Shown: positions 1-64,000 of the stretch, piece by piece
Position numbering within the stretch: the stretch's first letter is position 1
How the letters are laid out: each line of letters opens with the position of its first letter
From: a virus
Reading direction: 5' to 3' (one strand)
Virus record (IMG/VR): IMGVR_UViG_3300036860_000057
Coordinates: 1-64,000 of that record
Length of the DNA: 64,000 nucleotides
Made by a program: the position numbers and the translations under genes
The notes under the pieces: model-generated
Told to the model about the DNA's origin: nothing
What the model saw: the letters and a program-made list of their open reading frames with translations, nothing else
The model's database searches: none

Positions 1-178
1 ACAGCCCTTCCTCTCCTCGAACTCTATGCAGTCTAGCGCTTGGACGAAATTTGTGTTCCAGTGCTAGTTGATGAATTTTCCTATCTACTGATTCTTTAAC
101 AATAGAAGGACAGCCTGTCCAATCTTCTAAAAAGTTATGGTTTATTACGATGTCATGAAAGATCATCCTGTTTAACAT
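1..178 (-). CDS. Partial ORF running off the left edge, RelE/ParE toxin-like
   Basis: Not in the ORF track. AAGGAG RBS then ATG at 178, open to base 1: MLNRMIFHDIVINHNFLEDWTGCPSIVKESVDRKIHQLALEHKFRPSARLHRVRGEEGL. The F-x-x-D ... K ... L ... PS-x-RLH-x-V-x-G pattern resembles a RelE/ParE N-terminus. Confidence 0.4.
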   Translation of the reverse strand, partial: MLNRMIFHDIVINHNFLEDWTGCPSIVKESVDRKIHQLALEHKFRPSARLHRVRGEEGL

Positions 179-824
179 TCAACTCCTTTAACATTTGAAC
201 ATATGTAAGTGTCTCTTTCATTGTCTTACGAGCCTTGTCAGCCAAGATAGCATCCTTCATGTCTTCTTTCCACTGCTTCTTAGCTTCTTTTATAGAGCCA
301 AACATTACTTGAGCAGGTAAAATTCTCCACGTCAACCAGACGACAGGGAACTGAGCGCCATTTCCTCCCCATCCAAGATTAGGCATCTTAAAGTCTATCC
401 TAGCATCCAGCAACATCATCTCAAATCCATAATGTCCCAGCATATCTTGTACTTCTGATGATCCTATTGTCTCCAGTGGAACAAGTAAAGCAAATGGCTT
501 CCCTAGTTCGTAACATCTCTTGAGCCACTTCCTCTTAATCGAATAGGGTGGGTTAGTAACAATTGCATCCCAGTCACTAGGATCATAGGTAAAAAAGTTC
601 TGCCCTACTAAAATATCACTACACACCACACATCCTACTCCCCCTTCGAGAAGAGCCTTTACTAGAATTCCTTCTCCATCAGCAGGCTCCCAAATAGTAT
701 TAAACTTCTGCAAATAGGGCAGAAGTGGTTGTAGTGCGTAGGAAGGAGTCTGACAAGCATCATAGGTAGCTGCTTGCTTTGTGTCACCCTTTTGATTCTT
801 CTTTGGCTTCATTGACTGAGCCAT
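153..824 (-). CDS. Phage DNA N6-adenine methyltransferase
   Basis: IWEPADGEG (SAM-binding motif I) and VTNPPYS (motif IV). Start moved to MAQSM at 824 to reduce overlap. Confidence 0.85.
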   Translation of the reverse strand: MAQSMKPKKNQKGDTKQAATYDACQTPSYALQPLLPYLQKFNTIWEPADGEGILVKALLEGGVGCVVCSDILVGQNFFTYDPSDWDAIVTNPPYSIKRKWLKRCYELGKPFALLVPLETIGSSEVQDMLGHYGFEMMLLDARIDFKMPNLGWGGNGAQFPVVWLTWRILPAQVMFGSIKEAKKQWKEDMKDAILADKARKTMKETLTYVQMLKELNVKQDDLS

Positions 825-1647
825 TGTTATGCCTTTCCAAGAAACCATGTTCCTTGATAGTTTGAATAACTTCCTCATCTGCCTTGATACCAAGACATCT
901 CATCAGATGTTTTATTGCATTGGTAACTAGTTCATTCTCTACCCATTCAGAGAAATCTAATCTACCTATTACGGCCTCCTGACCCATCTCCTGTGCTACT
1001 ATGACATCACCATAAAGCTTATACTGTAGTGAAGGATCAGGATCATCTGGCTTCTCTTTCCTGTAAATTTCATTCCTAATCTCTGTAACTGATACTCCTG
1101 AATCCATAAGCATTGACCATCGATCAGGACTCATTTGGTTGTTCTCCACAATAGAACGCATTAGTGTTAGTTTTGAGATAGGAATCTTCAAAGGGTCAAA
1201 CTCTACCTGCTCTCGAATCACCTCACCATCTTCTACAATTGCATTCTTATATCTATCTCTCTTGATAACTTCAACTGTTCCAAATGGCTTAACTTCTTTA
1301 ACAACGAAAGTTTCTACTGCGCGAAAGTAATTATCAAGTGTATTTGGTTGTACTGGTGTTTCTTTCACAACTAATACATTAAATTGATATTCGTACTCTC
1401 TTCTAAATGTGAGAGGCAACTCGTCCCAATTTGCTTTTAGGATATATAAGGTATACAACATACCTAATCCAAGACCCTCACCTGCACCCACAACAAATCT
1501 TAAAATGTCTAGGATTTCTTCAGCCCACTTGATGTCTTGTGGTTGAAACTTCTGCTTGACTTTCTCAATCTCCGCGAGTAGATTCCGTGTTAAAATATTT
1601 GCTTCTTTACTAACTACTTCTTTCGATAGATTAGACAGTGTTATCAT
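784..1647 (-). CDS. Hypothetical protein (287 aa) in the replication operon
   Basis: Long ORF overlapping its neighbours; no recognised motif. Confidence 0.75.
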   Translation of the reverse strand: MITLSNLSKEVVSKEANILTRNLLAEIEKVKQKFQPQDIKWAEEILDILRFVVGAGEGLGLGMLYTLYILKANWDELPLTFRREYEYQFNVLVVKETPVQPNTLDNYFRAVETFVVKEVKPFGTVEVIKRDRYKNAIVEDGEVIREQVEFDPLKIPISKLTLMRSIVENNQMSPDRWSMLMDSGVSVTEIRNEIYRKEKPDDPDPSLQYKLYGDVIVAQEMGQEAVIGRLDFSEWVENELVTNAIKHLMRCLGIKADEEVIQTIKEHGFLERHNNGSVNEAKEESKG

Positions 1648-2407
1648 TCTGATCCTTATAGGGCTTTACGATTTGTGACAAAAGACCATACCACGCATCA
1701 TTCAGTGGGTCTGTAATACAGGTAGGAATCTTCTTTACTTCGCCTAGCGATAGTTTAACATGATCCGAGCAGAACGTCAATTGTTTTAGCAACTGTTCTG
1801 GATTAAATGACAGCAAAGTCCCGACAAATCCATCCTCAAAATCTCCTTCTACGCCTGTGAATGGAAATCTGTCAATCGAGCCTATCTCATTCTCTTGGAT
1901 CGATCCATAGATCACTCCAGTATCATCTACTGAAATATCAATCCAGCGTGATTCTCTGTAATCAGGAAACTCAAGAGATGCTTTACATAGGTCCCTTAGC
2001 TCTCCAGAGTCTAGTATGATATGATTATTATTCAATTTACCCTTCCATTCCTTTATCTTATCATACACTGGAATAGTATCAATGAGTGACAGAGAACTAC
2101 GAAATCCTTGCCCATCTGTAATAGACATCTTCTTTTCTACCTTAAGTGTTACTTCTTCCCCTCGTATCATCTTCAGTATGCCTATTAGTGAAAAGGTAAC
2201 ACAACATTCCCCACTCTCTCCTTCCAGAAGGGGTTGTTGAATAACAACAAGGCTAGTAGGAGTCCCTGCTATAAGAGTAAGGATTTCCTCTTCTGAGAAT
2301 AAAAGCAATCTACCATTGAGTGGATTATTCTTATCGTCCTTGTTCACTAATCCTGACAACAATCGTACATTGTTTCTTAATGTTGAAGTATCAAGTGTGA
2401 TCTTCAT
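1631..2407 (-). CDS. Divergent sliding-clamp-like protein (258 aa)
   Basis: N-terminus MKITLDTSTLRNNVRLLSGLV...PLNGRLLL...LTLIAG...ESGECCV and C-terminal FNPEQLLKQL...VKL...GLLSQI follow the DnaN/PCNA pattern. Directly downstream of the polymerase. Confidence 0.55.
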   Translation of the reverse strand: MKITLDTSTLRNNVRLLSGLVNKDDKNNPLNGRLLLFSEEEILTLIAGTPTSLVVIQQPLLEGESGECCVTFSLIGILKMIRGEEVTLKVEKKMSITDGQGFRSSLSLIDTIPVYDKIKEWKGKLNNNHIILDSGELRDLCKASLEFPDYRESRWIDISVDDTGVIYGSIQENEIGSIDRFPFTGVEGDFEDGFVGTLLSFNPEQLLKQLTFCSDHVKLSLGEVKKIPTCITDPLNDAWYGLLSQIVKPYKDQNDNTV

Positions 2408-2409
2408 TT

Positions 2410-4173
2410 TTATCCTTTCGTCCATCGCTTGTTCACATGTCCTTCTGCTCGTATCTGAACAGAAGGACAAATTTCGCTGGCAGCTAATTCCATAGCCGAC
2501 AGCACCTGATATTTAACTTCTTCTGCTTGATCATCTCTTACCCGAACCAATATCTCGTCATGTACAAACAGAACAATGGTAGCATCATAGTTATTCTCTT
2601 CAAGGACTCTATCTGCTAACACTCCCGCATATTTCGTCATATCGGCTGCTGTTCCTTGCACAGCGTAGTTAATAGAGGCACTATAATAAGAGCCTCTTCC
2701 ACCTCCATTTACTATCTCTGGGAAGTTTTGTCGTCTCCCCATAGCAGTAAGCGTAAATCCTCTTCTCTTTAGTAATCCTTCCTGTGCATCTGACCATCTT
2801 GCAGCTTTGGGAAAAGATCGTCTGACACGATTCTTAAATTCAGTGGCGACCTGTTCACTAATACTCATGTGTCGTGCTAGGGTTTGTATCCCTGCACCAT
2901 AAAGAGATGCTAATAATCCTGTCTTACAAGCAAATCTTTCTTGTTTACTAATCTCCTGTTTATTGTATACCGATTTAGCTACTTCTACATACATATCCTC
3001 ACTATTATAAGCAGTTATCATAACTTCATCACCAGACAGGTGTGCTACTATCCCTGGTTCCTGCTTTTCAAAGTCGCTGCAAGAAAAACTATTATAGTCC
3101 ATAGCTTTAGGCAAAAATATAAGCCTAAAATTAGGCTCCCCCTCTTTTAGTTTAAGAGGGGAAGGCACATTCTGTAAATTTGGCGAGTTCATAGACATGC
3201 GACCTGTCCTAGCCTGCAACTGGTTCACATTCGCATGAATATTCCCAGTGATAGGATTCACATACTCGTCAAATCTCCAAGTAGACCTCTTCTGCCACTC
3301 CTTATACTCCAACAGAACATCAATAAATTCTGTGAGTTCTTTACTTCCTTTATGAGAAAGTTCTTTCAGTGATTCTTCGGATGTGCTGTGTACTTCTACA
3401 CCATAGATACTCTTTATCAATTTCTGAAGTTGCTGAGTGCTTCCTAGGTTAGCATCAATTACAGACTCTCCGAATATATCCCATGTTCTGCCAAGACCCG
3501 CCAAATCAGCTAGCTTAGACTCTAGTTCTCTGACCTTCAGATATATCTGCTTCTGTTGTTGATCCCACAACTCGTGATCAAATCCTACACCTTCCAGCGT
3601 AGCCTTTACTAATACACTAACGAACTCATTCTCCAAAGATACAATACGCCCTAACTGCTGGTTGCTGACATCTTTAATCTGACTCTCTCGAAGATTGAGA
3701 AGATGGATCACATCAGCAGCAGCATAGTCCAACTGCTCCTTAGTCATAGGACCAGTATGGTTAGCAAATTGAGAACGAGTTTCTTTATTGAGTGTAACTC
3801 CTAGTCTCCGTGCAACAGTAGATGCTAAGTCATTATCTACCCCTGTCATTCCTGTGTTAATAACCCTCTCTACAATAAGAGAGTCATATATGTTCTTGGT
3901 TCTAGTTCCTATCGTGTGCTCCAAAAACTGTCCATCGAAATAATAGTTATGGCAGATTTTTTTAACATTAGGATTGGTCAGCACAGGAATTAGACAAGTA
4001 AAATTATTCTGAAGTATCCATACATCATTACCATCTGATACCTGAATCGAAATAATCCGATCTGTGTAAGGATCGGCTGTGTCTCTTTTCTTATTCTGCC
4101 ACGTCGTCTCAATATCAACACCCACTATTTCTGTCTCTAGTGTGGGCAAGTAGTCAACTATCTTGGTTGTCAT
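2410..4173 (-). CDS. polA: Family A DNA polymerase with 3'-5' exonuclease (no 5'-3' exonuclease)
   Basis: ExoI VDIETT, ExoII HNYYFD, ExoIII YAAADV; TGRMSMNSPNLQNVP; motif A DFEKQE, motif B RFACKTGLLASLYG, motif C VHDEI. Confidence 0.95.
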   Translation of the reverse strand: MTTKIVDYLPTLETEIVGVDIETTWQNKKRDTADPYTDRIISIQVSDGNDVWILQNNFTCLIPVLTNPNVKKICHNYYFDGQFLEHTIGTRTKNIYDSLIVERVINTGMTGVDNDLASTVARRLGVTLNKETRSQFANHTGPMTKEQLDYAAADVIHLLNLRESQIKDVSNQQLGRIVSLENEFVSVLVKATLEGVGFDHELWDQQQKQIYLKVRELESKLADLAGLGRTWDIFGESVIDANLGSTQQLQKLIKSIYGVEVHSTSEESLKELSHKGSKELTEFIDVLLEYKEWQKRSTWRFDEYVNPITGNIHANVNQLQARTGRMSMNSPNLQNVPSPLKLKEGEPNFRLIFLPKAMDYNSFSCSDFEKQEPGIVAHLSGDEVMITAYNSEDMYVEVAKSVYNKQEISKQERFACKTGLLASLYGAGIQTLARHMSISEQVATEFKNRVRRSFPKAARWSDAQEGLLKRRGFTLTAMGRRQNFPEIVNGGGRGSYYSASINYAVQGTAADMTKYAGVLADRVLEENNYDATIVLFVHDEILVRVRDDQAEEVKYQVLSAMELAASEICPSVQIRAEGHVNKRWTKG

Positions 4174-4585
4174 CTGTCTCTTCTTTCTCAGGATCGTAAT
4201 CCTTAGAAACAACTATCTGTCCTTCAAAACATTCATCACATCCATCACCATTACAATCAGGACAATCAATGCTCTTACTATCTTTATCCTTTAGTGCTGC
4301 ATAGTACCATACCTTGTTCCAGAGATTATCATATTCCTTCTTATAGCTTCTGCTCCAATACTCAGGAAGCATACCAGCAGGAAATTCATAATCTCCTGGT
4401 AGAACCTTGATGCTCATTGGATCAGTAAAATCAAGGTTCCACTCGCTGGCAGCATAAGCACGAGCCTTTCCACGAGTTTCAGCAAAGAATATGTTGATAA
4501 GTCTTCCTATGTACCATATAGGATAACCATCAATATAATCATCTACAATATGGTGCTCACCTGAATCAACTAAAAATGCTTTCAT
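4154..4585 (-). CDS. Hypothetical protein with C-terminal Zn finger
   Basis: CPDCNGDGCDECFEG, a DnaJ-like CxxCxGxG pattern. Confidence 0.7.
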   Translation of the reverse strand: MKAFLVDSGEHHIVDDYIDGYPIWYIGRLINIFFAETRGKARAYAASEWNLDFTDPMSIKVLPGDYEFPAGMLPEYWSRSYKKEYDNLWNKVWYYAALKDKDSKSIDCPDCNGDGCDECFEGQIVVSKDYDPEKEETDDNQDS

Positions 4586-6132
4586 CAGAATATCCCTTCC
4601 AATCCTGTAGACCAGTCACCATTACCATTAGTTCCCTGCACAACTGGCTCTACAGGCTTTATAATTTTCTCTTCTTCCTTTAAGAAGTGATCAAACAACA
4701 TAGTCTCTGATTTCCCAAAGGTTAAATTAGGATCAAGGACTCGCGTTGATTCCCCTTCCCAGAACATAGGTATTGGTTCTGGTGTGCCGAATCCACGAGT
4801 CTTCTCTACTAATATCCAGAAGTGACTATCATCAAGACTATCAGGAACTCGATAATCAATCCCCTTTCTTTTCATTTCAGGATAGTTCACTATTTCAAGA
4901 ACAATATCAGCAGCATGGCGGAGTCCCTGACTGTAGCGTAGACCACCAGCACCCGCTATCCGAGCTTTATGATCACCATCTACACCATAGGTTGACTGGC
5001 TGATTGTAACTACTGCTGCACCAGTCTCACGAGCAATCTGTAAGTGCTTGCGAATTACAGATGTAAGATTCTGTTCCTTGGAATCTCCATCATCATCAGA
5101 AAAGAGTTCTGTATAGTCACTTCCCAAAAATCTCACAGGGCCTCGATCACTGCTGTGAATACCATTCAGTCGATATTCCATTACAGTAGTCTTGATTAAG
5201 TTAGTAGGATCAACATAGATAGGTAGTGTTCCTATATACTCGATAGCCTTTAAGAACTCTTGATAGTCCTGTCCCTGTAGTGCTGGTTTTCCTTGATATA
5301 GTTTCTGTGTATTAAACCCAGACAGCATTGCTGCCATGTTCCTGATAACAACATTCGCTGGCGTTTCCAGAGAATTGATTGCCACACAACCAGAAATATT
5401 ATTCTTGCCAAGTCCTATGGCTGTTCCTAGTGCCATCTCCAACATCAAGCTCGTCTTACCACTGTTGGACATTCCATGTAATACTACCAAGTTCCCGTAT
5501 GGAATTAGATTAACTCTTGTCATTGAAGGTAGGCCAATAGGTAATAATAGAGAAACTTCTCCAGACCTTATCTGCTCTACTTCATCTATGGCTTCTGCTG
5601 CAATGTCTCCTGAGAACTGATACCCTTCTGGACCATTACTAACTGATCCCCTAAGTCCAGAGAGATAGGAATTAAGCCAACTATCCACATCTTCCACTCC
5701 ATCTACATACTGCTGAAGCTCAGATGGATTTTCTAAAAATCGTGTCAGTTCCTTTTCATAAGAAAGAGTCTGATAGATTACACCAGCCCGATCAATTAAC
5801 TCTGCTGTTCGTTTCAGAGAGTTAGAGTCAAGTGTATGAATTCGATAGTAACCAGATAATCTCTCAACTAGACTAATTAAATATGGCCTTATATCTCCAT
5901 ATTTAGTTCCCATTACATCAAGAACATTCGTAACATTAGGAGCCATTTTAGTAGCCATGCAGTATTCAATACTGCTGTAGATATGAGAATGATCTTTTCC
6001 TCCCAGCATACCAGTAGAGCTAAAGATCAACTTATCTGCACTGAGGCTAGGCCACACAATGCTGGCTGCTTCGTGCTCAAACTTAAGAATGCTCCCTAAC
6101 AGGATACATTCCCTTTCGAATAGAGTAAGCAT
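4585..6132 (-). CDS. dnaB: DnaB-like SF4 replicative helicase
   Basis: Walker A GMSNSGKT, SLE, DYTEL (Walker B), ISQ, ADIV, EKTR; DnaB-like N-terminal domain. Confidence 0.9.
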   Translation of the reverse strand: MLTLFERECILLGSILKFEHEAASIVWPSLSADKLIFSSTGMLGGKDHSHIYSSIEYCMATKMAPNVTNVLDVMGTKYGDIRPYLISLVERLSGYYRIHTLDSNSLKRTAELIDRAGVIYQTLSYEKELTRFLENPSELQQYVDGVEDVDSWLNSYLSGLRGSVSNGPEGYQFSGDIAAEAIDEVEQIRSGEVSLLLPIGLPSMTRVNLIPYGNLVVLHGMSNSGKTSLMLEMALGTAIGLGKNNISGCVAINSLETPANVVIRNMAAMLSGFNTQKLYQGKPALQGQDYQEFLKAIEYIGTLPIYVDPTNLIKTTVMEYRLNGIHSSDRGPVRFLGSDYTELFSDDDGDSKEQNLTSVIRKHLQIARETGAAVVTISQSTYGVDGDHKARIAGAGGLRYSQGLRHAADIVLEIVNYPEMKRKGIDYRVPDSLDDSHFWILVEKTRGFGTPEPIPMFWEGESTRVLDPNLTFGKSETMLFDHFLKEEEKIIKPVEPVVQGTNGNGDWSTGLEGIF

Positions 6133-6530
6133 CAGAACTCTCCAAATAAGGATAGCTGAGAATAGTCAGAAACTTCATATTGAAAATGCTCGTATACAGG
6201 CTTGCCCATTTTTCTTGCTGTATCAAGCGTGTGCTTACTTCCCTTACTCACCCCATCCCACAGAACAATAACTGCATCCGAATATTTTAACATTTCTATG
6301 TTACGAATCATGCCAGCAGATTTTCCATGCTCATTCCAATCAGGAATAAATAACCTAACAGGAATGTTGTAAGTTCTGGCATATATCTCTCCTGCAAGAT
6401 CAACACCCCTAGCTCCACCACTCACTACTTCTGTGATCTGGAATTTGGACTTCAACACTGCATCTGCTACCATGCCCATGAGTTTAAGATTACCATCGAA
6501 CGAGCGTGATCCAGCAATGATCACTTTCAT
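6132..6530 (-). CDS. YspA/DUF2493-type SLOG family protein
   Basis: MKVIIAGSR, VVSGGARGVD, AGMIRN, WDGVSKGS; C-terminal QLSLF clamp-binding motif. Confidence 0.85.
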   Translation of the reverse strand: MKVIIAGSRSFDGNLKLMGMVADAVLKSKFQITEVVSGGARGVDLAGEIYARTYNIPVRLFIPDWNEHGKSAGMIRNIEMLKYSDAVIVLWDGVSKGSKHTLDTARKMGKPVYEHFQYEVSDYSQLSLFGEF

Positions 6531-6531
6531 C

Positions 6532-6954
6532 TCAGAAGGCTCCTTGTTTGAAATGAAGTTTCCCATTGTCCAAATATATCAGAGTAGGAAAGACATCTTC
6601 CTCATACCTTATATATCCAAGAAACTCAATTGGATCGTAGTATTTCATATATGGATTCAACCAATCCAAGAATTTTTCAATCTCATCATGGTAATTTTTG
6701 ATATTGGTACGAACAGTTAGTCTCCATCCTATAAGTTCATGTACTTTTCTGATCATAGAATGAGTCTGTCCTACAAAATAGTAACTATCTGCATTGAGCA
6801 TAGGCCAAAGTTCGTATGAAAAGAATTCATGATCTGTTGGAATCTTAAGATCGTCTACCTTCTCTCCACACATATACTGAAGAATCTTAATCACATCTTC
6901 AGGAACATCATCTTTAAGTCTACATGCCATTACTAACTCAGTATACATACCCAT
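6532..6954 (-). CDS. Phage hypothetical protein
   Basis: MGMYTEL...IKNY..EIEKFLDWL..Y...FLGY.RYEE; translationally coupled to neighbours. Confidence 0.75.
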   Translation of the reverse strand: MGMYTELVMACRLKDDVPEDVIKILQYMCGEKVDDLKIPTDHEFFSYELWPMLNADSYYFVGQTHSMIRKVHELIGWRLTVRTNIKNYHDEIEKFLDWLNPYMKYYDPIEFLGYIRYEEDVFPTLIYLDNGKLHFKQGAF

Positions 6955-8210
6955 TAGAAAGCTCCTTGTTTCATGTCAGATTTTTCAGACCACCTACTAA
7001 TCACTGGCAGCATCTCCAGATAATTTCTACATTCATAGAACTCATTAGCCAACTCCAACCACTCTTCAGGTGTGAATGTTATGTTGGTAAATGGTTGTCT
7101 TTCACAAGCATATTGCAGCGCTCGATTCACCAGACTTGAGTTATATTTTTTCTCTGTCACAATTACCTGAAGGATTGTCAGCGCTCCTTCAGCATGTCCT
7201 ACAGAAATCTCATCCAGTATGTCGAAGACACGCTGGACATGATCAGTATCTACAAACCACAGGAACTCAGGCATTGCTAAAATTTCCTCCACAAATTGTT
7301 GTGCAGTGTTCCCTGCAAGGCGATAGTCATTATAATCTTTAGAACTTCCTTGTCCAAAGAACTTAACTTCTGCATCTAATATATCTGCTAACTTAAAGGC
7401 TGCTGACCACTCAGACTGAGTGTTATCAGGAACAATGATTTTTTTCTTAGTGTTAGCTAGCAGTCTCTTTAGTTCTTGAGTCTGTTCACTCTCAGGATCA
7501 CTAAATCCTTCGATTGCTGAGAGTGAAATAGCAGGCAACCCGTCCTGCTCCGCAGTGAGTTGGTCGATGCTTCCGAACAGGATAATTACCAGTTCTTTAT
7601 TGATCAGGTGTCGTCCTAGCACTGATGGACGATTGAACGATTTTTTGCCCCAGTAGCGCCTAGGATTCACTCCAACAGGCCATGTCTTGGTAGGTGATGC
7701 TCTATACTGAAATATATCCACTTCACTCTTGTCTGGATAGCCTCGATAAAAGGGTAATACATAGGCATCTTTTTCAAAATCATATCCTAGCATGTGACTG
7801 TCTATTGTTTCATCTGATAAAAGTCTGCTATGCAAATATTCTCTTTTATCTGGTGTTAGTTGACTGTGCCAGAAGGTGATCCAAATACTAGGAACTGGGC
7901 CTCTATATTCAGATGAAGAAGCTGTAACTACTTTCTCAGGAAGAATACCTTCCCGATCAGCAATCCATTTCACGGCCTGTAAGAATGATAAGTTCTCTTG
8001 TTTCGTTACATAAGAGAAAATATCTACATAGATTCCACAAGAGTAACACTTAGCTCCATCATTATAGACATGAAGACTTGGATTGTGGTCATTATGCCAC
8101 AAACATTTTACTTTGTTGTCTTGATTTATAGTCTCATAAAGGCTCACTATTTGAGACATTGAGACTCTGGACTTTATTTTCTTTGTGTCGTAAACCAGAT
8201 TGTCTCTCAT
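6954..8210 (-). CDS. DNA primase-like protein (CHC2 zinc finger plus degenerate TOPRIM)
   Basis: CLWHNDHNPSL...CYSCG zinc finger; TOPRIM-like ILFGSID, IVPDNT, KDYND with catalytic acidic residues altered. Confidence 0.85.
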   Translation of the reverse strand: MRDNLVYDTKKIKSRVSMSQIVSLYETINQDNKVKCLWHNDHNPSLHVYNDGAKCYSCGIYVDIFSYVTKQENLSFLQAVKWIADREGILPEKVVTASSSEYRGPVPSIWITFWHSQLTPDKREYLHSRLLSDETIDSHMLGYDFEKDAYVLPFYRGYPDKSEVDIFQYRASPTKTWPVGVNPRRYWGKKSFNRPSVLGRHLINKELVIILFGSIDQLTAEQDGLPAISLSAIEGFSDPESEQTQELKRLLANTKKKIIVPDNTQSEWSAAFKLADILDAEVKFFGQGSSKDYNDYRLAGNTAQQFVEEILAMPEFLWFVDTDHVQRVFDILDEISVGHAEGALTILQVIVTEKKYNSSLVNRALQYACERQPFTNITFTPEEWLELANEFYECRNYLEMLPVISRWSEKSDMKQGAF

Positions 8211-9114
8211 AATATTTCCTAAACAATTCAGCAGCTATTAATATCTTATATCCCGTATGACTATCTAATTCTTGTGGATATTTATCATTCTTTATTGAAT
8301 TACAACTTCTACACAACCTCACTGCATTGCCGGGCTTAAGCAGATAACCTTTAGAGAACGGATAAACATGATCCACACATAGCTTGTTGATAGAACCACA
8401 TACTACACAAGATTTCTGGAATTTCTTGAGTGCCCTGTCCATCTCAGGAGTCCATTCTATTTTGGACAACTCCCGTTTTTCATTTTTCAATCTACTATAT
8501 TCTTTTGTCTTGGAGAGTCCGTGTGTTGTCAGCATATTCTTTATTTTACATCCACAACTAGTAGTATCCCCACAAGCTAGACTATAGCCTGAGACTATTT
8601 TTTCATTTCCACAGTCACATTGGCACTTCCAAGTTGATTGTCTATTTTTAGTGCTTCCTTCTCTGGAGATTACTGTGAGTCTGCCAAAACGTTTCCCAGC
8701 TAAATTTTTAAGGCTACGTTCAGATACCCGCTCTTTATTGAGACATCCACAACTCTTAGTTTTTCCTGATACTAAACTAGAACGAAAAACAACTCTTTCA
8801 TTCCCACAATCACACAAACACTTCCAGTAGTTTGATCTATTACTGGCCTTCTGATTTATTTTTTCTGTTACAACTAGTCTTCCAAATCTTTGTCCAACAA
8901 GATTCTTAAAATTTCTTTTACTTAAACTTTCCTTATGATAACATCCACAACTTACAATCCTACCCGCAACTATATTTGTGCCAAGAATTACCTTTTCTAT
9001 GCCACAATCACACTGACATAACCACTTTACACTACCACGCCTATCCCTACCAGACTCTTCTATTATCGTCAATCTACCAAATCTTTGCCCCACTAATTCT
9101 AGTTTCTTACTCAT
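8134..9114 (-). CDS. HNH homing endonuclease with three N-terminal GxRFGRL/CxCDCG/SCGC repeats
   Basis: Three repeats, then CVVC...DHVYP...LCRSCNSIK. Confidence 0.9.
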   Translation of the reverse strand: MSKKLELVGQRFGRLTIIEESGRDRRGSVKWLCQCDCGIEKVILGTNIVAGRIVSCGCYHKESLSKRNFKNLVGQRFGRLVVTEKINQKASNRSNYWKCLCDCGNERVVFRSSLVSGKTKSCGCLNKERVSERSLKNLAGKRFGRLTVISREGSTKNRQSTWKCQCDCGNEKIVSGYSLACGDTTSCGCKIKNMLTTHGLSKTKEYSRLKNEKRELSKIEWTPEMDRALKKFQKSCVVCGSINKLCVDHVYPFSKGYLLKPGNAVRLCRSCNSIKNDKYPQELDSHTGYKILIAAELFRKYYERQSGLRHKENKVQSLNVSNSEPL

Positions 9115-9140
9115 TTCATTTTATCTTCCACTCTATAGCT

Positions 9141-9350
9141 TCAGTCCTCAGGCCAGAGCACTATTACTGTTTGTAGACTCCCTATAGGTATGTCTGAAAT
9201 TTCCACAATTTCACGATAAAGTCCATCCCACACCTCTTCACTATAATCTGCGAGAGGGCGAAATCCATTTCCTTCTGCATCTCTTGATAATATTACCTTA
9301 GTATCAGGAGGGTAAACTTTCAGTGAGTTTATTAACTGATCAATAGTCAT
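9141..9350 (-). CDS. Hypothetical protein
   Basis: Coupled ORF with a DAEGNGF motif. Confidence 0.7.
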   Translation of the reverse strand: MTIDQLINSLKVYPPDTKVILSRDAEGNGFRPLADYSEEVWDGLYREIVEISDIPIGSLQTVIVLWPED

Positions 9351-9709
9351 TTCATTTTCTCCGTTACTTGTTCAATCATCTCACCAACAAACTTAGTTGA
9401 GTATGTGTGATCAGATACCTGTGATGCATACTTTATCGCTCGTGCTACCAGTAGTGCATCATGTTTTTTTAACAATAGTTTCATGTTTCTAACTAGCACT
9501 GGATAAGGAAGATCAATATGACAGCCAAATTGCTTGACCTGCAAGGCTATCAGATAATTGGTCAGGCCCTTGGCTGTCAGACTTACTCTAGGATTGAAAT
9601 GACAACTGAGGGGGTTTCCCTCTATTAAGAGTGATAACCCCCCATTGTCTTCTACTTCCTCTGAGTAAGTGGTTCCTTTAGGTAATGTTCCCCGGTTCCA
9701 CAAGTTCAT
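9347..9709 (-). CDS. Hypothetical protein
   Basis: ORF within the operon. Confidence 0.65.
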   Translation of the reverse strand: MNLWNRGTLPKGTTYSEEVEDNGGLSLLIEGNPLSCHFNPRVSLTAKGLTNYLIALQVKQFGCHIDLPYPVLVRNMKLLLKKHDALLVARAIKYASQVSDHTYSTKFVGEMIEQVTEKMK

Positions 9710-9932
9710 CTATACACCACCCATCTCTTTCACATACCATTCCAAGCAGAAAGGCAGCACCAATAGCTGATAATGTATTAATTTCCTGTCCCAATATATT
9801 ACCAATGGCTGTCTGCAATATCATTGTCTGTATCACAACGCCTGCTTGATTCATGAATGGTGTGTTTTCTCTACACATATCAACGAATCGCTGATCTTTA
9901 ATTACTTCATTAACTTCTTCTATGGATAACAC
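9678..9932 (-). CDS. Hypothetical protein
   Basis: Coupled ORF (TAGTG junction). Confidence 0.6.
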   Translation of the reverse strand: MLSIEEVNEVIKDQRFVDMCRENTPFMNQAGVVIQTMILQTAIGNILGQEINTLSAIGAAFLLGMVCERDGWCIDELVEPGNIT

Positions 9933-11173
9933 TAGAAGCTCCCACTCTCAGTCAGTGCTTCATTAACAGACTTCTTTTCCTTACCAAACGTCTTGCGAAC
10001 CACACTATCCAAAGTGGCAAGTTCACCGCCAGACAGCTTACCTAAAACTCGCTTGCCCTCGAACAATGGTAATTTAGCACTATCCCAAAGACCAGCCAAG
10101 TTTTCCTTAGCCCAGCTTAATCCTTCAGGAGTCCAGTCCAGCAGGATCATGTTACTGTCTTTAGGCGTATCTACAAATGCCTTTACACCTACCTTCTCAG
10201 ACACTACTTCATCGAGAAGCTCAACCAATTCCACTAGCTGCCAAGGCTGAGATGATTCTTCCTGCTTGCGCTTATCCACGTCAACAACACTATTTACCTC
10301 AGACTGAACCCACTCTTTAATATCTACCTTTGGGTAGTTATCTTTCGTGTGAAAGAATGCTACAGCCAATCTCTTAGACTTCTGGGCTTCCCCCACAAAA
10401 ACAGCTAGGGGATTCTGAGTCTCATCTGTACCATAGGGACTCTTTTCAGGATCATTCGTCCATGCCCAATTACCTGTATCTGGATCAGTGTGTGGACAAT
10501 ACAGGCTGATGAATTTTGCAAATCTCTCAGCAACAACACTGGAAACTTCTCCCTCGAAAGGATTTACTATATTCATGAACAAAGTATATCCATTAAAAGG
10601 AGAAGGACGACCATACATGTCACCTACGATCTTGAACAAGAAGTATACAATACTCTGTGTGTAGGTTCCACCTCGCTTGCTGTTAAAAGTCTTTTCAATA
10701 AAACGAACTGGCTCACTTCCATCAATCGAAATGGCCTTTTCAAACTGCCAAGTATACATCTTATCTACATCAGGCAGACATCCCGTTACAGATTTTACCC
10801 AGCCTTTTCCACCCCTTACCTTAGCTGTCTGTACTTGTCCACCAGCATTGGCACGTTCTTGGGCAGCTAGAAGAAATCCTGTTGTGTCACCTTCAGGAAG
10901 CTCCTTCACATCACCACCAAATGCTTTCACCAAAAGAAGAAGCTGGTTGTGATCAGCCGACATAGCAGGTCCCTGCTTGCTACGATCAGCAAGACGTAGG
11001 TGGAATTTCGCTACAATATTTTCTCCCTGTGGAGAAAACACAGGGAGAGGAGGTGTACGTGAGTCATCAAGAGAAAAGAAATCTTCGATTCCATCAACCT
11101 TGTACTCACCATCATCATAAGTTTCAAAGTTATTCTCACGAATTGTACGATTGGAAAAAGGTGTTAGTCCCAT
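9932..11173 (-). CDS. Hypothetical replication-operon protein (413 aa), possibly SSB/annealing
   Basis: Long ORF with AAGGAC RBS; function inferred only from position and the C-terminal Phe. Confidence 0.7.
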   Translation of the reverse strand: MGLTPFSNRTIRENNFETYDDGEYKVDGIEDFFSLDDSRTPPLPVFSPQGENIVAKFHLRLADRSKQGPAMSADHNQLLLLVKAFGGDVKELPEGDTTGFLLAAQERANAGGQVQTAKVRGGKGWVKSVTGCLPDVDKMYTWQFEKAISIDGSEPVRFIEKTFNSKRGGTYTQSIVYFLFKIVGDMYGRPSPFNGYTLFMNIVNPFEGEVSSVVAERFAKFISLYCPHTDPDTGNWAWTNDPEKSPYGTDETQNPLAVFVGEAQKSKRLAVAFFHTKDNYPKVDIKEWVQSEVNSVVDVDKRKQEESSQPWQLVELVELLDEVVSEKVGVKAFVDTPKDSNMILLDWTPEGLSWAKENLAGLWDSAKLPLFEGKRVLGKLSGGELATLDSVVRKTFGKEKKSVNEALTESGSF

Positions 11174-11190
11174 TATAAGTGTCCTTTATT

Positions 11191-11520
11191 TTAGAAAGAT
11201 TGAGTATCTTTAGGTTTTGAGAGTTCAGTAAGTTTCTGTAGTAAATCACGCTGTTGGATTTTTAGATCGATAAGCTGTTCTACGGTTAGAGTATTATAGA
11301 GTTGTTCTTCCTTTACGTCTTCCTTTCCTTTGAGAATGAAGGCTACTACTACTTCTTTACCAGCAGGTTCGATGAATGTCAGTCCACCTTGAGTATCATC
11401 TGATCCAATGCGAAAGGTGAGATCACCCCACATTTTCTGGACTCGCAGATAGCAGTATTTCTCTGTTACTGCTGGCAGAAGAGATGGTGCAGACATTTCA
11501 GTTATTAATTTATCTTCCAT
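11191..11520 (-). CDS. Hypothetical protein
   Basis: Coupled ORF. Confidence 0.65.
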   Translation of the reverse strand: MEDKLITEMSAPSLLPAVTEKYCYLRVQKMWGDLTFRIGSDDTQGGLTFIEPAGKEVVVAFILKGKEDVKEEQLYNTLTVEQLIDLKIQQRDLLQKLTELSKPKDTQSF

Positions 11521-11720
11521 TAGAACATCTCCTCTTTATATTCAGACCAAGCACTAAGTATGAATTTATTTCTGTGTTCTGCACAGCAGAAGTCATAATT
11601 ATATTCTTCTTGATTTCCACAGCAAGAACAAGTATCCACAATCTCTAAATTGTTCCAGCCTTCAGGAAAATAATCGTCTTCAACTTCTATCTTACATTCA
11701 CTGCACATAAACTTTTCCAT
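11520..11720 (-). CDS. Small Cys-rich Zn-binding protein
   Basis: CSEC, CSCC, FCCAEH. Confidence 0.65.
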   Translation of the reverse strand: MEKFMCSECKIEVEDDYFPEGWNNLEIVDTCSCCGNQEEYNYDFCCAEHRNKFILSAWSEYKEEMF

Positions 11721-12041
11721 CTAATTCCCTTTTACAAATGATAGTGCCACACTTGGATCACCATCAATCAACTTGATAAAAAACACTAGGGCTGCTCTCA
11801 TCGCTCTTATGTGCTGATAAAGAAGAGCATCGTCTTTCCTATGAAGTCCATTCTCGTCTGCAAAACGACTCAGTCCTCTTACATAATAACGATGTGCTGG
11901 CTCTTGAAGATAAGGAGGAAGATAAGGAACGGATTTTCCTACGAACTCAGCGAGTTCTGTAGTAGTTCCTTTCCATTCTGCTCCTTGTTCTTTTAGCATT
12001 CGTTCAAGATGGGAGTACCTTCTATCTAATTGCCAACTCAT
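11721..12041 (-). CDS. Hypothetical protein, first gene of the replication operon
   Basis: GAGGAAGG RBS; follows the sigma70 promoter. Confidence 0.7.
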   Translation of the reverse strand: MSWQLDRRYSHLERMLKEQGAEWKGTTTELAEFVGKSVPYLPPYLQEPAHRYYVRGLSRFADENGLHRKDDALLYQHIRAMRAALVFFIKLIDGDPSVALSFVKGN

Positions 12042-12077
12042 GGAGTATTCCTTCCTCGTTTCATGTTAATAATTACA

Positions 12078-12106
12078 ATTATACACCGAGAAGAGGTGTG
12101 CGTCAA
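12078..12106 (-). promoter_or_regulatory. Sigma70-type promoter of the replication operon
   Basis: TTGACG-17 bp-TATAAT; spacer contains a CACC..GGTG palindrome. Confidence 0.8.
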
Positions 12107-12129
12107 GATAATGTTCCTGTAAATAGTAA

Positions 12130-12508
12130 AGCCCCAACACGGATCAGTCAGGGCCTTTACTCTGGGTTTGGTTACTCATCCCACCACTACCAGAATGTGG
12201 ATCGTTCCATGATTGGACAATACAGATATGTTGTAGTTCCACATTTTACTAGCATTCCCATGTTTCCTAGCTGGCAAGTGGACAACCCATCAAAGTAGAT
12301 TAAAAGTGCCAGTTGACGGTAAAGGCTATAGGGACTGGCGGCTCCTTACATTCCACATGTTCAACGGTCAGTGGTCAACCTTCTGCCCTCTCACCACAAC
12401 GGCAGATCGTTCAAACCAGGAGACTGTGCTGTCTCTTGCTGCTGGGTCAGCCCCTCCTGCACATCGGAGGCACGTTTCCGTTTAGGTAAAACCTAATCGT
12501 GTTGGGCT
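12130..12508 (-). ncRNA. Unassigned ~380-nt multibranched structured RNA
   Basis: Closing helix AGCCCAACACG/CGTGTTGGGGCT with many internal helices (CCTCC/GGAGG, GAGAC/GTCTC, TCTGCC/GGCAGA, GCCAGT/ACTGGC, AATGTGGA/TCCACATT, CCACT-TGCCAG/CTGGTA-GTGG); no credible ORF. Confidence 0.7.
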
Positions 12509-12521
12509 AGTGAGTCGCCAG

Positions 12522-12585
12522 TTCTTCTGGAGAGGCTCGAACTCTCAACTGCCTTGCGGCATTTTGCCAATTAAACTACAGAAGA
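12522..12585 (-). ncRNA. Anticodon-less tRNA-like RNA (GCAA tetraloop replaces the anticodon loop)
   Basis: TCTTCTG TA GTTT AATTGGCA AAAT GCC GCAA GGC AGTT GAGAG TTCGAGC CTCTC CAGAAGA A. Confidence 0.8.
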
Positions 12586-12635
12586 AACCACTTCCACTGA
12601 TATATACAATGGGTTCGACAGTTGCCACTGTCTAG

Positions 12636-12707
12636 TGCCCCTACATGGATTTGAACCATGATCCATCGCTTAGAAGGCGATGGCACTTTCCGTTGTGCTA
12701 TAGAGAC
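12636..12707 (-). tRNA. trnR: tRNA-Arg(UCU)
   Basis: Full cloverleaf: acceptor GTCTCTA/TAGGGGC, anticodon arm ATCGC-CTTCTAA-GCGAT, T arm CATGG-TTCAAAT-CCATG. Confidence 0.92.
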
Positions 12708-12715
12708 ATAAGGTA

Positions 12716-12904
12716 ATGGCAGGTTGGATTTGAGAACTCTGGCGGGTTGTTGCCTCTCTTACCAACAGTGCTAAATATACACTCTCTTCTACGCTTCACA
12801 GGCTATGTGCCTCCACTCCAAGAGTATATAGGGGATACGCACTTGATTTCCTCCAGTTTAGTCATAATTATTTAACGTCGCTAGTTCAACAACGACACTG
12901 CCAT
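12716..12904 (-). ncRNA. 189-nt rod-like RNA, 6S-RNA-like size and shape
   Basis: Closing ATGGCAG/CTGCCAT, GAACT/AGTTC, central unpaired region, AGTGC/GCACT, TATAC-TCTT/AAGAGAGTGTATA. Strand inferred from the operon promoter. Confidence 0.45.
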
Positions 12905-12914
12905 ATGGTACAAC

Positions 12915-13059
12915 CTGATCGACTTTCCCCACCAACCGTGAATACTGTCGCCAGCCGATCCTGACAGCCCCTAGCTTATGCTAGATAAAAAGAGTTACGC
13001 CTTTACGCAGCGACTACGGCTTGTTTACTTATAGTCTCTAAGCTGGAGACGTTGACCAG
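12915..13059 (-). ncRNA. Unassigned 145-nt multibranched RNA with possible pseudoknot
   Basis: CTGGTCAAC/GTCGATCAG closing helix; GTCTC/GAGAC with loop GCTTA complementary to downstream TAAGT; AGCCGT/ACGGTT; CTAGC/GCTAG; CTGTC/GACAG. Confidence 0.5.
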
Positions 13060-13119
13060 TCACAGGGGCAGGTGATGACTAACCAGAACTCAAGAATAAA
13101 ACTGCCCCTGCTTATTTAT

Positions 13120-13148
13120 AGAATACCATAGGAAAATATTATTGTCAA
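13120..13148 (-). promoter_or_regulatory. Sigma70-type promoter of the leftward ncRNA operon
   Basis: TTGACA-17 bp-TATTCT with extended TG; predicted start at the CAGGGGCAG/CTGCCCCTG hairpin (13063-13110). Confidence 0.75.
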
Positions 13149-13152
13149 GTAT

Positions 13153-13731
13153 TTAGTTTTCCAACAGACCAAGTTCCTGAGCACCATGCAGCCTTCCACA
13201 CCCTCGACTCATAGCAAACCAAACACTCTCGTCCCATAGATGAGTTCCTACTTTATTATATTCAGGAACATAGAACATATTCCCACCAGGAATAACCAAG
13301 AGATATGGTTGTGCTAGTCTGTCACCATCTCGATAACCAACCAACAGTTGTGCATTATTCAGGTTCGTTCCTACAAATCCACGATCTAAATTAGGAATGT
13401 CCCACAACGAGAAGTATTGATCACAGGAAGGTGCTTGTGTAGCAGTGATCTTCACTTCGATAGTAGGTTCAACTGTTCCTTCTTCAGTAGGATCATCAGA
13501 TTCCTCTGTAGGCTCAGATGTTGGATCATTGGCAACTTCCTCAGTAGGATCAGTGTTATCATCTGTAGGTTCCTCAGTAACGCAGTGTGGATTATCTGGA
13601 TGATCACCATGCTCACATTCGTGACCGGGTGTATCATCACAACTCTTTCCATGACACTCATCAGCGAATGCTATGCTGACTGATAATAAAAATAGAACAA
13701 CCAAGAATATTACGAACATTATCTTTTTCAT
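13153..13731 (-). CDS. Secreted protein with acidic Pro/Thr linker
   Basis: Signal peptide MKKIMFVIFLVVLFLLSVSIAFA; repeated PTEE/DPT segments. Confidence 0.8.
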   Translation of the reverse strand: MKKIMFVIFLVVLFLLSVSIAFADECHGKSCDDTPGHECEHGDHPDNPHCVTEEPTDDNTDPTEEVANDPTSEPTEESDDPTEEGTVEPTIEVKITATQAPSCDQYFSLWDIPNLDRGFVGTNLNNAQLLVGYRDGDRLAQPYLLVIPGGNMFYVPEYNKVGTHLWDESVWFAMSRGCGRLHGAQELGLLEN

Positions 13732-13963
13732 TGAGTTCCTTTATTGTCTGCTAACTTCTGAGTAAGAGATAGAATCACTGATCTGATGATCAGGATGAGC
13801 CTTATCATAGGATGCTGCTACAATCATTGCTATGATGAAAGCGATGAGTATCTTGTCCATTGGTATGCCTCGAAACGATCTAAAAATATCCTAAACGTTA
13901 TAGCACTATGGTACTATAAGAATAGGATATTTACAAATATTTTGAGGCTGTATAACAGAATTG

Positions 13964-14227
13964 TTAGTGACCTAAAAGTTTCGTGAAGATTTTCCTGAGA
14001 AATGATTTAGGTTTAGGAGGAGTTGGTTCATCAAGTCCTAATAATATGTCCACTGATCTGTATTGTCTATATCGCAGCATAACTTTTAGCTTGTGGCGAC
14101 ACTGATCATGCACCTTGAAAGGCACGCCCTTATAATTAAAGATCACTAATGATCTCAGTAGAGGCATGTCACAAACTGGACACTTGTCCAAAAATAAGTG
14201 AGGCCAAGTCATTACCATTCTCTTCAT
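13964..14227 (-). CDS. Hypothetical Zn-binding protein
   Basis: CPVC...HDQC; coupled ORF. Confidence 0.6.
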   Translation of the reverse strand: MKRMVMTWPHLFLDKCPVCDMPLLRSLVIFNYKGVPFKVHDQCRHKLKVMLRYRQYRSVDILLGLDEPTPPKPKSFLRKIFTKLLGH

Positions 14228-14841
14228 CTCAACACCGGATCAGAATATACTGTTCCACCCAACTCTATAGCAAACCACGTTGTAGGTATGGTTGTCTCAC
14301 GCAAATAGCAATCTGCATCAGCACTTCCCCAGTACGTGTCAATAGCCCAATACCATAAACAATGTACTAGGATAGGAACTGTAGTTGTATATCTGTCGTG
14401 GAAACCACAGTCAGTGCTAGGACAATCACGAATTCTGAGTTGTGAGCGAGGCTGATAGTATTGGTAGGTGATGATTTTCACAGGATAGGACAGTTCACCT
14501 ATAGGTGTGGGTGTTAGGAATCCAGTAGCAGCAGGTGTCAATGTTGGTGTGGGTGTTAACGTCTGTGTTGATGTCGGCGTATTAGTCGGCGTGGATGGTG
14601 CTTGAGTCTCTGTAGGAACTTCTGTATCAGTGGCAGTTGGTAAGGCAGTGTTCTCTTGAGTTGGCTCATTGGTTGCTGTCTCAGTTGGTGTGAGTTCTGG
14701 TGTAAAGAAGGTAACTTGAACTGAAGGTTCCGAAGTAGGAACTGTAGCAGGAAGAGTAGGAAAGGTTCCTGTAGGTGTGGAGACACATCCAGTCCATGTC
14801 AATATGGTAATTAGAAATAAAACTCTCTTTAAGTTAACCAA
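14224..14841 (-). CDS. Putative lipoprotein: Pro/Thr linker plus SH3b-like domain
   Basis: Hydrophobic N-terminus ending WTGC; TPT repeats; LRIRDCPSTDC. Confidence 0.7.
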   Translation of the reverse strand: MVNLKRVLFLITILTWTGCVSTPTGTFPTLPATVPTSEPSVQVTFFTPELTPTETATNEPTQENTALPTATDTEVPTETQAPSTPTNTPTSTQTLTPTPTLTPAATGFLTPTPIGELSYPVKIITYQYYQPRSQLRIRDCPSTDCGFHDRYTTTVPILVHCLWYWAIDTYWGSADADCYLRETTIPTTWFAIELGGTVYSDPVLR

Positions 14842-15986
14842 TCGTTAAACACCCACCCAGTAATATTTCCTGTCCTAATATATGACCAGTTATCCAGCAT
14901 ATTCTCTACTTCAACGACTGTACCATTCTGAAGAGTAGTCAACACAGGTGACTGGAAATCAGGATGTGTTCTGACATTCAGTACACGAGTTCCAGTGCTG
15001 ACTATCTTTTCATTAGGTGGACGATGAGTTTCCATGTAAACATTCAGGCATTCAAATACTCTTCCTCTTACATCCCACTGCTGCCATACAGGAGAGAGTG
15101 CTCCAAAACAAAAGATAGTAGCCCCTACCACATAATAGTCTCTATAGAGTTGACGATCTGCCCATTCCAACATCTTTTCATAATACAATGCACCGTCTAA
15201 CTGATGATCATGAGCAGCCCAGTATGCTTGGCACTGAGTCCAAGGCCCTACAGGATAGCCTACCAGCTTATCTATTACATCTGTGCCAGCCCTATCTAGA
15301 CCCAATTCAGTCAACACTATCTTGATACGTGTCCAGCCATTAGGCAGGATGTGAGTTCTCCAGACCTTTCTATAGCGTCCAAACAGCCAGCCCTCTTCAT
15401 AGGTTGGTGGCATTTCTATTCGCTGATTGGCTAGCATCTGTTCACGTTGATTAGGACCATAGAACATATCCATGTACAGCCCACCATATTCGTGTAATCC
15501 TAAGTAGTTACTATAGAGATCACATGCTTCCAGCGCAGGATAGAAATGTTCCCAAGGATCATTCGTATCAGGCTTGATAGGTGGGGAGCCAGTTGAGAAG
15601 TTGCCTATACATGCAGAGAATCCTTCCTCATGCATGATTCTCTGGCGTTCTGCTTCGAACTTTCCATACTGAAGCATCCAGTCCCAGTTGCTCATTTCGT
15701 TAAATGACTCCCACTTGGCCCAAGGAGTCAGTGTCATAGCAGGACGAAAGGCATCTACCCAATACTTAGCTGCACCTACTGGATCAGTGAGAATTCTTCC
15801 ACTCTCCCATCGAGCGAAGTCATCTGCCTGCCCAAAGTCTCTGGCAATATAAACTTTCGTATCGCCATAGACATCATGTATCTGCTTGAGTAGAGAAGGA
15901 GAACCTGTTTTTACTACACGTGCATGTGACAGAGCAGGAATGAGTCCTGTGAAGCTATCAATGATAAAGTAGCCAAGCTTGGTCAC
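14829..15986 (-). CDS. Glycoside-hydrolase-like TIM barrel plus SH3b (candidate cell-wall hydrolase/endolysin)
   Basis: ESFNE, LGLHEY and VLTELG clan-A-like motifs; C-terminal LNVRTHP...GTVV...W...GWV SH3b. Confidence 0.75.
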   Translation of the reverse strand: MTKLGYFIIDSFTGLIPALSHARVVKTGSPSLLKQIHDVYGDTKVYIARDFGQADDFARWESGRILTDPVGAAKYWVDAFRPAMTLTPWAKWESFNEMSNWDWMLQYGKFEAERQRIMHEEGFSACIGNFSTGSPPIKPDTNDPWEHFYPALEACDLYSNYLGLHEYGGLYMDMFYGPNQREQMLANQRIEMPPTYEEGWLFGRYRKVWRTHILPNGWTRIKIVLTELGLDRAGTDVIDKLVGYPVGPWTQCQAYWAAHDHQLDGALYYEKMLEWADRQLYRDYYVVGATIFCFGALSPVWQQWDVRGRVFECLNVYMETHRPPNEKIVSTGTRVLNVRTHPDFQSPVLTTLQNGTVVEVENMLDNWSYIRTGNITGWVFNDWLT

Positions 15987-17243
15987 TTAACCTTCTCCTC
16001 CCGGTAGATACTTATCAGCAAACTTCTCAGTCCCTATCTGAATCACCGACCAAGTAGTAGAACTTGAGCAGGAAGATGTTGATCCCCAATATTCCCCACT
16101 CTTCTCTTCGGCTATGCAGAAAAATTTAACAATGTCGCCTACAGTATAGGTCAGACCTGTCAGGTTAGTGGCGATGTTGTAATCTCTGGAAGTCCTGATA
16201 TTCGTGACACGAGTATACTTATAGTATTCATCTGCATTATAAAACGCAGGAAACGATCCACTGGCAGGCGTAGGAGTCACTACTGATGTTGGTGTGGAAG
16301 TAGGTATAGGTGTAGAACTAGGAACACTTCCACCAGAACACACAACAGACAAGTCGTCTAGGTAATTATTATTGTTTCTGAAAGGCCATAGCCTTATATT
16401 ATCGTAGAAAATAGTAGTCTTAGTGCTAGTTGCTACGAAGTCATAAGACACTTTCGCCCAGCGATCATACACACCATCATCATAACCAAAGGCACGAGAT
16501 TTCAGCACACCGCCAGCAAAAGCATTCGTTCCGCCAGCAGTGTCTACTAGGATATAGAATGTGGCATTTGCCTTGTCATCTGTTGTAAATAAATGACTCT
16601 TGTGCGGATCAAGATCACCATCTGCACCAGACCATGCTTGAACATAGCCAGTTGCAGTACAGGATGATCCTGGAACAGTTGTTATTGTCTGATAAATTCC
16701 TCCTTCTATGGCACGATAGAAACCAAAGTATTCTACTGCATTCGTTCCACTATGAATTCTCAAGGCATCCTGATCTACAGCAGCAGGCTTATATTCTGGT
16801 CTGCCTAATTTTAATCCTGTAGGATTGCCAGTTCCTTGTCTGTAAGCAGGACATCCATCACAGTAAAATGCTGTCCAATCTCTTGGAACAATATGATAGA
16901 ATCCATCACTATGAAGTTTACTAATATATGGTCCTTCCAGTCCACCATCTTTGAACAAGTTAGTTCCCGTTATCTGAGTAGGAACAGCAGTAAGACTTGG
17001 CACTACTGTAGGTGTCTTAGTAGCTGAAGGTACAGCAGTGGGAGAGGGGTTTGGCGGGGTTGGGGTGAGGGTAGCGCTAGCGCTACTGGCAGGGGTAAGT
17101 GTTACTATCTTCTTGCAATAGATAGAACCTGATCCATCTGCATAGAGATCAGCTTTACAGTCAGAAGCATTGAACTCTGTGTGAGTAGCGCCTGCACAAG
17201 CAGTAAGTAAAATAAGTGCAATGAGGATGATGTATCTTTTCAT
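15987..17243 (-). CDS. Lipoprotein with carbohydrate-binding-like domain, Pro/Thr linkers and C-terminal SH3-like domain
   Basis: Lipobox LTAC; NLFKDGGLEG...GGIYQTI...YLDD CBM-like pattern. Confidence 0.75.
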   Translation of the reverse strand: MKRYIILIALILLTACAGATHTEFNASDCKADLYADGSGSIYCKKIVTLTPASSASATLTPTPPNPSPTAVPSATKTPTVVPSLTAVPTQITGTNLFKDGGLEGPYISKLHSDGFYHIVPRDWTAFYCDGCPAYRQGTGNPTGLKLGRPEYKPAAVDQDALRIHSGTNAVEYFGFYRAIEGGIYQTITTVPGSSCTATGYVQAWSGADGDLDPHKSHLFTTDDKANATFYILVDTAGGTNAFAGGVLKSRAFGYDDGVYDRWAKVSYDFVATSTKTTIFYDNIRLWPFRNNNNYLDDLSVVCSGGSVPSSTPIPTSTPTSVVTPTPASGSFPAFYNADEYYKYTRVTNIRTSRDYNIATNLTGLTYTVGDIVKFFCIAEEKSGEYWGSTSSCSSSTTWSVIQIGTEKFADKYLPGGEG

Positions 17244-17425
17244 GAGGCTATCTTACCATATTATGAGGATATGATGTAACTGTGAGGATTGTGAAAACTT
17301 GCACGCAACTAGTTTTATTATATTATATTCTGTAAAGAATCATATAGTATAAAACTATATAGATTCATTGTATGATCTATATAATAATAGTCCTGCTACA
17401 CTATTCGTTCCGCAGTCCTATTATC

Positions 17426-17453
17426 ATTATACCTAGCAGCATAAAACTGTCAA
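17426..17453 (-). promoter_or_regulatory. Sigma70-type promoter for the exported-protein operon
   Basis: TTGACA-16 bp-TATAAT. Confidence 0.6.
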
Positions 17454-17454
17454 G

Positions 17455-17545
17455 TGATTCTAGGAAATTGGATGCTTAAAATATTGATTCTAAAATTCCG
17501 TGCCTAAATATATGACTTCTTAAATTTAGATGCATTCATATAATA
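17455..17545. repeat. Three degenerate ~29-bp tandem repeats in an AT-rich divergent intergenic region
   Basis: gattctaggaaattggatgcttaaaatatt / gattctaaaattccgtgcctaaatatat / gacttcttaaatttagatgcattcatat. Confidence 0.5.
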
Positions 17546-17578
17546 TGTGTGTTATAATATTGTTATTCGGAGGATATT

Positions 17579-17830
17579 ATGGCAGTGTCTTATGAAAATT
17601 ATGATCAGGAAAAGTTAGTTCCATTCTCAACTTATAGTAGTCACATTCTCAGTGTGATGGGAACTGTGTTTTCTCTGCGAGTGATGCTCGAAGATACACT
17701 TCCTTATCTTCCAGAAGGGCATCGATTAGTTATTCAAGATTATATCAAGAAAACATCTGAAGAACTGAAGGAAATTGAATTTTATATGATGAAAATCGCA
17801 GAGAATGAGGCAGACAGTGAAATAAAATGA
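17579..17830 (+). CDS. Hypothetical protein
   Basis: GGAGG RBS. Confidence 0.7.
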   Translation: MAVSYENYDQEKLVPFSTYSSHILSVMGTVFSLRVMLEDTLPYLPEGHRLVIQDYIKKTSEELKEIEFYMMKIAENEADSEIK

Positions 17831-18057
17831 CAGAAAATTGTATTTCTTATAATCCCGATGATGACTCTCCAGTTGAACCAGAATGGGAAACGCTTGTTGG
17901 TCTGATGGCATATAAACTGATGCGAGACAACCAAATGATCCGACATCAGATGGCTTGTAAGGAAGAGAAGGCATTACTTTATATGAACTTTGCACATAGT
18001 ATTTTGCAGTCAGAGGGACTGCTGTTTGTGGATATGGCTGAGGATGATGAAGACTAG
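17827..18057 (+). CDS. Hypothetical protein
   Basis: ATGA overlap with previous gene. Confidence 0.65.
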   Translation: MTENCISYNPDDDSPVEPEWETLVGLMAYKLMRDNQMIRHQMACKEEKALLYMNFAHSILQSEGLLFVDMAEDDED

Positions 18058-18078
18058 TTTAATGGGTGAGGGGATTAT

Positions 18079-18375
18079 ATGTCAGAAAAGAAAGGCGGGC
18101 GTTTAGCTGTAATTTTCGTTCCATTTGATGAAGTTCCTGGGTCTGGGTCTGATCCTCTCGAAGAAATCCTACGTCTATATGTGCGCTGCACAGGTGAAAT
18201 ACACTATAGATACGAACAAGAGAAAGCTAAGTATCTGGATAAGGTTACATCTCAGACTCAATCTGAGTTACTTCACATCCACCTGAAAGCCATGCATGAT
18301 ATAATTGACTTGGGCTATAGCCCGCAGGCTGCATCTGAGATGCTGGGCAGACCAACACTGGATCATTTTAAGTAA
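18079..18375 (+). CDS. Hypothetical protein
   Basis: GAGGGG RBS. Confidence 0.65.
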   Translation: MSEKKGGRLAVIFVPFDEVPGSGSDPLEEILRLYVRCTGEIHYRYEQEKAKYLDKVTSQTQSELLHIHLKAMHDIIDLGYSPQAASEMLGRPTLDHFK

Positions 18376-18434
18376 TTGACACTCAGGATGAAAAGGTGTA
18401 GAATTACATCTTAAAATTATATAAGGAAAGGCGA

Positions 18435-18683
18435 TTGTTTCAGATGAGATACTTTTTTAGTGTGAACACAGATCATTTCGTTACATTTTCTAAGAGTGAG
18501 TATGATCCAGACTTTACTGAGATACATTCTCAAAGTGATGTTGAGTCACTGTTCCTGTTTGCAGAACTACCTAACAGTAAAAAGATAGATGTTATCTTGC
18601 GGGGATTAGATGAAGCATACAGACATGACTATGAAAGCAATCGTATTTTAGAAGAAGCTCGTGATCTTAATATTATTGACTAG
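18435..18683 (+). CDS. Hypothetical protein
   Basis: Follows promoter TTGACA-17 bp-TAGAAT (18376-18404). Confidence 0.6.
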   Translation: MFQMRYFFSVNTDHFVTFSKSEYDPDFTEIHSQSDVESLFLFAELPNSKKIDVILRGLDEAYRHDYESNRILEEARDLNIID

Positions 18684-18688
18684 AAAGG

Positions 18689-19000
18689 GTGTATGAAATG
18701 GAATGGTGGATGAAGTCTTTTCGAAGAACTAAAATGTTGCGTAGCATGTCTTTGTGGAAATCCCCTAGTGGTGAATGGAAAATTGAATGTCACCATAATA
18801 AATATCATGGTACTCCTCAAGAAATAATATTACCTTTTAGAACCTACAGAAATTTATCAGAAGATAAAGTCAATATGATAATTCGTGCAGCTTGTAATAG
18901 TGGAATAATTCCTCTTATCTTGGATGGTATCTTTGATAATAAGACTACTACGATTTCTTTACATAGATACCACAATAATCAGTTGTTGACCGAAAAGTAG
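18689..19000 (+). CDS. Hypothetical protein
   Basis: ORF within the operon. Confidence 0.55.
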   Translation: MYEMEWWMKSFRRTKMLRSMSLWKSPSGEWKIECHHNKYHGTPQEIILPFRTYRNLSEDKVNMIIRAACNSGIIPLILDGIFDNKTTTISLHRYHNNQLLTEK

Positions 19001-19117
19001 TATTATGATATACTTTAGGTAGTGTGTGGTAGCACTACATTGTAAGGCTATAGCTTGAAACTAAGAGGCTGGCTGATGACTACCACCATCAGTTGGCCTC
19101 TTAGTTTTGGGCTATAG
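18986..19117 (+). promoter_or_regulatory. Promoter plus structured leader of the MTase gene
   Basis: TTGACC-17 bp-TATACT; ~21-bp hairpin 19058-19107 whose loop CTACCAC is complementary to upstream GTGGTAG (19026-19032). Confidence 0.6.
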
Positions 19118-19153
19118 AAAGTTTATAATTACCATATCGTCATGGAGAATAGA

Positions 19154-20377
19154 ATGTCAGAAGAATACCAGTTAGTAGTAGTAAGCAATAATAAGAGTAT
19201 TGCAGAATCAGCTAATAGAAAAGTTAAATATACACCCACTGGACTAATTTTTAGTGGGGAAGAGCTTGTTGATGAAGAGCGGGATTATCTGCATAACGCT
19301 AATGAGATGTTTAGGGTAGGAATGCAGTGGTGTGAGGGTGATCTTCTTGTTGATGATGATAAGACTCCTTATGGTGAGATGTATAAAGAGCGAATGAAGT
19401 CTACAGGAAAGAAGTATGGCACACTGGCAAATTGGAAGTGGGTAGCCAAGTCAATTGAGTTTTCACGGCGTCGTGAAAACCTCTCTTGGAACCATCATTA
19501 TGAAGTAGTCCACTATGATCCAGAGACTCAAGATCGTCTCTTAGATTGGTGTGAGAAGGACCCACACACAGGACAGAAGCATTCTGTCAGAGATTTAAGA
19601 AATCTTATTAATGCAGCTAAACGAATGGAAGTTGATACTCCCGCTCCCTCTGCTGGGTTGTCAGAGTCAATCTATAGTGTATTTCGTGGTGATGTGTGGC
19701 AGTTGGGCAATCATCGGATCATGTGTGGAGATTCTTACAATCAAGATGATGTAGATAAACTACTGAGAGATGCTAAACCAACAGCACTAATCAGTGATCC
19801 ACCTTATGGAATTGACTACAAGCCTAACTGGAATAAGTGGGATGGATCAGCATCAGACTTTAATCCGGTAGAAGGTGATGATCAGGACTTCGATCCAACA
19901 CCTTTCCTAAACTACCTTATTGTCTGCCTATTTGGGGCTAATTATTACAGTCCTAAATTGCCTGTGGGCGGATGGTTGTGCTGGGATAAGAGGGCTGGGG
20001 ATGTAGTAAAGGATTCAATGTTGGGATCACCCTTCGAGTTAGCATGGTATCGATCTATCAGGACTACCAGAAAAGCTATCATGGTGCGTGTTCTACACGG
20101 TGGAGTAGTGAATGCTGATAGCTCAGAAGGCAACAATGAGAAGCGTCACCATCCTACTCAGAAACCTGTACAGGTTATGCGAGAAATACTAGAAAATCTT
20201 ACAACTAACTCTGATGTTGTATATGATCCTTTTGCTGGCTCAGGTTCTACGCTCTTGGCCTGTCAGGAAACTGGAAGAAGTTGCCTAGCAATGGAAATTG
20301 ATCCTGAGTATGTAGCGATTGTTTTACGGCGCTGGGAAAAAATGACAGGTGAAGTTCCTGTAAGATTGGAGTCTTAG
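19154..20377 (+). CDS. Beta-class DNA amino-methyltransferase (N6-A/N4-C) with N-terminal LmbU-like helical domain
   Basis: SDPPYG, HPTQKP, DPFAGSGST, MEIDP; N-terminal W.EGD...YG...SRRRENLSWNHH.EV. Confidence 0.9.
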   Translation: MSEEYQLVVVSNNKSIAESANRKVKYTPTGLIFSGEELVDEERDYLHNANEMFRVGMQWCEGDLLVDDDKTPYGEMYKERMKSTGKKYGTLANWKWVAKSIEFSRRRENLSWNHHYEVVHYDPETQDRLLDWCEKDPHTGQKHSVRDLRNLINAAKRMEVDTPAPSAGLSESIYSVFRGDVWQLGNHRIMCGDSYNQDDVDKLLRDAKPTALISDPPYGIDYKPNWNKWDGSASDFNPVEGDDQDFDPTPFLNYLIVCLFGANYYSPKLPVGGWLCWDKRAGDVVKDSMLGSPFELAWYRSIRTTRKAIMVRVLHGGVVNADSSEGNNEKRHHPTQKPVQVMREILENLTTNSDVVYDPFAGSGSTLLACQETGRSCLAMEIDPEYVAIVLRRWEKMTGEVPVRLES

Positions 20378-20378
20378 A

Positions 20379-20945
20379 ATGGCAGGGATTACTAGGATTC
20401 ATATTAAATCTGATTCAAAGTATCTGGAAGAGAGATTAAAAATAGCACACGACTTTGAAGAACAGGCTAATGATGTATATCGGAATTTATTTTATAATTT
20501 GGAGTTCCCTTTAGCAGATGGAGAAGAAGTTATAGAAGTACCTAAAGGTGACAGATTCGCAAGGTATGACTGGCAAGAAGGAATAGACATCATACTTGAG
20601 TTTAAGTATGGAGATGGTAAGGCTACACTACAGGAGAAGGTACTTACTTATGGGGAAAAGACTACTTTGACTGTAGAAGAAAATAAAGCTAGTGGTGCTA
20701 AAGGGGCATGGTATTACTGTACAGCACAGTATTATTCTGTGTTCTATGTAGTGGATAAAACTAAACCACAACTAGGATTTAGAGACTGGATAGTAGTCAA
20801 CTTTGCTGCATTGAAATTACGTAGATATGGTTGGCAAATCCAAGATGGAATAGAAAGAGGAGAAACTTTTAGATTTATAGACTTTTCTAAAATTAATTCA
20901 GATTGCATAATAGGAAGCAAATTCAAAGGTTCAGGAGCCTTCTAA
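20379..20945 (+). CDS. Putative PD-(D/E)xK nuclease-like protein coupled to the MTase
   Basis: D...GID...QEK...TVE motif spacing; starts 1 nt after the MTase stop. Confidence 0.5.
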   Translation: MAGITRIHIKSDSKYLEERLKIAHDFEEQANDVYRNLFYNLEFPLADGEEVIEVPKGDRFARYDWQEGIDIILEFKYGDGKATLQEKVLTYGEKTTLTVEENKASGAKGAWYYCTAQYYSVFYVVDKTKPQLGFRDWIVVNFAALKLRRYGWQIQDGIERGETFRFIDFSKINSDCIIGSKFKGSGAF

Positions 20946-21166
20946 TGAACAAATCCAAAGTAACTCGTGAAGTCTACAAGAAAACTGTTTATCGCTGGTT
21001 CGCCAATCTTGGATGTGTAGCCCAAGCACTCACACCTAAGCAACACATTTATCTGATCTGGTACTTTCAGTCCAAGTGTGTGTGGTCAGTACATTGTAGA
21101 AAGACTGGTGATAGACGAGAATTTACAGACCTGGAGGACATGAAACGGCATCTTTCTAGCAAATAG
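20945..21166 (+). CDS. Hypothetical protein
   Basis: TAATG coupling with GGAG RBS. Confidence 0.6.
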   Translation: MNKSKVTREVYKKTVYRWFANLGCVAQALTPKQHIYLIWYFQSKCVWSVHCRKTGDRREFTDLEDMKRHLSSK

Positions 21167-21188
21167 AAAATAACAAAGGAGAATACAA

Positions 21189-22283
21189 ATGACTGAAGCC
21201 AAACTTAGAAAAATAATTTTGTGGATTTCAAAGATTGCGATCTTAGTAATTTCTGCACCAGCTACGCTTGGTGTGGTTGATCAGGCTTATAGAGGTAAGG
21301 TTGTACAAATACTAGGACTAGACCTTCTCTGGTTGATCAAAATTGCTGTATTAGCAATGGTAGAAGGCGCATTTCTTTATTTCTGGCAACTAGTAGAAGA
21401 TAACAAAAGTCTACAAACAAAAGAAGAACAGGAACAAAATACTTATATCCTTGCGGCATGGAGTATGTATGGTGTTTTGTTATTTGTAGGTATTCTACAT
21501 GGAGAAGGCGCAGCTTCTTTAGTATTTCGTTTTGCTATGGGTCTTCTTATGTATGTAGCTACAAATGATAAACTGGCTGCAATGAGAAGAAAATATCAAA
21601 CAGAGCAAGCCTCTGGTAAAAGAAAATCAAGAAAGGTACGACAGGCAGAGGCTAAAGCAGAAGAAGAAATCTCTTTACATCTTATCTCTGCAAACAAAGG
21701 AAAACAAATTGCAGCTATAGACAGTCAAGAGAATCTGATGATAACAGTAAGTGAGGTTTCTGCTAAGAAAAGAATTTTGTTATTGAACAAAGTAGAAATT
21801 GTAGATGGTGAGGTGATAGAAATCAAATCACTACCAGCAGGACAACCTGTAACAAATACTGAAGAAGAGAATACAAACCAAGAAGAAAAGAAAGAAGAAA
21901 CCACAACAAAACCGGAACAAACAGAACAAGAAGTAATAGAAACTGATTGTTATGTGATTACTTCACAAGAAAATGGTTTTCTAGTCTCTTGTAAGTTGTG
22001 CTCTTATTCAGTTCTAAAAACAAATGTTCCAGGGAAAGATACCAAATTATCAGCTATTCGTGCAGCATCAAGACATTGTGGTATGCATAAAGAGAAGGAG
22101 GAGCCTAAACAACTTCCACCATCTGAATCGGTAGTGATAAGAACTCCTACTGAGGAGGAATTTGAAAAGGCTACACAAGAAGTGGTAGAACAATTTAAGG
22201 ATGGATTGAATTATCTAGCGGAGACACCAACTACTGATCCTGAGAGTAGGTTTCAGCAGCAATCTGGTGCAGGAGAGTTTTAG
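21189..22283 (+). CDS. Membrane protein (3-4 TM) with coiled coil and C2H2-like Zn finger
   Basis: Hydrophobic segments in the first 130 aa; CKLC...HCGMH. Confidence 0.75.
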   Translation: MTEAKLRKIILWISKIAILVISAPATLGVVDQAYRGKVVQILGLDLLWLIKIAVLAMVEGAFLYFWQLVEDNKSLQTKEEQEQNTYILAAWSMYGVLLFVGILHGEGAASLVFRFAMGLLMYVATNDKLAAMRRKYQTEQASGKRKSRKVRQAEAKAEEEISLHLISANKGKQIAAIDSQENLMITVSEVSAKKRILLLNKVEIVDGEVIEIKSLPAGQPVTNTEEENTNQEEKKEETTTKPEQTEQEVIETDCYVITSQENGFLVSCKLCSYSVLKTNVPGKDTKLSAIRAASRHCGMHKEKEEPKQLPPSESVVIRTPTEEEFEKATQEVVEQFKDGLNYLAETPTTDPESRFQQQSGAGEF

Positions 22284-22290
22284 AAACTAA

Positions 22291-22318
22291 AAGAGGCTAC
22301 TCAATAAGTAGCCTCTTC
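22291..22318. terminator. Likely bidirectional intrinsic terminator
   Basis: aagaggctact-caata-agtagcctctt between convergent genes. Confidence 0.75.
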
Positions 22319-22336
22319 TGTTATAGACTATAAAAC

Positions 22337-23434
22337 TTAGTTCTTAGATAATGCTACAGCCTGCTTGAATGCTCCATCCATTGCCTCACCACGATCACCA
22401 ATTAGAATATTAGTCATCTGCTTGGCTTTATCACCACGATATACATCACTGTGGTTGATCGTCTGAGTAATGGCTTGGAATCCACCATACACAGTGTCAG
22501 CAGCATAGCTGTACTCATTATTTAACTTCTGGAAATTACCACGAGCCTCTAGGCGAAGTTCACCAATGGTTGTATTCCTCTTGTCCATCCAATCCTGCTT
22601 ATCTTGTGCTACTACGCGAGTAGCATTAATCGCCTTGGAAGATGCACCTGCTGGAATGATACGAGCAAGCTCTAGTTCTCTAGGTTCTGCTACATAAGGA
22701 AAGGCAGACACCAGCAGTGAGTCAAGTCCATCTAAAGTCAATGGAGTTCTTAGCATCTGCTCGAATTGATGAAGTGCCTTGGTTCGTTCTTTCTCAGCAA
22801 TCACCATCAGATCACGCCTAAATTCTAGCTCACGATGAATGTCTCCATTGTGAGGAATTCGATGCATCTCACGAGCGCTGCTCATTGCCAGCATATATGT
22901 GTTATAGCACACTTCACGAACTGTAGTAATTCCCCAGAAGGCTGCACCAGGGCCAGAACGATCATCTGATACATGCAGATAGGTACGTGTCTTCTCAGTC
23001 TCAATTCCACCTACTTCATAGTCTTCCATGCGTAGAGTAATGAAGCTGATCTGCCAATCTTTCACCACTGCACAAGTCTCAACAGGATATTTCTCGGATA
23101 CTGGATCGAGGATTTTGCCAAGGTCCCTGTGTTGGATCATCTTGTAGCGATTGCCAATCCCACTGCGAACCAGTCTTGGTTCAGGGTCAGATGGAATAGG
23201 CTCACGCCACATATCGAAACGATTCTTCACAGGAATACGATGCACTTCTGTAGGCTTGCCATTCTCATCATAAGCCAGAGGATATTCTGAGTAAGCTGGA
23301 TGCAGAGAATACTCGAAGTTCATTCCTGCCCATTCCAGTGCTTCAGATGCAATCATAGGGGTGTTGAACACCGGCATTTTCTCGTGCCATGCCCCTGTCT
23401 CGTATCCAGCACCAATGTTGAAGTAATCAGGCAT
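22337..23434 (-). CDS. DUF932/DUF945-like phage/plasmid protein
   Basis: AWH...EALEWAGMNF, Y..IQH, T.VR.VC.NT, HNGD, T.YG.F.A.T...H. Confidence 0.8.
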   Translation of the reverse strand: MPDYFNIGAGYETGAWHEKMPVFNTPMIASEALEWAGMNFEYSLHPAYSEYPLAYDENGKPTEVHRIPVKNRFDMWREPIPSDPEPRLVRSGIGNRYKMIQHRDLGKILDPVSEKYPVETCAVVKDWQISFITLRMEDYEVGGIETEKTRTYLHVSDDRSGPGAAFWGITTVREVCYNTYMLAMSSAREMHRIPHNGDIHRELEFRRDLMVIAEKERTKALHQFEQMLRTPLTLDGLDSLLVSAFPYVAEPRELELARIIPAGASSKAINATRVVAQDKQDWMDKRNTTIGELRLEARGNFQKLNNEYSYAADTVYGGFQAITQTINHSDVYRGDKAKQMTNILIGDRGEAMDGAFKQAVALSKN

Positions 23435-23476
23435 TGTTCTTTCCTTTCATATAAGTGTGTTTTATAGTCTAATTAT

Positions 23477-23505
23477 ATTATATTCCTATTTTATAGTGTT
23501 GTCAA
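23477..23505 (-). promoter_or_regulatory. Sigma70 promoter
   Basis: TTGACA-17 bp-TATAAT. Confidence 0.85.
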
Positions 23506-23884
23506 CCAACTTCCCATCTCTGAACTCAACAATTTCTACATAATCAGCAGTTCCTACATCCCAGCGAGGATTGAAGTTAGGATCATTGAATGTATCAATA
23601 TAAAGACTCCAATCCTTACTATTTCCATATTGATTAGTGAGGTAATCATAGAAAAGAGATACAGGAGTCATAGTAACCAAACACGCCTCACATCCAAAGT
23701 CTGAAATTTCTCGTGCTCCATAGTGAATTAGATAAGCATGTTGGACGATACTTTCCTTGTCTTTATGAACCCAATGTCTGATGTATTCAGCTACATTTTT
23801 GGCATTAAATCCATTATCACCTGCAATAACCTTGCAGACTACTTCTCCATCTACTACTACTGAAACGAGTCCTTGTGTTGCCAT
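23486..23884 (-). CDS. Hypothetical protein
   Basis: AAGGA RBS, 132 aa. Confidence 0.7.
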   Translation of the reverse strand: MATQGLVSVVVDGEVVCKVIAGDNGFNAKNVAEYIRHWVHKDKESIVQHAYLIHYGAREISDFGCEACLVTMTPVSLFYDYLTNQYGNSKDWSLYIDTFNDPNFNPRWDVGTADYVEIVEFRDGKLVDNTIK

Positions 23885-23895
23885 TATTGATCCTT

Positions 23896-24003
23896 TCTAA
23901 ACATGCACGCCAATATTGAACTACTAAAATCATTAAAACATTCTCTGATTTTCCCAATCAAGTGATTTTACTGTTCCATACTATGATTTCTAATTACCAT
24001 ATT
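23896..24003. repeat. Degenerate ~100-bp intergenic repeat (other copies 24941-25021 partial, 27478-27600) carrying ATGCACG
   Basis: Shared ctaaacatgcacg...tattgaa...ttctctgatt...agtgattt...actatgatttc. Confidence 0.7.
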
Positions 24004-24007
24004 GATG

Positions 24008-24074
24008 TGGACCTGCTTGGAGTCGAACCAAGTTCTTGTCCCAACCTACGGGACAATCGATACCCATCAGGCCC
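24008..24074 (-). ncRNA. tmRNA tRNA-like-domain (TLD)-only RNA
   Basis: GGGCCTG ATGGGTATCGA TTGTCCC GTAGGTT GGGACAA GAA CTTGG TTCGACT CCAAG CAGGTCC A: G3-U70, A73, stemless D loop ending GA, GA after the helix, T arm. Confidence 0.8.
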
Positions 24075-24098
24075 ATTCTCATCTGCCCATATGATATT

Positions 24099-24299
24099 CT
24101 AGTTGTGTGCGTAGACGTAGGTTTCAGCAGAGTTACTAGCTCTGGCGAGTTCCCATGTCTTACTCTTCATCAGCAGCTTCTTCAGTCTGTCTGTCTTAGT
24201 TCCCAGAGGAAATTCCCGTAGGAATGGAAACTCTGTGAACCACATTTGACACACACCGGAACCATACAAGAACTGAATACGGAATAATTTTCTCATCAT
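24099..24299 (-). CDS. 66-aa hypothetical protein enclosed by a 13-bp inverted repeat
   Basis: CAGGAG RBS, MMRKLFRIQF...; flanking IR at 24077-24089 and 24314-24326. Confidence 0.65.
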   Translation of the reverse strand: MMRKLFRIQFLYGSGVCQMWFTEFPFLREFPLGTKTDRLKKLLMKSKTWELARASNSAETYVYAHN

Positions 24300-24329
24300 A
24301 TCTCCTGTGAGTGTGGGCAGATGAGATAA

Positions 24330-24387
24330 TGGTGCAGCAGAGACTCGAACTCTGTGTAGGCCCACCTACCACACCAGAATATGCACG
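24330..24387 (-). ncRNA. Degenerate anticodon-less tRNA-like element
   Basis: GTGCA/TGCAC acceptor core, GTAGG-TGGG-CCTAC short arm, CAGAG-TTCGAGT-CTCTG T arm. Confidence 0.6.
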
Positions 24388-24402
24388 TCACTGTCTATCT
24401 TG

Positions 24403-24432
24403 ATTCTATAATCAGATCAGTGATTGTGTCAA
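24403..24432 (-). promoter_or_regulatory. Sigma70 promoter upstream of the tRNA-mimic cassette
   Basis: TTGACA-18 bp-TAGAAT. Confidence 0.7.
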
Positions 24433-24436
24433 GTGA

Positions 24437-24940
24437 TTAGTATTTGTTATGAAGGTGTTTCCAGACCTTTCCTAGTTTTATACGAGATATGGCAACTTCA
24501 CTTACATTGTATATCTTAGCTATTTTACTCTGCTTGATTTTATTGCTATTTAGTAATTTTATTATCTCTATTACTTGCTCTTCTGTTAATTTAGCACTAC
24601 CATGATTCTCTCCAATAGACTTAACAATCCTTCCTTTGGATTTACAGTCTTTCATATTGTCATCTTGTGTACCTAGTTTGAGGTGATTAGGATTAACACA
24701 AGAAGGATTATCACAGAGATGCATCACTAGTTTATTATCCGGTATGTCTCCATTTACTAACATCCACGACAATCTGTGTGCTCTGTATCTCTTGTGATCA
24801 ATAGCAATAATTCCATAATTATGATGATCTTTGTGCCCTAACCATTCCCAGCACTCACTATCTGATTTCTTGTTTATTTTGCTCCAAAAGTATTCAATTG
24901 GATTCATCTTTCCAAATTTGCTCATAATTTGTTCCTTCAT
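24437..24940 (-). CDS. HNH (HNH_3-type) homing endonuclease with C-terminal HTH
   Basis: CWEW, YG, AHRLSW, MHLCDNPSCVNPNHL, N..D; KLTEEQV...IAKIYNVS. Confidence 0.92.
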   Translation of the reverse strand: MKEQIMSKFGKMNPIEYFWSKINKKSDSECWEWLGHKDHHNYGIIAIDHKRYRAHRLSWMLVNGDIPDNKLVMHLCDNPSCVNPNHLKLGTQDDNMKDCKSKGRIVKSIGENHGSAKLTEEQVIEIIKLLNSNKIKQSKIAKIYNVSEVAISRIKLGKVWKHLHNKY

Positions 24941-25021
24941 TTACATGCACGTAGAAATATGCACGTCAGAATATGAGTATTGACTCAAGTGATTGATCTC
25001 TAGTGATCTTTTCTAGTGATT

Positions 25022-25204
25022 TTAGTCTCCCATACTATGGTTCGATAAGGACAGAGAAACGAAAAGTCCCCCAAAAAACACGCCAATAAGCATTGAAACA
25101 AACGTTTCGTCAATGGGCAATCCAGACCAATATCTTATTCCTGTTGATATAATCATCATCATGATAGTTATCAACGTTCCCCTACCAACCATTTTCCAGT
25201 TCAT
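25022..25204 (-). CDS. Small 2-TM membrane protein
   Basis: Two hydrophobic helices; GAGG RBS. Confidence 0.6.
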   Translation of the reverse strand: MNWKMVGRGTLITIMMMIISTGIRYWSGLPIDETFVSMLIGVFFGGLFVSLSLSNHSMGD

Positions 25205-25269
25205 TATCTCACCTCACAACTAGAATAATCCCTCTATAGGATGAACTATAGAGGGTGAATAGATTAGCA

Positions 25270-26397
25270 CTATAACATAGTAGGCATAATAATGTGCCAT
25301 GCAGCATACTCAGGTGTAAACTTGATCATGTATCCTATATTAGAAACATTCTTGAAATCAGCACGAATAGAATACCCATCGAACTTAGCAAGAGTTTCCA
25401 CCAATTGGCTGATCTTGTAGCCTGACTTGATCGACTCACCAATCACATAAGCATCGACTACGCTGTCTGTAGTACCCAGATCGCGACTAGTAGCACTCAC
25501 CCGAATGATCTGCTTATCCTTGTCAGACTCAAGTGATGTGAACTCAGAAAATACTTCAGAACGTTTTAGGACAATAGACAGACCATCAGGATCAACTCTC
25601 AGTGTATGCAGATCATTGGCAAAGAATATATGAGTGTAGTCAGGAAATTGGCCCTCTGTAAGATGCACGGCGAATTCAGCGTTTCCAGACACAATAAACA
25701 ACATTCCAGCATTGAAAATCAAGTCAATATCTTCCTCATACTTAATCTCATCAGCAAACAGTGACTTGAATTTCTCAATGGCTGATAGAGGCACGAGTCC
25801 CGATACTTTCCCATCGAATGATGGACTCCCAAACTCATATTCTCTGTGAGCCATGCGCTTAGTATCTGATGTTGTAACCTTGAGGGTGTTGGTATCATAC
25901 TCGAACCAGACACCACTCAGGGCAGGCAGAACATCATCCTTAGAGGCAGCATACAACACCTCATTCAAGAGCTTCAACAGCACAGCAGCATTGATCATAA
26001 TGCTAGGACTATCCTCAGCCTCATTATCTCTAGGCCAAGGAATTAAAGGGAATTCCTCACCGTCGATTCCCTTGAATGATGCTTTAGTCGCTCCGCAAAC
26101 AATATTCAATTCCATCGTTCTCTGTACTATGTCTAGCTCGACTCGCTCAGGGGAGAGACGATCTACGAACTTAGCGAACCTGGTATAGGGAACACAGATT
26201 GATCCGTCCTGATCGACTACTGCCCCAACACCTACACGCATATCAGTATCCAGATCAGAAGTCTCAAGATAAACACGCCCTGCATGAGTAGAAATTCTCA
26301 CTGATTCTAGTACAGGCAGTGTTGATTTCTTAGAGACTGTCTTACCAACACGCCTCAGACCATTGGTTAGATTGTCTTGCAACATTGATACTTTCAT
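25270..26397 (-). CDS. dnaN: DNA polymerase III beta sliding clamp
   Basis: MKVSM...STLPVLE...SDLD, EEFPLIP, P.LSGV, SDTKRMA, EGQFPDY, IIMP C-terminus; 375 aa. Confidence 0.93.
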   Translation of the reverse strand: MKVSMLQDNLTNGLRRVGKTVSKKSTLPVLESVRISTHAGRVYLETSDLDTDMRVGVGAVVDQDGSICVPYTRFAKFVDRLSPERVELDIVQRTMELNIVCGATKASFKGIDGEEFPLIPWPRDNEAEDSPSIMINAAVLLKLLNEVLYAASKDDVLPALSGVWFEYDTNTLKVTTSDTKRMAHREYEFGSPSFDGKVSGLVPLSAIEKFKSLFADEIKYEEDIDLIFNAGMLFIVSGNAEFAVHLTEGQFPDYTHIFFANDLHTLRVDPDGLSIVLKRSEVFSEFTSLESDKDKQIIRVSATSRDLGTTDSVVDAYVIGESIKSGYKISQLVETLAKFDGYSIRADFKNVSNIGYMIKFTPEYAAWHIIMPTML

Positions 26398-26432
26398 TAT
26401 GTTTATCCTTTTATTGTAACAGGCACGTCGAA

Positions 26433-26801
26433 TTAGATGTTACGTCTAAATGAGAATTGTGCAAGTGGTTTCCATGATTCCTTTTGTCTCCAATAGGCAA
26501 ATGTAGGAATCAATTTCTTATCCTCTACTAGATGACCAATGCGATCCAGTGTGCTGTTGCTAGCCGTACGCATCTTACCGATCATTAACTGAGGATCACG
26601 AGAAAACATTACTTGTGTCTCCCCTGTATTGAGAGTCACTACCAAGACTCTATATACTTGATTAACTGGTCCCTCATAAGCATCAGGCAACATAGCATAG
26701 CACGCTGAGCAATATCCATCTCCAGCGTCATTCTCCTCTGTAATTTCATTGGCACATACACGGCAAACAGGCACGTCAAATTCTTCATTCTCTTGTATCA
26801 T
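26433..26801 (-). CDS. Hypothetical protein with N-terminal Zn ribbon
   Basis: CRVC...CSAC. Confidence 0.65.
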   Translation of the reverse strand: MIQENEEFDVPVCRVCANEITEENDAGDGYCSACYAMLPDAYEGPVNQVYRVLVVTLNTGETQVMFSRDPQLMIGKMRTASNSTLDRIGHLVEDKKLIPTFAYWRQKESWKPLAQFSFRRNI

Positions 26802-26879
26802 GATAGATATTCCTCTCTGTGTGATTATTAATAGCCTAATTCGAGTATCCTACAACTAAGTAAGATACTCTAGGTTAAG

Positions 26880-27380
26880 CTATAAAGTGTTTTCGTCCCA
26901 TCCAATAATGATATGTTTCAATCCAATTTCATTAGCTTCTGATACAATTTTATTGAATTGATCCCAGAATGAATCACCAATCACAATAAAACTCTCAATC
27001 AAGTTATCAGGCTCAACAGTGAGCCATTTACCTTTGTTCACAAACATATTGTATTCATATACCACATTTGGATCAATCTTGGTTGGGCCGGGATTATCTA
27101 ATCGATATTCTTCGATCCAATGCTCTGCAATCTCATCAAAGTTAACCTCAGAGATCGCAGCATTGATCAGATCAGAGAACATATTAGCTTGACCGCCCAG
27201 TGGGTTATCTTCCTCTATGTATTCCTTCAGAGCATCAGCCAGATCATACACGGCGTAATCAGAGTATGGATCAGAGATCATATCTCGAACCATATCATAG
27301 CTATCTTGCTCATTGGATAACCACAGACTGACTAACCATGTCTCATGGTTGTACCATCCGTTGTATTCTTTGTGTTCCAT
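26880..27380 (-). CDS. Phage protein of the YNGWxNxETW family
   Basis: YNGWYNHETWLVSLWL...VNFDEIA; AAGGAGTCA RBS. Confidence 0.75.
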   Translation of the reverse strand: MEHKEYNGWYNHETWLVSLWLSNEQDSYDMVRDMISDPYSDYAVYDLADALKEYIEEDNPLGGQANMFSDLINAAISEVNFDEIAEHWIEEYRLDNPGPTKIDPNVVYEYNMFVNKGKWLTVEPDNLIESFIVIGDSFWDQFNKIVSEANEIGLKHIIIGWDENTL

Positions 27381-27420
27381 CGTTTGACTCCTTGTCAAAA
27401 TATGCACGTCTCTATTTATA

Positions 27421-27449
27421 ATTATATTCCTAGTTTATAACTAGGTCAA
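27421..27449 (-). promoter_or_regulatory. Sigma70 promoter with palindromic operator-like spacer
   Basis: TTGACC-17 bp-TATAAT; CCTAGTT-ATA-AACTAGG dyad overlapping the -35. Confidence 0.8.
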
Positions 27450-27609
27450 TACTTCATTACGATATGGTAATTAGAAATACATGCACGTCTAAAACATGCA
27501 CGGAGAAATATCAGTATTGAATCTCTGCACTATGATTCTCTGATTCTTCCAACCTAGTGATTTAGTTCTACTTACTATGATTTCAGATTGTCCTATTCTC
27601 TGCTCGACT

Positions 27610-27846
27610 CTAGTAGTGACCTAGTGTCAATTCAGCGCGTATCTGATTGAACCTATGTACAGATGAACGATAGGATCGACCTAAACGATCCTTATTGCTT
27701 CGAGATACGAAACTAAAGATAGCTAGTTTCCTAATCTCAGGATCAATGTTTTCTGATATACACTGGAAACGTATAAACCCTATGCCCAGTTTCCAATTAG
27801 CTCGAACTATATGGTAGGCTCGTTTATACTGCTGCTTAGTTGTCAT
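27610..27846 (-). CDS. Hypothetical protein
   Basis: GAGAGG RBS. Confidence 0.65.
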   Translation of the reverse strand: MTTKQQYKRAYHIVRANWKLGIGFIRFQCISENIDPEIRKLAIFSFVSRSNKDRLGRSYRSSVHRFNQIRAELTLGHY

Positions 27847-27980
27847 GATAATTATCCTCTCACAATTGATTGATCATACTCTAATAGCAGAGCGCTAGAC
27901 TGCGCACAATGTCGCTAATTCTAGCGCTATGGTGATTAAGGTAGGATGCTACCTAGATCGCGGATTAGACGATTCTAGGG

Positions 27981-28577
27981 CTATTGTATCTTGTCTACTG
28001 ATTTATAGGTGTATGGCACACTTCCCACATAACCATAGACTGATCCATATTCACCCTCCAGTTCCTCAACAAATAACCCACCATATGCTGATAGGTCTTT
28101 GCCGATTGACTCCCCAATGGCTGTAATCTCTTGGCTATCAGTAATGAGAGTTAATCTAGGATCAATATCTTCTATTGTCTGGAACACATCAAAGTGAAAT
28201 CTCTTTATGTCCCACACGTTGACAAATCCCTGATCGCTTTCATATAAATAGACCGATCTGATTGACTCGTCTATCAATTCTGGAAACAGAACGTAATCAA
28301 CTAGATCAACATCATAGCGCCACACCATAGGCAAATCAGATGCATCTGCTAGATCATCACTGTCTAGTCCAAACTCGCCAGCATAGGCTAGTTCAGCCTC
28401 TGATGTTGCGTCAAAGTCTGGTGGATCACCCCATAGTTGGAGATTATCCCACATATAGGGAACGTATCGGGGATTAGATTCAAACTTCCCTAGGTTACTT
28501 ACTCTAATCTGATAATCCTCAAGATCGTACATATCAGATTCTAATAGATCATTCTCATCATAGAACTTGTTAATCAT
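27981..28577 (-). CDS. Acidic hypothetical protein
   Basis: GKFE..P.Y...YESDQGFV; very acidic. Confidence 0.7.
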   Translation of the reverse strand: MINKFYDENDLLESDMYDLEDYQIRVSNLGKFESNPRYVPYMWDNLQLWGDPPDFDATSEAELAYAGEFGLDSDDLADASDLPMVWRYDVDLVDYVLFPELIDESIRSVYLYESDQGFVNVWDIKRFHFDVFQTIEDIDPRLTLITDSQEITAIGESIGKDLSAYGGLFVEELEGEYGSVYGYVGSVPYTYKSVDKIQ

Positions 28578-29160
28578 TATCTGACTCCTCTAATAGTCCT
28601 AGACTTTCGCAAGCATCGCGAATATCTGACGAGTCAAAATACCCATCTTCAGAATACTTGTTATTATCGCCTAACCACGACCATACTTTACTGACATTCT
28701 CATCTAAGTTATCAATACTCAAATAACGTAATTCTTGATAGATACAATCACCCTCAGATTCATATTCTTTATTACTCCAGTGATCCTCATCTGCTACCGG
28801 ATATAGATTCAATTTGTCTAACCAACCTTTGATAGCTACAGCCGCAGCAGTAGGTAGACCACACTCATTGATCATACGGATCATAAGATTCTCAGTAGGC
28901 GTAAACCAGGATGAGAATCGCTCGATTGTGGTATCATCCGAGAAACGTTCGATCATATCTTCAGAGATAACTTCCCAGTTTGAATCCTCAAGTAAGTTAG
29001 ATACGTTAGGAGCATAGCTATACATGATTGCCCATGTATCCCCGATAGGTGTATCCCCATGATAGCCAAATCCACCCATAGATCGCCGTGAGATTTCACG
29101 AGGATCACTAGCATGGATATGCTTGGAACAATAGTCTAATAACTCGATGTCATAAATCAT
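28570..29160 (-). CDS. Acidic hypothetical protein
   Basis: LEDSNW...L..YPV.DEDHWS..E.E; AAGGAGTCA RBS. Confidence 0.72.
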   Translation of the reverse strand: MIYDIELLDYCSKHIHASDPREISRRSMGGFGYHGDTPIGDTWAIMYSYAPNVSNLLEDSNWEVISEDMIERFSDDTTIERFSSWFTPTENLMIRMINECGLPTAAAVAIKGWLDKLNLYPVADEDHWSNKEYESEGDCIYQELRYLSIDNLDENVSKVWSWLGDNNKYSEDGYFDSSDIRDACESLGLLEESDND

Positions 29161-29172
29161 GATTTGACTCCT

Positions 29173-29367
29173 TTATAAATAGAATGGTTTATCTTTGATA
29201 TAGCTAACACACTTCTTAGTATCTTTGCATGGGGCAGCATAGATAGGAAAGTGCAAGGCAACATAGATCGCCATATGCTGATCAATGCTGGCGATCATAC
29301 TATCAACATCTGAGCTATCCGATAGATGAGATAACTCATTATCAAACTGCAGTAGAATACTAGTCAT
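29173..29367 (-). CDS. Hypothetical protein
   Basis: AAGGA RBS. Confidence 0.5.
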   Translation of the reverse strand: MTSILLQFDNELSHLSDSSDVDSMIASIDQHMAIYVALHFPIYAAPCKDTKKCVSYIKDKPFYL

Positions 29368-29429
29368 AGATTGATCCTTAATGCGTCGTGTGAGACGCTA
29401 CAACAGCCCTAGATTTGATGATACAACAA

Positions 29430-29480
29430 ATCCCCTAGACTAGCCTTGCACTAGTCAGCCGCGTCTAACGGATAGGGGAT
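29430..29480 (-). ncRNA. Compact three-way junction resembling an anticodon-less tRNA (T-loop TGCAAGG)
   Basis: ATCCCCTA/TAGGGGAT enclosing CCG-TTAGACG-CGG and GACTAG-TGCAAGG-CTAGTC. Confidence 0.5.
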
Positions 29481-29487
29481 ATGATAG

Positions 29488-30129
29488 TTATTTTTTACCG
29501 TTACTTGTGAAGTGTTTGACTGTCCAGTCTACCATGTTATCAAATGGGTGACCCTTGCTATTCCACTTGGCTACAGTAGACTCCAGCCATTTGCACTCCT
29601 CATCATTAAGCATCCGATTCAGTTTGTCAGAATCACTCATTACGTTTCGTACTTGAATCCAATCGATCTTACCTGAGACGAACGATCCATTATCCTTTGA
29701 TTTGTTACCGTTAGACTTAGCCTTGCTATTCTCACCCTTTGGGGAATTCACATGCTTAGTCTTGCCGAGTACACTGCCCATCACATCATAGGCAATCTCA
29801 CGGATAGAATTATCAGGAACGATCTCAATATCAATTGGTGTATGCCCATTGGCTAAACCTTGAGACACTAGGTCAATGTTTCCTTCACTGTCCATCACAG
29901 GGACCAAATCCTTAGCGCCCTTAGTGAATCCGGGCAGCATCCCGATAGCGAGGTCATCATTGATCCGCTTAGTCTTGATCTTGCCATAGCGCAATTCGAT
30001 ATTCTCTGTTTCCAACTGGCGTACATACTTCTCAATATCGTCAGCATATGCTTCCCATTCTCTAACATATCCGGGAAACATAAAGTGAACTAACTTAACT
30101 GTGAATGTGTTCATGATATTTTTCTCCAT
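29488..30129 (-). CDS. Hypothetical protein
   Basis: 213-aa ORF. Confidence 0.7.
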   Translation of the reverse strand: MEKNIMNTFTVKLVHFMFPGYVREWEAYADDIEKYVRQLETENIELRYGKIKTKRINDDLAIGMLPGFTKGAKDLVPVMDSEGNIDLVSQGLANGHTPIDIEIVPDNSIREIAYDVMGSVLGKTKHVNSPKGENSKAKSNGNKSKDNGSFVSGKIDWIQVRNVMSDSDKLNRMLNDEECKWLESTVAKWNSKGHPFDNMVDWTVKHFTSNGKK

Positions 30130-30177
30130 ATATCTCTAATTAGAATTCTAGCACGATACTCTATAGGATGCAAGACC

Positions 30178-30420
30178 CTATAGAACGACCTTACGTAGTC
30201 TCAACGTTTCCCACTGTGACCACGTTCCATTGTTCTGCATATGGCGCACCACAACATACTTACGATAGTCTACTGTGATAAGACCATACTGCAAGCCAAT
30301 CGATGATCCTACACTGGCGATAGACTTTACCGCACGATAGACAACGTATCTAGTGGGGACTACTGATGCGGCATTGTAGTCCATTGTGACGGGCGATTTG
30401 ACGTTATGCTTAATGACCAT
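30178..30420 (-). CDS. Hypothetical protein
   Basis: Start set at MVIKH after a CAGGAGTCA RBS. Confidence 0.55.
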   Translation of the reverse strand: MVIKHNVKSPVTMDYNAASVVPTRYVVYRAVKSIASVGSSIGLQYGLITVDYRKYVVVRHMQNNGTWSQWETLRLRKVVL

Positions 30421-30898
30421 GATCTGACTCCTGTTTAGGTACTGACTTATAAAAGTATCCATAGACACATCGAGTCCCACCCCGTGTGCAATCATAGGTA
30501 TCATTCAATACCCCATCTATGACTGCTGCGGAATGCTTAGACACATTGACAACTAACCTACCCATAGGCAATTCACCGTCTCGAAGGTGTACAGTACATC
30601 CTTTGCCTATTTGCATAGTTGATACCCATGTCCAGCCAATCGACTCCATATAACGGCGGATAGTTGGCTTGTAGACTCCCGTTCTGGCGTTAGACTTGCC
30701 TTGCTTGTTCTTACTCTTGTGTTCTGTCTTAGCAAGGTTATTAATAGCCTTGTAGACTGTTTTGTAGTTTTGTTCGGTAGCTATTGCAATTGCTCTTACT
30801 ACACAATCTGCGGCTTGTCCTTTATAACCTGCTGCGGATCGCCCACCGTCATTATAATGAAAGGCCATTCCTACTACTGGGGGAAGGCTTGCTGTCAT
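30410..30898 (-). CDS. Phage protein with DCVVRAIAIA and H..AVIDG motifs (papain-like Cys/His arrangement)
   Basis: Motifs as named; AAGGAGTCA RBS. Confidence 0.7.
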   Translation of the reverse strand: MTASLPPVVGMAFHYNDGGRSAAGYKGQAADCVVRAIAIATEQNYKTVYKAINNLAKTEHKSKNKQGKSNARTGVYKPTIRRYMESIGWTWVSTMQIGKGCTVHLRDGELPMGRLVVNVSKHSAAVIDGVLNDTYDCTRGGTRCVYGYFYKSVPKQESDHGH

Positions 30899-30986
30899 GA
30901 TTGACTCCTTGAGTGTGATTAGATTTGTGCTCTCATGAATACTCGTTAAGCCCTACCCTAACGAGTATTAGATCAGAGTACAAAAC

Positions 30987-31307
30987 TTACTGAGCGTTGT
31001 AGTAGTTACGATATAGCTCCATGCCCACAATGTAACCTTGTCCTGTCCATTGGATCACTGTTTCAGGGAAAGGCTTACCCATATCATACTCTATGCCTCG
31101 AACCGCATAGTGCTTAGTCCCTACTAGTGAGAGGCTAATAGTACGATAACGAGTAATCCCGTTCACTTGCCAATTATCCTGACAAGTTACACTGTCTGAG
31201 AATTGATCTACTGTATAGCTCATGTCCTCATATAATGTAACGAGTCGCCCTGGTTGACAATCTGAAGCATGAAACCCTATCAACAACGCGAGTAGTAATG
31301 CTGTCAT
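30987..31307 (-). CDS. Hypothetical protein, possibly secreted
   Basis: Hydrophobic N-terminus; AAGGAGTCA RBS immediately 3' of a hammerhead. Confidence 0.6.
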   Translation of the reverse strand: MTALLLALLIGFHASDCQPGRLVTLYEDMSYTVDQFSDSVTCQDNWQVNGITRYRTISLSLVGTKHYAVRGIEYDMGKPFPETVIQWTGQGYIVGMELYRNYYNAQ

Positions 31308-31326
31308 GTGTGACTCCTTTAAGTCT

Positions 31327-31382
31327 GGACTCTTCAGTGTAGCTAGTTAGCTACAGACTGGGGACAAGCCCCAGTTTCGTCC
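31327..31382 (-). ncRNA. Hammerhead ribozyme, type II
   Basis: GGAC GAAA CTGGGG CTTGT CCCCAG TC^ TGTAGC TAACTA GCTACA CTGAAGA GTCC: full CUGAnGA/GAAA/GUC core; predicted cut 31356/31355. Confidence 0.92.
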
Positions 31383-31564
31383 TATAGCTCCCATCGGGGA
31401 GCATCACCTCGGCGCATCATCTCATCATTGACTAGTTCTAATTCCTTGCGTATCTGATCCTGGTATTCCTCAGTCTGATACAGATCAGGATCATCAAGAA
31501 TAATCAGTAAGTCTAGACGCTTCCAAGAGATTTGTTCGTCGTCTAACTTCTGTAGACTTCTCAT
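31382..31564 (-). CDS. 60-aa hypothetical protein flanked by hammerheads
   Basis: AAGGAGTCA RBS, MRSLQKLDD... Confidence 0.65.
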   Translation of the reverse strand: MRSLQKLDDEQISWKRLDLLIILDDPDLYQTEEYQDQIRKELELVNDEMMRRGDAPRWEL

Positions 31565-31579
31565 TATGTGACTCCTTGT

Positions 31580-31640
31580 TAGGCTCATCAGTACAGGCTA
31601 TTACCTGTAGACTAGGGAAAGTATCCCTAGTTTCGTCCTA
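31580..31640 (-). ncRNA. Hammerhead ribozyme, type II
   Basis: TAGGAC GAAA CTAGGGA TACTT TCCCTAG TC^ TACAGG TAATAG CCTGTA CTGATGA GCCTA; predicted cut 31610/31609; stem II has a bulge/mismatch. Confidence 0.88.
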
Positions 31641-31901
31641 TAGACCAAATCCGTTATCAATAAAGAAACGAGTAAACCCTATTTCAACAATTCCCCATAC
31701 AGTGGTCTTGATTAGACCCTCGTTGTTATTAAGAAAATATTGCTTACCCCAGTAAGGATCAATCTTGATTTGAATAACCGTGAAAGTGTGATTTTTCTGC
31801 ATATGGAATAACGTACCGTCAATCCTGACAACATCCCCTACTGACAACATAGGATCAGGATTAGTTTTAACTGGAACTAGAGGCATACGAAACTTAAGCA
31901 T
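31638..31901 (-). CDS. Hypothetical protein (SH3/KOW-like VGDVVRI)
   Basis: AAGGAG RBS before MLKFR. Confidence 0.6.
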   Translation of the reverse strand: MLKFRMPLVPVKTNPDPMLSVGDVVRIDGTLFHMQKNHTFTVIQIKIDPYWGKQYFLNNNEGLIKTTVWGIVEIGFTRFFIDNGFGL

Positions 31902-31912
31902 TGGTAGACTCC

Positions 31913-32128
31913 TTATTTCACGAAAGTATAAATAGGGCGATTGTACTGTGCTGCTAATTTCATTAACTCTACTGCTACCGCCCATTCACAATTGTACTTA
32001 TTGCATATTGTTTCCACTACTGCTATCTGCTGAGGCGTTCCGCTTAGTCGCATCTTAGACTCTAGTGAATTAGAGTAAGAGGCTGTAAGTAGGTCGTCTG
32101 GGTTGTACTGGCTGATTACTGTGTTCAT
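31913..32128 (-). CDS. Hypothetical protein, first gene of the leftward early cassette
   Basis: Follows TTGACA-17 bp-TATGAT at ~32181-32209. Confidence 0.6.
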   Translation of the reverse strand: MNTVISQYNPDDLLTASYSNSLESKMRLSGTPQQIAVVETICNKYNCEWAVAVELMKLAAQYNRPIYTFVK

Positions 32129-32471
32129 CTGATTAGCTCTATGTTGTGTGTGTGTTTGCTTAATCTCGAACTATGACAACATCATAATCTATAATTATAA
32201 ACTTGTCAAGTATTTGATCCTTAAAGAATTCAGATTGGTAATTTGAGTACAATAATAGGGTTTGACTTATGGTTAGAGTTGTTACCATAAGTTAGGATGA
32301 TAACGTTATGTTGTTATTTATTTTAATGAGAGCATGAGTGTGCGCCTGCGTGCGTGTGCGTGTGTAATGGTATATTGCATCGACACACACGAGAACTCAT
32401 ACTTTCAACATTTTAATTATTCACTTGCATGAACTAATATATTGATATATACTAGAGAATAGAGAGAAGTA

Positions 32472-32681
32472 ATGCCCTATATATTAAATGGAACCAAATG
32501 TTATTCATCGAAAGAAGCAGCAGAGAAAGCAGATGTATCACTCTCCTATATAGCTCGTATAGCTAAGAAACATCAGATTGATGCTATCTTATTTAGAGGT
32601 GTATATTTCTTTCCAGTAAAGTCTTTTGTTGAATGGCAGGCTAGAAGAAAGAAACCAGGAAGGCCAAGGAAAATAAAATGA
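32472..32681 (+). CDS. HTH DNA-binding protein (excisionase/HTH_17-like) with AT-hook tail
   Basis: YSSKEAAEKADVSLSYIARIAK...IDA...G.YF; KPGRPRK. Confidence 0.75.
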   Translation: MPYILNGTKCYSSKEAAEKADVSLSYIARIAKKHQIDAILFRGVYFFPVKSFVEWQARRKKPGRPRKIK

Positions 32682-33016
32682 ATGTATTTGTGATTTTATA
32701 TGGTGTTGTTGGTATAGTAATTATAGTTATAGGGGAGATTATTATACTAAGGAAGTCCATGAGTGATTCTGAATTTGATTGGCCTAAGCAAATGTTCTTA
32801 CCTTTGCTCGTTGCACTAAGCTGGCCTATTCTAACTATTCCAGTATTTAATTTCTTGCTTGAGTTCTTAGAAGACACAAACATCCGAGTTGCTATCAGAG
32901 AATATCTAAATTCCAGAAAGCCCGATACTGCGTATGAAGTGTTGAAAGGAATAGAATTGGATAATGAATTAACGAATGAGTATGCTGAGAAGAAGAATTG
33001 GAGCTATAGAAAATGA
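32678..33016 (+). CDS. Hypothetical membrane protein
   Basis: Two hydrophobic segments; ATGA coupling. Confidence 0.65.
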   Translation: MNVFVILYGVVGIVIIVIGEIIILRKSMSDSEFDWPKQMFLPLLVALSWPILTIPVFNFLLEFLEDTNIRVAIREYLNSRKPDTAYEVLKGIELDNELTNEYAEKKNWSYRK

Positions 33017-33417
33017 CCAAAGTATATGTAGTAACACAAGGTAGTTATTCAGACTATAGAATTACAGCGCTATTCTCTACTCGTGAATTGGCAGAGATGT
33101 TTATCTCAACCTTCTCTAAGCCTTATTCTGATTTTAATGATGTAGTGGGATATGACTTGGATCAATTTGAGGAACAGATTCGAGAAGGGCTTCAGCAGAT
33201 ATTTGTCATAATGAATGAGGATGGCACAACTACTCATACTTATGGGATGATTCCATCACAAGAAGATATAGTATGTGAAATTAAAAGAAGTGGTGATGGT
33301 ACACTATATCTGCACATTGTAACTTGGGCTAGAGACGAACAACATGCCATTAAGATTGCAAATGAGAGGCGCTCAGCCTTGATAGCGTCCAACCAATTTA
33401 AGGAAGGAAGGCTATGA
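33013..33417 (+). CDS. Phage hypothetical protein
   Basis: MTKVYVVTQGSYSDYRI.ALFST.ELAE pattern. Confidence 0.7.
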   Translation: MTKVYVVTQGSYSDYRITALFSTRELAEMFISTFSKPYSDFNDVVGYDLDQFEEQIREGLQQIFVIMNEDGTTTHTYGMIPSQEDIVCEIKRSGDGTLYLHIVTWARDEQHAIKIANERRSALIASNQFKEGRL

Positions 33418-33503
33418 GTAAAGAAGACTGAAGAGACGTTAAAAGATCGACCTGATCTAAAAGAAAAACTAAAAAGTTTCAGAAAGATATTGGAGGATAA
33501 ATA

Positions 33504-33833
33504 ATGAGCGGGGAGTTTGGTAGTTATCTAAATGGATATTTCTGGTATCAGATGAAAGTTGGAGCATTGGATTGTCTTGACGGCGATAAAGAGATTACTA
33601 AACTCTGGGGAGAGTTCTTGAATGATTTTTCAGAGATAGCCCATGCTATTGCGTGGTGTGAAGCAGGTGATTCAGGTGTAGACTATCCTATCCGTGCTAC
33701 AATGGCCGCACTTCCCAGACTCAAGATAAGACTGGCTGATATTGAAAAGTACCTGGAGCCATTTCAGAAAGTAGCAGAAGAAGCTGTGAAATTGGAATTG
33801 GAGAAAAAAGAAAAGGAAAGAGATAATTCTTGA
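33504..33833 (+). CDS. Hypothetical protein
   Basis: GGAGG RBS; MSGEF...IAW.EAGD. Confidence 0.65.
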   Translation: MSGEFGSYLNGYFWYQMKVGALDCLDGDKEITKLWGEFLNDFSEIAHAIAWCEAGDSGVDYPIRATMAALPRLKIRLADIEKYLEPFQKVAEEAVKLELEKKEKERDNS

Positions 33834-33878
33834 CGAGATTGGTTTTTGATCTTATACTATAGATAAGGAGAATGGACA

Positions 33879-34094
33879 GTGTTTGCTGACTTTGTGTTGG
33901 TACTAAAAGAACTTGTAGAACTTGATCCTGATATGTTGATTTTCATGGATGGTGATGAAGTCAATATCTATTCAAAACATCATGGGTTAGTTGATCCTAG
34001 TAAACTATCCAAAGAAGCCTTACTAGCAATGGTGAGTCATGGTTGGCGATTTGCTAAGGATGATGAAGACTCAAATTATTATTTCGAACTATGA
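33879..34094 (+). CDS. Hypothetical protein
   Basis: After promoter TTGACG-17 bp-TATACT; AAGGAG RBS. Confidence 0.6.
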   Translation: MFADFVLVLKELVELDPDMLIFMDGDEVNIYSKHHGLVDPSKLSKEALLAMVSHGWRFAKDDEDSNYYFEL

Positions 34095-34291
34095 CCATCA
34101 CTTTCCTTTCCATGCTATTCTTTATGGGGCTTGCGTTATATGCTTATGACCAAGCCTTCTTCTATTTATCAGAACATCTTCACTGGAAGGATAATGAGAA
34201 GCTGGCGGAGTCCATCATATTTTTATTTGGTGGGATCGCTGCCACTGTTTTTGCACTCTACTGCTTAGGAGAGTTACTAATTCATGTTTAA
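34091..34291 (+). CDS. Small 2-TM membrane protein
   Basis: Two hydrophobic helices. Confidence 0.6.
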   Translation: MTITFLSMLFFMGLALYAYDQAFFYLSEHLHWKDNEKLAESIIFLFGGIAATVFALYCLGELLIHV

Positions 34292-34538
34292 CTATCGTAC
34301 CAATAAAATACTCCTGCTCATTGCTCGTGTTCTGTGGATTATGGCAGCAACTAACATCAAGGCTGGTAGCAAGCTAGAATCCAGACTCAGGGAGATTGGT
34401 GCTGAGATAGCACTGTTGCAAAAGGAGATGAAGTGAAGCGTCATCTCCAAGTGCTTAACCAGATCATTGTTATCTTAGGTCGTATTGCAGGACAACTAAT
34501 GAAAATGGCAATCAAAATGGTAAGGAGAGATTATAGAG

Positions 34539-34877
34539 ATGTTTGACTTAAGTAGACTGTTTGACAAGATTCGTGAACAGAACATGGTGAAGTCTTTGCC
34601 AAAGCCAAAGACTCGTCCTGAGACAGATGAAGAGTTTCAACGTCGAGCTTTTCATACTCCTATTTATTGTAAGGAGTGTGGGTCTGTTATATATCCTGAA
34701 TGGATACCTACTACATTTAGCCAAAGGACAGGAAAGCCTGAATATTGGGAAAATGTCCAGAAATGTCTAAAGTGTAATAAACTGACTATTGACTACAAGG
34801 TGTATTTATGGCAGGGAGAATATTCCTTTGGAGCACATTTCTCTATTTGTCGCGAGAGTGTAATTATTGATGAATGA
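34539..34877 (+). CDS. Hypothetical Zn-ribbon protein
   Basis: CKEC...CLKC. Confidence 0.6.
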   Translation: MFDLSRLFDKIREQNMVKSLPKPKTRPETDEEFQRRAFHTPIYCKECGSVIYPEWIPTTFSQRTGKPEYWENVQKCLKCNKLTIDYKVYLWQGEYSFGAHFSICRESVIIDE

Positions 34878-35005
34878 GAAAGCAACCACAGTTATCTGCC
34901 AGTGCGGATGCAGTGAGTCTTTTAGGTGTGTCTACAAAACTCGTAGGCCTAAGTATAAAGATGATTTTCACCGCTATGGCGGTTATATGAAGAATGGGAG
35001 GAAAT

Positions 35006-35341
35006 ATGGCAGGGTTGACGAGCGCTGATGTCCAACCATTCGTAGATTACCTCCAGCGTGAGCAGGACACTTGGTTTATCTGCAAGTATATTCCTACTAC
35101 ATATAACACAGCTAGAGGATTGCTGGGGCAGATGCATGAAGAAGTCCACAGTTGGGCTGATCTGTCTTCTACACCTTACCAGTATTTCTGGGAACCTGCT
35201 TGGGAACGATCTAAGACATTAATGACTATGAAAGATTGGAGTTATATTAGATGGACAGAGCGAGTGAAGGAAATAGCAATTTACAAGAAGGAATGGAATT
35301 GGGAACTGAACTGGGAGATACTTCCAGAGATTCCATTTTAG
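35006..35341 (+). CDS. Hypothetical Trp-rich protein
   Basis: GGGAGG RBS before MAGL. Confidence 0.6.
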   Translation: MAGLTSADVQPFVDYLQREQDTWFICKYIPTTYNTARGLLGQMHEEVHSWADLSSTPYQYFWEPAWERSKTLMTMKDWSYIRWTERVKEIAIYKKEWNWELNWEILPEIPF

Positions 35342-35592
35342 ACTTACGATATACAATCATCTGCTACAATGAAGGGAAGATTATCTTCAAGCGCAACACA
35401 CGTAAGAGAGGTTCAGTACAGTATCACGCTAAAGACAAGGATTGGGATTCTGTTTACCTGAAAGTCAGGTATCTGCGTGATAATGATGATGTATATAATG
35501 AAGGAAAGTATCAATATTTCGCTGAATTTGAGAAGGCATTTCAAGCCTTCACTGAGCCTGAACTAATAGACTATCTTTTAGAGGCGAGTTGA
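35293..35592 (+). CDS. Hypothetical protein
   Basis: Overlapping ORF; Y.KV.Y....YNEG.Y motif. Confidence 0.55.
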   Translation: MELGTELGDTSRDSILDLRYTIICYNEGKIIFKRNTRKRGSVQYHAKDKDWDSVYLKVRYLRDNDDVYNEGKYQYFAEFEKAFQAFTEPELIDYLLEAS

Positions 35593-35792
35593 TGGAGAAG
35601 ATCATCGATCTAGTAAATGGTGGAGCCTATACTGTAGTTAAGCAGACAGATAAGAGAATTTATTACACTAGAAACGGGAAGTCTAAGTATTTTAGTAAGG
35701 TTGACGAAGGAAAGAAGTTTCAATTTATGATCAAGAATGTTTATGTGTTTTCTTCACTGGGCAATGACTGGAATAAGTTCGGGATGTTCTAA
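35589..35792 (+). CDS. Hypothetical protein
   Basis: Coupled ORF. Confidence 0.55.
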   Translation: MMEKIIDLVNGGAYTVVKQTDKRIYYTRNGKSKYFSKVDEGKKFQFMIKNVYVFSSLGNDWNKFGMF

Positions 35793-36328
35793 TGAAAAAA
35801 TTTAAGATTCTTTCAAAATTAAGAAGATTTATTGTCAATTTTCTGGAAATGATAAACGATCTTTATGATTTTCCAGATAAAGAAAATTCCAATGATTGGG
35901 GATTCTAAAGTATAATATGTATCATCTCAGCAGAATTCAAAACGGTTTTATTAGAGCACTAGGTAGTGCAGCCAACGAAGAGTCGGCAAAAAATTTGCTA
36001 TCTCACTATGAGCCTGCACACCCTGAATGGATTCAGCAGGACGACGGAACTTGGCTATCCAAGATTTCTGACTATTACTTCTATACTATTGAAGAGGATG
36101 GAAAATTCGGTGGTCATTATACTAGCAGAGGAAAGGGATCATAGATACTCAATTATTCAGGAGAAAGATGGCAATCAGAAAAAGGTAGATATTTGTGATC
36201 TAGTCACAGCAGAATCCCTAGCACTGGAAGCAGAAGAGCTAGGGATTGATGTTCAATGGAAATATTTGGAAGACGTTTTAGCACAAGTCATCAGAGATGT
36301 ATAATAGTGATGTGGAGGTAAATAACAT

Positions 36329-36778
36329 ATGCCCGATTTAGTGAATGACCCAGCATATCAAGCTGCTACGAAAGAGCCTGAGCCTACTGCTCTTGAAGTG
36401 ATTATTGCGACTGTGAAGAAATGGGCAGCAGTGCTGTCTGATCCTCGTACAGTGGCAAGTGTGATTACAGTTTATGGTACTTTTAAGATGATTGCACTTG
36501 CACTAGGCTATGCAGACTCTAAACTCTCTGATAAGGACATCACCGATCTTCTTCAGAGTTCTGCTGCACTTCTAGTTGCATTTGCAACATTTCTGACTGT
36601 GGTAGGTTCGATTGTAACAATTGTAGTCGTGTGGATTCGCAGTTGGACAGAGCGACCATCACGCGGTCTGTCTCCTTGGCTGAAGAAAGTTTTTCCTGTT
36701 GATGAGCCTAAGACAATTGTATCCACAGCCACCATTAGTACAACAACTGTCCCCCCAGATGATGGTGCTGTAGGCTAA
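36329..36778 (+). CDS. Holin-like membrane protein
   Basis: GGAGGT RBS; two TM segments and a polar C-terminal tail; followed by a terminator. Confidence 0.55.
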   Translation: MPDLVNDPAYQAATKEPEPTALEVIIATVKKWAAVLSDPRTVASVITVYGTFKMIALALGYADSKLSDKDITDLLQSSAALLVAFATFLTVVGSIVTIVVVWIRSWTERPSRGLSPWLKKVFPVDEPKTIVSTATISTTTVPPDDGAVG

Positions 36779-36809
36779 CCTCTATATTCCCTCTCTTGTG
36801 TGTGTGTAA

Positions 36810-36843
36810 GAGGTCCCTGTTGCATCTCCGTAACAGGGACCTC
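36810..36843 (+). terminator. Hairpin terminator
   Basis: gaggtccctgttgc-atctcc-gtaacagggacctc. Confidence 0.65.
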
Positions 36844-36916
36844 TGCTTGCTTGACAAGAATATAGAATAGGGTGTATGATCATATATAGGTATCATATTC
36901 AAATGGAGAATTCACA

Positions 36917-38242
36917 TTGTTAGTTCCTAAGAAAGCTATCGAAATATTTTCTGATGGTGGAACAGTAGCAGACGTAATTCGAGCAAATGTTTTGACAAAA
37001 CATGGAACACCAGTATCAATTCGTAGATGTCAAGAATGGAAACAGGCATACAGAAATGGGGAAGCAGAGCCTTATGAAGAATCAGATGAGATAGTTCTTA
37101 AGACAACTATTGTTGAATCTGGGGATAAAGCTACAGTACAGTTTACAACAGATCGTATTACTACACTTGATCAACTTCTCAAAGCCTGTGAAGTTGATTT
37201 AGATACATGGGAAGTTGAAAAGTGTGAAATCAATAAATATGAGATGGGTAGAAAGCATACTCTGAAGAGTTTAGAATTTAATGAAGGAAAGATTTCGGGG
37301 TATCTTGAAGATAGTGGAACATTAAGTATTCAGCCTATGGTGTCTGTGAAAGTTTGGTTGAAGCGTAGACCAGAAAAGATATTTGAAGAAGTAATTGAAC
37401 AGGCTATTGAAAGACTTAAAAACTATTCACCTGTTTATACATCTAGTTATGTGCCACAAACTAAACGTGGATTTTTGTTTTCTCCACAATTCTACGATCC
37501 ACATTTTAACAATTTAAGTGTGGATGAATCTCATACAGTAGTTAAGGCTGCTGATGAATTTAAGCATACTGTTGATTTAATGGTTAGTAAGGCACAGACA
37601 TTTGGAATGAATATAGATCGCGTGCTACTCCCTATTGGACATGATGCTTTACATTCAGATAATTTACAAGGAACAACAACAAAAGGAACCCAACAAGAAT
37701 TAGCAGGAAATCAACGAACAGCAGTAGATTATATGTGCCAAGCCTATGTACATTTAATTGAGAGGTTTGCTGAGATTGCACCAGTTGATGTAGAAATAGT
37801 ACCAGGAAATCATGATCGATTTGTTACTTATTTTCTAGGGAAATACCTGGAGGTATGGTTTAGACAACATTCAGATGTTTCAGTAGATTCTTCGCAAGGA
37901 TCAAGAAAATATTATCGTTATGGCAAGACTATGATTTGTATGGAACATGGAGATAGGATTTCACCTAGAGATATGATTGGTGTAATGGCAACTGAATCAC
38001 CAGAGTATTTCTCATCAACAACATGGCGAGAAGTCTGGAGGGGACATTTACACACAGACAAGACTTTATTTAGCCCAATTACAGAGCAATATGGTGTTAC
38101 TGTGAGATATATGCCAGCACTCGCAAAAACAAATGAATGGCATTCACTTATGGGCTATGTAGGTAATCATCGTGCAGCAGAAGGTATGTTTTATCATATA
38201 TCAGAAGGACCAGCAGGTATTTTTCCTATATTCTTAGATTAA
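36917..38242 (+). CDS. Calcineurin-like metallophosphoesterase with N-terminal HTH-like region
   Basis: DPH, GHD..H.D, GNHD, HGD, GHLH. Confidence 0.88.
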   Translation: MLVPKKAIEIFSDGGTVADVIRANVLTKHGTPVSIRRCQEWKQAYRNGEAEPYEESDEIVLKTTIVESGDKATVQFTTDRITTLDQLLKACEVDLDTWEVEKCEINKYEMGRKHTLKSLEFNEGKISGYLEDSGTLSIQPMVSVKVWLKRRPEKIFEEVIEQAIERLKNYSPVYTSSYVPQTKRGFLFSPQFYDPHFNNLSVDESHTVVKAADEFKHTVDLMVSKAQTFGMNIDRVLLPIGHDALHSDNLQGTTTKGTQQELAGNQRTAVDYMCQAYVHLIERFAEIAPVDVEIVPGNHDRFVTYFLGKYLEVWFRQHSDVSVDSSQGSRKYYRYGKTMICMEHGDRISPRDMIGVMATESPEYFSSTTWREVWRGHLHTDKTLFSPITEQYGVTVRYMPALAKTNEWHSLMGYVGNHRAAEGMFYHISEGPAGIFPIFLD

Positions 38243-38257
38243 ATAAAAGGAGATTAT

Positions 38258-38524
38258 ATGAACATCGAACCACAAGCACAGAATTGGGAGAGAGATTCTC
38301 GAAAAGTTGATCCCAGAGTAGACATCCCTATGGATAACTATGCTACTGTAGCTGAAGATAATCACTACTATGATATAGTTTGGCTCTGTAGAGTAGATGC
38401 AGAGAAATATCTTACAGATGAAGTCTATCACAACAAGAGGGCAGCAGATGTAACAGTGCAGACGAAGGAAGGTGTTGTTACAAGACGTGCTGCTATCGAT
38501 CAGTGCATAATTGGAAAGAACTAA
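38258..38524 (+). CDS. Hypothetical protein
   Basis: AAGGAG RBS; terminator aaaggagcca/tggctcctttt follows. Confidence 0.65.
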   Translation: MNIEPQAQNWERDSRKVDPRVDIPMDNYATVAEDNHYYDIVWLCRVDAEKYLTDEVYHNKRAADVTVQTKEGVVTRRAAIDQCIIGKN

Positions 38525-38613
38525 CTTAAAGGAGCCAACTGGCTCCTTTTTGATTCTTGATTTTAGTAAATTTTATTGTGGTATGATAATACACCTCATA
38601 GAGAGGTGTTTTT

Positions 38614-39381
38614 ATGACTTATGTATCTACATCTGAAAGACGTTTTATAGAGGGCAAAGGACAGAAGTATCTGAAAAATTCAGAAGTTCGTTGTCAGGCT
38701 GTCAGCAAAACCAAGTTGCGTCTAGCTCGTCTACAGCAAGGCAATCCTAGCCTTACTTCTGATGATGTATGGCCTGAAGCTCAGTGTACACATGCAGCAG
38801 AAGAAAACGCTTATTTATGTAAGTATCATGGAGGAAGAACCCCTTCTGTAAAGAGACGTGAAGTGTGGGAGTACATGCCTCCAGAACTTCAAGAAAAGTA
38901 TCTTTCTCTTCAAAATACTTCTGAGTTGATGAATCTCTCCAGAGAACTAAATGAACTAGACGCTAGAAAAGCTGAATTATATGAGTCTTTAGAGGAATTA
39001 GTATTGGGCCAGGAAGCATATGAAGTAGTATATGAGGCGAAGAAGGCTTTAGAAACTGGTAATGTAGTTAAAGCTGGTGCTTTATTACAAGTGATACTTA
39101 TGAATCCTCGGTCAGAGGTTTCTGTGCATAATGAAATCAAGGAAGTTATTAAACTAAAGGACAAGGTGACTAGTACCTACTTTAGTATGTTGAAAGATAT
39201 GAAGGAGATGGCAACCACTGATCAAGTTGCCTCGATGAAAGAAGAATTTTTTAACATTGTGAAAATTGCAATAGACAGAAATATTAAAGATGCTAACTTA
39301 GTATCTGCAATTTTCAATTCTATTTTTGAGTTGATGTCAAACAAGCACATTGATGTAAAAGCATTAAAAGATGTCGGATAG
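38614..39381 (+). CDS. terS: Terminase small subunit (HGGxSTG-type Zn domain)
   Basis: RCQA...C...CKYHGG; directly upstream of TerL. Confidence 0.7.
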   Translation: MTYVSTSERRFIEGKGQKYLKNSEVRCQAVSKTKLRLARLQQGNPSLTSDDVWPEAQCTHAAEENAYLCKYHGGRTPSVKRREVWEYMPPELQEKYLSLQNTSELMNLSRELNELDARKAELYESLEELVLGQEAYEVVYEAKKALETGNVVKAGALLQVILMNPRSEVSVHNEIKEVIKLKDKVTSTYFSMLKDMKEMATTDQVASMKEEFFNIVKIAIDRNIKDANLVSAIFNSIFELMSNKHIDVKALKDVG

Positions 39382-41134
39382 TAACCTTTCATTAATAGAT
39401 TCTGGTTGGCAGGAACTTGCTGAAAAGTTCAAGCAGACTTCAGATGAGATAGTTGAACTTCCTACAGACTGGATGGAGAAGTATTTTATTATCCCAGAGC
39501 CTAGGGAACCTCTAACAGGCGAGATTCTTCCTATTGGTCCAATTCAGTTTGTTGATCACCAGAAGAGAATACTTAATGAGGCTCTGTCTAAGAAGCCAAG
39601 TGGAAAGTTCAAATATGCAAATGTGATTTACTCTGCTCCAAAAAAATCTGGGAAATCAACAACTGCAAGTGCTGTAGGACTATATCTAGCAGCTAAGACT
39701 CCTTATGCTAGGATTTATGCTATAGCAAATGATGAGAAGCAATCTGATGCTAGGCTATTTCTTCCTATTTCTATCTGTCTACAAGAGCATAAAACTAAGA
39801 AGTTGAAGTTTAAGGATGCCAGAATTATTGAATCACAGGGAAAAGCCATATTATCTAATAATTCAATCATTGAAGCTATTCCTGTAGATTCTAAGGGCGA
39901 GGCTGGTTCGGAGCCAACTGCTGTTATCTTCTCAGAATTATGGGCGTATGACATCCCTGCCAAAAGAAAACTTTTTACTGAAATGACCATTCCTCCTACT
40001 AAATGGGGGAGGTCTATCCGGTGGATTGAAACTTATGCAGGCTATAAAGGTGAATCTGACCTGCTGTGGGAACTTTATCAAGAAGCAACAGTAAATGGTT
40101 ATCCACATCCAGACTTCCTTGATTTAATAGGAAGAGATGGGGAGCCTGTGGTTTGGGTGAATGATGAAGCTAGTATGTTTTGCTATTGGGATACTGCTCA
40201 TCGTATGCCTGATCAGATGGGGGAAGCAGGAGAGGCATACTATCGATCTGAAGCTAGGATGTTATCTGCCCTTGAGTTTGATCGCCTTCACTGGAATCAG
40301 TGGGTAGCTTCTGGAGGATCATTTATCCAACCTGAGTGGTGGGACGATTGTGCTGATCGTACTATTCCTAAACTAGAACATGGCTCAAAAGTTCCAATGG
40401 TGTTGGGAGTGGATGCTGCTTTAAGTGGAGACTGTGCAGCAATTGTGGGAGTTACCAGACACCATCTTCATCCAGAGACAGATGTAGCTGTGAGATATTG
40501 TAAGATAATTAAGCCTTCTCCTGGCAAGCCCATTAATCTTGAAAAGGATATAGGACTAACTGTTAGAGAACTAAGAGAGCATTACAATATTATATGTGTG
40601 GCTTATGACAGTTATCAGATGGAGTCCATTGCACAACGCTACAGAAGAGGAGAGATTGCTGTATCTGCTGAAGAAGTAGAAGGCATGGACGAGGCTGAAA
40701 AGAAAGTCTATACAGATAAACATAGCAGGCTGGCTCAGGCTTGGTGGTATAAATTCTCCCAACATCAGCCTCGTGCTGTTGCTGATAAGATGTTATATGA
40801 TATGATAGTGAACAAGCAGGTCCATTGGAATCCAGATGATATGGACTCTCAGATCGCTGAACGAGGATCAGAAGAAACTCTCACCAAGCATATTAAACAT
40901 GCTGGTGCTAAAGAAGATGGCAAGTCAAGAAGAATTGAGAAGCTGTCTAATGACGCTAAGGTGGATGCTGCTGTAGCATTATCAATGGCACTCAATCGGT
41001 GTATGACACTGGTGATTGATAACAGAGAGTGGGTACTGAATGATTTGATCAGGGACTACCAGTTGGGTAAAATATCTCACGAAGATTTCAATAAAAGAGC
41101 CGAAATGATAGCGACAGCACAAAGAGTTAAATAG
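39371..41134 (+). CDS. terL: Terminase large subunit
   Basis: Walker A PKKSGKST, Walker B variant VIFSEL, RNase H-like LGVDAA..GD, AYDSYQ, KVDAAVA. Confidence 0.93.
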   Translation: MSDSNLSLIDSGWQELAEKFKQTSDEIVELPTDWMEKYFIIPEPREPLTGEILPIGPIQFVDHQKRILNEALSKKPSGKFKYANVIYSAPKKSGKSTTASAVGLYLAAKTPYARIYAIANDEKQSDARLFLPISICLQEHKTKKLKFKDARIIESQGKAILSNNSIIEAIPVDSKGEAGSEPTAVIFSELWAYDIPAKRKLFTEMTIPPTKWGRSIRWIETYAGYKGESDLLWELYQEATVNGYPHPDFLDLIGRDGEPVVWVNDEASMFCYWDTAHRMPDQMGEAGEAYYRSEARMLSALEFDRLHWNQWVASGGSFIQPEWWDDCADRTIPKLEHGSKVPMVLGVDAALSGDCAAIVGVTRHHLHPETDVAVRYCKIIKPSPGKPINLEKDIGLTVRELREHYNIICVAYDSYQMESIAQRYRRGEIAVSAEEVEGMDEAEKKVYTDKHSRLAQAWWYKFSQHQPRAVADKMLYDMIVNKQVHWNPDDMDSQIAERGSEETLTKHIKHAGAKEDGKSRRIEKLSNDAKVDAAVALSMALNRCMTLVIDNREWVLNDLIRDYQLGKISHEDFNKRAEMIATAQRVK

Positions 41135-41135
41135 A

Positions 41136-41753
41136 ATGGATAAAGTATTTATTTACGGGCTAGTCGATCCTAGGACGAATCTGATCAGATATATTGGGTG
41201 GACGCCTAATGCTAAAATAAGATATGGAAAACACATAAATGAAAGCAAAAGAGAAACCAACCATAAGGCTAATTGGATCAAACAACTCTTATCTCTCAAT
41301 CTAAAACCAGCTTTAATCATTCTTGATGAAGTATCTGTTGAAGATTGGTCATTAGCTGAATCTGCTTGGATACTCTATGGGCTGGAACAAGATTGGCCTT
41401 TGACTAATATGACACTGGGAGGGGAAGGAACACTAGGTTGTATTCCCTCTAGGGAAACTCGAAATAAGATGAGAGAATCTGGCAAAAAGAAGATATTTTC
41501 TGACGAACATAGGGAAAATATGAGAAGGGCAGGTTTGGGGAAAATACTTTCAAAAGAAGCCAGAAGAAAAGTTAGTGAAGCAATGAAGGGAGAAAATAAT
41601 CATCAAGCCGCTCTTACTGAACAGTTAGTTATTGAAATAAGAGAACTTTATGACAGTGGCATGAAAGTGTGTGATATTGCCAAGAAATATGAGAAATCTT
41701 ATTATACAATCTATAATGTGGTTACAAGGCGCAATTGGAATCATATTTCTTAG
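41136..41753 (+). CDS. GIY-YIG homing endonuclease with NUMOD3 repeats and HTH
   Basis: FIYGL.DPR...RYIG, R...H, E..WI, LTN...GGEG, SxETRxKM repeats. Confidence 0.9.
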   Translation: MDKVFIYGLVDPRTNLIRYIGWTPNAKIRYGKHINESKRETNHKANWIKQLLSLNLKPALIILDEVSVEDWSLAESAWILYGLEQDWPLTNMTLGGEGTLGCIPSRETRNKMRESGKKKIFSDEHRENMRRAGLGKILSKEARRKVSEAMKGENNHQAALTEQLVIEIRELYDSGMKVCDIAKKYEKSYYTIYNVVTRRNWNHIS

Positions 41754-41762
41754 AGGACAGAC

Positions 41763-43814
41763 ATGGCAGATTTACAAAATAGTCTACAGATTGTGTCAGA
41801 AATAAAAGAAGTAAACCCAGCAACTATCAGTGATAGATCAGTTGTTGAGACTCCACGTGTTGATGAACGGATGAATCCGATCAGCCCTCTGGTAATGTTC
41901 ATAGCCAACAATGCAGATGGTATGATTCCCTGGGGCAAGGCACTTAAGGCCAGAGATGCTCAGCTTCGATCATTCTGGTTGGAAGAGTCTTTGTTATCCT
42001 CTGCTGTGTTTAGTATGTCAGCGAGAATGGCAGTCTTAGGCTATGAAATAGTCAACTCCGATCCTGATAAGCCTCGCCAGAAGAATACTATCATGGCAGT
42101 TGAAAGAATGCTTCGCAACTCAGATCGTGGTAAGGGTTGGCAGGTGTTTCTAGTTAAACTTCTGGTTGATCTCTACACTCAGGATAATGGTGCATTTATT
42201 GAACTGATCCGTAAAGAGAATCGTCCTGATTCACCTGTGATTAATATTGCTCACCTTGACTCTTACTCTTGTTATCGCACAGGTGATCCTCTCATTCCAG
42301 TGATCTATCGAGATCGTTTTGGCAATGATCACAAGATGCCTTGGTGGTCTATTCAGACTGTCGAGGAAATGCCTTCTCCTGTAGAAACAATGTATGGTGC
42401 TCAGATGTGTGCAGTGACACGATGTCTGATGGCTGCCCAGATCATTCGTGATGTGGCAATTTATAAAAAGGAAAAAATTTCAGGACAGTTTGCCAAGGCC
42501 CTACACTTTATATCTGGTATTGCTAAAGGCAACGTTGAGGATGGGATTCAATTGGCAAATGAGAATGCCATGAACCAGAATCTTACCCACTATATTCAGC
42601 CTCCTATCATCTCAACAATTGATCCAGATGCCTCACTAACCCATGTGCAGATTGATCTTGCATCACTGCCTGATGGGTTTAATGAAGACCTGACTTTACA
42701 ATGGTACGTCACACAACTGGCAGTAGCCTTTGGTGTTGACTACCAAGAGTTTGCCCCTCTAACAAGTGGAAGTATGGGATCAGGCCAGCAGTCTGAGACA
42801 CTGCATTTGAAGTCTCGTGGTAAGGGGCCTGCTCTGCTGATCAGTATGCTGGAGCATATTCTAAATGATACAGGTGTTCTTCCTTCCAATATAAAGTTTC
42901 AATTCTTGGTTACAGATGCACAGGCTGATGAAGCTCGTGCTAATGCTAGATTCCTACGTGGTAAGGATCGTGCTTTGCGTGTGTCTTCTGGTGAATTGGA
43001 TATTGAAGCTGCTCGTGAATTGGCAAAAGAAGACTCAGATATACCAGTATGGTTATTAGAGTCAATGAAGAATCGTCCTATTCCAACACCAGTGAATCAG
43101 CAGTTGAATGGTGGTGGAGGCTCTGCACCTGCTCCTAAGCAGAGAACTGCTATCGGGAATGAGAATGTGGAAGGTGGGTTGAACTCCAGGGCTACTAGAA
43201 AGTCCTATGAGAGTGATCTGGTTCGATCTGAGATAATAAAAAGGCTCCTTGAAAGAGGGGATATGAAGGAGATTGATCCTTCTGGATTTGTCTATCTTTG
43301 TTTAGAGAATGATCCACAAATTACCAGTATACTAAGAGATTATCAGCAACTTATGGATGATCCCAATATTGAATGGCAATCTGTTCCCACTTTTCATATT
43401 ACACTTGCTTATGCTCCAGAAGTAACTTATGCACAACTTCTTGAAGTATCTCAGTCTATTCACATGCCTCAGCCTATACCAGTTGATCTTGATCATATTC
43501 ATATGTTTGAAGCAGGGAATGATTCTTTTGCTCGTGCTCTAGTGATGCTAGTGAAGAAGAATGAATATCTAATTCAGTTGCAGAAACAAGTTGTAGACAT
43601 TTTTAATGGAATGGGAATTTTACTATCTCCCTACAGTAATCCTGATGTGTGGACTCCTCATATCACTATTGGGTATATTCCAAGTAGTGCGGATGTTCCA
43701 GAAGTTTTACCACCTATGTATCATAGAATAATAGCAGATAAGACGGTAGTAGGTAAAGGCGACTATGAAAAATTTGCAACTATCCAAGCCCCTAAAATGG
43801 GTGGTGTATATTAA
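41763..43814 (+). CDS. Portal protein fused to a C-terminal 2H phosphoesterase
   Basis: Position after TerL; DNGAFIELIR, AVAFGVD portal-like; Gly/Pro linker; two HxT motifs, FHITLAY and PHITIGY. Confidence 0.85.
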   Translation: MADLQNSLQIVSEIKEVNPATISDRSVVETPRVDERMNPISPLVMFIANNADGMIPWGKALKARDAQLRSFWLEESLLSSAVFSMSARMAVLGYEIVNSDPDKPRQKNTIMAVERMLRNSDRGKGWQVFLVKLLVDLYTQDNGAFIELIRKENRPDSPVINIAHLDSYSCYRTGDPLIPVIYRDRFGNDHKMPWWSIQTVEEMPSPVETMYGAQMCAVTRCLMAAQIIRDVAIYKKEKISGQFAKALHFISGIAKGNVEDGIQLANENAMNQNLTHYIQPPIISTIDPDASLTHVQIDLASLPDGFNEDLTLQWYVTQLAVAFGVDYQEFAPLTSGSMGSGQQSETLHLKSRGKGPALLISMLEHILNDTGVLPSNIKFQFLVTDAQADEARANARFLRGKDRALRVSSGELDIEAARELAKEDSDIPVWLLESMKNRPIPTPVNQQLNGGGGSAPAPKQRTAIGNENVEGGLNSRATRKSYESDLVRSEIIKRLLERGDMKEIDPSGFVYLCLENDPQITSILRDYQQLMDDPNIEWQSVPTFHITLAYAPEVTYAQLLEVSQSIHMPQPIPVDLDHIHMFEAGNDSFARALVMLVKKNEYLIQLQKQVVDIFNGMGILLSPYSNPDVWTPHITIGYIPSSADVPEVLPPMYHRIIADKTVVGKGDYEKFATIQAPKMGGVY

Positions 43815-44389
43815 TGCCCCAATATGGCCCTACTGACGAACAGAATCAAGAATACACCGATCTTCAAGAAGAGATAGAGAATAAGTTCAAGGATATAGGA
43901 TCAGAATATAAAAATGGTAATCTCTCATCTGACGAGTTTGAGAAGAAGATGAGAGATGCCATTATTGACCATCTAACTGCTCTTGCCGTTTTAGGAAAGG
44001 GAGGAGAGTTAGATGAAGATGATATAGATGATCTTACTGATTTCACTGATGGAATTCTTGATCTCCTTGAAGAGTACGTCTTGTTTGTCAGGAACCCAGA
44101 TGAGTTCTCAGAAGATTACCTGAGATGGCGCTCTGGTCTGTATAGTAATGCTAGACAGGTTTTCATGAGATTTACCATGCCTCGTGATATATGGATTATT
44201 CTTCCTGAGATGCCAGGAGATAATTGTCTGGGGGATGGAAAATGTGGTTGCAGTTGGGACATTTCAGTATATGAAGATGGAACAATCGAGGCAACGTGGG
44301 TATTGGGTGACACATTTCACTGCGAAATATGCATTTCAAATAGCATTGAGTATAGTCCGTATGTAATATCTGCTGGTGATCAGGAGTGA
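43814..44389 (+). CDS. Minor head/morphogenesis protein (Mu gpF-like)
   Basis: Follows portal; PGDNC...CGC.W...W.LG...HCEIC. Confidence 0.6.
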   Translation: MPQYGPTDEQNQEYTDLQEEIENKFKDIGSEYKNGNLSSDEFEKKMRDAIIDHLTALAVLGKGGELDEDDIDDLTDFTDGILDLLEEYVLFVRNPDEFSEDYLRWRSGLYSNARQVFMRFTMPRDIWIILPEMPGDNCLGDGKCGCSWDISVYEDGTIEATWVLGDTFHCEICISNSIEYSPYVISAGDQE

Positions 44390-44408
44390 TTTGTGGTATA
44401 GTATAAAT

Positions 44409-45176
44409 ATGGGATTTACAAAAGTTCTTGATTTAATTGGAAATAAATATGGGGATTTTGTAGTTACTAACAGGATCAAGGGAAGTAAAAACAAACCCGC
44501 AAAACAGGAACTTACTTGTTTGGTATGTGGAAATGTAAGAACACCTACTACTAACAATCTTAAAAGATATAAATGGAAGCATGAAGAGATTTGTAATAAT
44601 TGGTATCTTGAAGACTATGACAGAAATCTTATTGGTAAATCTTTTGGATACTTAGATGTGATGTATCGAACAAGAATAACACCAACTGGCGTTCCTTATT
44701 ATATGTGCAGGTGTAAATGTGGAAATACCAAAGAAGTTCGAGGAGTTCATATTAAAAGAGGAAAAACTTTAAGTTGTGGATGTTATAGAAAGAGTCTGTT
44801 AACAAAGCACGGACTTTATAAAACACCAGAATACAGAAGATGGTATGTAAACAAGAGGAGAGAAAGACACATCAAATATGATAGCTATTGGACTCCTCAA
44901 ATGGCTATTATGTTAAAGGAATCTCAGTCTAGTTGTGTGGTCTGTAAATCCCAAGATAGGCTTGAAATTGATCATGTAAATCCTTTATCTGAAGGATATG
45001 GATTGTATCCCGGAAACGCTATTATTTTATGTCGCCTGTGTAATAGAACAAAGAAAGTTAGTAGGTTAGATGATCTTCCCCCAGACTGGTCTGATAAGAT
45101 CATAGATGCTATGCTAGACTTCAAAATCCTCTGGCAAAGCAGACACAGTATTAAGCTAGAGACAGAGACTATATAG
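44409..45176 (+). CDS. HNH homing endonuclease, paralog of 8134-9114
   Basis: G..FG.L...CRCKCG...SCGC, HGL.KT.EY, WTP.M, CVVC...DHV.P...PGNA..LCR.CN. Confidence 0.88.
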   Translation: MGFTKVLDLIGNKYGDFVVTNRIKGSKNKPAKQELTCLVCGNVRTPTTNNLKRYKWKHEEICNNWYLEDYDRNLIGKSFGYLDVMYRTRITPTGVPYYMCRCKCGNTKEVRGVHIKRGKTLSCGCYRKSLLTKHGLYKTPEYRRWYVNKRRERHIKYDSYWTPQMAIMLKESQSSCVVCKSQDRLEIDHVNPLSEGYGLYPGNAIILCRLCNRTKKVSRLDDLPPDWSDKIIDAMLDFKILWQSRHSIKLETETI

Positions 45177-45238
45177 TCTCTGTCTTTATTTCCCCACAAA
45201 ATTTTAACAATGATAACCATTCTCATATAATTTCAAAT

Positions 45239-45757
45239 ATGGCAGTCCAGATAAAATTCATTCCCATTTCACCGGGACCTGACTTTCTAGCTAAGAAAGG
45301 AACAGCTACAATCCAAGCATTGGAAAGGGGAATGCAGGGACCTATTGCTAATCAATTAAAAGATGCGATGGAAAAACGTGTCAGTAATTGGCAGCATAAA
45401 CCAGGAATGGCAGTAGAATTTAGTTCCCTTGTTACTCGCCTTTCATTATTGGTGAAACCATCTGGTCCTGGACTGAAGCAGTGGAAGATAGTGTCTGGTG
45501 GTGCAAGATCACATACCATTACTCCTAAGAAAAAGAGTAGATTATTCATTCATGGTGGTATTGGTGGATACAAGTCCAAGACTGCACCGGGAAATGTATA
45601 TGGAAGATCATCAAGTTACAGTGGCAACTCCTTTTGGGCAAGTAGTGTACAACATCCCGGAGTCCAGCCCCGCAAGTTTGAAGAGAATGTAGTCAATGAT
45701 GAGAAGGCTAAGATTGAAGCCAGTCTACAGCGAATTGTAGATGGAGCAATAAAATGA
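45239..45757 (+). CDS. Neck/tail-completion protein (HK97 gp10-like)
   Basis: G.RSHTI.PK...L....V.HPG..PR.F pattern. Confidence 0.6.
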   Translation: MAVQIKFIPISPGPDFLAKKGTATIQALERGMQGPIANQLKDAMEKRVSNWQHKPGMAVEFSSLVTRLSLLVKPSGPGLKQWKIVSGGARSHTITPKKKSRLFIHGGIGGYKSKTAPGNVYGRSSSYSGNSFWASSVQHPGVQPRKFEENVVNDEKAKIEASLQRIVDGAIK

Positions 45758-47319
45758 GTGATGAGTTAGTTGATATGGTAGCAGAGAAGGCAGTGGAAGA
45801 TCAAGGCTTTCTGGAGAAAGTTTCTGAGAAAATAACCTCTGTTATCTTGAAGGCAGTTTGGTCAACGGCTTTTGTAAATGATCTTCCTGACAGTTCGTTC
45901 CTTCACATTCTCCCTGGTGGAAAGAAAGACTCAGAAGGAAAAACTACTCCCCGCGACCTTCGTATGTTCCCTTATAAGAATGCCAGTGGAGAGGTTGACC
46001 TTCCCCATCTTCGTAACGCCATTGCTAGAATTCCACAGAGTAACAGAATTGATGATGCTACCAAGAGTAGACTTCAAGCCAGAGCACGTAAACTTCTAGG
46101 TGGTCAGAAAGACTCCAGTGTAGGATTCTTCAAGGACACTAAAGGTGATTGGTGGTTTCTTGGTATCTACAGCAACAAGTTTGAAGATCGTGACGAAGAA
46201 ATCCTAAGTGAGAAGTCTCATCTTGAATATATTCAGTGGCTGAAGGATTCTGGATTCAAGCCAGTTATTACAGTTCTTCACCAGCCTAAGATGCCACAAG
46301 TTTTTTGGCCTGTGGTGTTTGATAAGTTTGAAGATAAACCAGACAAATTGAGTGCTATTGTAAAAGGAATTTATAAGGATTTTGGGTTTGCAGAAGCACA
46401 ACGAGTGATGTATGTCAATGGGTTTACTGTTGTAGCAGCTAAGGTTTTTGAAGATAAGAAACATATTGCAGAAACACTTTCTAAGGAATCTGACTTAGGA
46501 ATGTCTCACGGTTTTATCGTCAGAGATTTCTCTGATAATATTGTGAATAAATATCGTACCTTCGAAATGTCTGTATTAAAGAGGAAAAGAGCAGCGAATT
46601 TTATTACATTGTCGTTGTTCGCTGCAAAGGAAAAATTAGGTATGGCAGATTCTAAAGGATTCAGCGACGATGATCGTCAATTTCTAGCTGTTGCTTATGG
46701 AGAGGAAGTTGCAGATTCCATTGAGCAAGGAACTAAGAATATTGAAGAGATGCTTCGTGAGGCTGGTCTAAACTTCAAGGATTTTACAGAGGATGAACCA
46801 GTGAAGAGAGAAGAGAAGGAAATCGAGAAGGCTGTAAAGCCTGATATGATGGAAGAAGAGGATGAGGAAGACGAGGAAGATGCTTCCAAGAAGAAGGAAG
46901 TAGAAGAAGTAGCCGATGAGGTTACGGTTATCTCTCCTGAACTCGTTGCTGAAGTTGTCAAGGCTCTCAATCTCGAACAGCTTCAGGAAGTCCTTGGTGG
47001 ATTTGCTCAGGCTGTTAAGTCTCTTCAAGAAACAATTGAAGGTCAGGCTAAGGAAATTGAAGCTCTGAAGTCTGTTACTAAAGATATTCCTGAGATGAAG
47101 AAGTCAGAAGACGAGCGTATTTCTGCGCAGCTTACACCTTCTATCAACTGGTCACTTCTTGGTCTGGGCGTGTCCAAGTCTAAGGAAAATATTCTAGGTG
47201 AGGAAGAGAAAGAAGAATTACAGAAGAATGCCCCAGTAGGTGAAGAAGATGGACGTAAGGGCGATGCTATGTATGAGTTCTTTCTCAAAACTGCCACAAA
47301 TGGGAGTCAAGGAAAGTAA
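45754..47319 (+). CDS. Prohead protease-scaffold fusion with N-terminal DUF6582-like domain
   Basis: NDLPDSSF...FPY...HLRNAIAR; SN...DRD.E, H, GMSHGF, E.SV....AAN (HK97-type protease); acidic coiled-coil C-terminus; precedes the capsid gene. Confidence 0.8.
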   Translation: MSDELVDMVAEKAVEDQGFLEKVSEKITSVILKAVWSTAFVNDLPDSSFLHILPGGKKDSEGKTTPRDLRMFPYKNASGEVDLPHLRNAIARIPQSNRIDDATKSRLQARARKLLGGQKDSSVGFFKDTKGDWWFLGIYSNKFEDRDEEILSEKSHLEYIQWLKDSGFKPVITVLHQPKMPQVFWPVVFDKFEDKPDKLSAIVKGIYKDFGFAEAQRVMYVNGFTVVAAKVFEDKKHIAETLSKESDLGMSHGFIVRDFSDNIVNKYRTFEMSVLKRKRAANFITLSLFAAKEKLGMADSKGFSDDDRQFLAVAYGEEVADSIEQGTKNIEEMLREAGLNFKDFTEDEPVKREEKEIEKAVKPDMMEEEDEEDEEDASKKKEVEEVADEVTVISPELVAEVVKALNLEQLQEVLGGFAQAVKSLQETIEGQAKEIEALKSVTKDIPEMKKSEDERISAQLTPSINWSLLGLGVSKSKENILGEEEKEELQKNAPVGEEDGRKGDAMYEFFLKTATNGSQGK

Positions 47320-48783
47320 ATGGGAATCCAAATTGATGTTAATGATTTAGTGCAAGCACTGAAGGTTGTGCAGTCACAGAAGGGAGGAACAGGTTACAAA
47401 CACGACCTTCCGACTCCCATCTCACCTACTACCAATCTTCTGCATGGTCCTAATGGTTTGTTTGGACAGGCTGGGATTGATCGTCAGGTCTTTTCCACTC
47501 GTGTCCAGCCCACAGGACTTTCGGCTGTAATTCCTGCCAGAGCATCCAATGATACTAATCCTATTGTTGGGTATATCACAGGTTTTACGGATGATGAGGA
47601 TGCTGCTGAGAAGTCTGCTGTCTGTGATGATCCCTTGCAGGCAGGTGTTTACAAGACATGCTTCCAAGGCAGTGCATTTGGACGTATTGAACGCAAGACT
47701 CAGACGCTTGAATTGAATGCTCTCGGAGCACGTACCAATCGTGGTGAATACAACGATCTCTTCCTAGTCAATGATCCATTTGGCGAGGGTGATTTTGGTA
47801 CACCCACAGTTGCTCGTGACTTCCAGAGTGTTCTCCAGAGTGAAGTTAATGCTCGTCTGGCCCTGCTGGGTGTGGCCTTCCAGAACAAAATTGGCACAAT
47901 GAACTGGACTGGCAACCCATCTAACAACACTTCTGGTGGTTATGCTGAATATCTTGGACTTGAGAGTTTGGTGACTGCTACTCATGTTGATGTCTTGAAC
48001 AACAACGTTAGCTGCCCTTCACTCGCATCTGATGTCAAGAACTTCAACTATCACTCTGTTGAAGGCAACAGCGCCGAACTGTTTTCAGTTCTGACAATGC
48101 TCTATCGTTTTGTTCGTCACAATGCTCGTACAATGGGCTTTGAGCCTGTTACTTGGGCCTTTGTGATGCGATCAGATGCCTTTCAGCAGATTACTGATGT
48201 GTGGCCCTGCGTTTACGCAACATATCGTTGTGCTGGATCAGCAGGCACACCAAACAACACTGATGCTCTTGTCATGCGCCAGATGTCAATTGACATGCAG
48301 AATGGTCAGTATCTCATGATTGATAATGTCAGAATTCCTGTAATTCTGGATGACTATCTGACTGAGTATACTAATACTACAAATGCCAATGTTCCTTCTG
48401 GTTCATTTGCATCGGATATTTATCTCCTGCCACTGACAGTGAAGGGCAACCTTCAGGTTCTCTTCTACGAATACTTTAACTTTGATGGTCCGAATGGTGC
48501 TATGCAGGCTGTTCGTGATGGCAGATTGGGGAATGAAGTCTATTCGAGCGATGGTGGGAAGTTCCTGTGGACACATGAGCGTACACTTTGGTGTGTTGAC
48601 TGGGCTGCAAAGATTGAGCCTCGCTTGAGACTGCTCACGCCTCATTTGGCTGGTCGTCTCCAGAACGTGATCTATGCTCCGTTGCAGCACGTCCGTGAGG
48701 CTGTTCCTGGTGCTCCATATTACGTCAACGGAGGCAACCAAACTGGATCATTCAGCCCATATGCTGTAGCTGATTTGACCTAA
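47320..48783 (+). CDS. Major capsid protein
   Basis: 487 aa directly after the protease/scaffold; W.GNP...EY.GL..LV; strong terminator follows. Confidence 0.8.
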   Translation: MGIQIDVNDLVQALKVVQSQKGGTGYKHDLPTPISPTTNLLHGPNGLFGQAGIDRQVFSTRVQPTGLSAVIPARASNDTNPIVGYITGFTDDEDAAEKSAVCDDPLQAGVYKTCFQGSAFGRIERKTQTLELNALGARTNRGEYNDLFLVNDPFGEGDFGTPTVARDFQSVLQSEVNARLALLGVAFQNKIGTMNWTGNPSNNTSGGYAEYLGLESLVTATHVDVLNNNVSCPSLASDVKNFNYHSVEGNSAELFSVLTMLYRFVRHNARTMGFEPVTWAFVMRSDAFQQITDVWPCVYATYRCAGSAGTPNNTDALVMRQMSIDMQNGQYLMIDNVRIPVILDDYLTEYTNTTNANVPSGSFASDIYLLPLTVKGNLQVLFYEYFNFDGPNGAMQAVRDGRLGNEVYSSDGGKFLWTHERTLWCVDWAAKIEPRLRLLTPHLAGRLQNVIYAPLQHVREAVPGAPYYVNGGNQTGSFSPYAVADLT

Positions 48784-48805
48784 TCCTCAGACTTAACTAG
48801 ACAAT

Positions 48806-48837
48806 AAGGACAGTGAGATTGACTTCACTGTCCTTTT
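48806..48837 (+). terminator. Intrinsic terminator after the capsid gene
   Basis: aaggacagtgag-attgac-ttcactgtcctttt; overlaps a TTGACT-17 bp-TATAAT promoter. Confidence 0.75.
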
Positions 48838-48869
48838 GATTTATAATAAAGATAAGAAAGGAAGATTAC

Positions 48870-49115
48870 ATGACCCACTCTACTCTTACATGGTTCAGTG
48901 GTGTAATTAAGCCAAGCCAATCAGAAGATCAGATTCTAATTGCAATGCCAACTCTAAATGGTGACAAGATAGAAGTAATACCAGATTTATTTAGGTACAA
49001 CAAGAAACAAGATGTATTTACTTCTCGCGCCATTCCAGGACATGTAGATAGGAAAGATGTTAGATATTGGGCCTATGTGCCACTCTATTTGGAAGATCAC
49101 GAAGGAAAAGGTTGA
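48870..49115 (+). CDS. Hypothetical protein (DUF551-like W...KP...V.YWA)
   Basis: Motif pattern; AAGGA RBS. Confidence 0.6.
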   Translation: MTHSTLTWFSGVIKPSQSEDQILIAMPTLNGDKIEVIPDLFRYNKKQDVFTSRAIPGHVDRKDVRYWAYVPLYLEDHEGKG

Positions 49116-49245
49116 CAAGTGTTGAAAATTGTGCTATCATGAAATTAGATGTACCTCTATGTGTGTAGTGTGTTCGACTCCTTTTATTGTGTAAGTGTAG
49201 ATGTGGTTCGGGGATAACCACATAAAACACCTCCGTTCTTTAACA
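49112..49245 (+). promoter_or_regulatory. Promoter plus boxB/boxA-like antitermination leader of the tRNA operon
   Basis: TTGACA-17 bp-TATCAT with extended TG; hairpin ATGTGGTT/AACCACAT; GTTCTTTAACA at 49235-49245. Confidence 0.65.
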
Positions 49246-49252
49246 ATTTAAT

Positions 49253-49324
49253 GCGTGTGTGGTGTTAATGGTAGCATCACACTCTTCCAAAGTGAAGGTT
49301 AGGGTTCGAGTCCCTACACACGCA
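49253..49324 (+). tRNA. trnG: tRNA-Gly(UCC)
   Basis: GCGTGTG/CACACGC acceptor; loop CTTCCAA; TAGGG-TTCGAGT-CCCTA. Confidence 0.93.
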
Positions 49325-49491
49325 CAAGCTGGGGTGTTCCCAGCATAGCAAGGAGACACTTATGTACTTCGTGCCGCTTCTCTCGTCTACAGGTCAAATC
49401 CTCCCCGATTGGCTTAGGCAAAAGAAGCTATCGTCACCGTAGTAAAGTGTAACTTCCGGCTATAAGGGAGGGTGAAAGTCCCTCCCACCAT

Positions 49492-49562
49492 ACATCTGTG
49501 ATCTAATGGTAAGAGCACAATCTCCAAAATTGTGAATCCTCGTCCGAATCGAGGCAGATGTG
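49492..49562 (+). tRNA. trnW: tRNA-Trp(CCA)
   Basis: ACATCTG/CAGATGT acceptor, G73; ACAAT-CTCCAAA-ATTGT; T-loop variant TCCGAAT. Confidence 0.88.
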
Positions 49563-49596
49563 CTGACCAGTTATCATCATTCCAAAGGAGGAATAA

Positions 49597-49752
49597 ATGT
49601 TCAACTGGGGCCGTATAAGAACGGTGCTATTGGGGTTGCTTCTTATTGCAGCAGGACTAATTCTGGCGTTCAATCTGAACTTCACCAACATGAATTATGT
49701 CCTTGCTGTACTGGCAATCTTCGATGGCGTTCTATGGATTATATTTCCATAG
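49597..49752 (+). CDS. 51-aa 2-TM membrane peptide
   Basis: Not in the track. AAGGAGG RBS; MFNWGRIRTVLLGLLLIAAGLILAFNLNFTNMNYVLAVLAIFDGVLWIIFP. Confidence 0.75.
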   Translation: MFNWGRIRTVLLGLLLIAAGLILAFNLNFTNMNYVLAVLAIFDGVLWIIFP

Positions 49753-49758
49753 AAAAAT

Positions 49759-49804
49759 GGAAGGTCTGATACTGGAGTAAGATGTTCGAACCATCAGCCT
49801 TCCA
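49759..49804 (+). ncRNA. 46-nt mini tRNA-like RNA (acceptor plus T arm only)
   Basis: GGAAGGT CTGATACTGGAGTAA GATG TTCGAAC CATC A GCCTTCC A. Confidence 0.6.
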
Positions 49805-49869
49805 GTTGCCCATGAGGGCATTTTCCTGCGGATTGAGGGGAGTGAACTGAAGGCACTCCCCTCTTTATT

Positions 49870-49941
49870 GCCAACATAGCACAATGGTAGTGCAAATCTT
49901 TTGTAAAGATTAGGCTGAGAGTTCGAATCCCTCTGTTGGCT
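49870..49941 (+). tRNA. trnT: tRNA-Thr(UGU)
   Basis: GCCAACA/TGTTGGC acceptor; AATCT-TTTGTAA-AGATT; GAGAG-TTCGAAT-CCCTC. Confidence 0.93.
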
Positions 49942-50009
49942 CTTAGGGCAGTAAGTGTGGGGCAAGGCTTAGGCATAACCTTGAATATCTGTACTGCCCT
50001 ATATAAATT

Positions 50010-50120
50010 ATGAGAGACATATTATTTATTGTTGTATATGTAGCTGGTGAGTTAGTTGCAGTCCTGACAGATTGTGTAATTCTTGTTGGTGCAGTTCTGT
50101 ACGTCATATTGAAATGGTAA
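50010..50120 (+). CDS. 36-aa hydrophobic peptide
   Basis: MRDILFIVVYVAGELVAVLTDCVILVGAVLYVILKW; weak RBS. Confidence 0.4.
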   Translation: MRDILFIVVYVAGELVAVLTDCVILVGAVLYVILKW

Positions 50121-50128
50121 TTATAGAT

Positions 50129-50184
50129 GGGCCAATTATTCCGGTGAATGCTAGCTATGGCGGATTCGACTCCCGCTTGGTCCG
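50129..50184 (+). ncRNA. 56-nt anticodon-less tRNA-like RNA with G3-U70
   Basis: GGGCCAA TT ATTC CGGT GAAT GCTAGCTATG GCGGA TTCGACT CCCGC TTGGTCC G. Confidence 0.7.
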
Positions 50185-50233
50185 CCGTAACCTGTACGGC
50201 GCAGAGGAGACGACACTCAATCAGTGCCAATGT

Positions 50234-50369
50234 TGAAGGTAAGATAGTTAAGCCCAGTAAATGTCTGGTATCCCAGAGGCCATGCTACTGAGAATATAAC
50301 TGGCTGTGAAACTGATTAGCCGCCTTATTCAAGAGGAACACAAGAAATAGATCGACGTACTTTCCTTCA
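50234..50369 (+). ncRNA. Unassigned ~135-nt structured RNA
   Basis: TGAAGG/CCTTCA closing; CAGTA..TCTGG/CCAGA..TACTG; GAATA..GGCT/AGCC..TATTC. Confidence 0.4.
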
Positions 50370-50400
50370 CTATTTAATCTTAGGATCAATAGCTGCTATC

Positions 50401-51003
50401 ATGCCAATTCATTTACAGACAGCACCTACCCCATCGTGGATAGTTGGCGTAGGCAATTCTATTACACGAGGATATAAAGCAACCAATTTGCGAGGATATG
50501 TGTATATGCTTGCAAAACGGCTAGAACTTCCCTCTGTTAACACCTCGAAAGGTGGAGCACTCAATCAGAATCTATATGGACAATCTGTACGAGCTAAATC
50601 AGTCTTAGACTCTAGTACATTAACTGGTGCAGGACTAGTTGTGTGTACTACTGGAATTAGAGAACTGCACTATACTATTCCTGATCAGATGGACACCACA
50701 CTTGATTATATTCTTGCTAATACTCAGGCAATTGCAAATTGGTGGGCAGACATGCGACCAGGAACAGTGATGGTGGTGTTGCCTCCTGTTGAGAATGGAT
50801 CGGGGCAGCAGGGAATGAGTCGTGTGGTTACAGAAGCATTTCTTAGTAAATTGATTTATCCTGCTGTAGCACTTGACTGGTATCAACAAGATAAGTTGCA
50901 TGATATAGGAACTCCCAATTCTTGGTGGTACAACTGGGATCACCCTAACACGACAGGTCATGTAGGTATGGCAGATGCAGTGATAAGTTATTTACAGCAA
51001 TAA
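50401..51003 (+). CDS. SGNH/GDSL hydrolase-like esterase
   Basis: VGNSITRG (block I) and DHPNTTGH..MAD (block V); block III degenerate. Confidence 0.75.
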   Translation: MPIHLQTAPTPSWIVGVGNSITRGYKATNLRGYVYMLAKRLELPSVNTSKGGALNQNLYGQSVRAKSVLDSSTLTGAGLVVCTTGIRELHYTIPDQMDTTLDYILANTQAIANWWADMRPGTVMVVLPPVENGSGQQGMSRVVTEAFLSKLIYPAVALDWYQQDKLHDIGTPNSWWYNWDHPNTTGHVGMADAVISYLQQ

Positions 51004-51155
51004 TAGTATTTTATATTCAGACCAAAATAATCTAGAATCATATTACACAGCCAGATTGGTGCTAATTTTCTCCCGGCACTGATCTGGTTGTTTATGTTTT
51101 AGGAACCTTCCTTATTAAACTATAATTGTCATAGTGGAAATAAGGAGATATTAAA

Positions 51156-51776
51156 ATGACAGTTGGAGAAATGGCAATAAGTGGAGAGGTATCAGCACGG
51201 CTAATTAAAGGTCATGTGCAAGCCCCTCTATCGTGGAAAATTCGTAATTCGCTTCGTCCTTCATTTATTTCAGGTTTACTTGGTTATAAAGCAGCCCAGA
51301 CACTCTCTAATCTGACAGGAATCCCTACTCTTGTAGCTGATCTCAGAGCAGTCAAGATTGATGGTAGGACTGGTCAGAGAATTGATTATGGCGTAGTTAG
51401 TAGAAAACTAGTAACTACAGCTTTTGTCAACTTCCTGGTGGATATGCTTCAGGTAGACACTACTGAGATTGGAGACTTCAAGTTTCATGACAGTGGTGTA
51501 GGAACAACTGCTGAGAATGCTGGTGATACAGGAATTGAGACAACTGATGGTGAGTCTCGTGCTACTGGTTCCCAGACAGAGGGTGCATCAGCTAATATTT
51601 ACAAGTCAGTTGGAACGATTGCTTATACGACTACTAAAGCAATCACTGAGCATGGTGTGTTTAGTCAATCCACTGGTGGAACGTTGATGGATCGTTCTGT
51701 GTTTACTGCTATCAATGTGGTCAACGGCGATCAAATTGAATTCACATATTCGCTGACTGCAAGTAGCGGTGGCTAA
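51156..51776 (+). CDS. Virion structural protein (tail/baseplate-like)
   Basis: LVTT...G.GTTAE...DT...ITEHGVF...GTLMDRSVF..INV..GD.I.FTY.L pattern typical of phage structural proteins. Confidence 0.65.
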   Translation: MTVGEMAISGEVSARLIKGHVQAPLSWKIRNSLRPSFISGLLGYKAAQTLSNLTGIPTLVADLRAVKIDGRTGQRIDYGVVSRKLVTTAFVNFLVDMLQVDTTEIGDFKFHDSGVGTTAENAGDTGIETTDGESRATGSQTEGASANIYKSVGTIAYTTTKAITEHGVFSQSTGGTLMDRSVFTAINVVNGDQIEFTYSLTASSGG

Positions 51777-52339
51777 GAGCCTCTCTTATTAAGTTGTTGC
51801 ATTAAATCATAAGATGCTCTTTGTTTTTCAATATCTAAATTATATTCAGGAATAGGTAATAGTTCTTGATGTGTAATGGCAATTAGAGCCTGCCTCTTCT
51901 TTCGTATGAGATAAGGCTCTATTTGTTTTAACAGTGTAAGGGCAGCATCAGAGTTTATTTGTATTTGGTATCTGGTTGTGTGTTTTCTATTTGATGGCTC
52001 CCACACAACTATAGAACCAACACCAATTTGATCAAGAATCCATTGCATTACAAAAATATTATTATTTGTAAATGCAACACGAATAGATATTTTGTTTCTG
52101 CTTTTATACATAAATATTGATCCATCAGCATCAATAAAGCCCGCAATGTAGGCCGATATAGTTGGAACTAATACGTTGCACTGTGATCCAGATCGGTATC
52201 GGGCTTCTCCAGAACATTTCCTTGAGCAAAACACTTGCTCATAGTCTGGATAGAATCTACTTGTTTGTCCAGGAGGACATACATCAAACTCTTCTTTACA
52301 AGAAGGGCAGATTTTCTTAATTGGAATTGTCTTTGCCAT
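51773..52339 (-). CDS. LAGLIDADG homing endonuclease with N-terminal Zn finger
   Basis: AYIAGFIDADGSI, L..I.PYLIRK..QA; CPSC...FCSRKC. Confidence 0.9.
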   Translation of the reverse strand: MAKTIPIKKICPSCKEEFDVCPPGQTSRFYPDYEQVFCSRKCSGEARYRSGSQCNVLVPTISAYIAGFIDADGSIFMYKSRNKISIRVAFTNNNIFVMQWILDQIGVGSIVVWEPSNRKHTTRYQIQINSDAALTLLKQIEPYLIRKKRQALIAITHQELLPIPEYNLDIEKQRASYDLMQQLNKRGS

Positions 52340-52402
52340 GATTAATCTCCTTAATTATATTAATATTGTATTTACTTACAATACAACATTTGGAGAATAT
52401 CT

Positions 52403-54436
52403 GTGGCAATAACCTTCGTTAATGCTGGTGCTGAGGCTGCTGCTGGAAGTGGCAACATCACACTCAATGCGCCCGCCAGTCCTCAAACTAATGACATCTG
52501 GATAGCTGTGATTCACACGTCTGATCAGAATGCTATGACGATGGATGCTGCTTGGACACAGATATATCAAGGCAATGGTGGAAGCACTACTAGTAGATTA
52601 GCTGTATTTTGGTTCAGATATGCAGGAAGTAACCCAACACTTACTGTCACACACACAAGTGGACAAACTATTATTGGTGGAATAGCCTCCTTCAGAGGAT
52701 GTGTGACATCAGGAAGCCCGGTGGACACAACTGGTGCTGGTGGTTCTGGCACTGATGCTTCTATTGAACACACTACCATTACTCCTACTCATGATAACTG
52801 TATGCTGGTTGCCTGTAATGGTGCGGCTGATGATAATAATCGTTCTACTCTTCCTACTGGTTTTACAGCAGGGTTTGAAGATTCTTCTGGTGGTACACAA
52901 AATTGCTATCAAGATGCCACTGGTAATCCTGATGGAAGTGTAGCATGTCACTGGAAAGTTCACACTACAGGATCAGCAGGAACAGTTACAGATACAATGG
53001 CTGCTTCTGATCCTTGGGCCAGTGTTCTGACATCATTAAAGCCGTTTCTTGCTCAGTCAGTAGCAGGAACTCTTACTTCTTCTGGAGCAATAGCCAAGAA
53101 AGATAAGAAGACACTATCAGGAACACTAACATCTGCTGGTGCTATAGCTAAAAAAACACTCAATAATATACTTGCTGGAACACTTACCAGTTCAGGGATT
53201 ATAACTAAGAAGGACAAGAAGGTATTGGCTGGAACTCTTACCTCTTCTGGAACAGCCTTTGAGAAAATAAAGAAGGTATTGGCTGGAACTTTAACTAGCT
53301 CAGGTTCTTTAGTAAGAAAGACTAAGAAGGTTCTTAGTGGTGTATTGTCTTCTGCTGGATCACTTGCTACTCAATTTATTCCTGGTGGTAATTTATATAC
53401 AAAATCTATAGAGGGAACTCTAACCTCTGCTGGAACACTTGTCAAGAAAACCAGCAAGCAATTGTCAGGCACTTTAACATCTGCTGGAACCTTATCTAAG
53501 AAGGCTCTTAAGTCATTAGCTGGTACATTATCTTCTTCTGGAACTTTGTTTGAGAAGATCAAGAAAACTCTTGCAGGCACTCTAACTTCATCTGGTTCAG
53601 TGTCAAAGAAAACACTCAAGTCATTTAGTGGCACACTTAATGAGTCAGGTGTTGTGTTTAAGAAATCTATCAAGTTCTTTGCAGGCACTCTAACCAGTTC
53701 TGGAACAGTATTTGAGAAGATCAAGAAGTCTTTGGGTGGAACCCTAACATCAACAGGTACTCTATCACGCAAGACTCTCAAAGTTTTAAGCGGTATCTTA
53801 GCTACTGCTGGCGATCTCTCTACTCAGTTTATCTCTGGTTCTGGTGGATTCTTTACCAAATCAGTGAGTGGTGTCCTTACTACTTCTGGGACAATTTCTA
53901 AGAAGACATCTCACAAGTTATCTGGAACATTCACATCTTCTGGTGTTGTAATAAAGAAGAGCTATAAATCATTCTCTGGAGTGCTGACATCTTCTGGAAG
54001 TTTAATTCGTAAGACTAAGAAATCTCTGTCAGGAGTTATAACTAGCTCTGGTGCTCTGACTGTTAGAAGAATATTTTCTAAGACACTATCTGGTACATTA
54101 TCCTTTACTGGTAGTATTTCAAAGATTACTCATAAAAGATTATCTGGTGTATTATCTAGTACAGGAAATGTAACAAAACTTACTCGATACTTCCTGTCAA
54201 GGGCCATTAGTTTTTCTGGGTCATTAATAGGATTTATTCCACCGGATATAGGGTTTGGTGTAGTAACTGTCCTTCAAAAGAGGACAACGAGCGTATCTGT
54301 ATCACTGGATGAGTTCTATGAGATAGATGTGGAAGAAATCAGTGATCAGGTAGTGGCGGAAGATAATGAAATCTATGGAATATCTGTAGAACTGATTAAT
54401 GTCTTTGAAGTTGAAATTGAAGAATACTCTATATAG
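52403..54436 (+). CDS. Virion fibre-like protein with ~20 tandem 18-aa Lys/Ser/Thr repeats
   Basis: Beta-rich N-terminal domain, then repeated (L/F)(A/S)G(T/V)L(T/S)SSG..KK..K; acidic C-terminus. Confidence 0.75.
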   Translation: MAITFVNAGAEAAAGSGNITLNAPASPQTNDIWIAVIHTSDQNAMTMDAAWTQIYQGNGGSTTSRLAVFWFRYAGSNPTLTVTHTSGQTIIGGIASFRGCVTSGSPVDTTGAGGSGTDASIEHTTITPTHDNCMLVACNGAADDNNRSTLPTGFTAGFEDSSGGTQNCYQDATGNPDGSVACHWKVHTTGSAGTVTDTMAASDPWASVLTSLKPFLAQSVAGTLTSSGAIAKKDKKTLSGTLTSAGAIAKKTLNNILAGTLTSSGIITKKDKKVLAGTLTSSGTAFEKIKKVLAGTLTSSGSLVRKTKKVLSGVLSSAGSLATQFIPGGNLYTKSIEGTLTSAGTLVKKTSKQLSGTLTSAGTLSKKALKSLAGTLSSSGTLFEKIKKTLAGTLTSSGSVSKKTLKSFSGTLNESGVVFKKSIKFFAGTLTSSGTVFEKIKKSLGGTLTSTGTLSRKTLKVLSGILATAGDLSTQFISGSGGFFTKSVSGVLTTSGTISKKTSHKLSGTFTSSGVVIKKSYKSFSGVLTSSGSLIRKTKKSLSGVITSSGALTVRRIFSKTLSGTLSFTGSISKITHKRLSGVLSSTGNVTKLTRYFLSRAISFSGSLIGFIPPDIGFGVVTVLQKRTTSVSVSLDEFYEIDVEEISDQVVAEDNEIYGISVELINVFEVEIEEYSI

Positions 54437-54444
54437 GAAATAGA

Positions 54445-54741
54445 ATGGCTGCTAATACATATGTTATTGATAGTTCGTTTAAGTTGGAGGCTGAGTTTAC
54501 TAATGAGAGTGGAGTAGCTGATCCAACTACAGTGATATTCAAGATCAAGAAACCAGATGGAACAATCACTACTTATACTTATGGAGTAGATGCTGAAGTG
54601 ATTCGAGAAAGTCTGGGGGTGTATTATATGATCGTAACAGTAGATACCCCTGGCAACTGGTGGTATAAAATAATGGGAACAGAAGCATTGATAGCTGCCA
54701 CAGAAGGATCATTTGTAGGATTACAATCCAAATTCGATTAA
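54445..54741 (+). CDS. Small Ig-like structural protein
   Basis: DPTTV.F.I.KPDG...GVY......PG.W.Y. Confidence 0.6.
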   Translation: MAANTYVIDSSFKLEAEFTNESGVADPTTVIFKIKKPDGTITTYTYGVDAEVIRESLGVYYMIVTVDTPGNWWYKIMGTEALIAATEGSFVGLQSKFD

Positions 54742-54820
54742 ACAACAAGGCTCTGAAAAGAGCCTCTTGCTTTTATAGAAGAGAAGGTGTAAAATATTGT
54801 TAAAAGATTGAGAGAGTTAT

Positions 54821-55798
54821 ATGCAGTTAAAAGGCAGAATTTTTATTACAGGTGGTTCTGGATCACTTGGAACCGCCATTCTGGAACGTGCTGAAAGAGA
54901 AAAGTGGGATGCAGAGTTTACCATCTTAGCTCGTAATGAGACTAAGATGTCACAAACATTAAAGAGATTTCCTGGTGTAAGGGGTGAGATTGGTGACATT
55001 AGGGATTTGGCATGGTTGGGTACAATTTTCCCAGGACACGATCTAGTTATACACACTGCTGCTATTAAACAAGTACCTACAGCAGAGGTAAATGTCAGAG
55101 AAGCATTTCTGACAAATGTACAAGGGTCACAAAATGTGGCAATGGCGGCAGTAGAGTCTGGTGTTGGAAAAGTTATAGGAATTTCAACAGACAAAGCCTG
55201 CCAGCCCACAACCATTTATGGCTGTACAAAATATTTAATGGAAGGACTATTTAGAGAAGCCAATAAATGGGCTGACAATACTAGATTTAATTTGGTGCGA
55301 TATGGAAATGTACTAAGATCAAACGCCAGTGTAGTCCCCCTGTTTGAAAGACTCATCTCTGAAGACAAGCCATTTACTATAACTGATCTAAGGATGACAC
55401 GTTTCTGGCTTAGTATGAACGAAGCTATTGATTTGATTATTACGTCTGTATTGTGGCCTGATTGGGGAATTACTTTAGTTCCTAAGCCCCCAGCACTATC
55501 AATGATAGACTTAGCTCGCTATATGGATGGAAGTAGAAAAATTATTGAGGTTGGTATAAGACCAGGAGAAAAGGTACACGAACAACTGATAAATTCGAGT
55601 GAGTCATTACATACTATTGATACAGGAGATTTATTTGTGGTATTCCCTCCTACTGTAGAAGTTAATAGCAATCTTCCTCTTGGTTATGAATATGTGAGTA
55701 ATGATCCATCTTATTATTTAAGTAAAGAGAAATTATATAAAATGCTTGATGAATATAATCCATATGGTGGAAAACAATGGTTGCTGTCAGAAATTTAA
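54821..55798 (+). CDS. UDP-GlcNAc 4,6-dehydratase (PseB/CapD-like, Polysacc_synt_2)
   Basis: ITGGSGSLG, HTAAIKQVP, ISTDKA, YGCTK, RYGNV, MTRFW, GIRPGEKVHE. Confidence 0.92.
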   Translation: MQLKGRIFITGGSGSLGTAILERAEREKWDAEFTILARNETKMSQTLKRFPGVRGEIGDIRDLAWLGTIFPGHDLVIHTAAIKQVPTAEVNVREAFLTNVQGSQNVAMAAVESGVGKVIGISTDKACQPTTIYGCTKYLMEGLFREANKWADNTRFNLVRYGNVLRSNASVVPLFERLISEDKPFTITDLRMTRFWLSMNEAIDLIITSVLWPDWGITLVPKPPALSMIDLARYMDGSRKIIEVGIRPGEKVHEQLINSSESLHTIDTGDLFVVFPPTVEVNSNLPLGYEYVSNDPSYYLSKEKLYKMLDEYNPYGGKQWLLSEI

Positions 55799-56388
55799 TT
55801 GGGAAGAGAGGGAATCAAGTGTACTTCTCAGAAATCCTCAACTCAAGTAATCAGTATGCCTACACAGAAGAACTGGACTGGATTCGTGATTTTGCATCAG
55901 AAGTTGATATGAGTCCATCTGCACCAATCTACAATTATGTAATGTTAGGTGCTGGGCCTGGAGTGTTTGCTGTAGCACTTGCAGAAGGGAATAAACTTAT
56001 TCCAATTGAGATTGTTGATAACAATACAACTCACTGGGTTCAGCAACATCTAATGGCATTAAATTCATTCAATGAGATTCTTTATGTTATTAGTGATAGT
56101 GCTGTAAGGGGAAAGTCTTATCGTGGAAGACCTATAGACCTTCTAATTGTGGACGCCGCTCATGATGAAGTAAGTGTTACTAAGGATATTCAGGCATGGA
56201 CTCCTCACGTAAGAATAGGCGGTCATATATTTTTCCATGATTACCTAGAAAGAGAAGGTGGATTTAATGGACTAGGAAAATGGGAGCCTTATGGTGTTGC
56301 TCGTGCAGTATGGAAAAATCTAAATTTAGATTATTGGAAGTGGGTAGACGATGTAGGAATTAGTAGAATTTATAGAAAGGTCAAGTAG
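55777..56388 (+). CDS. Class I SAM methyltransferase (Methyltransf_24-like)
   Basis: LGAGPG, IDLLIVDAAH, GGHIFFHDY. Confidence 0.85.
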   Translation: MVAVRNLIGKRGNQVYFSEILNSSNQYAYTEELDWIRDFASEVDMSPSAPIYNYVMLGAGPGVFAVALAEGNKLIPIEIVDNNTTHWVQQHLMALNSFNEILYVISDSAVRGKSYRGRPIDLLIVDAAHDEVSVTKDIQAWTPHVRIGGHIFFHDYLEREGGFNGLGKWEPYGVARAVWKNLNLDYWKWVDDVGISRIYRKVK

Positions 56389-57077
56389 TGGAAGGATTTC
56401 CTCCTGTTTATATTTTATTAACTACCTATAAGCGTACTGACACAGCACTCAGAACTATTCGTAACATTAAAGAGAAACTAGTCTATCCTAACTACGGATG
56501 GTATATCTCAGATGATGGAAGTAGTGATGAGCATGTTGGTTCTGTGATGGAAGAGATAGGAACAGACTACCATCGCTATTTCTATAATTCTAACCGAAAA
56601 GGTGTTGGACACGGAATGAACTACTGCCTTCAACACTTGTGGAGCATGGGGATAGAACTGGTAGTTTCAATGGAAGATGACTGGGAACTCAACAACCCAC
56701 TTGATCTTGTTCCTTATGTAAAGACATTAATAGATCATCCTGAGAATGGTCTTATTCGTTTTGGATATTTGGCTGAAGGATTACTCGCTGAAAATGTGTT
56801 CCAAGAAGGACTGATGTATTGGAATCTAAAGAATAATGGATTTACCTATCGCTATGCTGGACATCCTCATTTGAAGCACAAGCGTTTTCATGACATATAT
56901 GGATACTATGATGAGGGTTGGCCTGCTGGGGTTACAGAGCTTTCTATGTGTGGGAAAACCAACTTGAAGCAAGAGGGACCAAATCTCCTTTATCCTGCTG
57001 ACTGCAAAGCCAATGGACTTTTCTCACATATTGGCACAGTGAGTCTAAAAGATATTAAACCGGGAGAATACGAATGA
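56388..57077 (+). CDS. Glycosyltransferase (GT-A/GT2)
   Basis: TTYKR, ISDDGS, EDDW. Confidence 0.85.
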   Translation: MEGFPPVYILLTTYKRTDTALRTIRNIKEKLVYPNYGWYISDDGSSDEHVGSVMEEIGTDYHRYFYNSNRKGVGHGMNYCLQHLWSMGIELVVSMEDDWELNNPLDLVPYVKTLIDHPENGLIRFGYLAEGLLAENVFQEGLMYWNLKNNGFTYRYAGHPHLKHKRFHDIYGYYDEGWPAGVTELSMCGKTNLKQEGPNLLYPADCKANGLFSHIGTVSLKDIKPGEYE

Positions 57078-57895
57078 TTCTTGTCCTAGGCCAAGGACTC
57101 TTAGGTTCGTGGATATGTGCTCGTTATCCTAAAGATACAATAGGATTATCTCACAGAGAGCTAGATGTAACAGACGAATTTTCTATTGAAAATGTTTTAT
57201 ATTATCACCATCCAGACGCGGTGATTAATGCTACGGGGATTGTGAAGAGTCGTACATCTGATGAAAAATTGATGAACTCAATTAATGGAGTAGCACCTAA
57301 TCATATTGCATCTGTGTGTGATGTTCTAGGAATTAGAATGATCCAAGCTTCCACTGATTGTGTATTTAGTGGAAACAGAGGAAACTATACTGAAGTAGAT
57401 GCTCCTGATTGTACAGATATTTATGGACAATCTAAGTTAAAAGGTGAAGTAACTAACTCACCACACCTTACTGTGAGAACATCTTTCATAGGCTGGCCTG
57501 ATACAAGTGGCAGAGGATTGTTAGCGAATTTTATACTAAGTCCAAAAACTAATTATCCAGGCTACAGGAACTCCTATTGGAATGGGTTTACTGTGCCTGT
57601 GCTGGCGGATTATTTGATTGAACTAGCATATGGTAGACAAACGGGATTGATGCACTTGTATGGACAGAAAGTATCTAAATATGAGGTACTGAATGCGTTC
57701 TACAGAGAATTTGAACTTTATAAACTAGGTTACAGAATTATTCCCACAAATTTAGAGAAAGGCTATGATCGATCACTGTCATCTGTTCGACACGATCATC
57801 CTATTATTGTAGGTGGAACTAATCTTGAAGAAGGGATGGGGTTAATGAAATCATGGGAGAAGAAATACCAGGAGTATCTGTCGTTGTTCCTGTAG
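57074..57895 (+). CDS. rmlD: dTDP-4-dehydrorhamnose reductase-like SDR
   Basis: G.GLLG, LDVTD, STDCVFSG, YGQSKLKGE, RTS. Confidence 0.88.
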   Translation: MILVLGQGLLGSWICARYPKDTIGLSHRELDVTDEFSIENVLYYHHPDAVINATGIVKSRTSDEKLMNSINGVAPNHIASVCDVLGIRMIQASTDCVFSGNRGNYTEVDAPDCTDIYGQSKLKGEVTNSPHLTVRTSFIGWPDTSGRGLLANFILSPKTNYPGYRNSYWNGFTVPVLADYLIELAYGRQTGLMHLYGQKVSKYEVLNAFYREFELYKLGYRIIPTNLEKGYDRSLSSVRHDHPIIVGGTNLEEGMGLMKSWEKKYQEYLSLFL

Positions 57896-58554
57896 GACCA
57901 CAGAAAGAATATCTTAATTATCTAAAAGAATGTGTTTATAGTATATCTGACCAAATGTTTCCACAAGATGAAATTGTTCTTGTTGATGATATGGCTAACC
58001 TTAATGAACATGTAGATATGTGGAGTGCTAGGTCAAAAGGGACAATTAGATATACTAGGAACGACTGGCTCCTAGGATGCGCGGATAGTTGGAATCGTGG
58101 TGTGGCACTTGCTAAGAATGATTTAGTATTGTTGATGGGAAGTGATGATGTTCTGCTCCCCGACGCTTTAGATGCACTGAGAGAAGCATATGTAGAGAAT
58201 AATGGCAACGCAGCATGGTATAATCTGACTATCCAAATAGATGAAGGACCAGATACAGGCACTCATACTGTGTTCAATAATGCAGCAGCAGTGACCAAAG
58301 AACTATGGAAACTAACAGGTGGGTTTCCTCCCAGTGCTTTTGCTGCTCCAGATGCACTATTGATTTCTATTATGATGGTGCATATGTCTGATAGACTAAT
58401 TCAAGTGAAGGAAGGAGCACCTCTGTATTGGTGTAGAGTGCATGATGCACAGGACACACAGAGAATGGCAGGCCCTTTCAATTGGGAAGTTATTCAAATT
58501 AGAAATGTAGAAACTGCCAGATGGAAGGAACCAACATGGACTGGCCTAACGTAG
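57853..58554 (+). CDS. Glycosyltransferase (GT2)
   Basis: VSVVVPV, IVLVDD, N.G...A, GSDD. Confidence 0.85.
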   Translation: MGEEIPGVSVVVPVGPQKEYLNYLKECVYSISDQMFPQDEIVLVDDMANLNEHVDMWSARSKGTIRYTRNDWLLGCADSWNRGVALAKNDLVLLMGSDDVLLPDALDALREAYVENNGNAAWYNLTIQIDEGPDTGTHTVFNNAAAVTKELWKLTGGFPPSAFAAPDALLISIMMVHMSDRLIQVKEGAPLYWCRVHDAQDTQRMAGPFNWEVIQIRNVETARWKEPTWTGLT

Positions 58555-59258
58555 TGGTGATCATGACAACCTATTTTCCAGATGGAGAAGAGGGCAAACA
58601 GCGTTTACTTCATGCAACAATTCCCACATTTAACTCTTGGGAAGCGCACTTAAAATATTCAGCATATCCCGGAGGTGAAGGGATTCACGTGGTACAGGCT
58701 GATGATGGCACTAGTAAAGAAAACTATGTGACCTTTGGGTGGTTTAGAGGATATTTATGTACAAGCACTCTTCAAAAAAGAAAAGGTGTGGGCGCATCAT
58801 TAAATTCTGGATTTAGGCGTGCTTATGAAGTATTTGGTCCAGATACAATCGTCCTTTATGCAGTCGATGACTGGGCACTAACACAAGATTTTGACATCTC
58901 TCCTTGGGTGCAGTTATTACTTGAGCGAGAAGAAGTAGGAATGGTACGTCTAGGGCCTCCCCATCCCAATACATCTGGTGTTGTACAAGCATATACTGAG
59001 AATTGGCAAGGATGGGGGCTACATTTATATAGAACAGATTATGCTTTTGGACATCGACCAGCACTTTACCATAAACGTATGATTGACTACTATGGATGGT
59101 TTAAGGAAGATTGCAGTGCTTTGGAGTGTGAGAAAGATTATTCTGACAGATTTGTTGAGAAGGCTTTAGGACCAAATATTGTTCTGGCACTTCCTCATCC
59201 TTGGCAACATCTCGAAAGCATTGAGCTAGCATACATTGATCCCAAAGATGAAAACTAA
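58536..59258 (+). CDS. Glycosyltransferase (GT-A/GT2), paralog of 56388-57077
   Basis: TTY, ADDGT, RKGVG..LN, VDDW.L, L.H......YG.F.E. Confidence 0.8.
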   Translation: MDWPNVVVIMTTYFPDGEEGKQRLLHATIPTFNSWEAHLKYSAYPGGEGIHVVQADDGTSKENYVTFGWFRGYLCTSTLQKRKGVGASLNSGFRRAYEVFGPDTIVLYAVDDWALTQDFDISPWVQLLLEREEVGMVRLGPPHPNTSGVVQAYTENWQGWGLHLYRTDYAFGHRPALYHKRMIDYYGWFKEDCSALECEKDYSDRFVEKALGPNIVLALPHPWQHLESIELAYIDPKDEN

Positions 59259-59342
59259 AATTACTTTATTATGTGTTCTATTGACAGTTGCAGCATTGTT
59301 TGTTAAGATATATAGACCTCGTGTATATTTGGAGTTGGGATA

Positions 59343-60032
59343 GTGACACTTAGATTAAAATGGCCTGTAGACAGCAGCATCATCACACAACCTTTTGGAG
59401 CCAACCCACAGTATTATGGCCCACTACTAGGGAAGCTGGGCTGTGGGCATGAAGGAATTGATTTTCGTGCTGGACTTGGTGCGAATGTGTATGCTTGCGC
59501 TGATGGAGAGGTGTATGCAGTTTATTATGGTGGGGCATATGGCAACCAAGTCAGACTGTTACACACAGATGGCTATAGAACTATTTATGCACATCTTCAA
59601 CAGTCTAAGGTTAGAATTGGGGATAGGGTTTTAGCAGGGCAACTGATTGGCTTAGCTGATTCTACAGGCAACTCTACTGGAAGTCATTTGCACGTAACAT
59701 TGAAGAAAGATGGAGCTACTCTCAGAGGAGAGACTAAATATCCTAATGATATTATTGATATTACTCCATTCCTAACATTTCCTTTAGCAAATCTGCCTGC
59801 TATTATTCCTCCTGCTACAATGAGGTTGAGAACTAAAGCTAATTTGAATCTTCGAGCAGGCCCAGGGCTAAGCTATCAGATTCTAGCACTATTGAAGTTC
59901 ACTGCTGTTATAGAGTGCCTCGATCCTGTAGAGACAACTAGAGAGAAAATTGGCAGAGCTACTCAATGGATACATGTAAGACTTGGGATGTTGTCTGGAT
60001 GGGTGAATGCGTTATATGTTGAAGAAATCTAG
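59343..60032 (+). CDS. M23 peptidase plus SH3b (endolysin/cell-wall peptidase)
   Basis: HEGID, YAHL, STGSHLH; LNLRAGPG...GWV; own promoter TTGACA-17 bp-TAAGAT at 59281. Confidence 0.9.
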   Translation: MTLRLKWPVDSSIITQPFGANPQYYGPLLGKLGCGHEGIDFRAGLGANVYACADGEVYAVYYGGAYGNQVRLLHTDGYRTIYAHLQQSKVRIGDRVLAGQLIGLADSTGNSTGSHLHVTLKKDGATLRGETKYPNDIIDITPFLTFPLANLPAIIPPATMRLRTKANLNLRAGPGLSYQILALLKFTAVIECLDPVETTREKIGRATQWIHVRLGMLSGWVNALYVEEI

Positions 60033-60285
60033 TTTAGGCAGCCCACGCACATATATTATATTTTCTCATAGTGAGACTCCAGGGACTTATTATGAAGAGA
60101 TAAGCGGTTTAGAATCTAAATTTAAGTTCTTCTGCCCAGTATGTGGATTATATTGGTACACTGATTCTTATCTCCCTATGATGGGAGATGAAATACCTCA
60201 TGAAATTCCATTTATCTGTCACTATGGAAGAAATGGCTGTGGGTTTAGAAACTTGATTGTGTTCGTAAGACCAGAAAGGATATAA
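60007..60285 (+). CDS. Small Cys-rich hypothetical protein
   Basis: CPVCG...CH...CG. Confidence 0.55.
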   Translation: MRYMLKKSSLGSPRTYIIFSHSETPGTYYEEISGLESKFKFFCPVCGLYWYTDSYLPMMGDEIPHEIPFICHYGRNGCGFRNLIVFVRPERI

Positions 60286-60286
60286 A

Positions 60287-60538
60287 ATGGAGTTTGAAAT
60301 TTACTTGCCTCCTGCCTGTGCCTGTTGTGATGACAGAGGGGAAGAATATCTCTATGATAAACAACGAGGAATGGATGAAGTAATAGTCTGTCACATATGT
60401 AAAGGAAAGATTCTAGAAGTACAAAGACAAACAAATCAAAGTTGGATGCGTTGTATAGAAGCACTGAGAAATGGTGAATTAAGTGTAGCACAGGCTGTTA
60501 AATGGTTAGATAATCAATATTCAAAAAGGAGAAAATAA
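60287..60538 (+). CDS. Small Zn-finger hypothetical protein
   Basis: CACCDDRG...CHICKG. Confidence 0.6.
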   Translation: MEFEIYLPPACACCDDRGEEYLYDKQRGMDEVIVCHICKGKILEVQRQTNQSWMRCIEALRNGELSVAQAVKWLDNQYSKRRK

Positions 60539-60539
60539 A

Positions 60540-60794
60540 ATGTCAGTAGTAGCGAAGTTCAAGTTGAATAGTTATGAGACTTTTGTTCAAATTAAATATC
60601 CTAATGGAAATCCAGAAGAAGTTCGTAATATGAAGCTTTCAGTTGTTACATCTGGGAGTGAAGAAAATAAGAAGTTCTTTGCTTCAACTCCTTCAGGAAA
60701 TATTCAGCTATCCACTGTTAGTCCTGAAGTCTGGGAAGAGTTCGAGTTGAATGAAGAATACTATGTCACATTTACTAAGGTTGATAAAGAGTAA
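60540..60794 (+). CDS. Phage hypothetical protein
   Basis: V.AKF...EEN..FF..TPSG.I.L...F....EYYV.F; AAGGAG RBS. Confidence 0.7.
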   Translation: MSVVAKFKLNSYETFVQIKYPNGNPEEVRNMKLSVVTSGSEENKKFFASTPSGNIQLSTVSPEVWEEFELNEEYYVTFTKVDKE

Positions 60795-60836
60795 ATTCTT
60801 ACTTATGGTAATCCCGGTAGTAGAAAGTAAAGAGAG

Positions 60837-61073
60837 ATGAGCAGAGTGTATATTCCATGTCAACATAGCGAATATAGAGTTCTAAGAGATAAGAATAGAT
60901 TCGATCCTGATGATGCTTTTATCATACTTGATCCAGAAGAAAAAGAAGAGACAAGAATAGTTGTGTTATGTAGAGCATGTTATGACTCTTTATCTTATAG
61001 TGTGCTAACTAGATTTAATAGAGATAGTCAGAAAACACAGCCCTATACAACAGTAAATAAAGTTGGAAAGTAA
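60837..61073 (+). CDS. Hypothetical protein
   Basis: ORF with CxH/CxxC. Confidence 0.55.
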   Translation: MSRVYIPCQHSEYRVLRDKNRFDPDDAFIILDPEEKEETRIVVLCRACYDSLSYSVLTRFNRDSQKTQPYTTVNKVGK

Positions 61074-61079
61074 ATATAA

Positions 61080-61388
61080 ATGAAACTTGTTAAGAACCCA
61101 GAAAAGACTCAGCGCTGTTTCTTTACAGTAAAAGAGAGTGATACAGGAACAGGTCATTATTGGGAAGGCTGGTGTGAGGGAGATAAAGATTCAGATCGAT
61201 TTGAGGATAATAAGCCTTTAGAACTTCTTCCAGAAAATTTTATTGGATCATCCATCATAGAAGTAGTACCAACTTGTCCTGATTGTGGACTTGGTGTGAT
61301 TTACAGAGATGGTGGGTGGTACTGTGAAGACTGCCTAGTTGTTGATCTTCACACATGGGAAGATGAAGGAGGAAGTAGTGGACTATAA
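61080..61388 (+). CDS. Hypothetical Zn-ribbon protein
   Basis: CPDCG...CEDC. Confidence 0.6.
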   Translation: MKLVKNPEKTQRCFFTVKESDTGTGHYWEGWCEGDKDSDRFEDNKPLELLPENFIGSSIIEVVPTCPDCGLGVIYRDGGWYCEDCLVVDLHTWEDEGGSSGL

Positions 61389-61617
61389 ATTATATCCTAA
61401 AGACGACGCATTACATAATGGGACATGGAATCTATATGAGCACGATGGACTATTTAGTGTTATGTTCAAGGACACATTCGGTCATATCGGATCACTAACA
61501 GATCATCAGATTTCAGAGGATGGTATTGTGAGTCCTTCAGTAGTATGTCCTAAAGATGGGTGCTCTTATCACGAGCACATACGCCTTGAGGGGTGGGTCC
61601 CTGTAAATAGGGGTTGA
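61378..61617 (+). CDS. Hypothetical protein (DUF6527-like)
   Basis: GGAGG RBS before GTG; G.VSPSVVC...C.YH. Confidence 0.55.
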   Translation: MDYKLYPKDDALHNGTWNLYEHDGLFSVMFKDTFGHIGSLTDHQISEDGIVSPSVVCPKDGCSYHEHIRLEGWVPVNRG

Positions 61618-61618
61618 T

Positions 61619-61861
61619 ATGATTAGTGAAATTGAATTTGATAAGACATGGAGTGATTACGATCCTTTCTCCGATCATGATCATGGAAATGACATGTGTG
61701 CTGGTTGCTTTACGTATACTGTAACTTGTCATCACTGTCATATGGGACTAATGCACAGTAATTTCATAAGTGTTGATGATGAACAGATGATTGAGTTTTT
61801 GTGTGATCAGTGTGGAAAATATTTTGTAGATAACTACCAGCAGAAAAGGTATGTTGCTTGA
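61619..61861 (+). CDS. Small Cys/His-rich protein
   Basis: CAGC, CHHC, CDQCG. Confidence 0.55.
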   Translation: MISEIEFDKTWSDYDPFSDHDHGNDMCAGCFTYTVTCHHCHMGLMHSNFISVDDEQMIEFLCDQCGKYFVDNYQQKRYVA

Positions 61862-64000
61862 GAATCAAGATTTGGCCCGAAATAAATCCTGTAGATCATG
61901 GTGAAGGGGGAATACGTCGAGTCATTGAGGCTCAGTATAAATATCTTCCAGAACTTGGTATAGAAATTGTAGAGGACATTCACAAGGCTGATCTGGTGAA
62001 TGTCCATGCTGATTCACTTAAGACTGATCTTCCCATTGCAGCATCCTCACATGGATTATATTGGGCTGGATATGACTGGGATAACTGGTGTTACGAAGCC
62101 AATGCTAAACTCATCAATGTAATGAAGAGGGCTGCTGCTACATCTGCCCCTTCCAAGTGGGTAGCACATTCATTTCAACGAGGGATGTTACTTGATCCGT
62201 TCGTTCTTTATCATGGTGTAGACATAGATGAGTGGCAACCTAAAAAGAATCTAGGCTATGTGTTATGGGCTAAGAACAGAACAGACGCTATCTGTACACC
62301 AGAGCCATTGAATACACTGGCGATGCTTGCTCCAAGTGTTCCATTCCTAACTACCTTTGGTGTGCCAAGTGATAATGTAAAAGTATTAGGAGCAGTAAAT
62401 CATGAACAATCTAAGACTCTTATTCAGAACGCTGGAATCTATCTGGCAACCGTTTTGGAAACGGGTGGGATTACTTGCTTGGAAGCTATGGCTTCTGGTG
62501 TGCCATGTTTGGGATTTAATTGGGGAGCTAATTCGGAAATTATTGTCCACCAAGAAACAGGCTATTTGGTGGAGCCGGGTGACTACAACGGATTACTTGA
62601 AGGACTCCAATACTGTCTCGATCACAGAGATAGACTGGGCAGCGCAGCAAGAGAGCACATCATGGGAAATTATACTTGGGAAAGACGGATCAGAGATTAT
62701 ATACCTTTCTATGAACGGTCTTTACGAGTTGGGCAATCTGGAAAAACTGGGAAAGTAAGCGTCATCATCACAGCTTACAACTTGGAAGAATATCTTGCCA
62801 GTTCCATTGAGTCTGTGCTGAATCAGTCCTATAAAGACTTCGAATTAATCATTGTAGATGACAACTCACCAGATAATTGTGGGAGAATAGCAGACGAGTA
62901 TGCCACAAAAGATTCCCGAATTAAAGTTATCCATAATCCCTATAATGCCTATCTTGCAGAAGCTAGGAATATCGGTATATCACATTCAAATGGAGAGTAT
63001 ATTCTTCCGCTTGATGCTGATGATCGTCTTGCACCAGACAGCTTACTTAATATGGTTGGAGCACTGGAGAAAAACAAGAACATTGACACTTCGACTGGAA
63101 GCATGGAACTAGTTGAGCCAGATGGCAGAAGATGGACTTCTGGTTGGCCTACTGAGACTCCTTCCTATGATGGTCAGATCAAAAGTATGAACCAAGTTCC
63201 CTATGCCTCGATGTATCGCAGATGGGTATGGGAACGTACTGGTGGTTATCGTAGGAGAATGAAATCTGCTGAAGATGCAGAGTTTTGGACTAGGGCTTAT
63301 TCCTATGGCGCTGTACCAGCTAAAGTAACTGATAAGCCTACATTAATATATAGTAGTCGTCCTGAGTCCATGTCACATAAAATTCCTACACCTGATTACA
63401 ATAGGTGGTACACCTGGAGGAAATATCCTGAGTTCACTCCATTTGGCTGCTCAGGTACTCCTCCTTTCAATCGTCCTGCATGGCCCGTACAGATGTATGG
63501 TCCACCTAAGATTTCTGTGGTAATTCCTGTAGGGCCTGGACATGCAGATAAACTGCAAAATGCATTAGATAGTTTAGTTGCCCAAACTTACCAAGATTGG
63601 CGCTGTGTGATTGTGAATGATACGGGACAGAAGTGGATTGAAGGAGGGAAGTTAATTAACAGGCATTTGAAAGGCTGCCCCTTTGCAGAGATTGTAGATA
63701 GTGATGGAAGTAAACCAAGAGGCCCAGCTTGGTCAAGAAATAGAGGTATTGAAAAAGTTACTACCAAGTACATTTCATTTTTGGATGCTGATGATTGGTT
63801 TCAGCCATTAGCATTAGATGTTCTTTACAAGACTGTTAAAGAATTTGGAGGATATGCTTACGGAGATTTCTTTGATCACGAAGGAAACTATAAAGAGTCA
63901 TCAGACTGGGATTGTGACTCCCTCAAAGAAAAAATGCTAGGACCAGTTGTGTCTGGACTTTTTCTTACTTCTGATGTAAAATTAGTTAAAGGATTTGATG
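61858..64000 (+). CDS. Multidomain glycosyltransferase GT4-GT2-GT2, truncated by the window end
   Basis: Not in the track (no stop). TTG start, MRIKIWP...GEGGI; ETGGITCLEAMASGVP (GT4 Ex7E); KVSVIITAYN...IIVDDNS...PLDADD; KISVVIPV...VIVND...FLDADD. Confidence 0.9.
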   Translation, partial: MRIKIWPEINPVDHGEGGIRRVIEAQYKYLPELGIEIVEDIHKADLVNVHADSLKTDLPIAASSHGLYWAGYDWDNWCYEANAKLINVMKRAAATSAPSKWVAHSFQRGMLLDPFVLYHGVDIDEWQPKKNLGYVLWAKNRTDAICTPEPLNTLAMLAPSVPFLTTFGVPSDNVKVLGAVNHEQSKTLIQNAGIYLATVLETGGITCLEAMASGVPCLGFNWGANSEIIVHQETGYLVEPGDYNGLLEGLQYCLDHRDRLGSAAREHIMGNYTWERRIRDYIPFYERSLRVGQSGKTGKVSVIITAYNLEEYLASSIESVLNQSYKDFELIIVDDNSPDNCGRIADEYATKDSRIKVIHNPYNAYLAEARNIGISHSNGEYILPLDADDRLAPDSLLNMVGALEKNKNIDTSTGSMELVEPDGRRWTSGWPTETPSYDGQIKSMNQVPYASMYRRWVWERTGGYRRRMKSAEDAEFWTRAYSYGAVPAKVTDKPTLIYSSRPESMSHKIPTPDYNRWYTWRKYPEFTPFGCSGTPPFNRPAWPVQMYGPPKISVVIPVGPGHADKLQNALDSLVAQTYQDWRCVIVNDTGQKWIEGGKLINRHLKGCPFAEIVDSDGSKPRGPAWSRNRGIEKVTTKYISFLDADDWFQPLALDVLYKTVKEFGGYAYGDFFDHEGNYKESSDWDCDSLKEKMLGPVVSGLFLTSDVKLVKGFD

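Follow-up and report, generated by a model that had tools for sequence, protein, structure and literature searches.

The window, the 64,000-nucleotide stretch of viral DNA analysed here (positions 1 to 64,000 of IMG/VR record IMGVR_UViG_3300036860_000057), belongs to a 78.6-kb phage contig from soil that is 99% complete and has a GC content of 40%. On its minus strand lies a compact RNA cassette that consists, in order, of a promoter, a 46-nt tRNA mimic, one arm of a 13-bp inverted repeat, a ribosome-binding site with a 66-aa open reading frame (ORF), the second arm of the repeat and a 67-nt RNA gene—here called the mini-tmRNA—that resembles the tRNA-like domain (TLD) of transfer-messenger RNA (tmRNA) (Table 1). 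The neighbouring genes are of the early type, and PHROG and Pfam assign them no function. No gene for a tyrosine integrase, SmpB or a CCA-adding enzyme was found in the phage genome; any SmpB partner of the RNA must therefore come from the host. The DnaN protein of the phage is closest, at approximately 33% identity, to proteins of Chloroflexota/Anaerolineae, a weak hint of the host, and its relatives P0002–P0005 show 45–75% identity. A DnaN-based search for further loci returned nothing in viral contigs and only a 28% relative in metagenome contigs, and blastn found no close relatives of the phage among cultured phages. The stretch is present in three soil DNA sequencing runs, with no RNA run among the matches listed. 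Contigs from two other studies carry an identical sequence with no variants, and one of these contigs ends inside the mini-tmRNA.

Table 1. Coordinates of the mini-tmRNA, its parts, the surrounding cassette and related viral loci
Feature	Coordinates	Strand	Description or basis
DnaN sliding clamp gene	25270-26397	minus	mini-tmRNA lies 1.2 kb downstream of it
HNH homing-type endonuclease gene	24437..24940	minus	PHROG 1872/59; Pfam HNH_3; directly upstream of cassette
Putative sigma-70-like promoter	24403..24432	minus	TTGACA, 18 nt, TAGAAT; 11/12 consensus matches; consensus match only
46-nt minimal tRNA mimic, first cassette RNA	24330..24375	minus	acceptor and T-arm scan
13-bp perfect long-range stem (inverted repeat I2), 5′ arm	24314..24326	minus	100% complementary
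66-aa ORF with AGGAG ribosome-binding site	24099..24299	minus	sequence; enclosed by 13-bp stem
13-bp stem, 3′ arm	24077..24089	minus	ends 2 nt before G1 of mini-tmRNA
TLD-only mini-tmRNA gene	24008..24074	minus	67 nt; sequence, tmRNA as best Rfam family, R1 model, family covariation
Acceptor stem, 7 bp	24074-24068 with 24015-24009	minus	GGGCCUG and CAGGUCC, including G3·U70
D-loop, 9 nt, unpaired, stemless (GG..UCGA)	24067-24059	minus	AUGGGUAUC; RNA positions 8-16
Tandem G·A/A·G pairs	24058-24057 with 24035-24034	minus	G17·A41, A18·G40
Helix 2a, 7 bp	24056-24050 with 24042-24036	minus	UUGUCCC and GGGACAA; RNA positions 19-25 with 33-39
Helix 2a cap, 7-nt loop	24049-24043	minus	GUAGGUU; RNA positions 26-32
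Linker, 1 nt	24033	minus	A42; sequence
T arm, 5 bp	24032-24016	minus	loop UUCGACU; RNA positions 43-59
Discriminator A	24008	minus	A67 in RNA numbering, A73 in tRNA numbering; sequence
Protease/capsid setting, related viral locus L040	2405-3565
Protease/capsid setting, related viral locus L080	3119-4357
Protease/capsid setting, related viral locus L079	370-1716

The reverse complement of 24008–24074 divides exactly into the segments proposed by a first-pass annotation of this DNA, with the two strands of the acceptor stem at RNA positions 1–7 and 60–66. The alanine-type acceptor claimed there is present in the sequence as G3·U70 and A73, and so are the stemless D-loop ending in UCGA and the T arm. 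The proposed GA/GA elbow is seen as G17·A41 and A18·G40, as in the tmRNA consensus, with U19–A39 as the first pair of helix 2a above the tandem. Helix 2a likewise has the form described, a 7-bp helix with a 7-nt loop in an RNA of 67 nt in total, and an mRNA-like domain is absent. One detail required correction: a linker exists, but it is the single nucleotide A42 and not the 3-nt GAA that had been read, whereas G40 and A41 belong to the tandem as its 3′ half, an arrangement that agrees with the tmRNA consensus. The 67 nt contain neither a resume codon nor a tag frame, and no pseudoknot. The gene also encodes no CCA end, as read at 24008; the four ordinary tRNA genes of the phage likewise lack an encoded CCA, so that this is no obstacle to a functional RNA.

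A feature-based pattern matched the window once and matched none of 100 dinucleotide shuffles, and the 67-mer folds with an energy of −30.8 kcal/mol (z = −3.5). Together with the independent covariance model described below, the shuffles and the folding confirm that the mini-tmRNA at 24074..24008 is a real gene, beyond chance. ARAGORN called four ordinary tRNAs in the window and missed it, giving no tRNA call at default or lowered bacterial thresholds and no tmRNA call at default settings. Two further ARAGORN candidates were taken as artefacts: a permuted tmRNA with the implausible tag ADEE (70% threshold), and an mtRNA-Ser in the region of the upstream mimic (metazoan-mitochondrial mode).

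At gathering thresholds, Rfam reported three tRNAs only in the window, and the mini-tmRNA was not found in a 3-kb E-value scan. When the scan was narrowed to 96 nt around the mini-tmRNA, so that the filters relax, the best Rfam family was tmRNA (RF00023), at 20.7 bits where the gathering score is 47. The alignment spans model positions 1 to 374 with 310 internal positions deleted, and it matches the consensus in the acceptor stem, the D-loop (GA..GG..UCGA), the G·A and A·G pairs, the 1-nt linker, the T arm and A73. RF00023 outscored the tRNA-clan alternatives, which were suppressed. The mascRNA family (RF01684), whose gathering score is 42.5, reached 20.5 bits; the mt-tmRNA model (RF02544) had no reported match at the locus at E values up to 10, and any clan match lay below the tmRNA model; and the tRNA model (RF00005) had no match there in the gathering-threshold, 3-kb or genome searches. 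The mini-tmRNA lacks the mRNA-like domain and pseudoknots of a canonical tmRNA. It also lacks the D stem of an ordinary tRNA, with a 7-bp stem and the GA tandem instead of a 5-bp anticodon stem. The comparison of Rfam tmRNA, mt-tmRNA and tRNA models that the first-pass annotation had called for thus came out in favour of tmRNA, and a better fit to an ordinary tRNA model, which it had named as grounds for refutation, was seen neither with ARAGORN nor with RF00005. Judged by these model scores, the mini-tmRNA is more tmRNA-like than tRNA-like, yet it is far below the curated 47-bit cut-off.

A phage TLD-only tmRNA has been published. An entry 'Mycobacterium phage DS6A (TLD only)' is given by Hudson, Lau & Williams 2014 (PMC4131195) and repeated in the 2025 tmRNA database paper (PMC11915505), and the novelty implied by the first-pass annotation was to that extent overrated. 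We located the DS6A element at JN698994 28478–28560, directly upstream of the phage DnaN gene (gp34, L003 28680–29831). Against the Rfam tmRNA model it scores 34.7 to 43.2 bits and thus, like the window element, fails to reach the cut-off. An origin of the window element as a remnant of an attP or integration site was considered and rejected: the TLD is present in both its halves, no tyrosine integrase was found in the phage genome, and the integration site of DS6A is a tRNA-Lys (PMC10865867).

Relatives were sought in IMG/VR with a pattern derived from the window element, which required GGG, GGNNUCGA, GGUUCRANUCC and UCCA at the right spacings. This pattern forced three of the seven acceptor pairs, including a fixed G3·U70 and A73, and conservation at the forced positions is circular. 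The scan returned at least 120 contigs; among the matches listed, 117 of 120 have a full 7-bp acceptor and one more has six of its seven pairs, with the remaining two being evident chance matches. The distinct sequences, at least 104, fall into two size classes: a short class of 62–70 nt with a simple hairpin, to which the window element belongs, and a long class of 74–86 nt whose inner hairpin is of the CCGCACGCGG type found in DS6A. The short-class hairpins have helices of 5–8 bp and are capped mostly by tetraloops, from which it follows that the 7-nt loop of the window element is not an anticodon loop. A search of viral contigs for an exact 22-mer of the mini-tmRNA gave no match, and a short-class member gave no blastn match among cultured phages.

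Because the first pattern fixed G3·U70 and A73, a second IMG/VR scan was run that constrained only UCGAC, GGAC and the T arm and left the acceptor stem free. It yielded at least 68 new loci, and 53 of those listed carry a 7-bp acceptor at the expected place. G1–C72, G2–C71, G3·U70 and A73 are present in all 43 unique sequences listed from this acceptor-free scan. Combined, the two scans bring the number of viral contigs with the mini-tmRNA architecture to at least 171.

A covariance model, R1, was built from 12 short-class viral members with the window left out. On the 64-kb window, R1 gave one full-length match, the mini-tmRNA (43.9 bits, E = 3.2e-7, model positions 1–63 of 63), and the next match was a partial one of 15.5 bits at tRNA-Arg. 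On the DS6A record, of which the first 50 kb out of 60.6 kb were searched, the sole match was the published TLD-only tmRNA (48.5 bits); as the DS6A element fits neither scan pattern, its link to R1 is independent of how the family was collected. Across 100 sources, window element and DS6A included, the R1 search gave exactly one match per source, at 33 to 84 bits. In the resulting alignment, which was fitted to the model and so favours structure, the margins are nonetheless very large: the acceptor stem is 99.9% paired, the T stem 100% and the four Watson–Crick helix 2a pairs at least 95%, with 12 pairs changed on both sides and a covariation score of 0.671 against at most 0.115 for slid-partner controls. 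Several features that the pattern had not forced are also kept. Opposite G17, all 100 sequences have an A; at the second tandem position, 80 of them have A·G, 17 have A·C and 3 have A·U; and the pair after the tandem covaries between C–G (79 of 100) and U–A (20 of 100), the window element having U–A. A single-nucleotide linker is seen in 99 of the 100. This covariation record is family-wide and derives from other viral contigs, not from close relatives of the window phage.

The search for phage homologues and covariation proposed by the first-pass annotation thus bore it out: G3·U70 and A73 are kept in 43 of 43 unforced sequences, the G·A elbow in 100 of 100, and the stems covary. Purifying selection acts on the TLD-specific features of the family. 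Sequence and architecture place the window element in the DS6A-type family: it is a gene for a TLD-only mini-tmRNA without a tag, and it belongs to a large group of phage RNAs of which the DS6A TLD-only tmRNA is the only representative described. ARAGORN misses 116 of 118 family members, and the class is common in phages, unannotated and below Rfam thresholds. In the literature that could be searched, no paper was found on the family beyond DS6A, its size or its invisibility to annotation.

The window and DS6A elements are both phage-encoded and share the 7-bp acceptor, G3·U70, A73, the stemless GG..UCGA D-loop, a G·A-closed helix 2a with a short hairpin cap, the 1-nt linker and the T arm; neither has a tag frame or pseudoknots, and both match R1 over its full length. 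They differ in length (67 nt in the window, 83 nt in DS6A), in the hairpin (a simple 7-bp hairpin compared with the inner CCGCACGCGG hairpin), in the tandem (G·A/A·G compared with G·A/A·C) and in Rfam tmRNA score (20.7 compared with 34.7 bits). The phages themselves are unrelated, one a 40% GC soil phage without an integrase and the other a temperate actinophage of 69% GC. In both, the phage's own DnaN gene lies within 1.2 kb of the RNA gene, possibly by coincidence. With bacterial tmRNA (SsrA, RF00023), the window element shares a TLD that aligns end to end with both model ends, but approximately 310 model positions, comprising the resume codon, the tag reading frame and PK1–PK4, are missing, as is an encoded CCA, and the score stays below the gathering score. 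CDS-less organellar tmRNAs—of jakobids and oomycetes (RF02544) and of Mallomonadaceae plastids—likewise consist of little beyond the TLD and are of similar size. CDS-less plastid tmRNAs of approximately 65 bp (Mallomonadaceae) and a CDS-less mitochondrial form are described in PMC11915505. By contrast with the window element, the organellar forms are AT-rich and coexist with a dedicated SmpB, and the window locus has no significant RF02544 match; the window element is probably a reduction independent of them. Plant mitochondrial t-elements and mascRNA (RF01684) also combine an acceptor with a T arm in a non-decoding RNA within an mRNA-bearing transcript, but three features that the mini-tmRNA family conserves are missing from them, namely the tmRNA-specific D-loop, the GA tandem and the alanine identity set.

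The contexts of family members vary, with DnaB-like or endonuclease VII genes adjoining some of them and a tRNA within 500 nt in 26 of 118 members. In 13–15 IMG/VR contigs, the mini-tmRNA lies in a late structural operon between the genes for a prohead protease (Peptidase_S78) and an HK97-type major capsid protein, on the same strand (Table 1). The cultured Streptomyces phage LuckySocke contains an unannotated 78-nt mini-tmRNA (OR725497 17977–18054; L125 2501–2578; R1, 42.4 bits), located inside a tRNA array a few genes ahead of an RNA ligase gene. Full-length blast matches were also obtained in GiJojo and pSt2308; the GiJojo annotation assigns the homologous stretch to a hypothetical protein. 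Partial blast matches in Salinibacter and Microbacterium phages (at most 15.6 bits) were unconvincing as members.

The family pattern also matches many contigs of bacterial and archaeal metagenome-assembled genomes (MAGs). MAGs of Eremiobacterota/Vulcanimicrobiota carry a distinct 72-nt class, sometimes with two copies per contig (L134, L142, L147, L152, L158, L174-L177, L193-L196 and others), which has the same GGGGCG.. acceptor stem, a UUCGAUGGUGUCGAC 5′ half, a T arm, a 7-nt loop on the inner stem and no 3′ G·A partner; this class may be a different kind of tRNA-like RNA. Nearly identical TLD-only elements of 82–83 nt occur in Candidatus Poribacteria MAGs, some of them on megabase contigs (L130, L131, L143, L189, L216, L218, L222, L224, L239), and may represent a chromosomal or prophage-borne mini-tmRNA conserved in one phylum.

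In the window phage, the mini-tmRNA is accompanied by other tRNA-like modules. The 46-nt mimic at the head of the cassette has a 7-bp acceptor that includes two G·U pairs, a single hairpin of 4 bp, a T arm of 5 bp closed by the loop UUCGAGU, and a discriminator A. Its best Rfam family is mascRNA (RF01684), at 26.1 bits and below the gathering score, and ARAGORN at default settings does not call it. The 5′ arm of the 13-bp stem begins 4 nt past this discriminator, after a 3-nt spacer, and the stem is kept in both the MFE and the centroid folds of the 401-nt transcript. Cleavage by RNase P and RNase Z would leave a 66-aa mRNA with paired ends; the ORF has no PHROG, Pfam or Atlas match. Promoter-like sites number 6 in the region against 4.6 expected, and no terminator-like site was found after the mini-tmRNA. 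A second anticodon-less mimic of 64 nt lies at 12522–12585 on the minus strand beside tRNA-Arg (acceptor UCUUCUG and CAGAAGA, T loop UUCGAGC), and the related viral locus L031 contains a similar 43-nt mimic (1356–1398) 26 nt from its mini-tmRNA. The HNH gene and the RNA cassette are flanked by a 31-nt direct repeat, 84% identical, at 23958–23988 and 25012–25042, the only two copies in the 78.6-kb genome, and the leaders of the HNH gene and of a 132-aa gene (23884..23486) are alike (repeat D3). These observations suggest that a module of approximately 1.05 kb, comprising the HNH gene and the cassette, was inserted or duplicated together with a copy of the promoter and leader.

G3·U70 and A73 make up the identity set of alanyl-tRNA synthetase (AlaRS), and SmpB binds the TLD elbow. 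Structures of SmpB on the elbow are cited in PMC11090510. As cited in PMC4131195 and PMC11915505, in what those papers say of it, an experiment on a similar, DS6A-like RNA gave inhibition of tmRNA and not rescue, with a construct that needed no charging. On the strength of the AlaRS identity set, SmpB binding at the elbow and this experiment, we favour, by a small measure over all else combined, a role for the mini-tmRNA as an AlaRS- and SmpB-binding decoy that would titrate SmpB and block trans-translation. The mini-tmRNA would be transcribed from the putative promoter as the last module of a cassette of approximately 400 nt, cut by RNase P at G1 (24074), trimmed at the 3′ end after A73 (24008) and given its CCA by the host enzyme. 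The mature RNA would be recognized by host AlaRS through G3·U70 and A73, and its D-loop/T-loop elbow and G·A-closed helix 2a would be bound by host SmpB. Having no resume codon, tag frame or pseudoknots, it would compete with host tmRNA for SmpB and, when charged, also for EF-Tu and stalled ribosomes, so that tagging by trans-translation would be shut off in infected cells. That the RNA is expressed, processed, charged and bound by SmpB, and that it acts on the host in this way, is what we infer from these features. The company of anticodon-less mimics and the adjoining stem-clamped ORF also fit a role in RNA processing.

The same features could be put to another use. Charged with alanine and assisted by host SmpB and EF-Tu, the mini-tmRNA might enter stalled ribosomes and accept the nascent chain, which would be released untagged by drop-off with Pth or ArfB-type factors, so that ribosomes are freed and phage proteins are spared proteolysis. 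To our knowledge, no mechanism of release after peptidyl transfer onto a tag-less RNA is known, which counts against such tag-free rescue. The full alanine identity set in all 43 of the unforced relatives listed speaks for it, as do the CDS-less tmRNAs of jakobid mitochondria and Mallomonadaceae plastids, which persist beside SmpB and are presumed to be of use where mRNAs are incomplete (PMC11915505); against it stands the only experiment on a similar RNA, which, as cited, gave inhibition. We regard tag-free rescue as unlikely but keep it as a rival of the decoy, because the charging determinants are strict in the family, whereas the inhibitory construct, as far as the citing papers describe it, could do without charging. 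A quite different reading makes the two tRNA-like modules processing signals ('tRNA punctuation'), with RNase P and RNase Z cuts at both freeing the clamped 66-aa mRNA and the likeness to tmRNA being one of ancestry. The perfect 13-bp repeat abuts both modules (at 4 nt and 2 nt) and is kept in the MFE and centroid folds, and the genome contains the further anticodon-less mimic at 12522–12585. With the mini-tmRNA 2 nt past the clamp, the structural prerequisites and the position of a t-element- or mascRNA-type signal are present. However, RNase P and RNase Z need no more than an acceptor stem and a T arm, which leaves the family-wide G3·U70, A73, GG..UCGA D-loop and G·A tandem unexplained, and relatives occur clamp-free in varied settings (between protease and capsid genes, in tRNA arrays, upstream of DnaN). 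As processing fits these conserved TLD-specific features and varied contexts poorly, we find it improbable as the sole function; as an added role beside a TLD function it is plausible, the two roles being compatible.

The RNA might instead bait or block the triggers of host defences that sense tmRNA-like or tRNA-like RNA, such as nucleases or sensors with SmpB-like domains, and not act on trans-translation. CoCoNuT systems of types II and III-A contain OB folds resembling that of SmpB, with tmRNA-like RNA as their predicted ligand (PMC11090510), fragments of t(m)RNA are put to use by an anti-CRISPR protein of a phage (PMC11662646), and the genes around the mini-tmRNA are early-type with no assigned function. 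The argument is purely circumstantial, no defence or anti-defence gene having been identified adjoining the mini-tmRNA, and we judge a role against such defences very improbable. Least probable by far, to the point of being scarcely credible, is a degenerate decoding tRNA without a D arm and with the anticodon AGG in its 7-nt loop, which does have a U at the second position. ARAGORN makes no tRNA call at any bacterial threshold, RF00005 falls below the tmRNA model and has no match in the 3-kb or genome searches, a D stem is absent, the helix has 7 bp closed by G·A and not 5 bp, and relatives cap the same helix with tetraloops.

The gain from the window phage alone is modest, as the kind of RNA was already published for DS6A. 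A phage TLD-only tmRNA is known; that the family is so large and escapes annotation is absent from the papers that could be searched. Trans-translation is the main bacterial ribosome-rescue system and a drug target. Only one phage, DS6A, is a known source of a natural RNA that inhibits this system, and the same RNA is now found in an unrelated soil phage. The class is large, with at least 171 viral contigs as well as cultured Streptomyces phages, and its alanine identity set is invariant among the sequences listed (43 of 43 unforced). With so many natural variants at hand, experiments can address directly why phages target ribosome rescue. As ARAGORN and the Rfam thresholds miss the class, phage annotation should include a covariance model made for it. 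For the locus as a whole, we put forward, tentatively and as doubtful, a self-contained cassette for RNA processing and against rescue, in which RNase P and RNase Z would cut free a stem-locked 66-aa mRNA and an alanine-charged, tag-less tmRNA that would block or re-route host rescue, the class being an overlooked takeover of translation quality control. If this holds true, phage mini-tmRNAs would be a widespread means of seizing host translation quality control.

Follow-up and report, generated by a model that had tools for sequence, protein, structure and literature searches.

We identified, on the minus strand of an uncultured soil phage genome (record IMGVR_UViG_3300036860_000057; 78.5 kb, rated 99% complete in IMG/VR), a small open reading frame (ORF) enclosed between two non-decoding tRNA-like RNAs, the first a minimal tRNA mimic (E1) and the second a tmRNA reduced to its tRNA-like domain (TLD; E2). 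The two arms of a perfect 13-bp helix lie just inside the boundaries of these RNAs, on either side of the ORF, which bears the codon usage of the phage's own genes. From this arrangement we infer that host tRNA-processing enzymes would release the ORF as a 255-nt mRNA with paired ends, a reading whose chances of being right or wrong we consider evenly balanced. The pairing would stabilise the mRNA, and the co-transcribed TLD may act on trans-translation. The window that we analysed is the first 64 kb (64,000 nucleotides) of the 78.5-kb record, and all coordinates refer to it.

The segment adjoins a homing endonuclease gene of the HNH type (24940..24437, minus strand), free-standing and coding for an HTH at the C-terminus, which is located directly upstream of the promoter; the tRNA regions of phages T4 and T5 also harbour homing endonucleases. 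Directly after the HNH stop codon is a sigma-70-type promoter (24403..24432, minus strand), composed of TTGACA, an 18-nt spacer and TAGAAT and matching 11 of 12 consensus positions; the initial annotation of this DNA had described a sigma70 promoter at this place. A leader of ~20 nt separates the promoter from E1 (24330..24375, minus strand), and the 5' arm of the helix (24314..24326, minus strand) begins 3 nt past the E1 discriminator. The Shine-Dalgarno sequence AGGAG (24302..24306, minus strand) follows 7 nt past this arm and 5 nt ahead of the second ATG of the ORF (24099..24296, minus strand; 65 aa plus stop, or 66 aa if read from the ATG at 24299). The 3' arm (24077..24089, minus strand) starts 9 nt past the stop codon, so that both arms are positioned just outside the translated unit, and ends 2 nt before G1 of the TLD (24008..24074, minus strand). 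Position -1 is a U ahead of both E1 and E2. Every feature listed in the initial annotation was present at its reported place on the minus strand when the sequence was inspected. The unit had also been called a self-contained cassette, and this description had to be given up. No terminator was found 3' of the TLD ahead of the next gene, which encodes 132 aa, starts at 23884 and lies on the same strand as the cassette; the unit therefore opens a longer leftward transcript and is not closed off as a cassette.

E1 is 46 nt long and was detected using the Rfam mascRNA model and a strict acceptor/T-arm scan. Its 7-bp acceptor stem includes two G-U pairs, one 4-bp hairpin replaces both the D and the anticodon arms so that no anticodon is present, and a canonical 5-bp T arm with the loop UUCGAGU is followed by a discriminator A at 24330, with no encoded CCA. 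A tRNA-like element had earlier been placed at 24330-24387; a minimal tRNA mimic is indeed present, but its true extent is 24375..24330, and the extra 11-12 nt on the 5' side are unpaired. E1 matched the mascRNA model with 26.1 bits (E = 0.008 for 1 kb searched), far below the gathering score, and the likeness to mascRNA, the sole family that it resembled, appears to be one of shape only, with no homology. When folded alone, E1 was no more stable than shuffled sequence (z -1.5), and its MFE structure is an alternative hairpin.

In the strict scan, a 7-bp acceptor stem had to adjoin a 5-bp T stem directly, both perfectly paired, and the T loop had to read UUCRA. Five distinct elements were found in the 78.5-kb genome, namely tRNA-Arg, tRNA-Gly, E1, E2 and a further mimic at 12585..12523, as against 0.03 expected from Markov-simulated genomes, which argues that E1 and E2 are real structures. 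Both show the coaxial acceptor-stem/T-arm design that suffices for RNase P and RNase Z to recognise t-element or mascRNA-type processing signals (perfect 7-bp and 5-bp stems, UUCRA loop), and cleavage at them is predicted. Other identities for the two elements were considered and rejected. They are not canonical tRNAs: a cloverleaf with D and anticodon arms is missing, and neither E1 nor E2 was called as a tRNA by ARAGORN or Rfam tRNA; the permissive ARAGORN modes (-ps80, -mt) gave too much noise to be used. The 3' strand of E1 cannot pair with the 5' strand of E2, as a permuted two-piece tmRNA would require. Decayed pseudogenes were also rejected, as all stems are perfect and the family covaries.

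E2 aligned end to end with the Rfam tmRNA model RF00023 (model positions 1-374), with the central 310 positions deleted and 7 nt in their place. The score of 20.7 bits (E = 3.3e-7 in a 96-nt search) did not reach the gathering threshold of 47, as is to be expected with five sixths of the tmRNA model absent, and E2 was missing from the gathering-score Rfam scan of the whole window. The element has a 7-bp acceptor stem with G3:U70, the alanine identity pair, as the third pair, a discriminator A73, a stemless D-loop analogue (GG..UCGA), a canonical T arm and a helix 2a that ends in a 7-nt loop; it contains neither a tag reading frame nor pseudoknots. The tail reads ACAU where ACCA would encode CCA. 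The fold z-score was -4.1, and a weak match to the mascRNA model, far below the gathering score, was also obtained. The full-length alignment with the tmRNA model, together with G3:U70 and A73, confirmed the earlier suggestion that the downstream element is a tmRNA tRNA-like domain.

A gene of mycobacteriophage DS6A has been called a 'TLD only' tmRNA, and reduced tmRNAs are also found in jakobid mitochondria and Mallomonadaceae plastids (PMC4131195, PMC11915505). We located the DS6A copy at JN698994 28478-28556, between gp33 and a DNA pol III beta-like gene, where it is unannotated in the GenBank record. In addition, a single pattern scan of IMG/VR with a pattern built on the features of E2 yielded 21 stretches, ~15 of them distinct (loci L003-L023), and several of these loci adjoin tRNA genes. 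The IMG/VR elements are ~75-80 nt long, and among the ~15 of them covariation was seen in helix 2 and the T stem, with double changes in 9 of the 11 predicted pairs. E2 was aligned with 17 other TLD-only elements; in the MAFFT alignment, two subgroups are offset by one column in their acceptor strands. The DS6A molecule is phage-encoded and shares with E2 the acceptor stem with G3:U70, A73, the D-loop analogue, helix 2 and the T arm, as well as the lack of a tag frame, of pseudoknots and of an encoded CCA. DS6A and the IMG/VR relatives differ from E2 in having an extra internal hairpin, whereas E2 is shorter, with its helix 2a capped by 7 nt. By these sequence features, E2 is a further and unusually short member of the known TLD-only tmRNA kind.

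Tag-less mini-tmRNAs of the DS6A type are thus not a one-off, given the 21 stretches (~15 distinct) found in IMG/VR. A passage in PMC11915505, citing Mao et al. (2009), reports that a TLD-only molecule of the DS6A type inhibits tmRNA. In view of the number of such elements, phages may recurrently use interference with the ribosome rescue of their hosts as a strategy. We did not find smpB in the phage genome, and the SmpB partner of the TLD would therefore be that of the host. Separately, short T-arm/acceptor-like matches to the 3' half of the TLD were seen in Microbacterium phage records (e.g. NC_048090.1 39349-39374). In many of these phages the matches are close to the right end of the genome, in DNA that carries no annotation, and they may represent further unannotated tRNA-like elements.

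Relatives of the locus were sought in several collections. No nucleotide relative was present among the 50,697 phage records of INPHARED (megablast and blastn). With tblastn, the 132-aa neighbour gave no match and a DUF932 neighbour matched actinophages only, at 24-30%. Peptide-pattern scans of IMG/VR using the ORF, the 132-aa protein, the sliding clamp and the clamp alignment found nothing, and the sole match to the same scans in JGI metagenomes was one 26% relative of the clamp. The phage sliding clamp gene (25273-26397, minus strand) has viral-type homologues on other contigs of a protein collection, at 75, 50, 49 and 45% identity, while its nearest cellular homologues are DnaN proteins of Anaerolineae/Chloroflexi (30-35% identity), a similarity that provides a weak hint to the host phylum. 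A 16-nt pattern taken from the 5' end of the TLD gave chance matches in all phyla when genome contigs were scanned, with no host signal. Among sequencing runs, no RNA run was listed as containing the locus, and three soil metagenome DNA runs contained it, all with identical sequence and with no variants and no joints.

The ORF had been annotated as encoding 66 aa behind a ribosome-binding site. Both the ORF and the AGGAG are present, but the second ATG, at 24296, has the better Shine-Dalgarno spacing and is the likelier start, giving a protein of 65 aa. The codon-usage score of the ORF was 0.096, compared to a mean of 0.18 and a 5th percentile of 0.05 for 65-codon windows of the long genes of the phage, and was far above that of off-frame windows (95th percentile -0.19). 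An identical 65-aa protein is recorded from another contig in the protein collection; beyond identical copies no homologue was found, and no Pfam or PHROG family was matched. A single-sequence AlphaFold2 model was compact (pLDDT 73.7), with no neighbour in the ESM Atlas and no Foldseek match in PDB or BFVD. We take the ORF, on such predictions, to be a real orphan gene. An ArfA-like rescue factor was considered as its product and rejected for want of a family match.

The arm at 24089-24077 is a perfect 13-nt complement of the arm at 24326-24314, with mismatches immediately outside and no extension on either side; the complement that the initial annotation had placed 3 nt after the mimic and 2 nt before the TLD agrees with the sequence. 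Perfect 13-bp inverted repeats at a spacing of 20-400 nt occur once in the genome, compared to a mean of 0.93 in Markov-simulated genomes, 48% of which contained at least one. The repeat alone is unremarkable. Its placement, flush with both mimic boundaries, is improbable by chance: we estimate a probability of ~1e-6 for arms within 5 nt of both boundaries, a post hoc figure in that the measure was chosen after seeing the data. Whether the processed RNA, the primary transcript or a longer read-through form was folded, the helix was predicted: 11 of its 13 pairs had a probability of 1.0, the full range being 0.68-1.0, and the duplex energy came to -23.7 kcal/mol. The proposal that the mRNA between the mimics has paired ends is therefore in keeping with predictions for both primary and processed transcripts. 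The Shine-Dalgarno sequence was predicted to be mostly paired in a local hairpin. No long-range stem was found beside the TLD in the ~15 other TLD-only loci, which are not homologous cassettes; mini-tmRNAs as a family therefore do not share the clamp, which is at most a local invention.

We propose that the segment would function as the promoter-proximal part of a leftward transcript in which both tRNA-like RNAs act as products and as cutting signals. RNase P would cut 5' of E1, between 24376 and 24375, and 5' of the TLD, between 24075 and 24074. A tmRNA or tRNA becomes functional only after RNase P has cut at its 5' end, and a functional TLD would thus require the second of these cuts. Cleavage after both discriminators would fall to a nuclease that processes tRNA 3' ends, either RNase Z or RNase E together with exonucleases. 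The host CCA-adding enzyme would then complete both mimics, since nothing in the phage encodes CCA: it is absent from all four tRNA genes and from the mimics, so that 3' ends in this phage must come from cleavage and CCA addition, and no gene for a CCA-adding enzyme was found in the phage. The middle piece released by these cuts (24329..24075, 255 nt) would be a monocistronic mRNA for the 65-aa protein. The 16 nt at the 5' end of this mRNA and the 15 nt at its 3' end would form the 13-bp helix with 3-nt and 2-nt overhangs. Nucleases that act from an end (RNase E through 5' sensing, or RNase J; PNPase and RNase II) would find both new ends hidden by the helix, and end-dependent decay would be limited because the 5'-phosphate and 3'-hydroxyl ends are locked in one helix. 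The helix would also keep the ORF as a folding domain apart from both mimics. The matured TLD, probably alanylated, may act as a competitor of host tmRNA in binding SmpB, an effect that has been reported for the DS6A-type molecule.

The logic of the processing scheme is sound and agrees with what is seen elsewhere in the genome, and the interpretation, resting as it does on a single sequence, is partly supported. Certain points count against it. A perfect 13-bp repeat is expected about once per genome by chance, and the placement argument is post hoc. A duplex that begins 3 nt upstream of the cleavage site could impede the protein subunit of RNase P in binding the leader. The lack of a long-range stem in the ~15 other TLD-only loci, the largely paired Shine-Dalgarno sequence and the lack of a terminator after the TLD also weigh against the model.

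Features that bear on RNA processing are found elsewhere in the genome. A cluster on the plus strand (49100-50190) comprises a promoter, tRNA-Gly, tRNA-Trp, tRNA-Thr, mimics and small ORFs. One mimic (~49759-49804, plus strand) lies between tRNA-Trp and tRNA-Thr, and a G3:U70 acceptor-type mimic without the tmRNA D-loop motif (50129-50184, plus strand) follows tRNA-Thr. Between the RNAs of the cluster, at 49.2-50.2 kb, three small ORFs (26, 51 and 36 aa, by eye) with strong Shine-Dalgarno sequences are located, and in the spacer RNAs a stable hairpin starts 2-3 nt after the upstream tRNA or ends 5-6 nt before the next. Pairing of 5' to 3' ends is weak in these spacers (-4 to -11 kcal/mol) compared to the cassette (-25 kcal/mol). 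On the minus strand, two hammerhead-core motifs (31634..31585 and 31378..31331), matching the descriptor GAAA, stem III, UC, stem I, CUGAnGA with an open stem II of 4 bp only, bracket a small ORF in the same leftward array; the two in the genome compare with none in 40 simulated genomes, and no Rfam hammerhead was returned at E<=1 for 31331-31634. Together, the hairpins beside tRNA boundaries and the pair of hammerhead-core motifs make structured ends look like a habit of this phage, which raises the prior for a cassette helix acting at the RNA level. We tentatively suggest that the early transcripts of this phage are systematically divided into mRNAs of one gene each, with structured ends. 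True tRNAs flanked by hairpins, two hammerhead-like ribozymes and the non-decoding tRNA/tmRNA mimics would be the three kinds of punctuation. The cassette would then supply a bacterial 'closed-loop' mRNA, released by host RNase P and a 3' tRNA nuclease, clamped by the 13-bp helix and co-expressed with a mini-tmRNA that shuts down host trans-translation, a broader scheme that is possible yet doubtful.

Two further observations were made in the genome. A third anticodon-less mimic (12523-12585, minus strand) lies just after tRNA-Arg and is followed by an ORF-poor stretch of ~380 nt (12130-12508, minus strand), the ends of which can pair in a ~10-bp helix. The region 12130-12585 resembles the cassette in its layout of a mimic followed by an end-paired domain, but without an ORF, and no Rfam family reached its gathering score there. 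In addition, a 20-nt exact inverted repeat (27 nt at 93%) connects 23987-24006 with 14799-14818. The RNA of the first copy, which begins 2 nt after A73 of the TLD, is the reverse complement of the FLITILT signal-peptide codons of a gene for a 205-aa lipoprotein-like protein (14841..14224, minus strand). Transcription of this gene likewise proceeds from the minus strand, so that its mRNA would have an antisense counterpart in the TLD trailer, and the repeat, for which we estimated a chance of ~0.005, could be either a 3'-trailer-derived antisense RNA or a recombination scar.

The helix may serve mainly as a folding insulator that closes the ORF into its own domain and allows the mimics to fold and mature correctly, with mRNA stability being secondary. 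E1, with its 46 nt, a z-score of -1.5 and an alternative hairpin as its MFE structure, would be vulnerable to misfolding, and the helix was predicted with a probability of ~1 in every context tried. However, in the full-length fold the helix was present and the TLD acceptor stem was closed, yet neither mimic had a cloverleaf-like MFE fold. An insulator could moreover be placed anywhere in the flanks, and the presence of the arms exactly at the predicted cut sites would be left unexplained. We therefore regard insulation as the main role as unlikely.

It is rather improbable that the helix acts as a double-stranded processing stalk, in which both arms would be substrates of RNase III or of a Mini-III-type enzyme, whose simultaneous cuts would separate mimic, mRNA and TLD. 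The topology would fit, with a looped-out gene, flanking sequences that pair and neighbouring genes of tRNA type, and phages such as T7 punctuate their early mRNAs by RNase III. Typical RNase III substrates span about two helical turns, however, a length that 13 bp with mismatches immediately on both sides does not reach, and RNase P and 3' processing at the mimics would already yield the same separation.

Improbable to a similar degree is that the repeat is a feature of the DNA with no role in RNA, such as a recent inverted duplication or recombination scar, the terminal repeats of a small mobile ORF cassette that landed between two tRNA-like genes, or the borders of a segment that can invert. 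Like other young repeats, it is perfect and stops abruptly; one of this length occurs about once per genome by chance, and an HNH homing endonuclease gene lies directly upstream. Past recombination in the area is suggested by the 20-nt stretch just downstream of the TLD, which is an exact copy of sequence elsewhere in the genome. Against this, no transposase, resolvase, integrase or tyrosine recombinase was found in the genome, there is no target-site duplication, and no further copy of the arm within 2 mismatches is present in the genome. The metagenome contigs show a single orientation, which is weak evidence against an invertible segment, and a flush placement at both predicted processing sites would be unexpected for a random insertion.

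The initial annotation had also considered the mRNA potentially circularisable. RNase Z-type and RNase P cuts leave the 5'-phosphate and 3'-hydroxyl ends on which Rnl-type ligases act, and the helix is predicted to hold these ends 5 nt apart; nevertheless, ligation into a circular, exonuclease-proof mRNA is very improbable, given that neither an RNA_ligase (Rnl2-type) nor an RtcB gene was found in the genome, which is 99% complete, that a T4 Rnl1-type search was blank (as was its control), that 3-nt and 2-nt overhangs are not the geometry of a sealed nick, and that RtcB, the common bacterial RNA ligase, requires 3'-phosphate or cyclic phosphate and 5'-hydroxyl ends, so that the predicted ends are not its substrates.

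Release of an end-paired mRNA by tRNA-processing enzymes, the reading that we prefer, can be compared with systems already described. It had been stated that no phage element with this architecture is known; we likewise did not find the arrangement as a whole described, but a TLD-only phage tmRNA has been published (PMC4131195, PMC11915505), and the parts are of known kinds. If the predicted cuts occur, the locus would be a compact natural case of tRNA punctuation in a phage, with non-decoding mimics defining both ends of an mRNA that protects itself by pairing them. Such a case would be relevant to the means by which phages control the stability and dosage of their small early proteins, and would offer a simple part (mimic-clamp-ORF-clamp-mimic) for synthetic operons. 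In DS6A and the IMG/VR TLD loci, unlike the E2 locus, no ORF is clamped by pairing of leader and trailer.

tRNA-like processing signals are already known from organelles and from MALAT1. The ends of Arabidopsis mitochondrial mRNAs are set by t-elements, or tRNA punctuation (PMC1920247). As in that organellar system, non-decoding tRNA-like structures would mark the RNase P and RNase Z sites that make mRNA ends, although here the system belongs to a phage and the cuts are predicted. In MALAT1 and MEN-beta, an anticodon-less tRNA-like RNA (mascRNA, RF01684) is cut by RNase P to create the 3' end of the upstream RNA, which is protected by a nearby structure. The cassette would similarly have a mimic-made, structure-protected 3' end, its cut again being predicted, and E1 and E2 match the mascRNA model weakly; the MALAT1 system, however, is eukaryotic and nuclear, with protection by a triple helix instead of pairing with the 5' end. 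rRNA operon stalks likewise have flanking sequences that pair, a looped-out gene and tRNA genes at the side, but they are long, are cut by RNase III and yield rRNA, whereas the present helix is 13 bp and its loop is an mRNA. Finally, in the tRNA regions of T4 and T5 and in the tRNA-tufB operon of E. coli, tRNAs and mRNAs are co-transcribed and separated by tRNA processing. The cluster of this phage at 49.2-50.2 kb is of the same kind; the cassette differs from such clusters in that both of its punctuating RNAs are non-decoding and in that the ends of its mRNA are paired with each other rather than in local hairpins.
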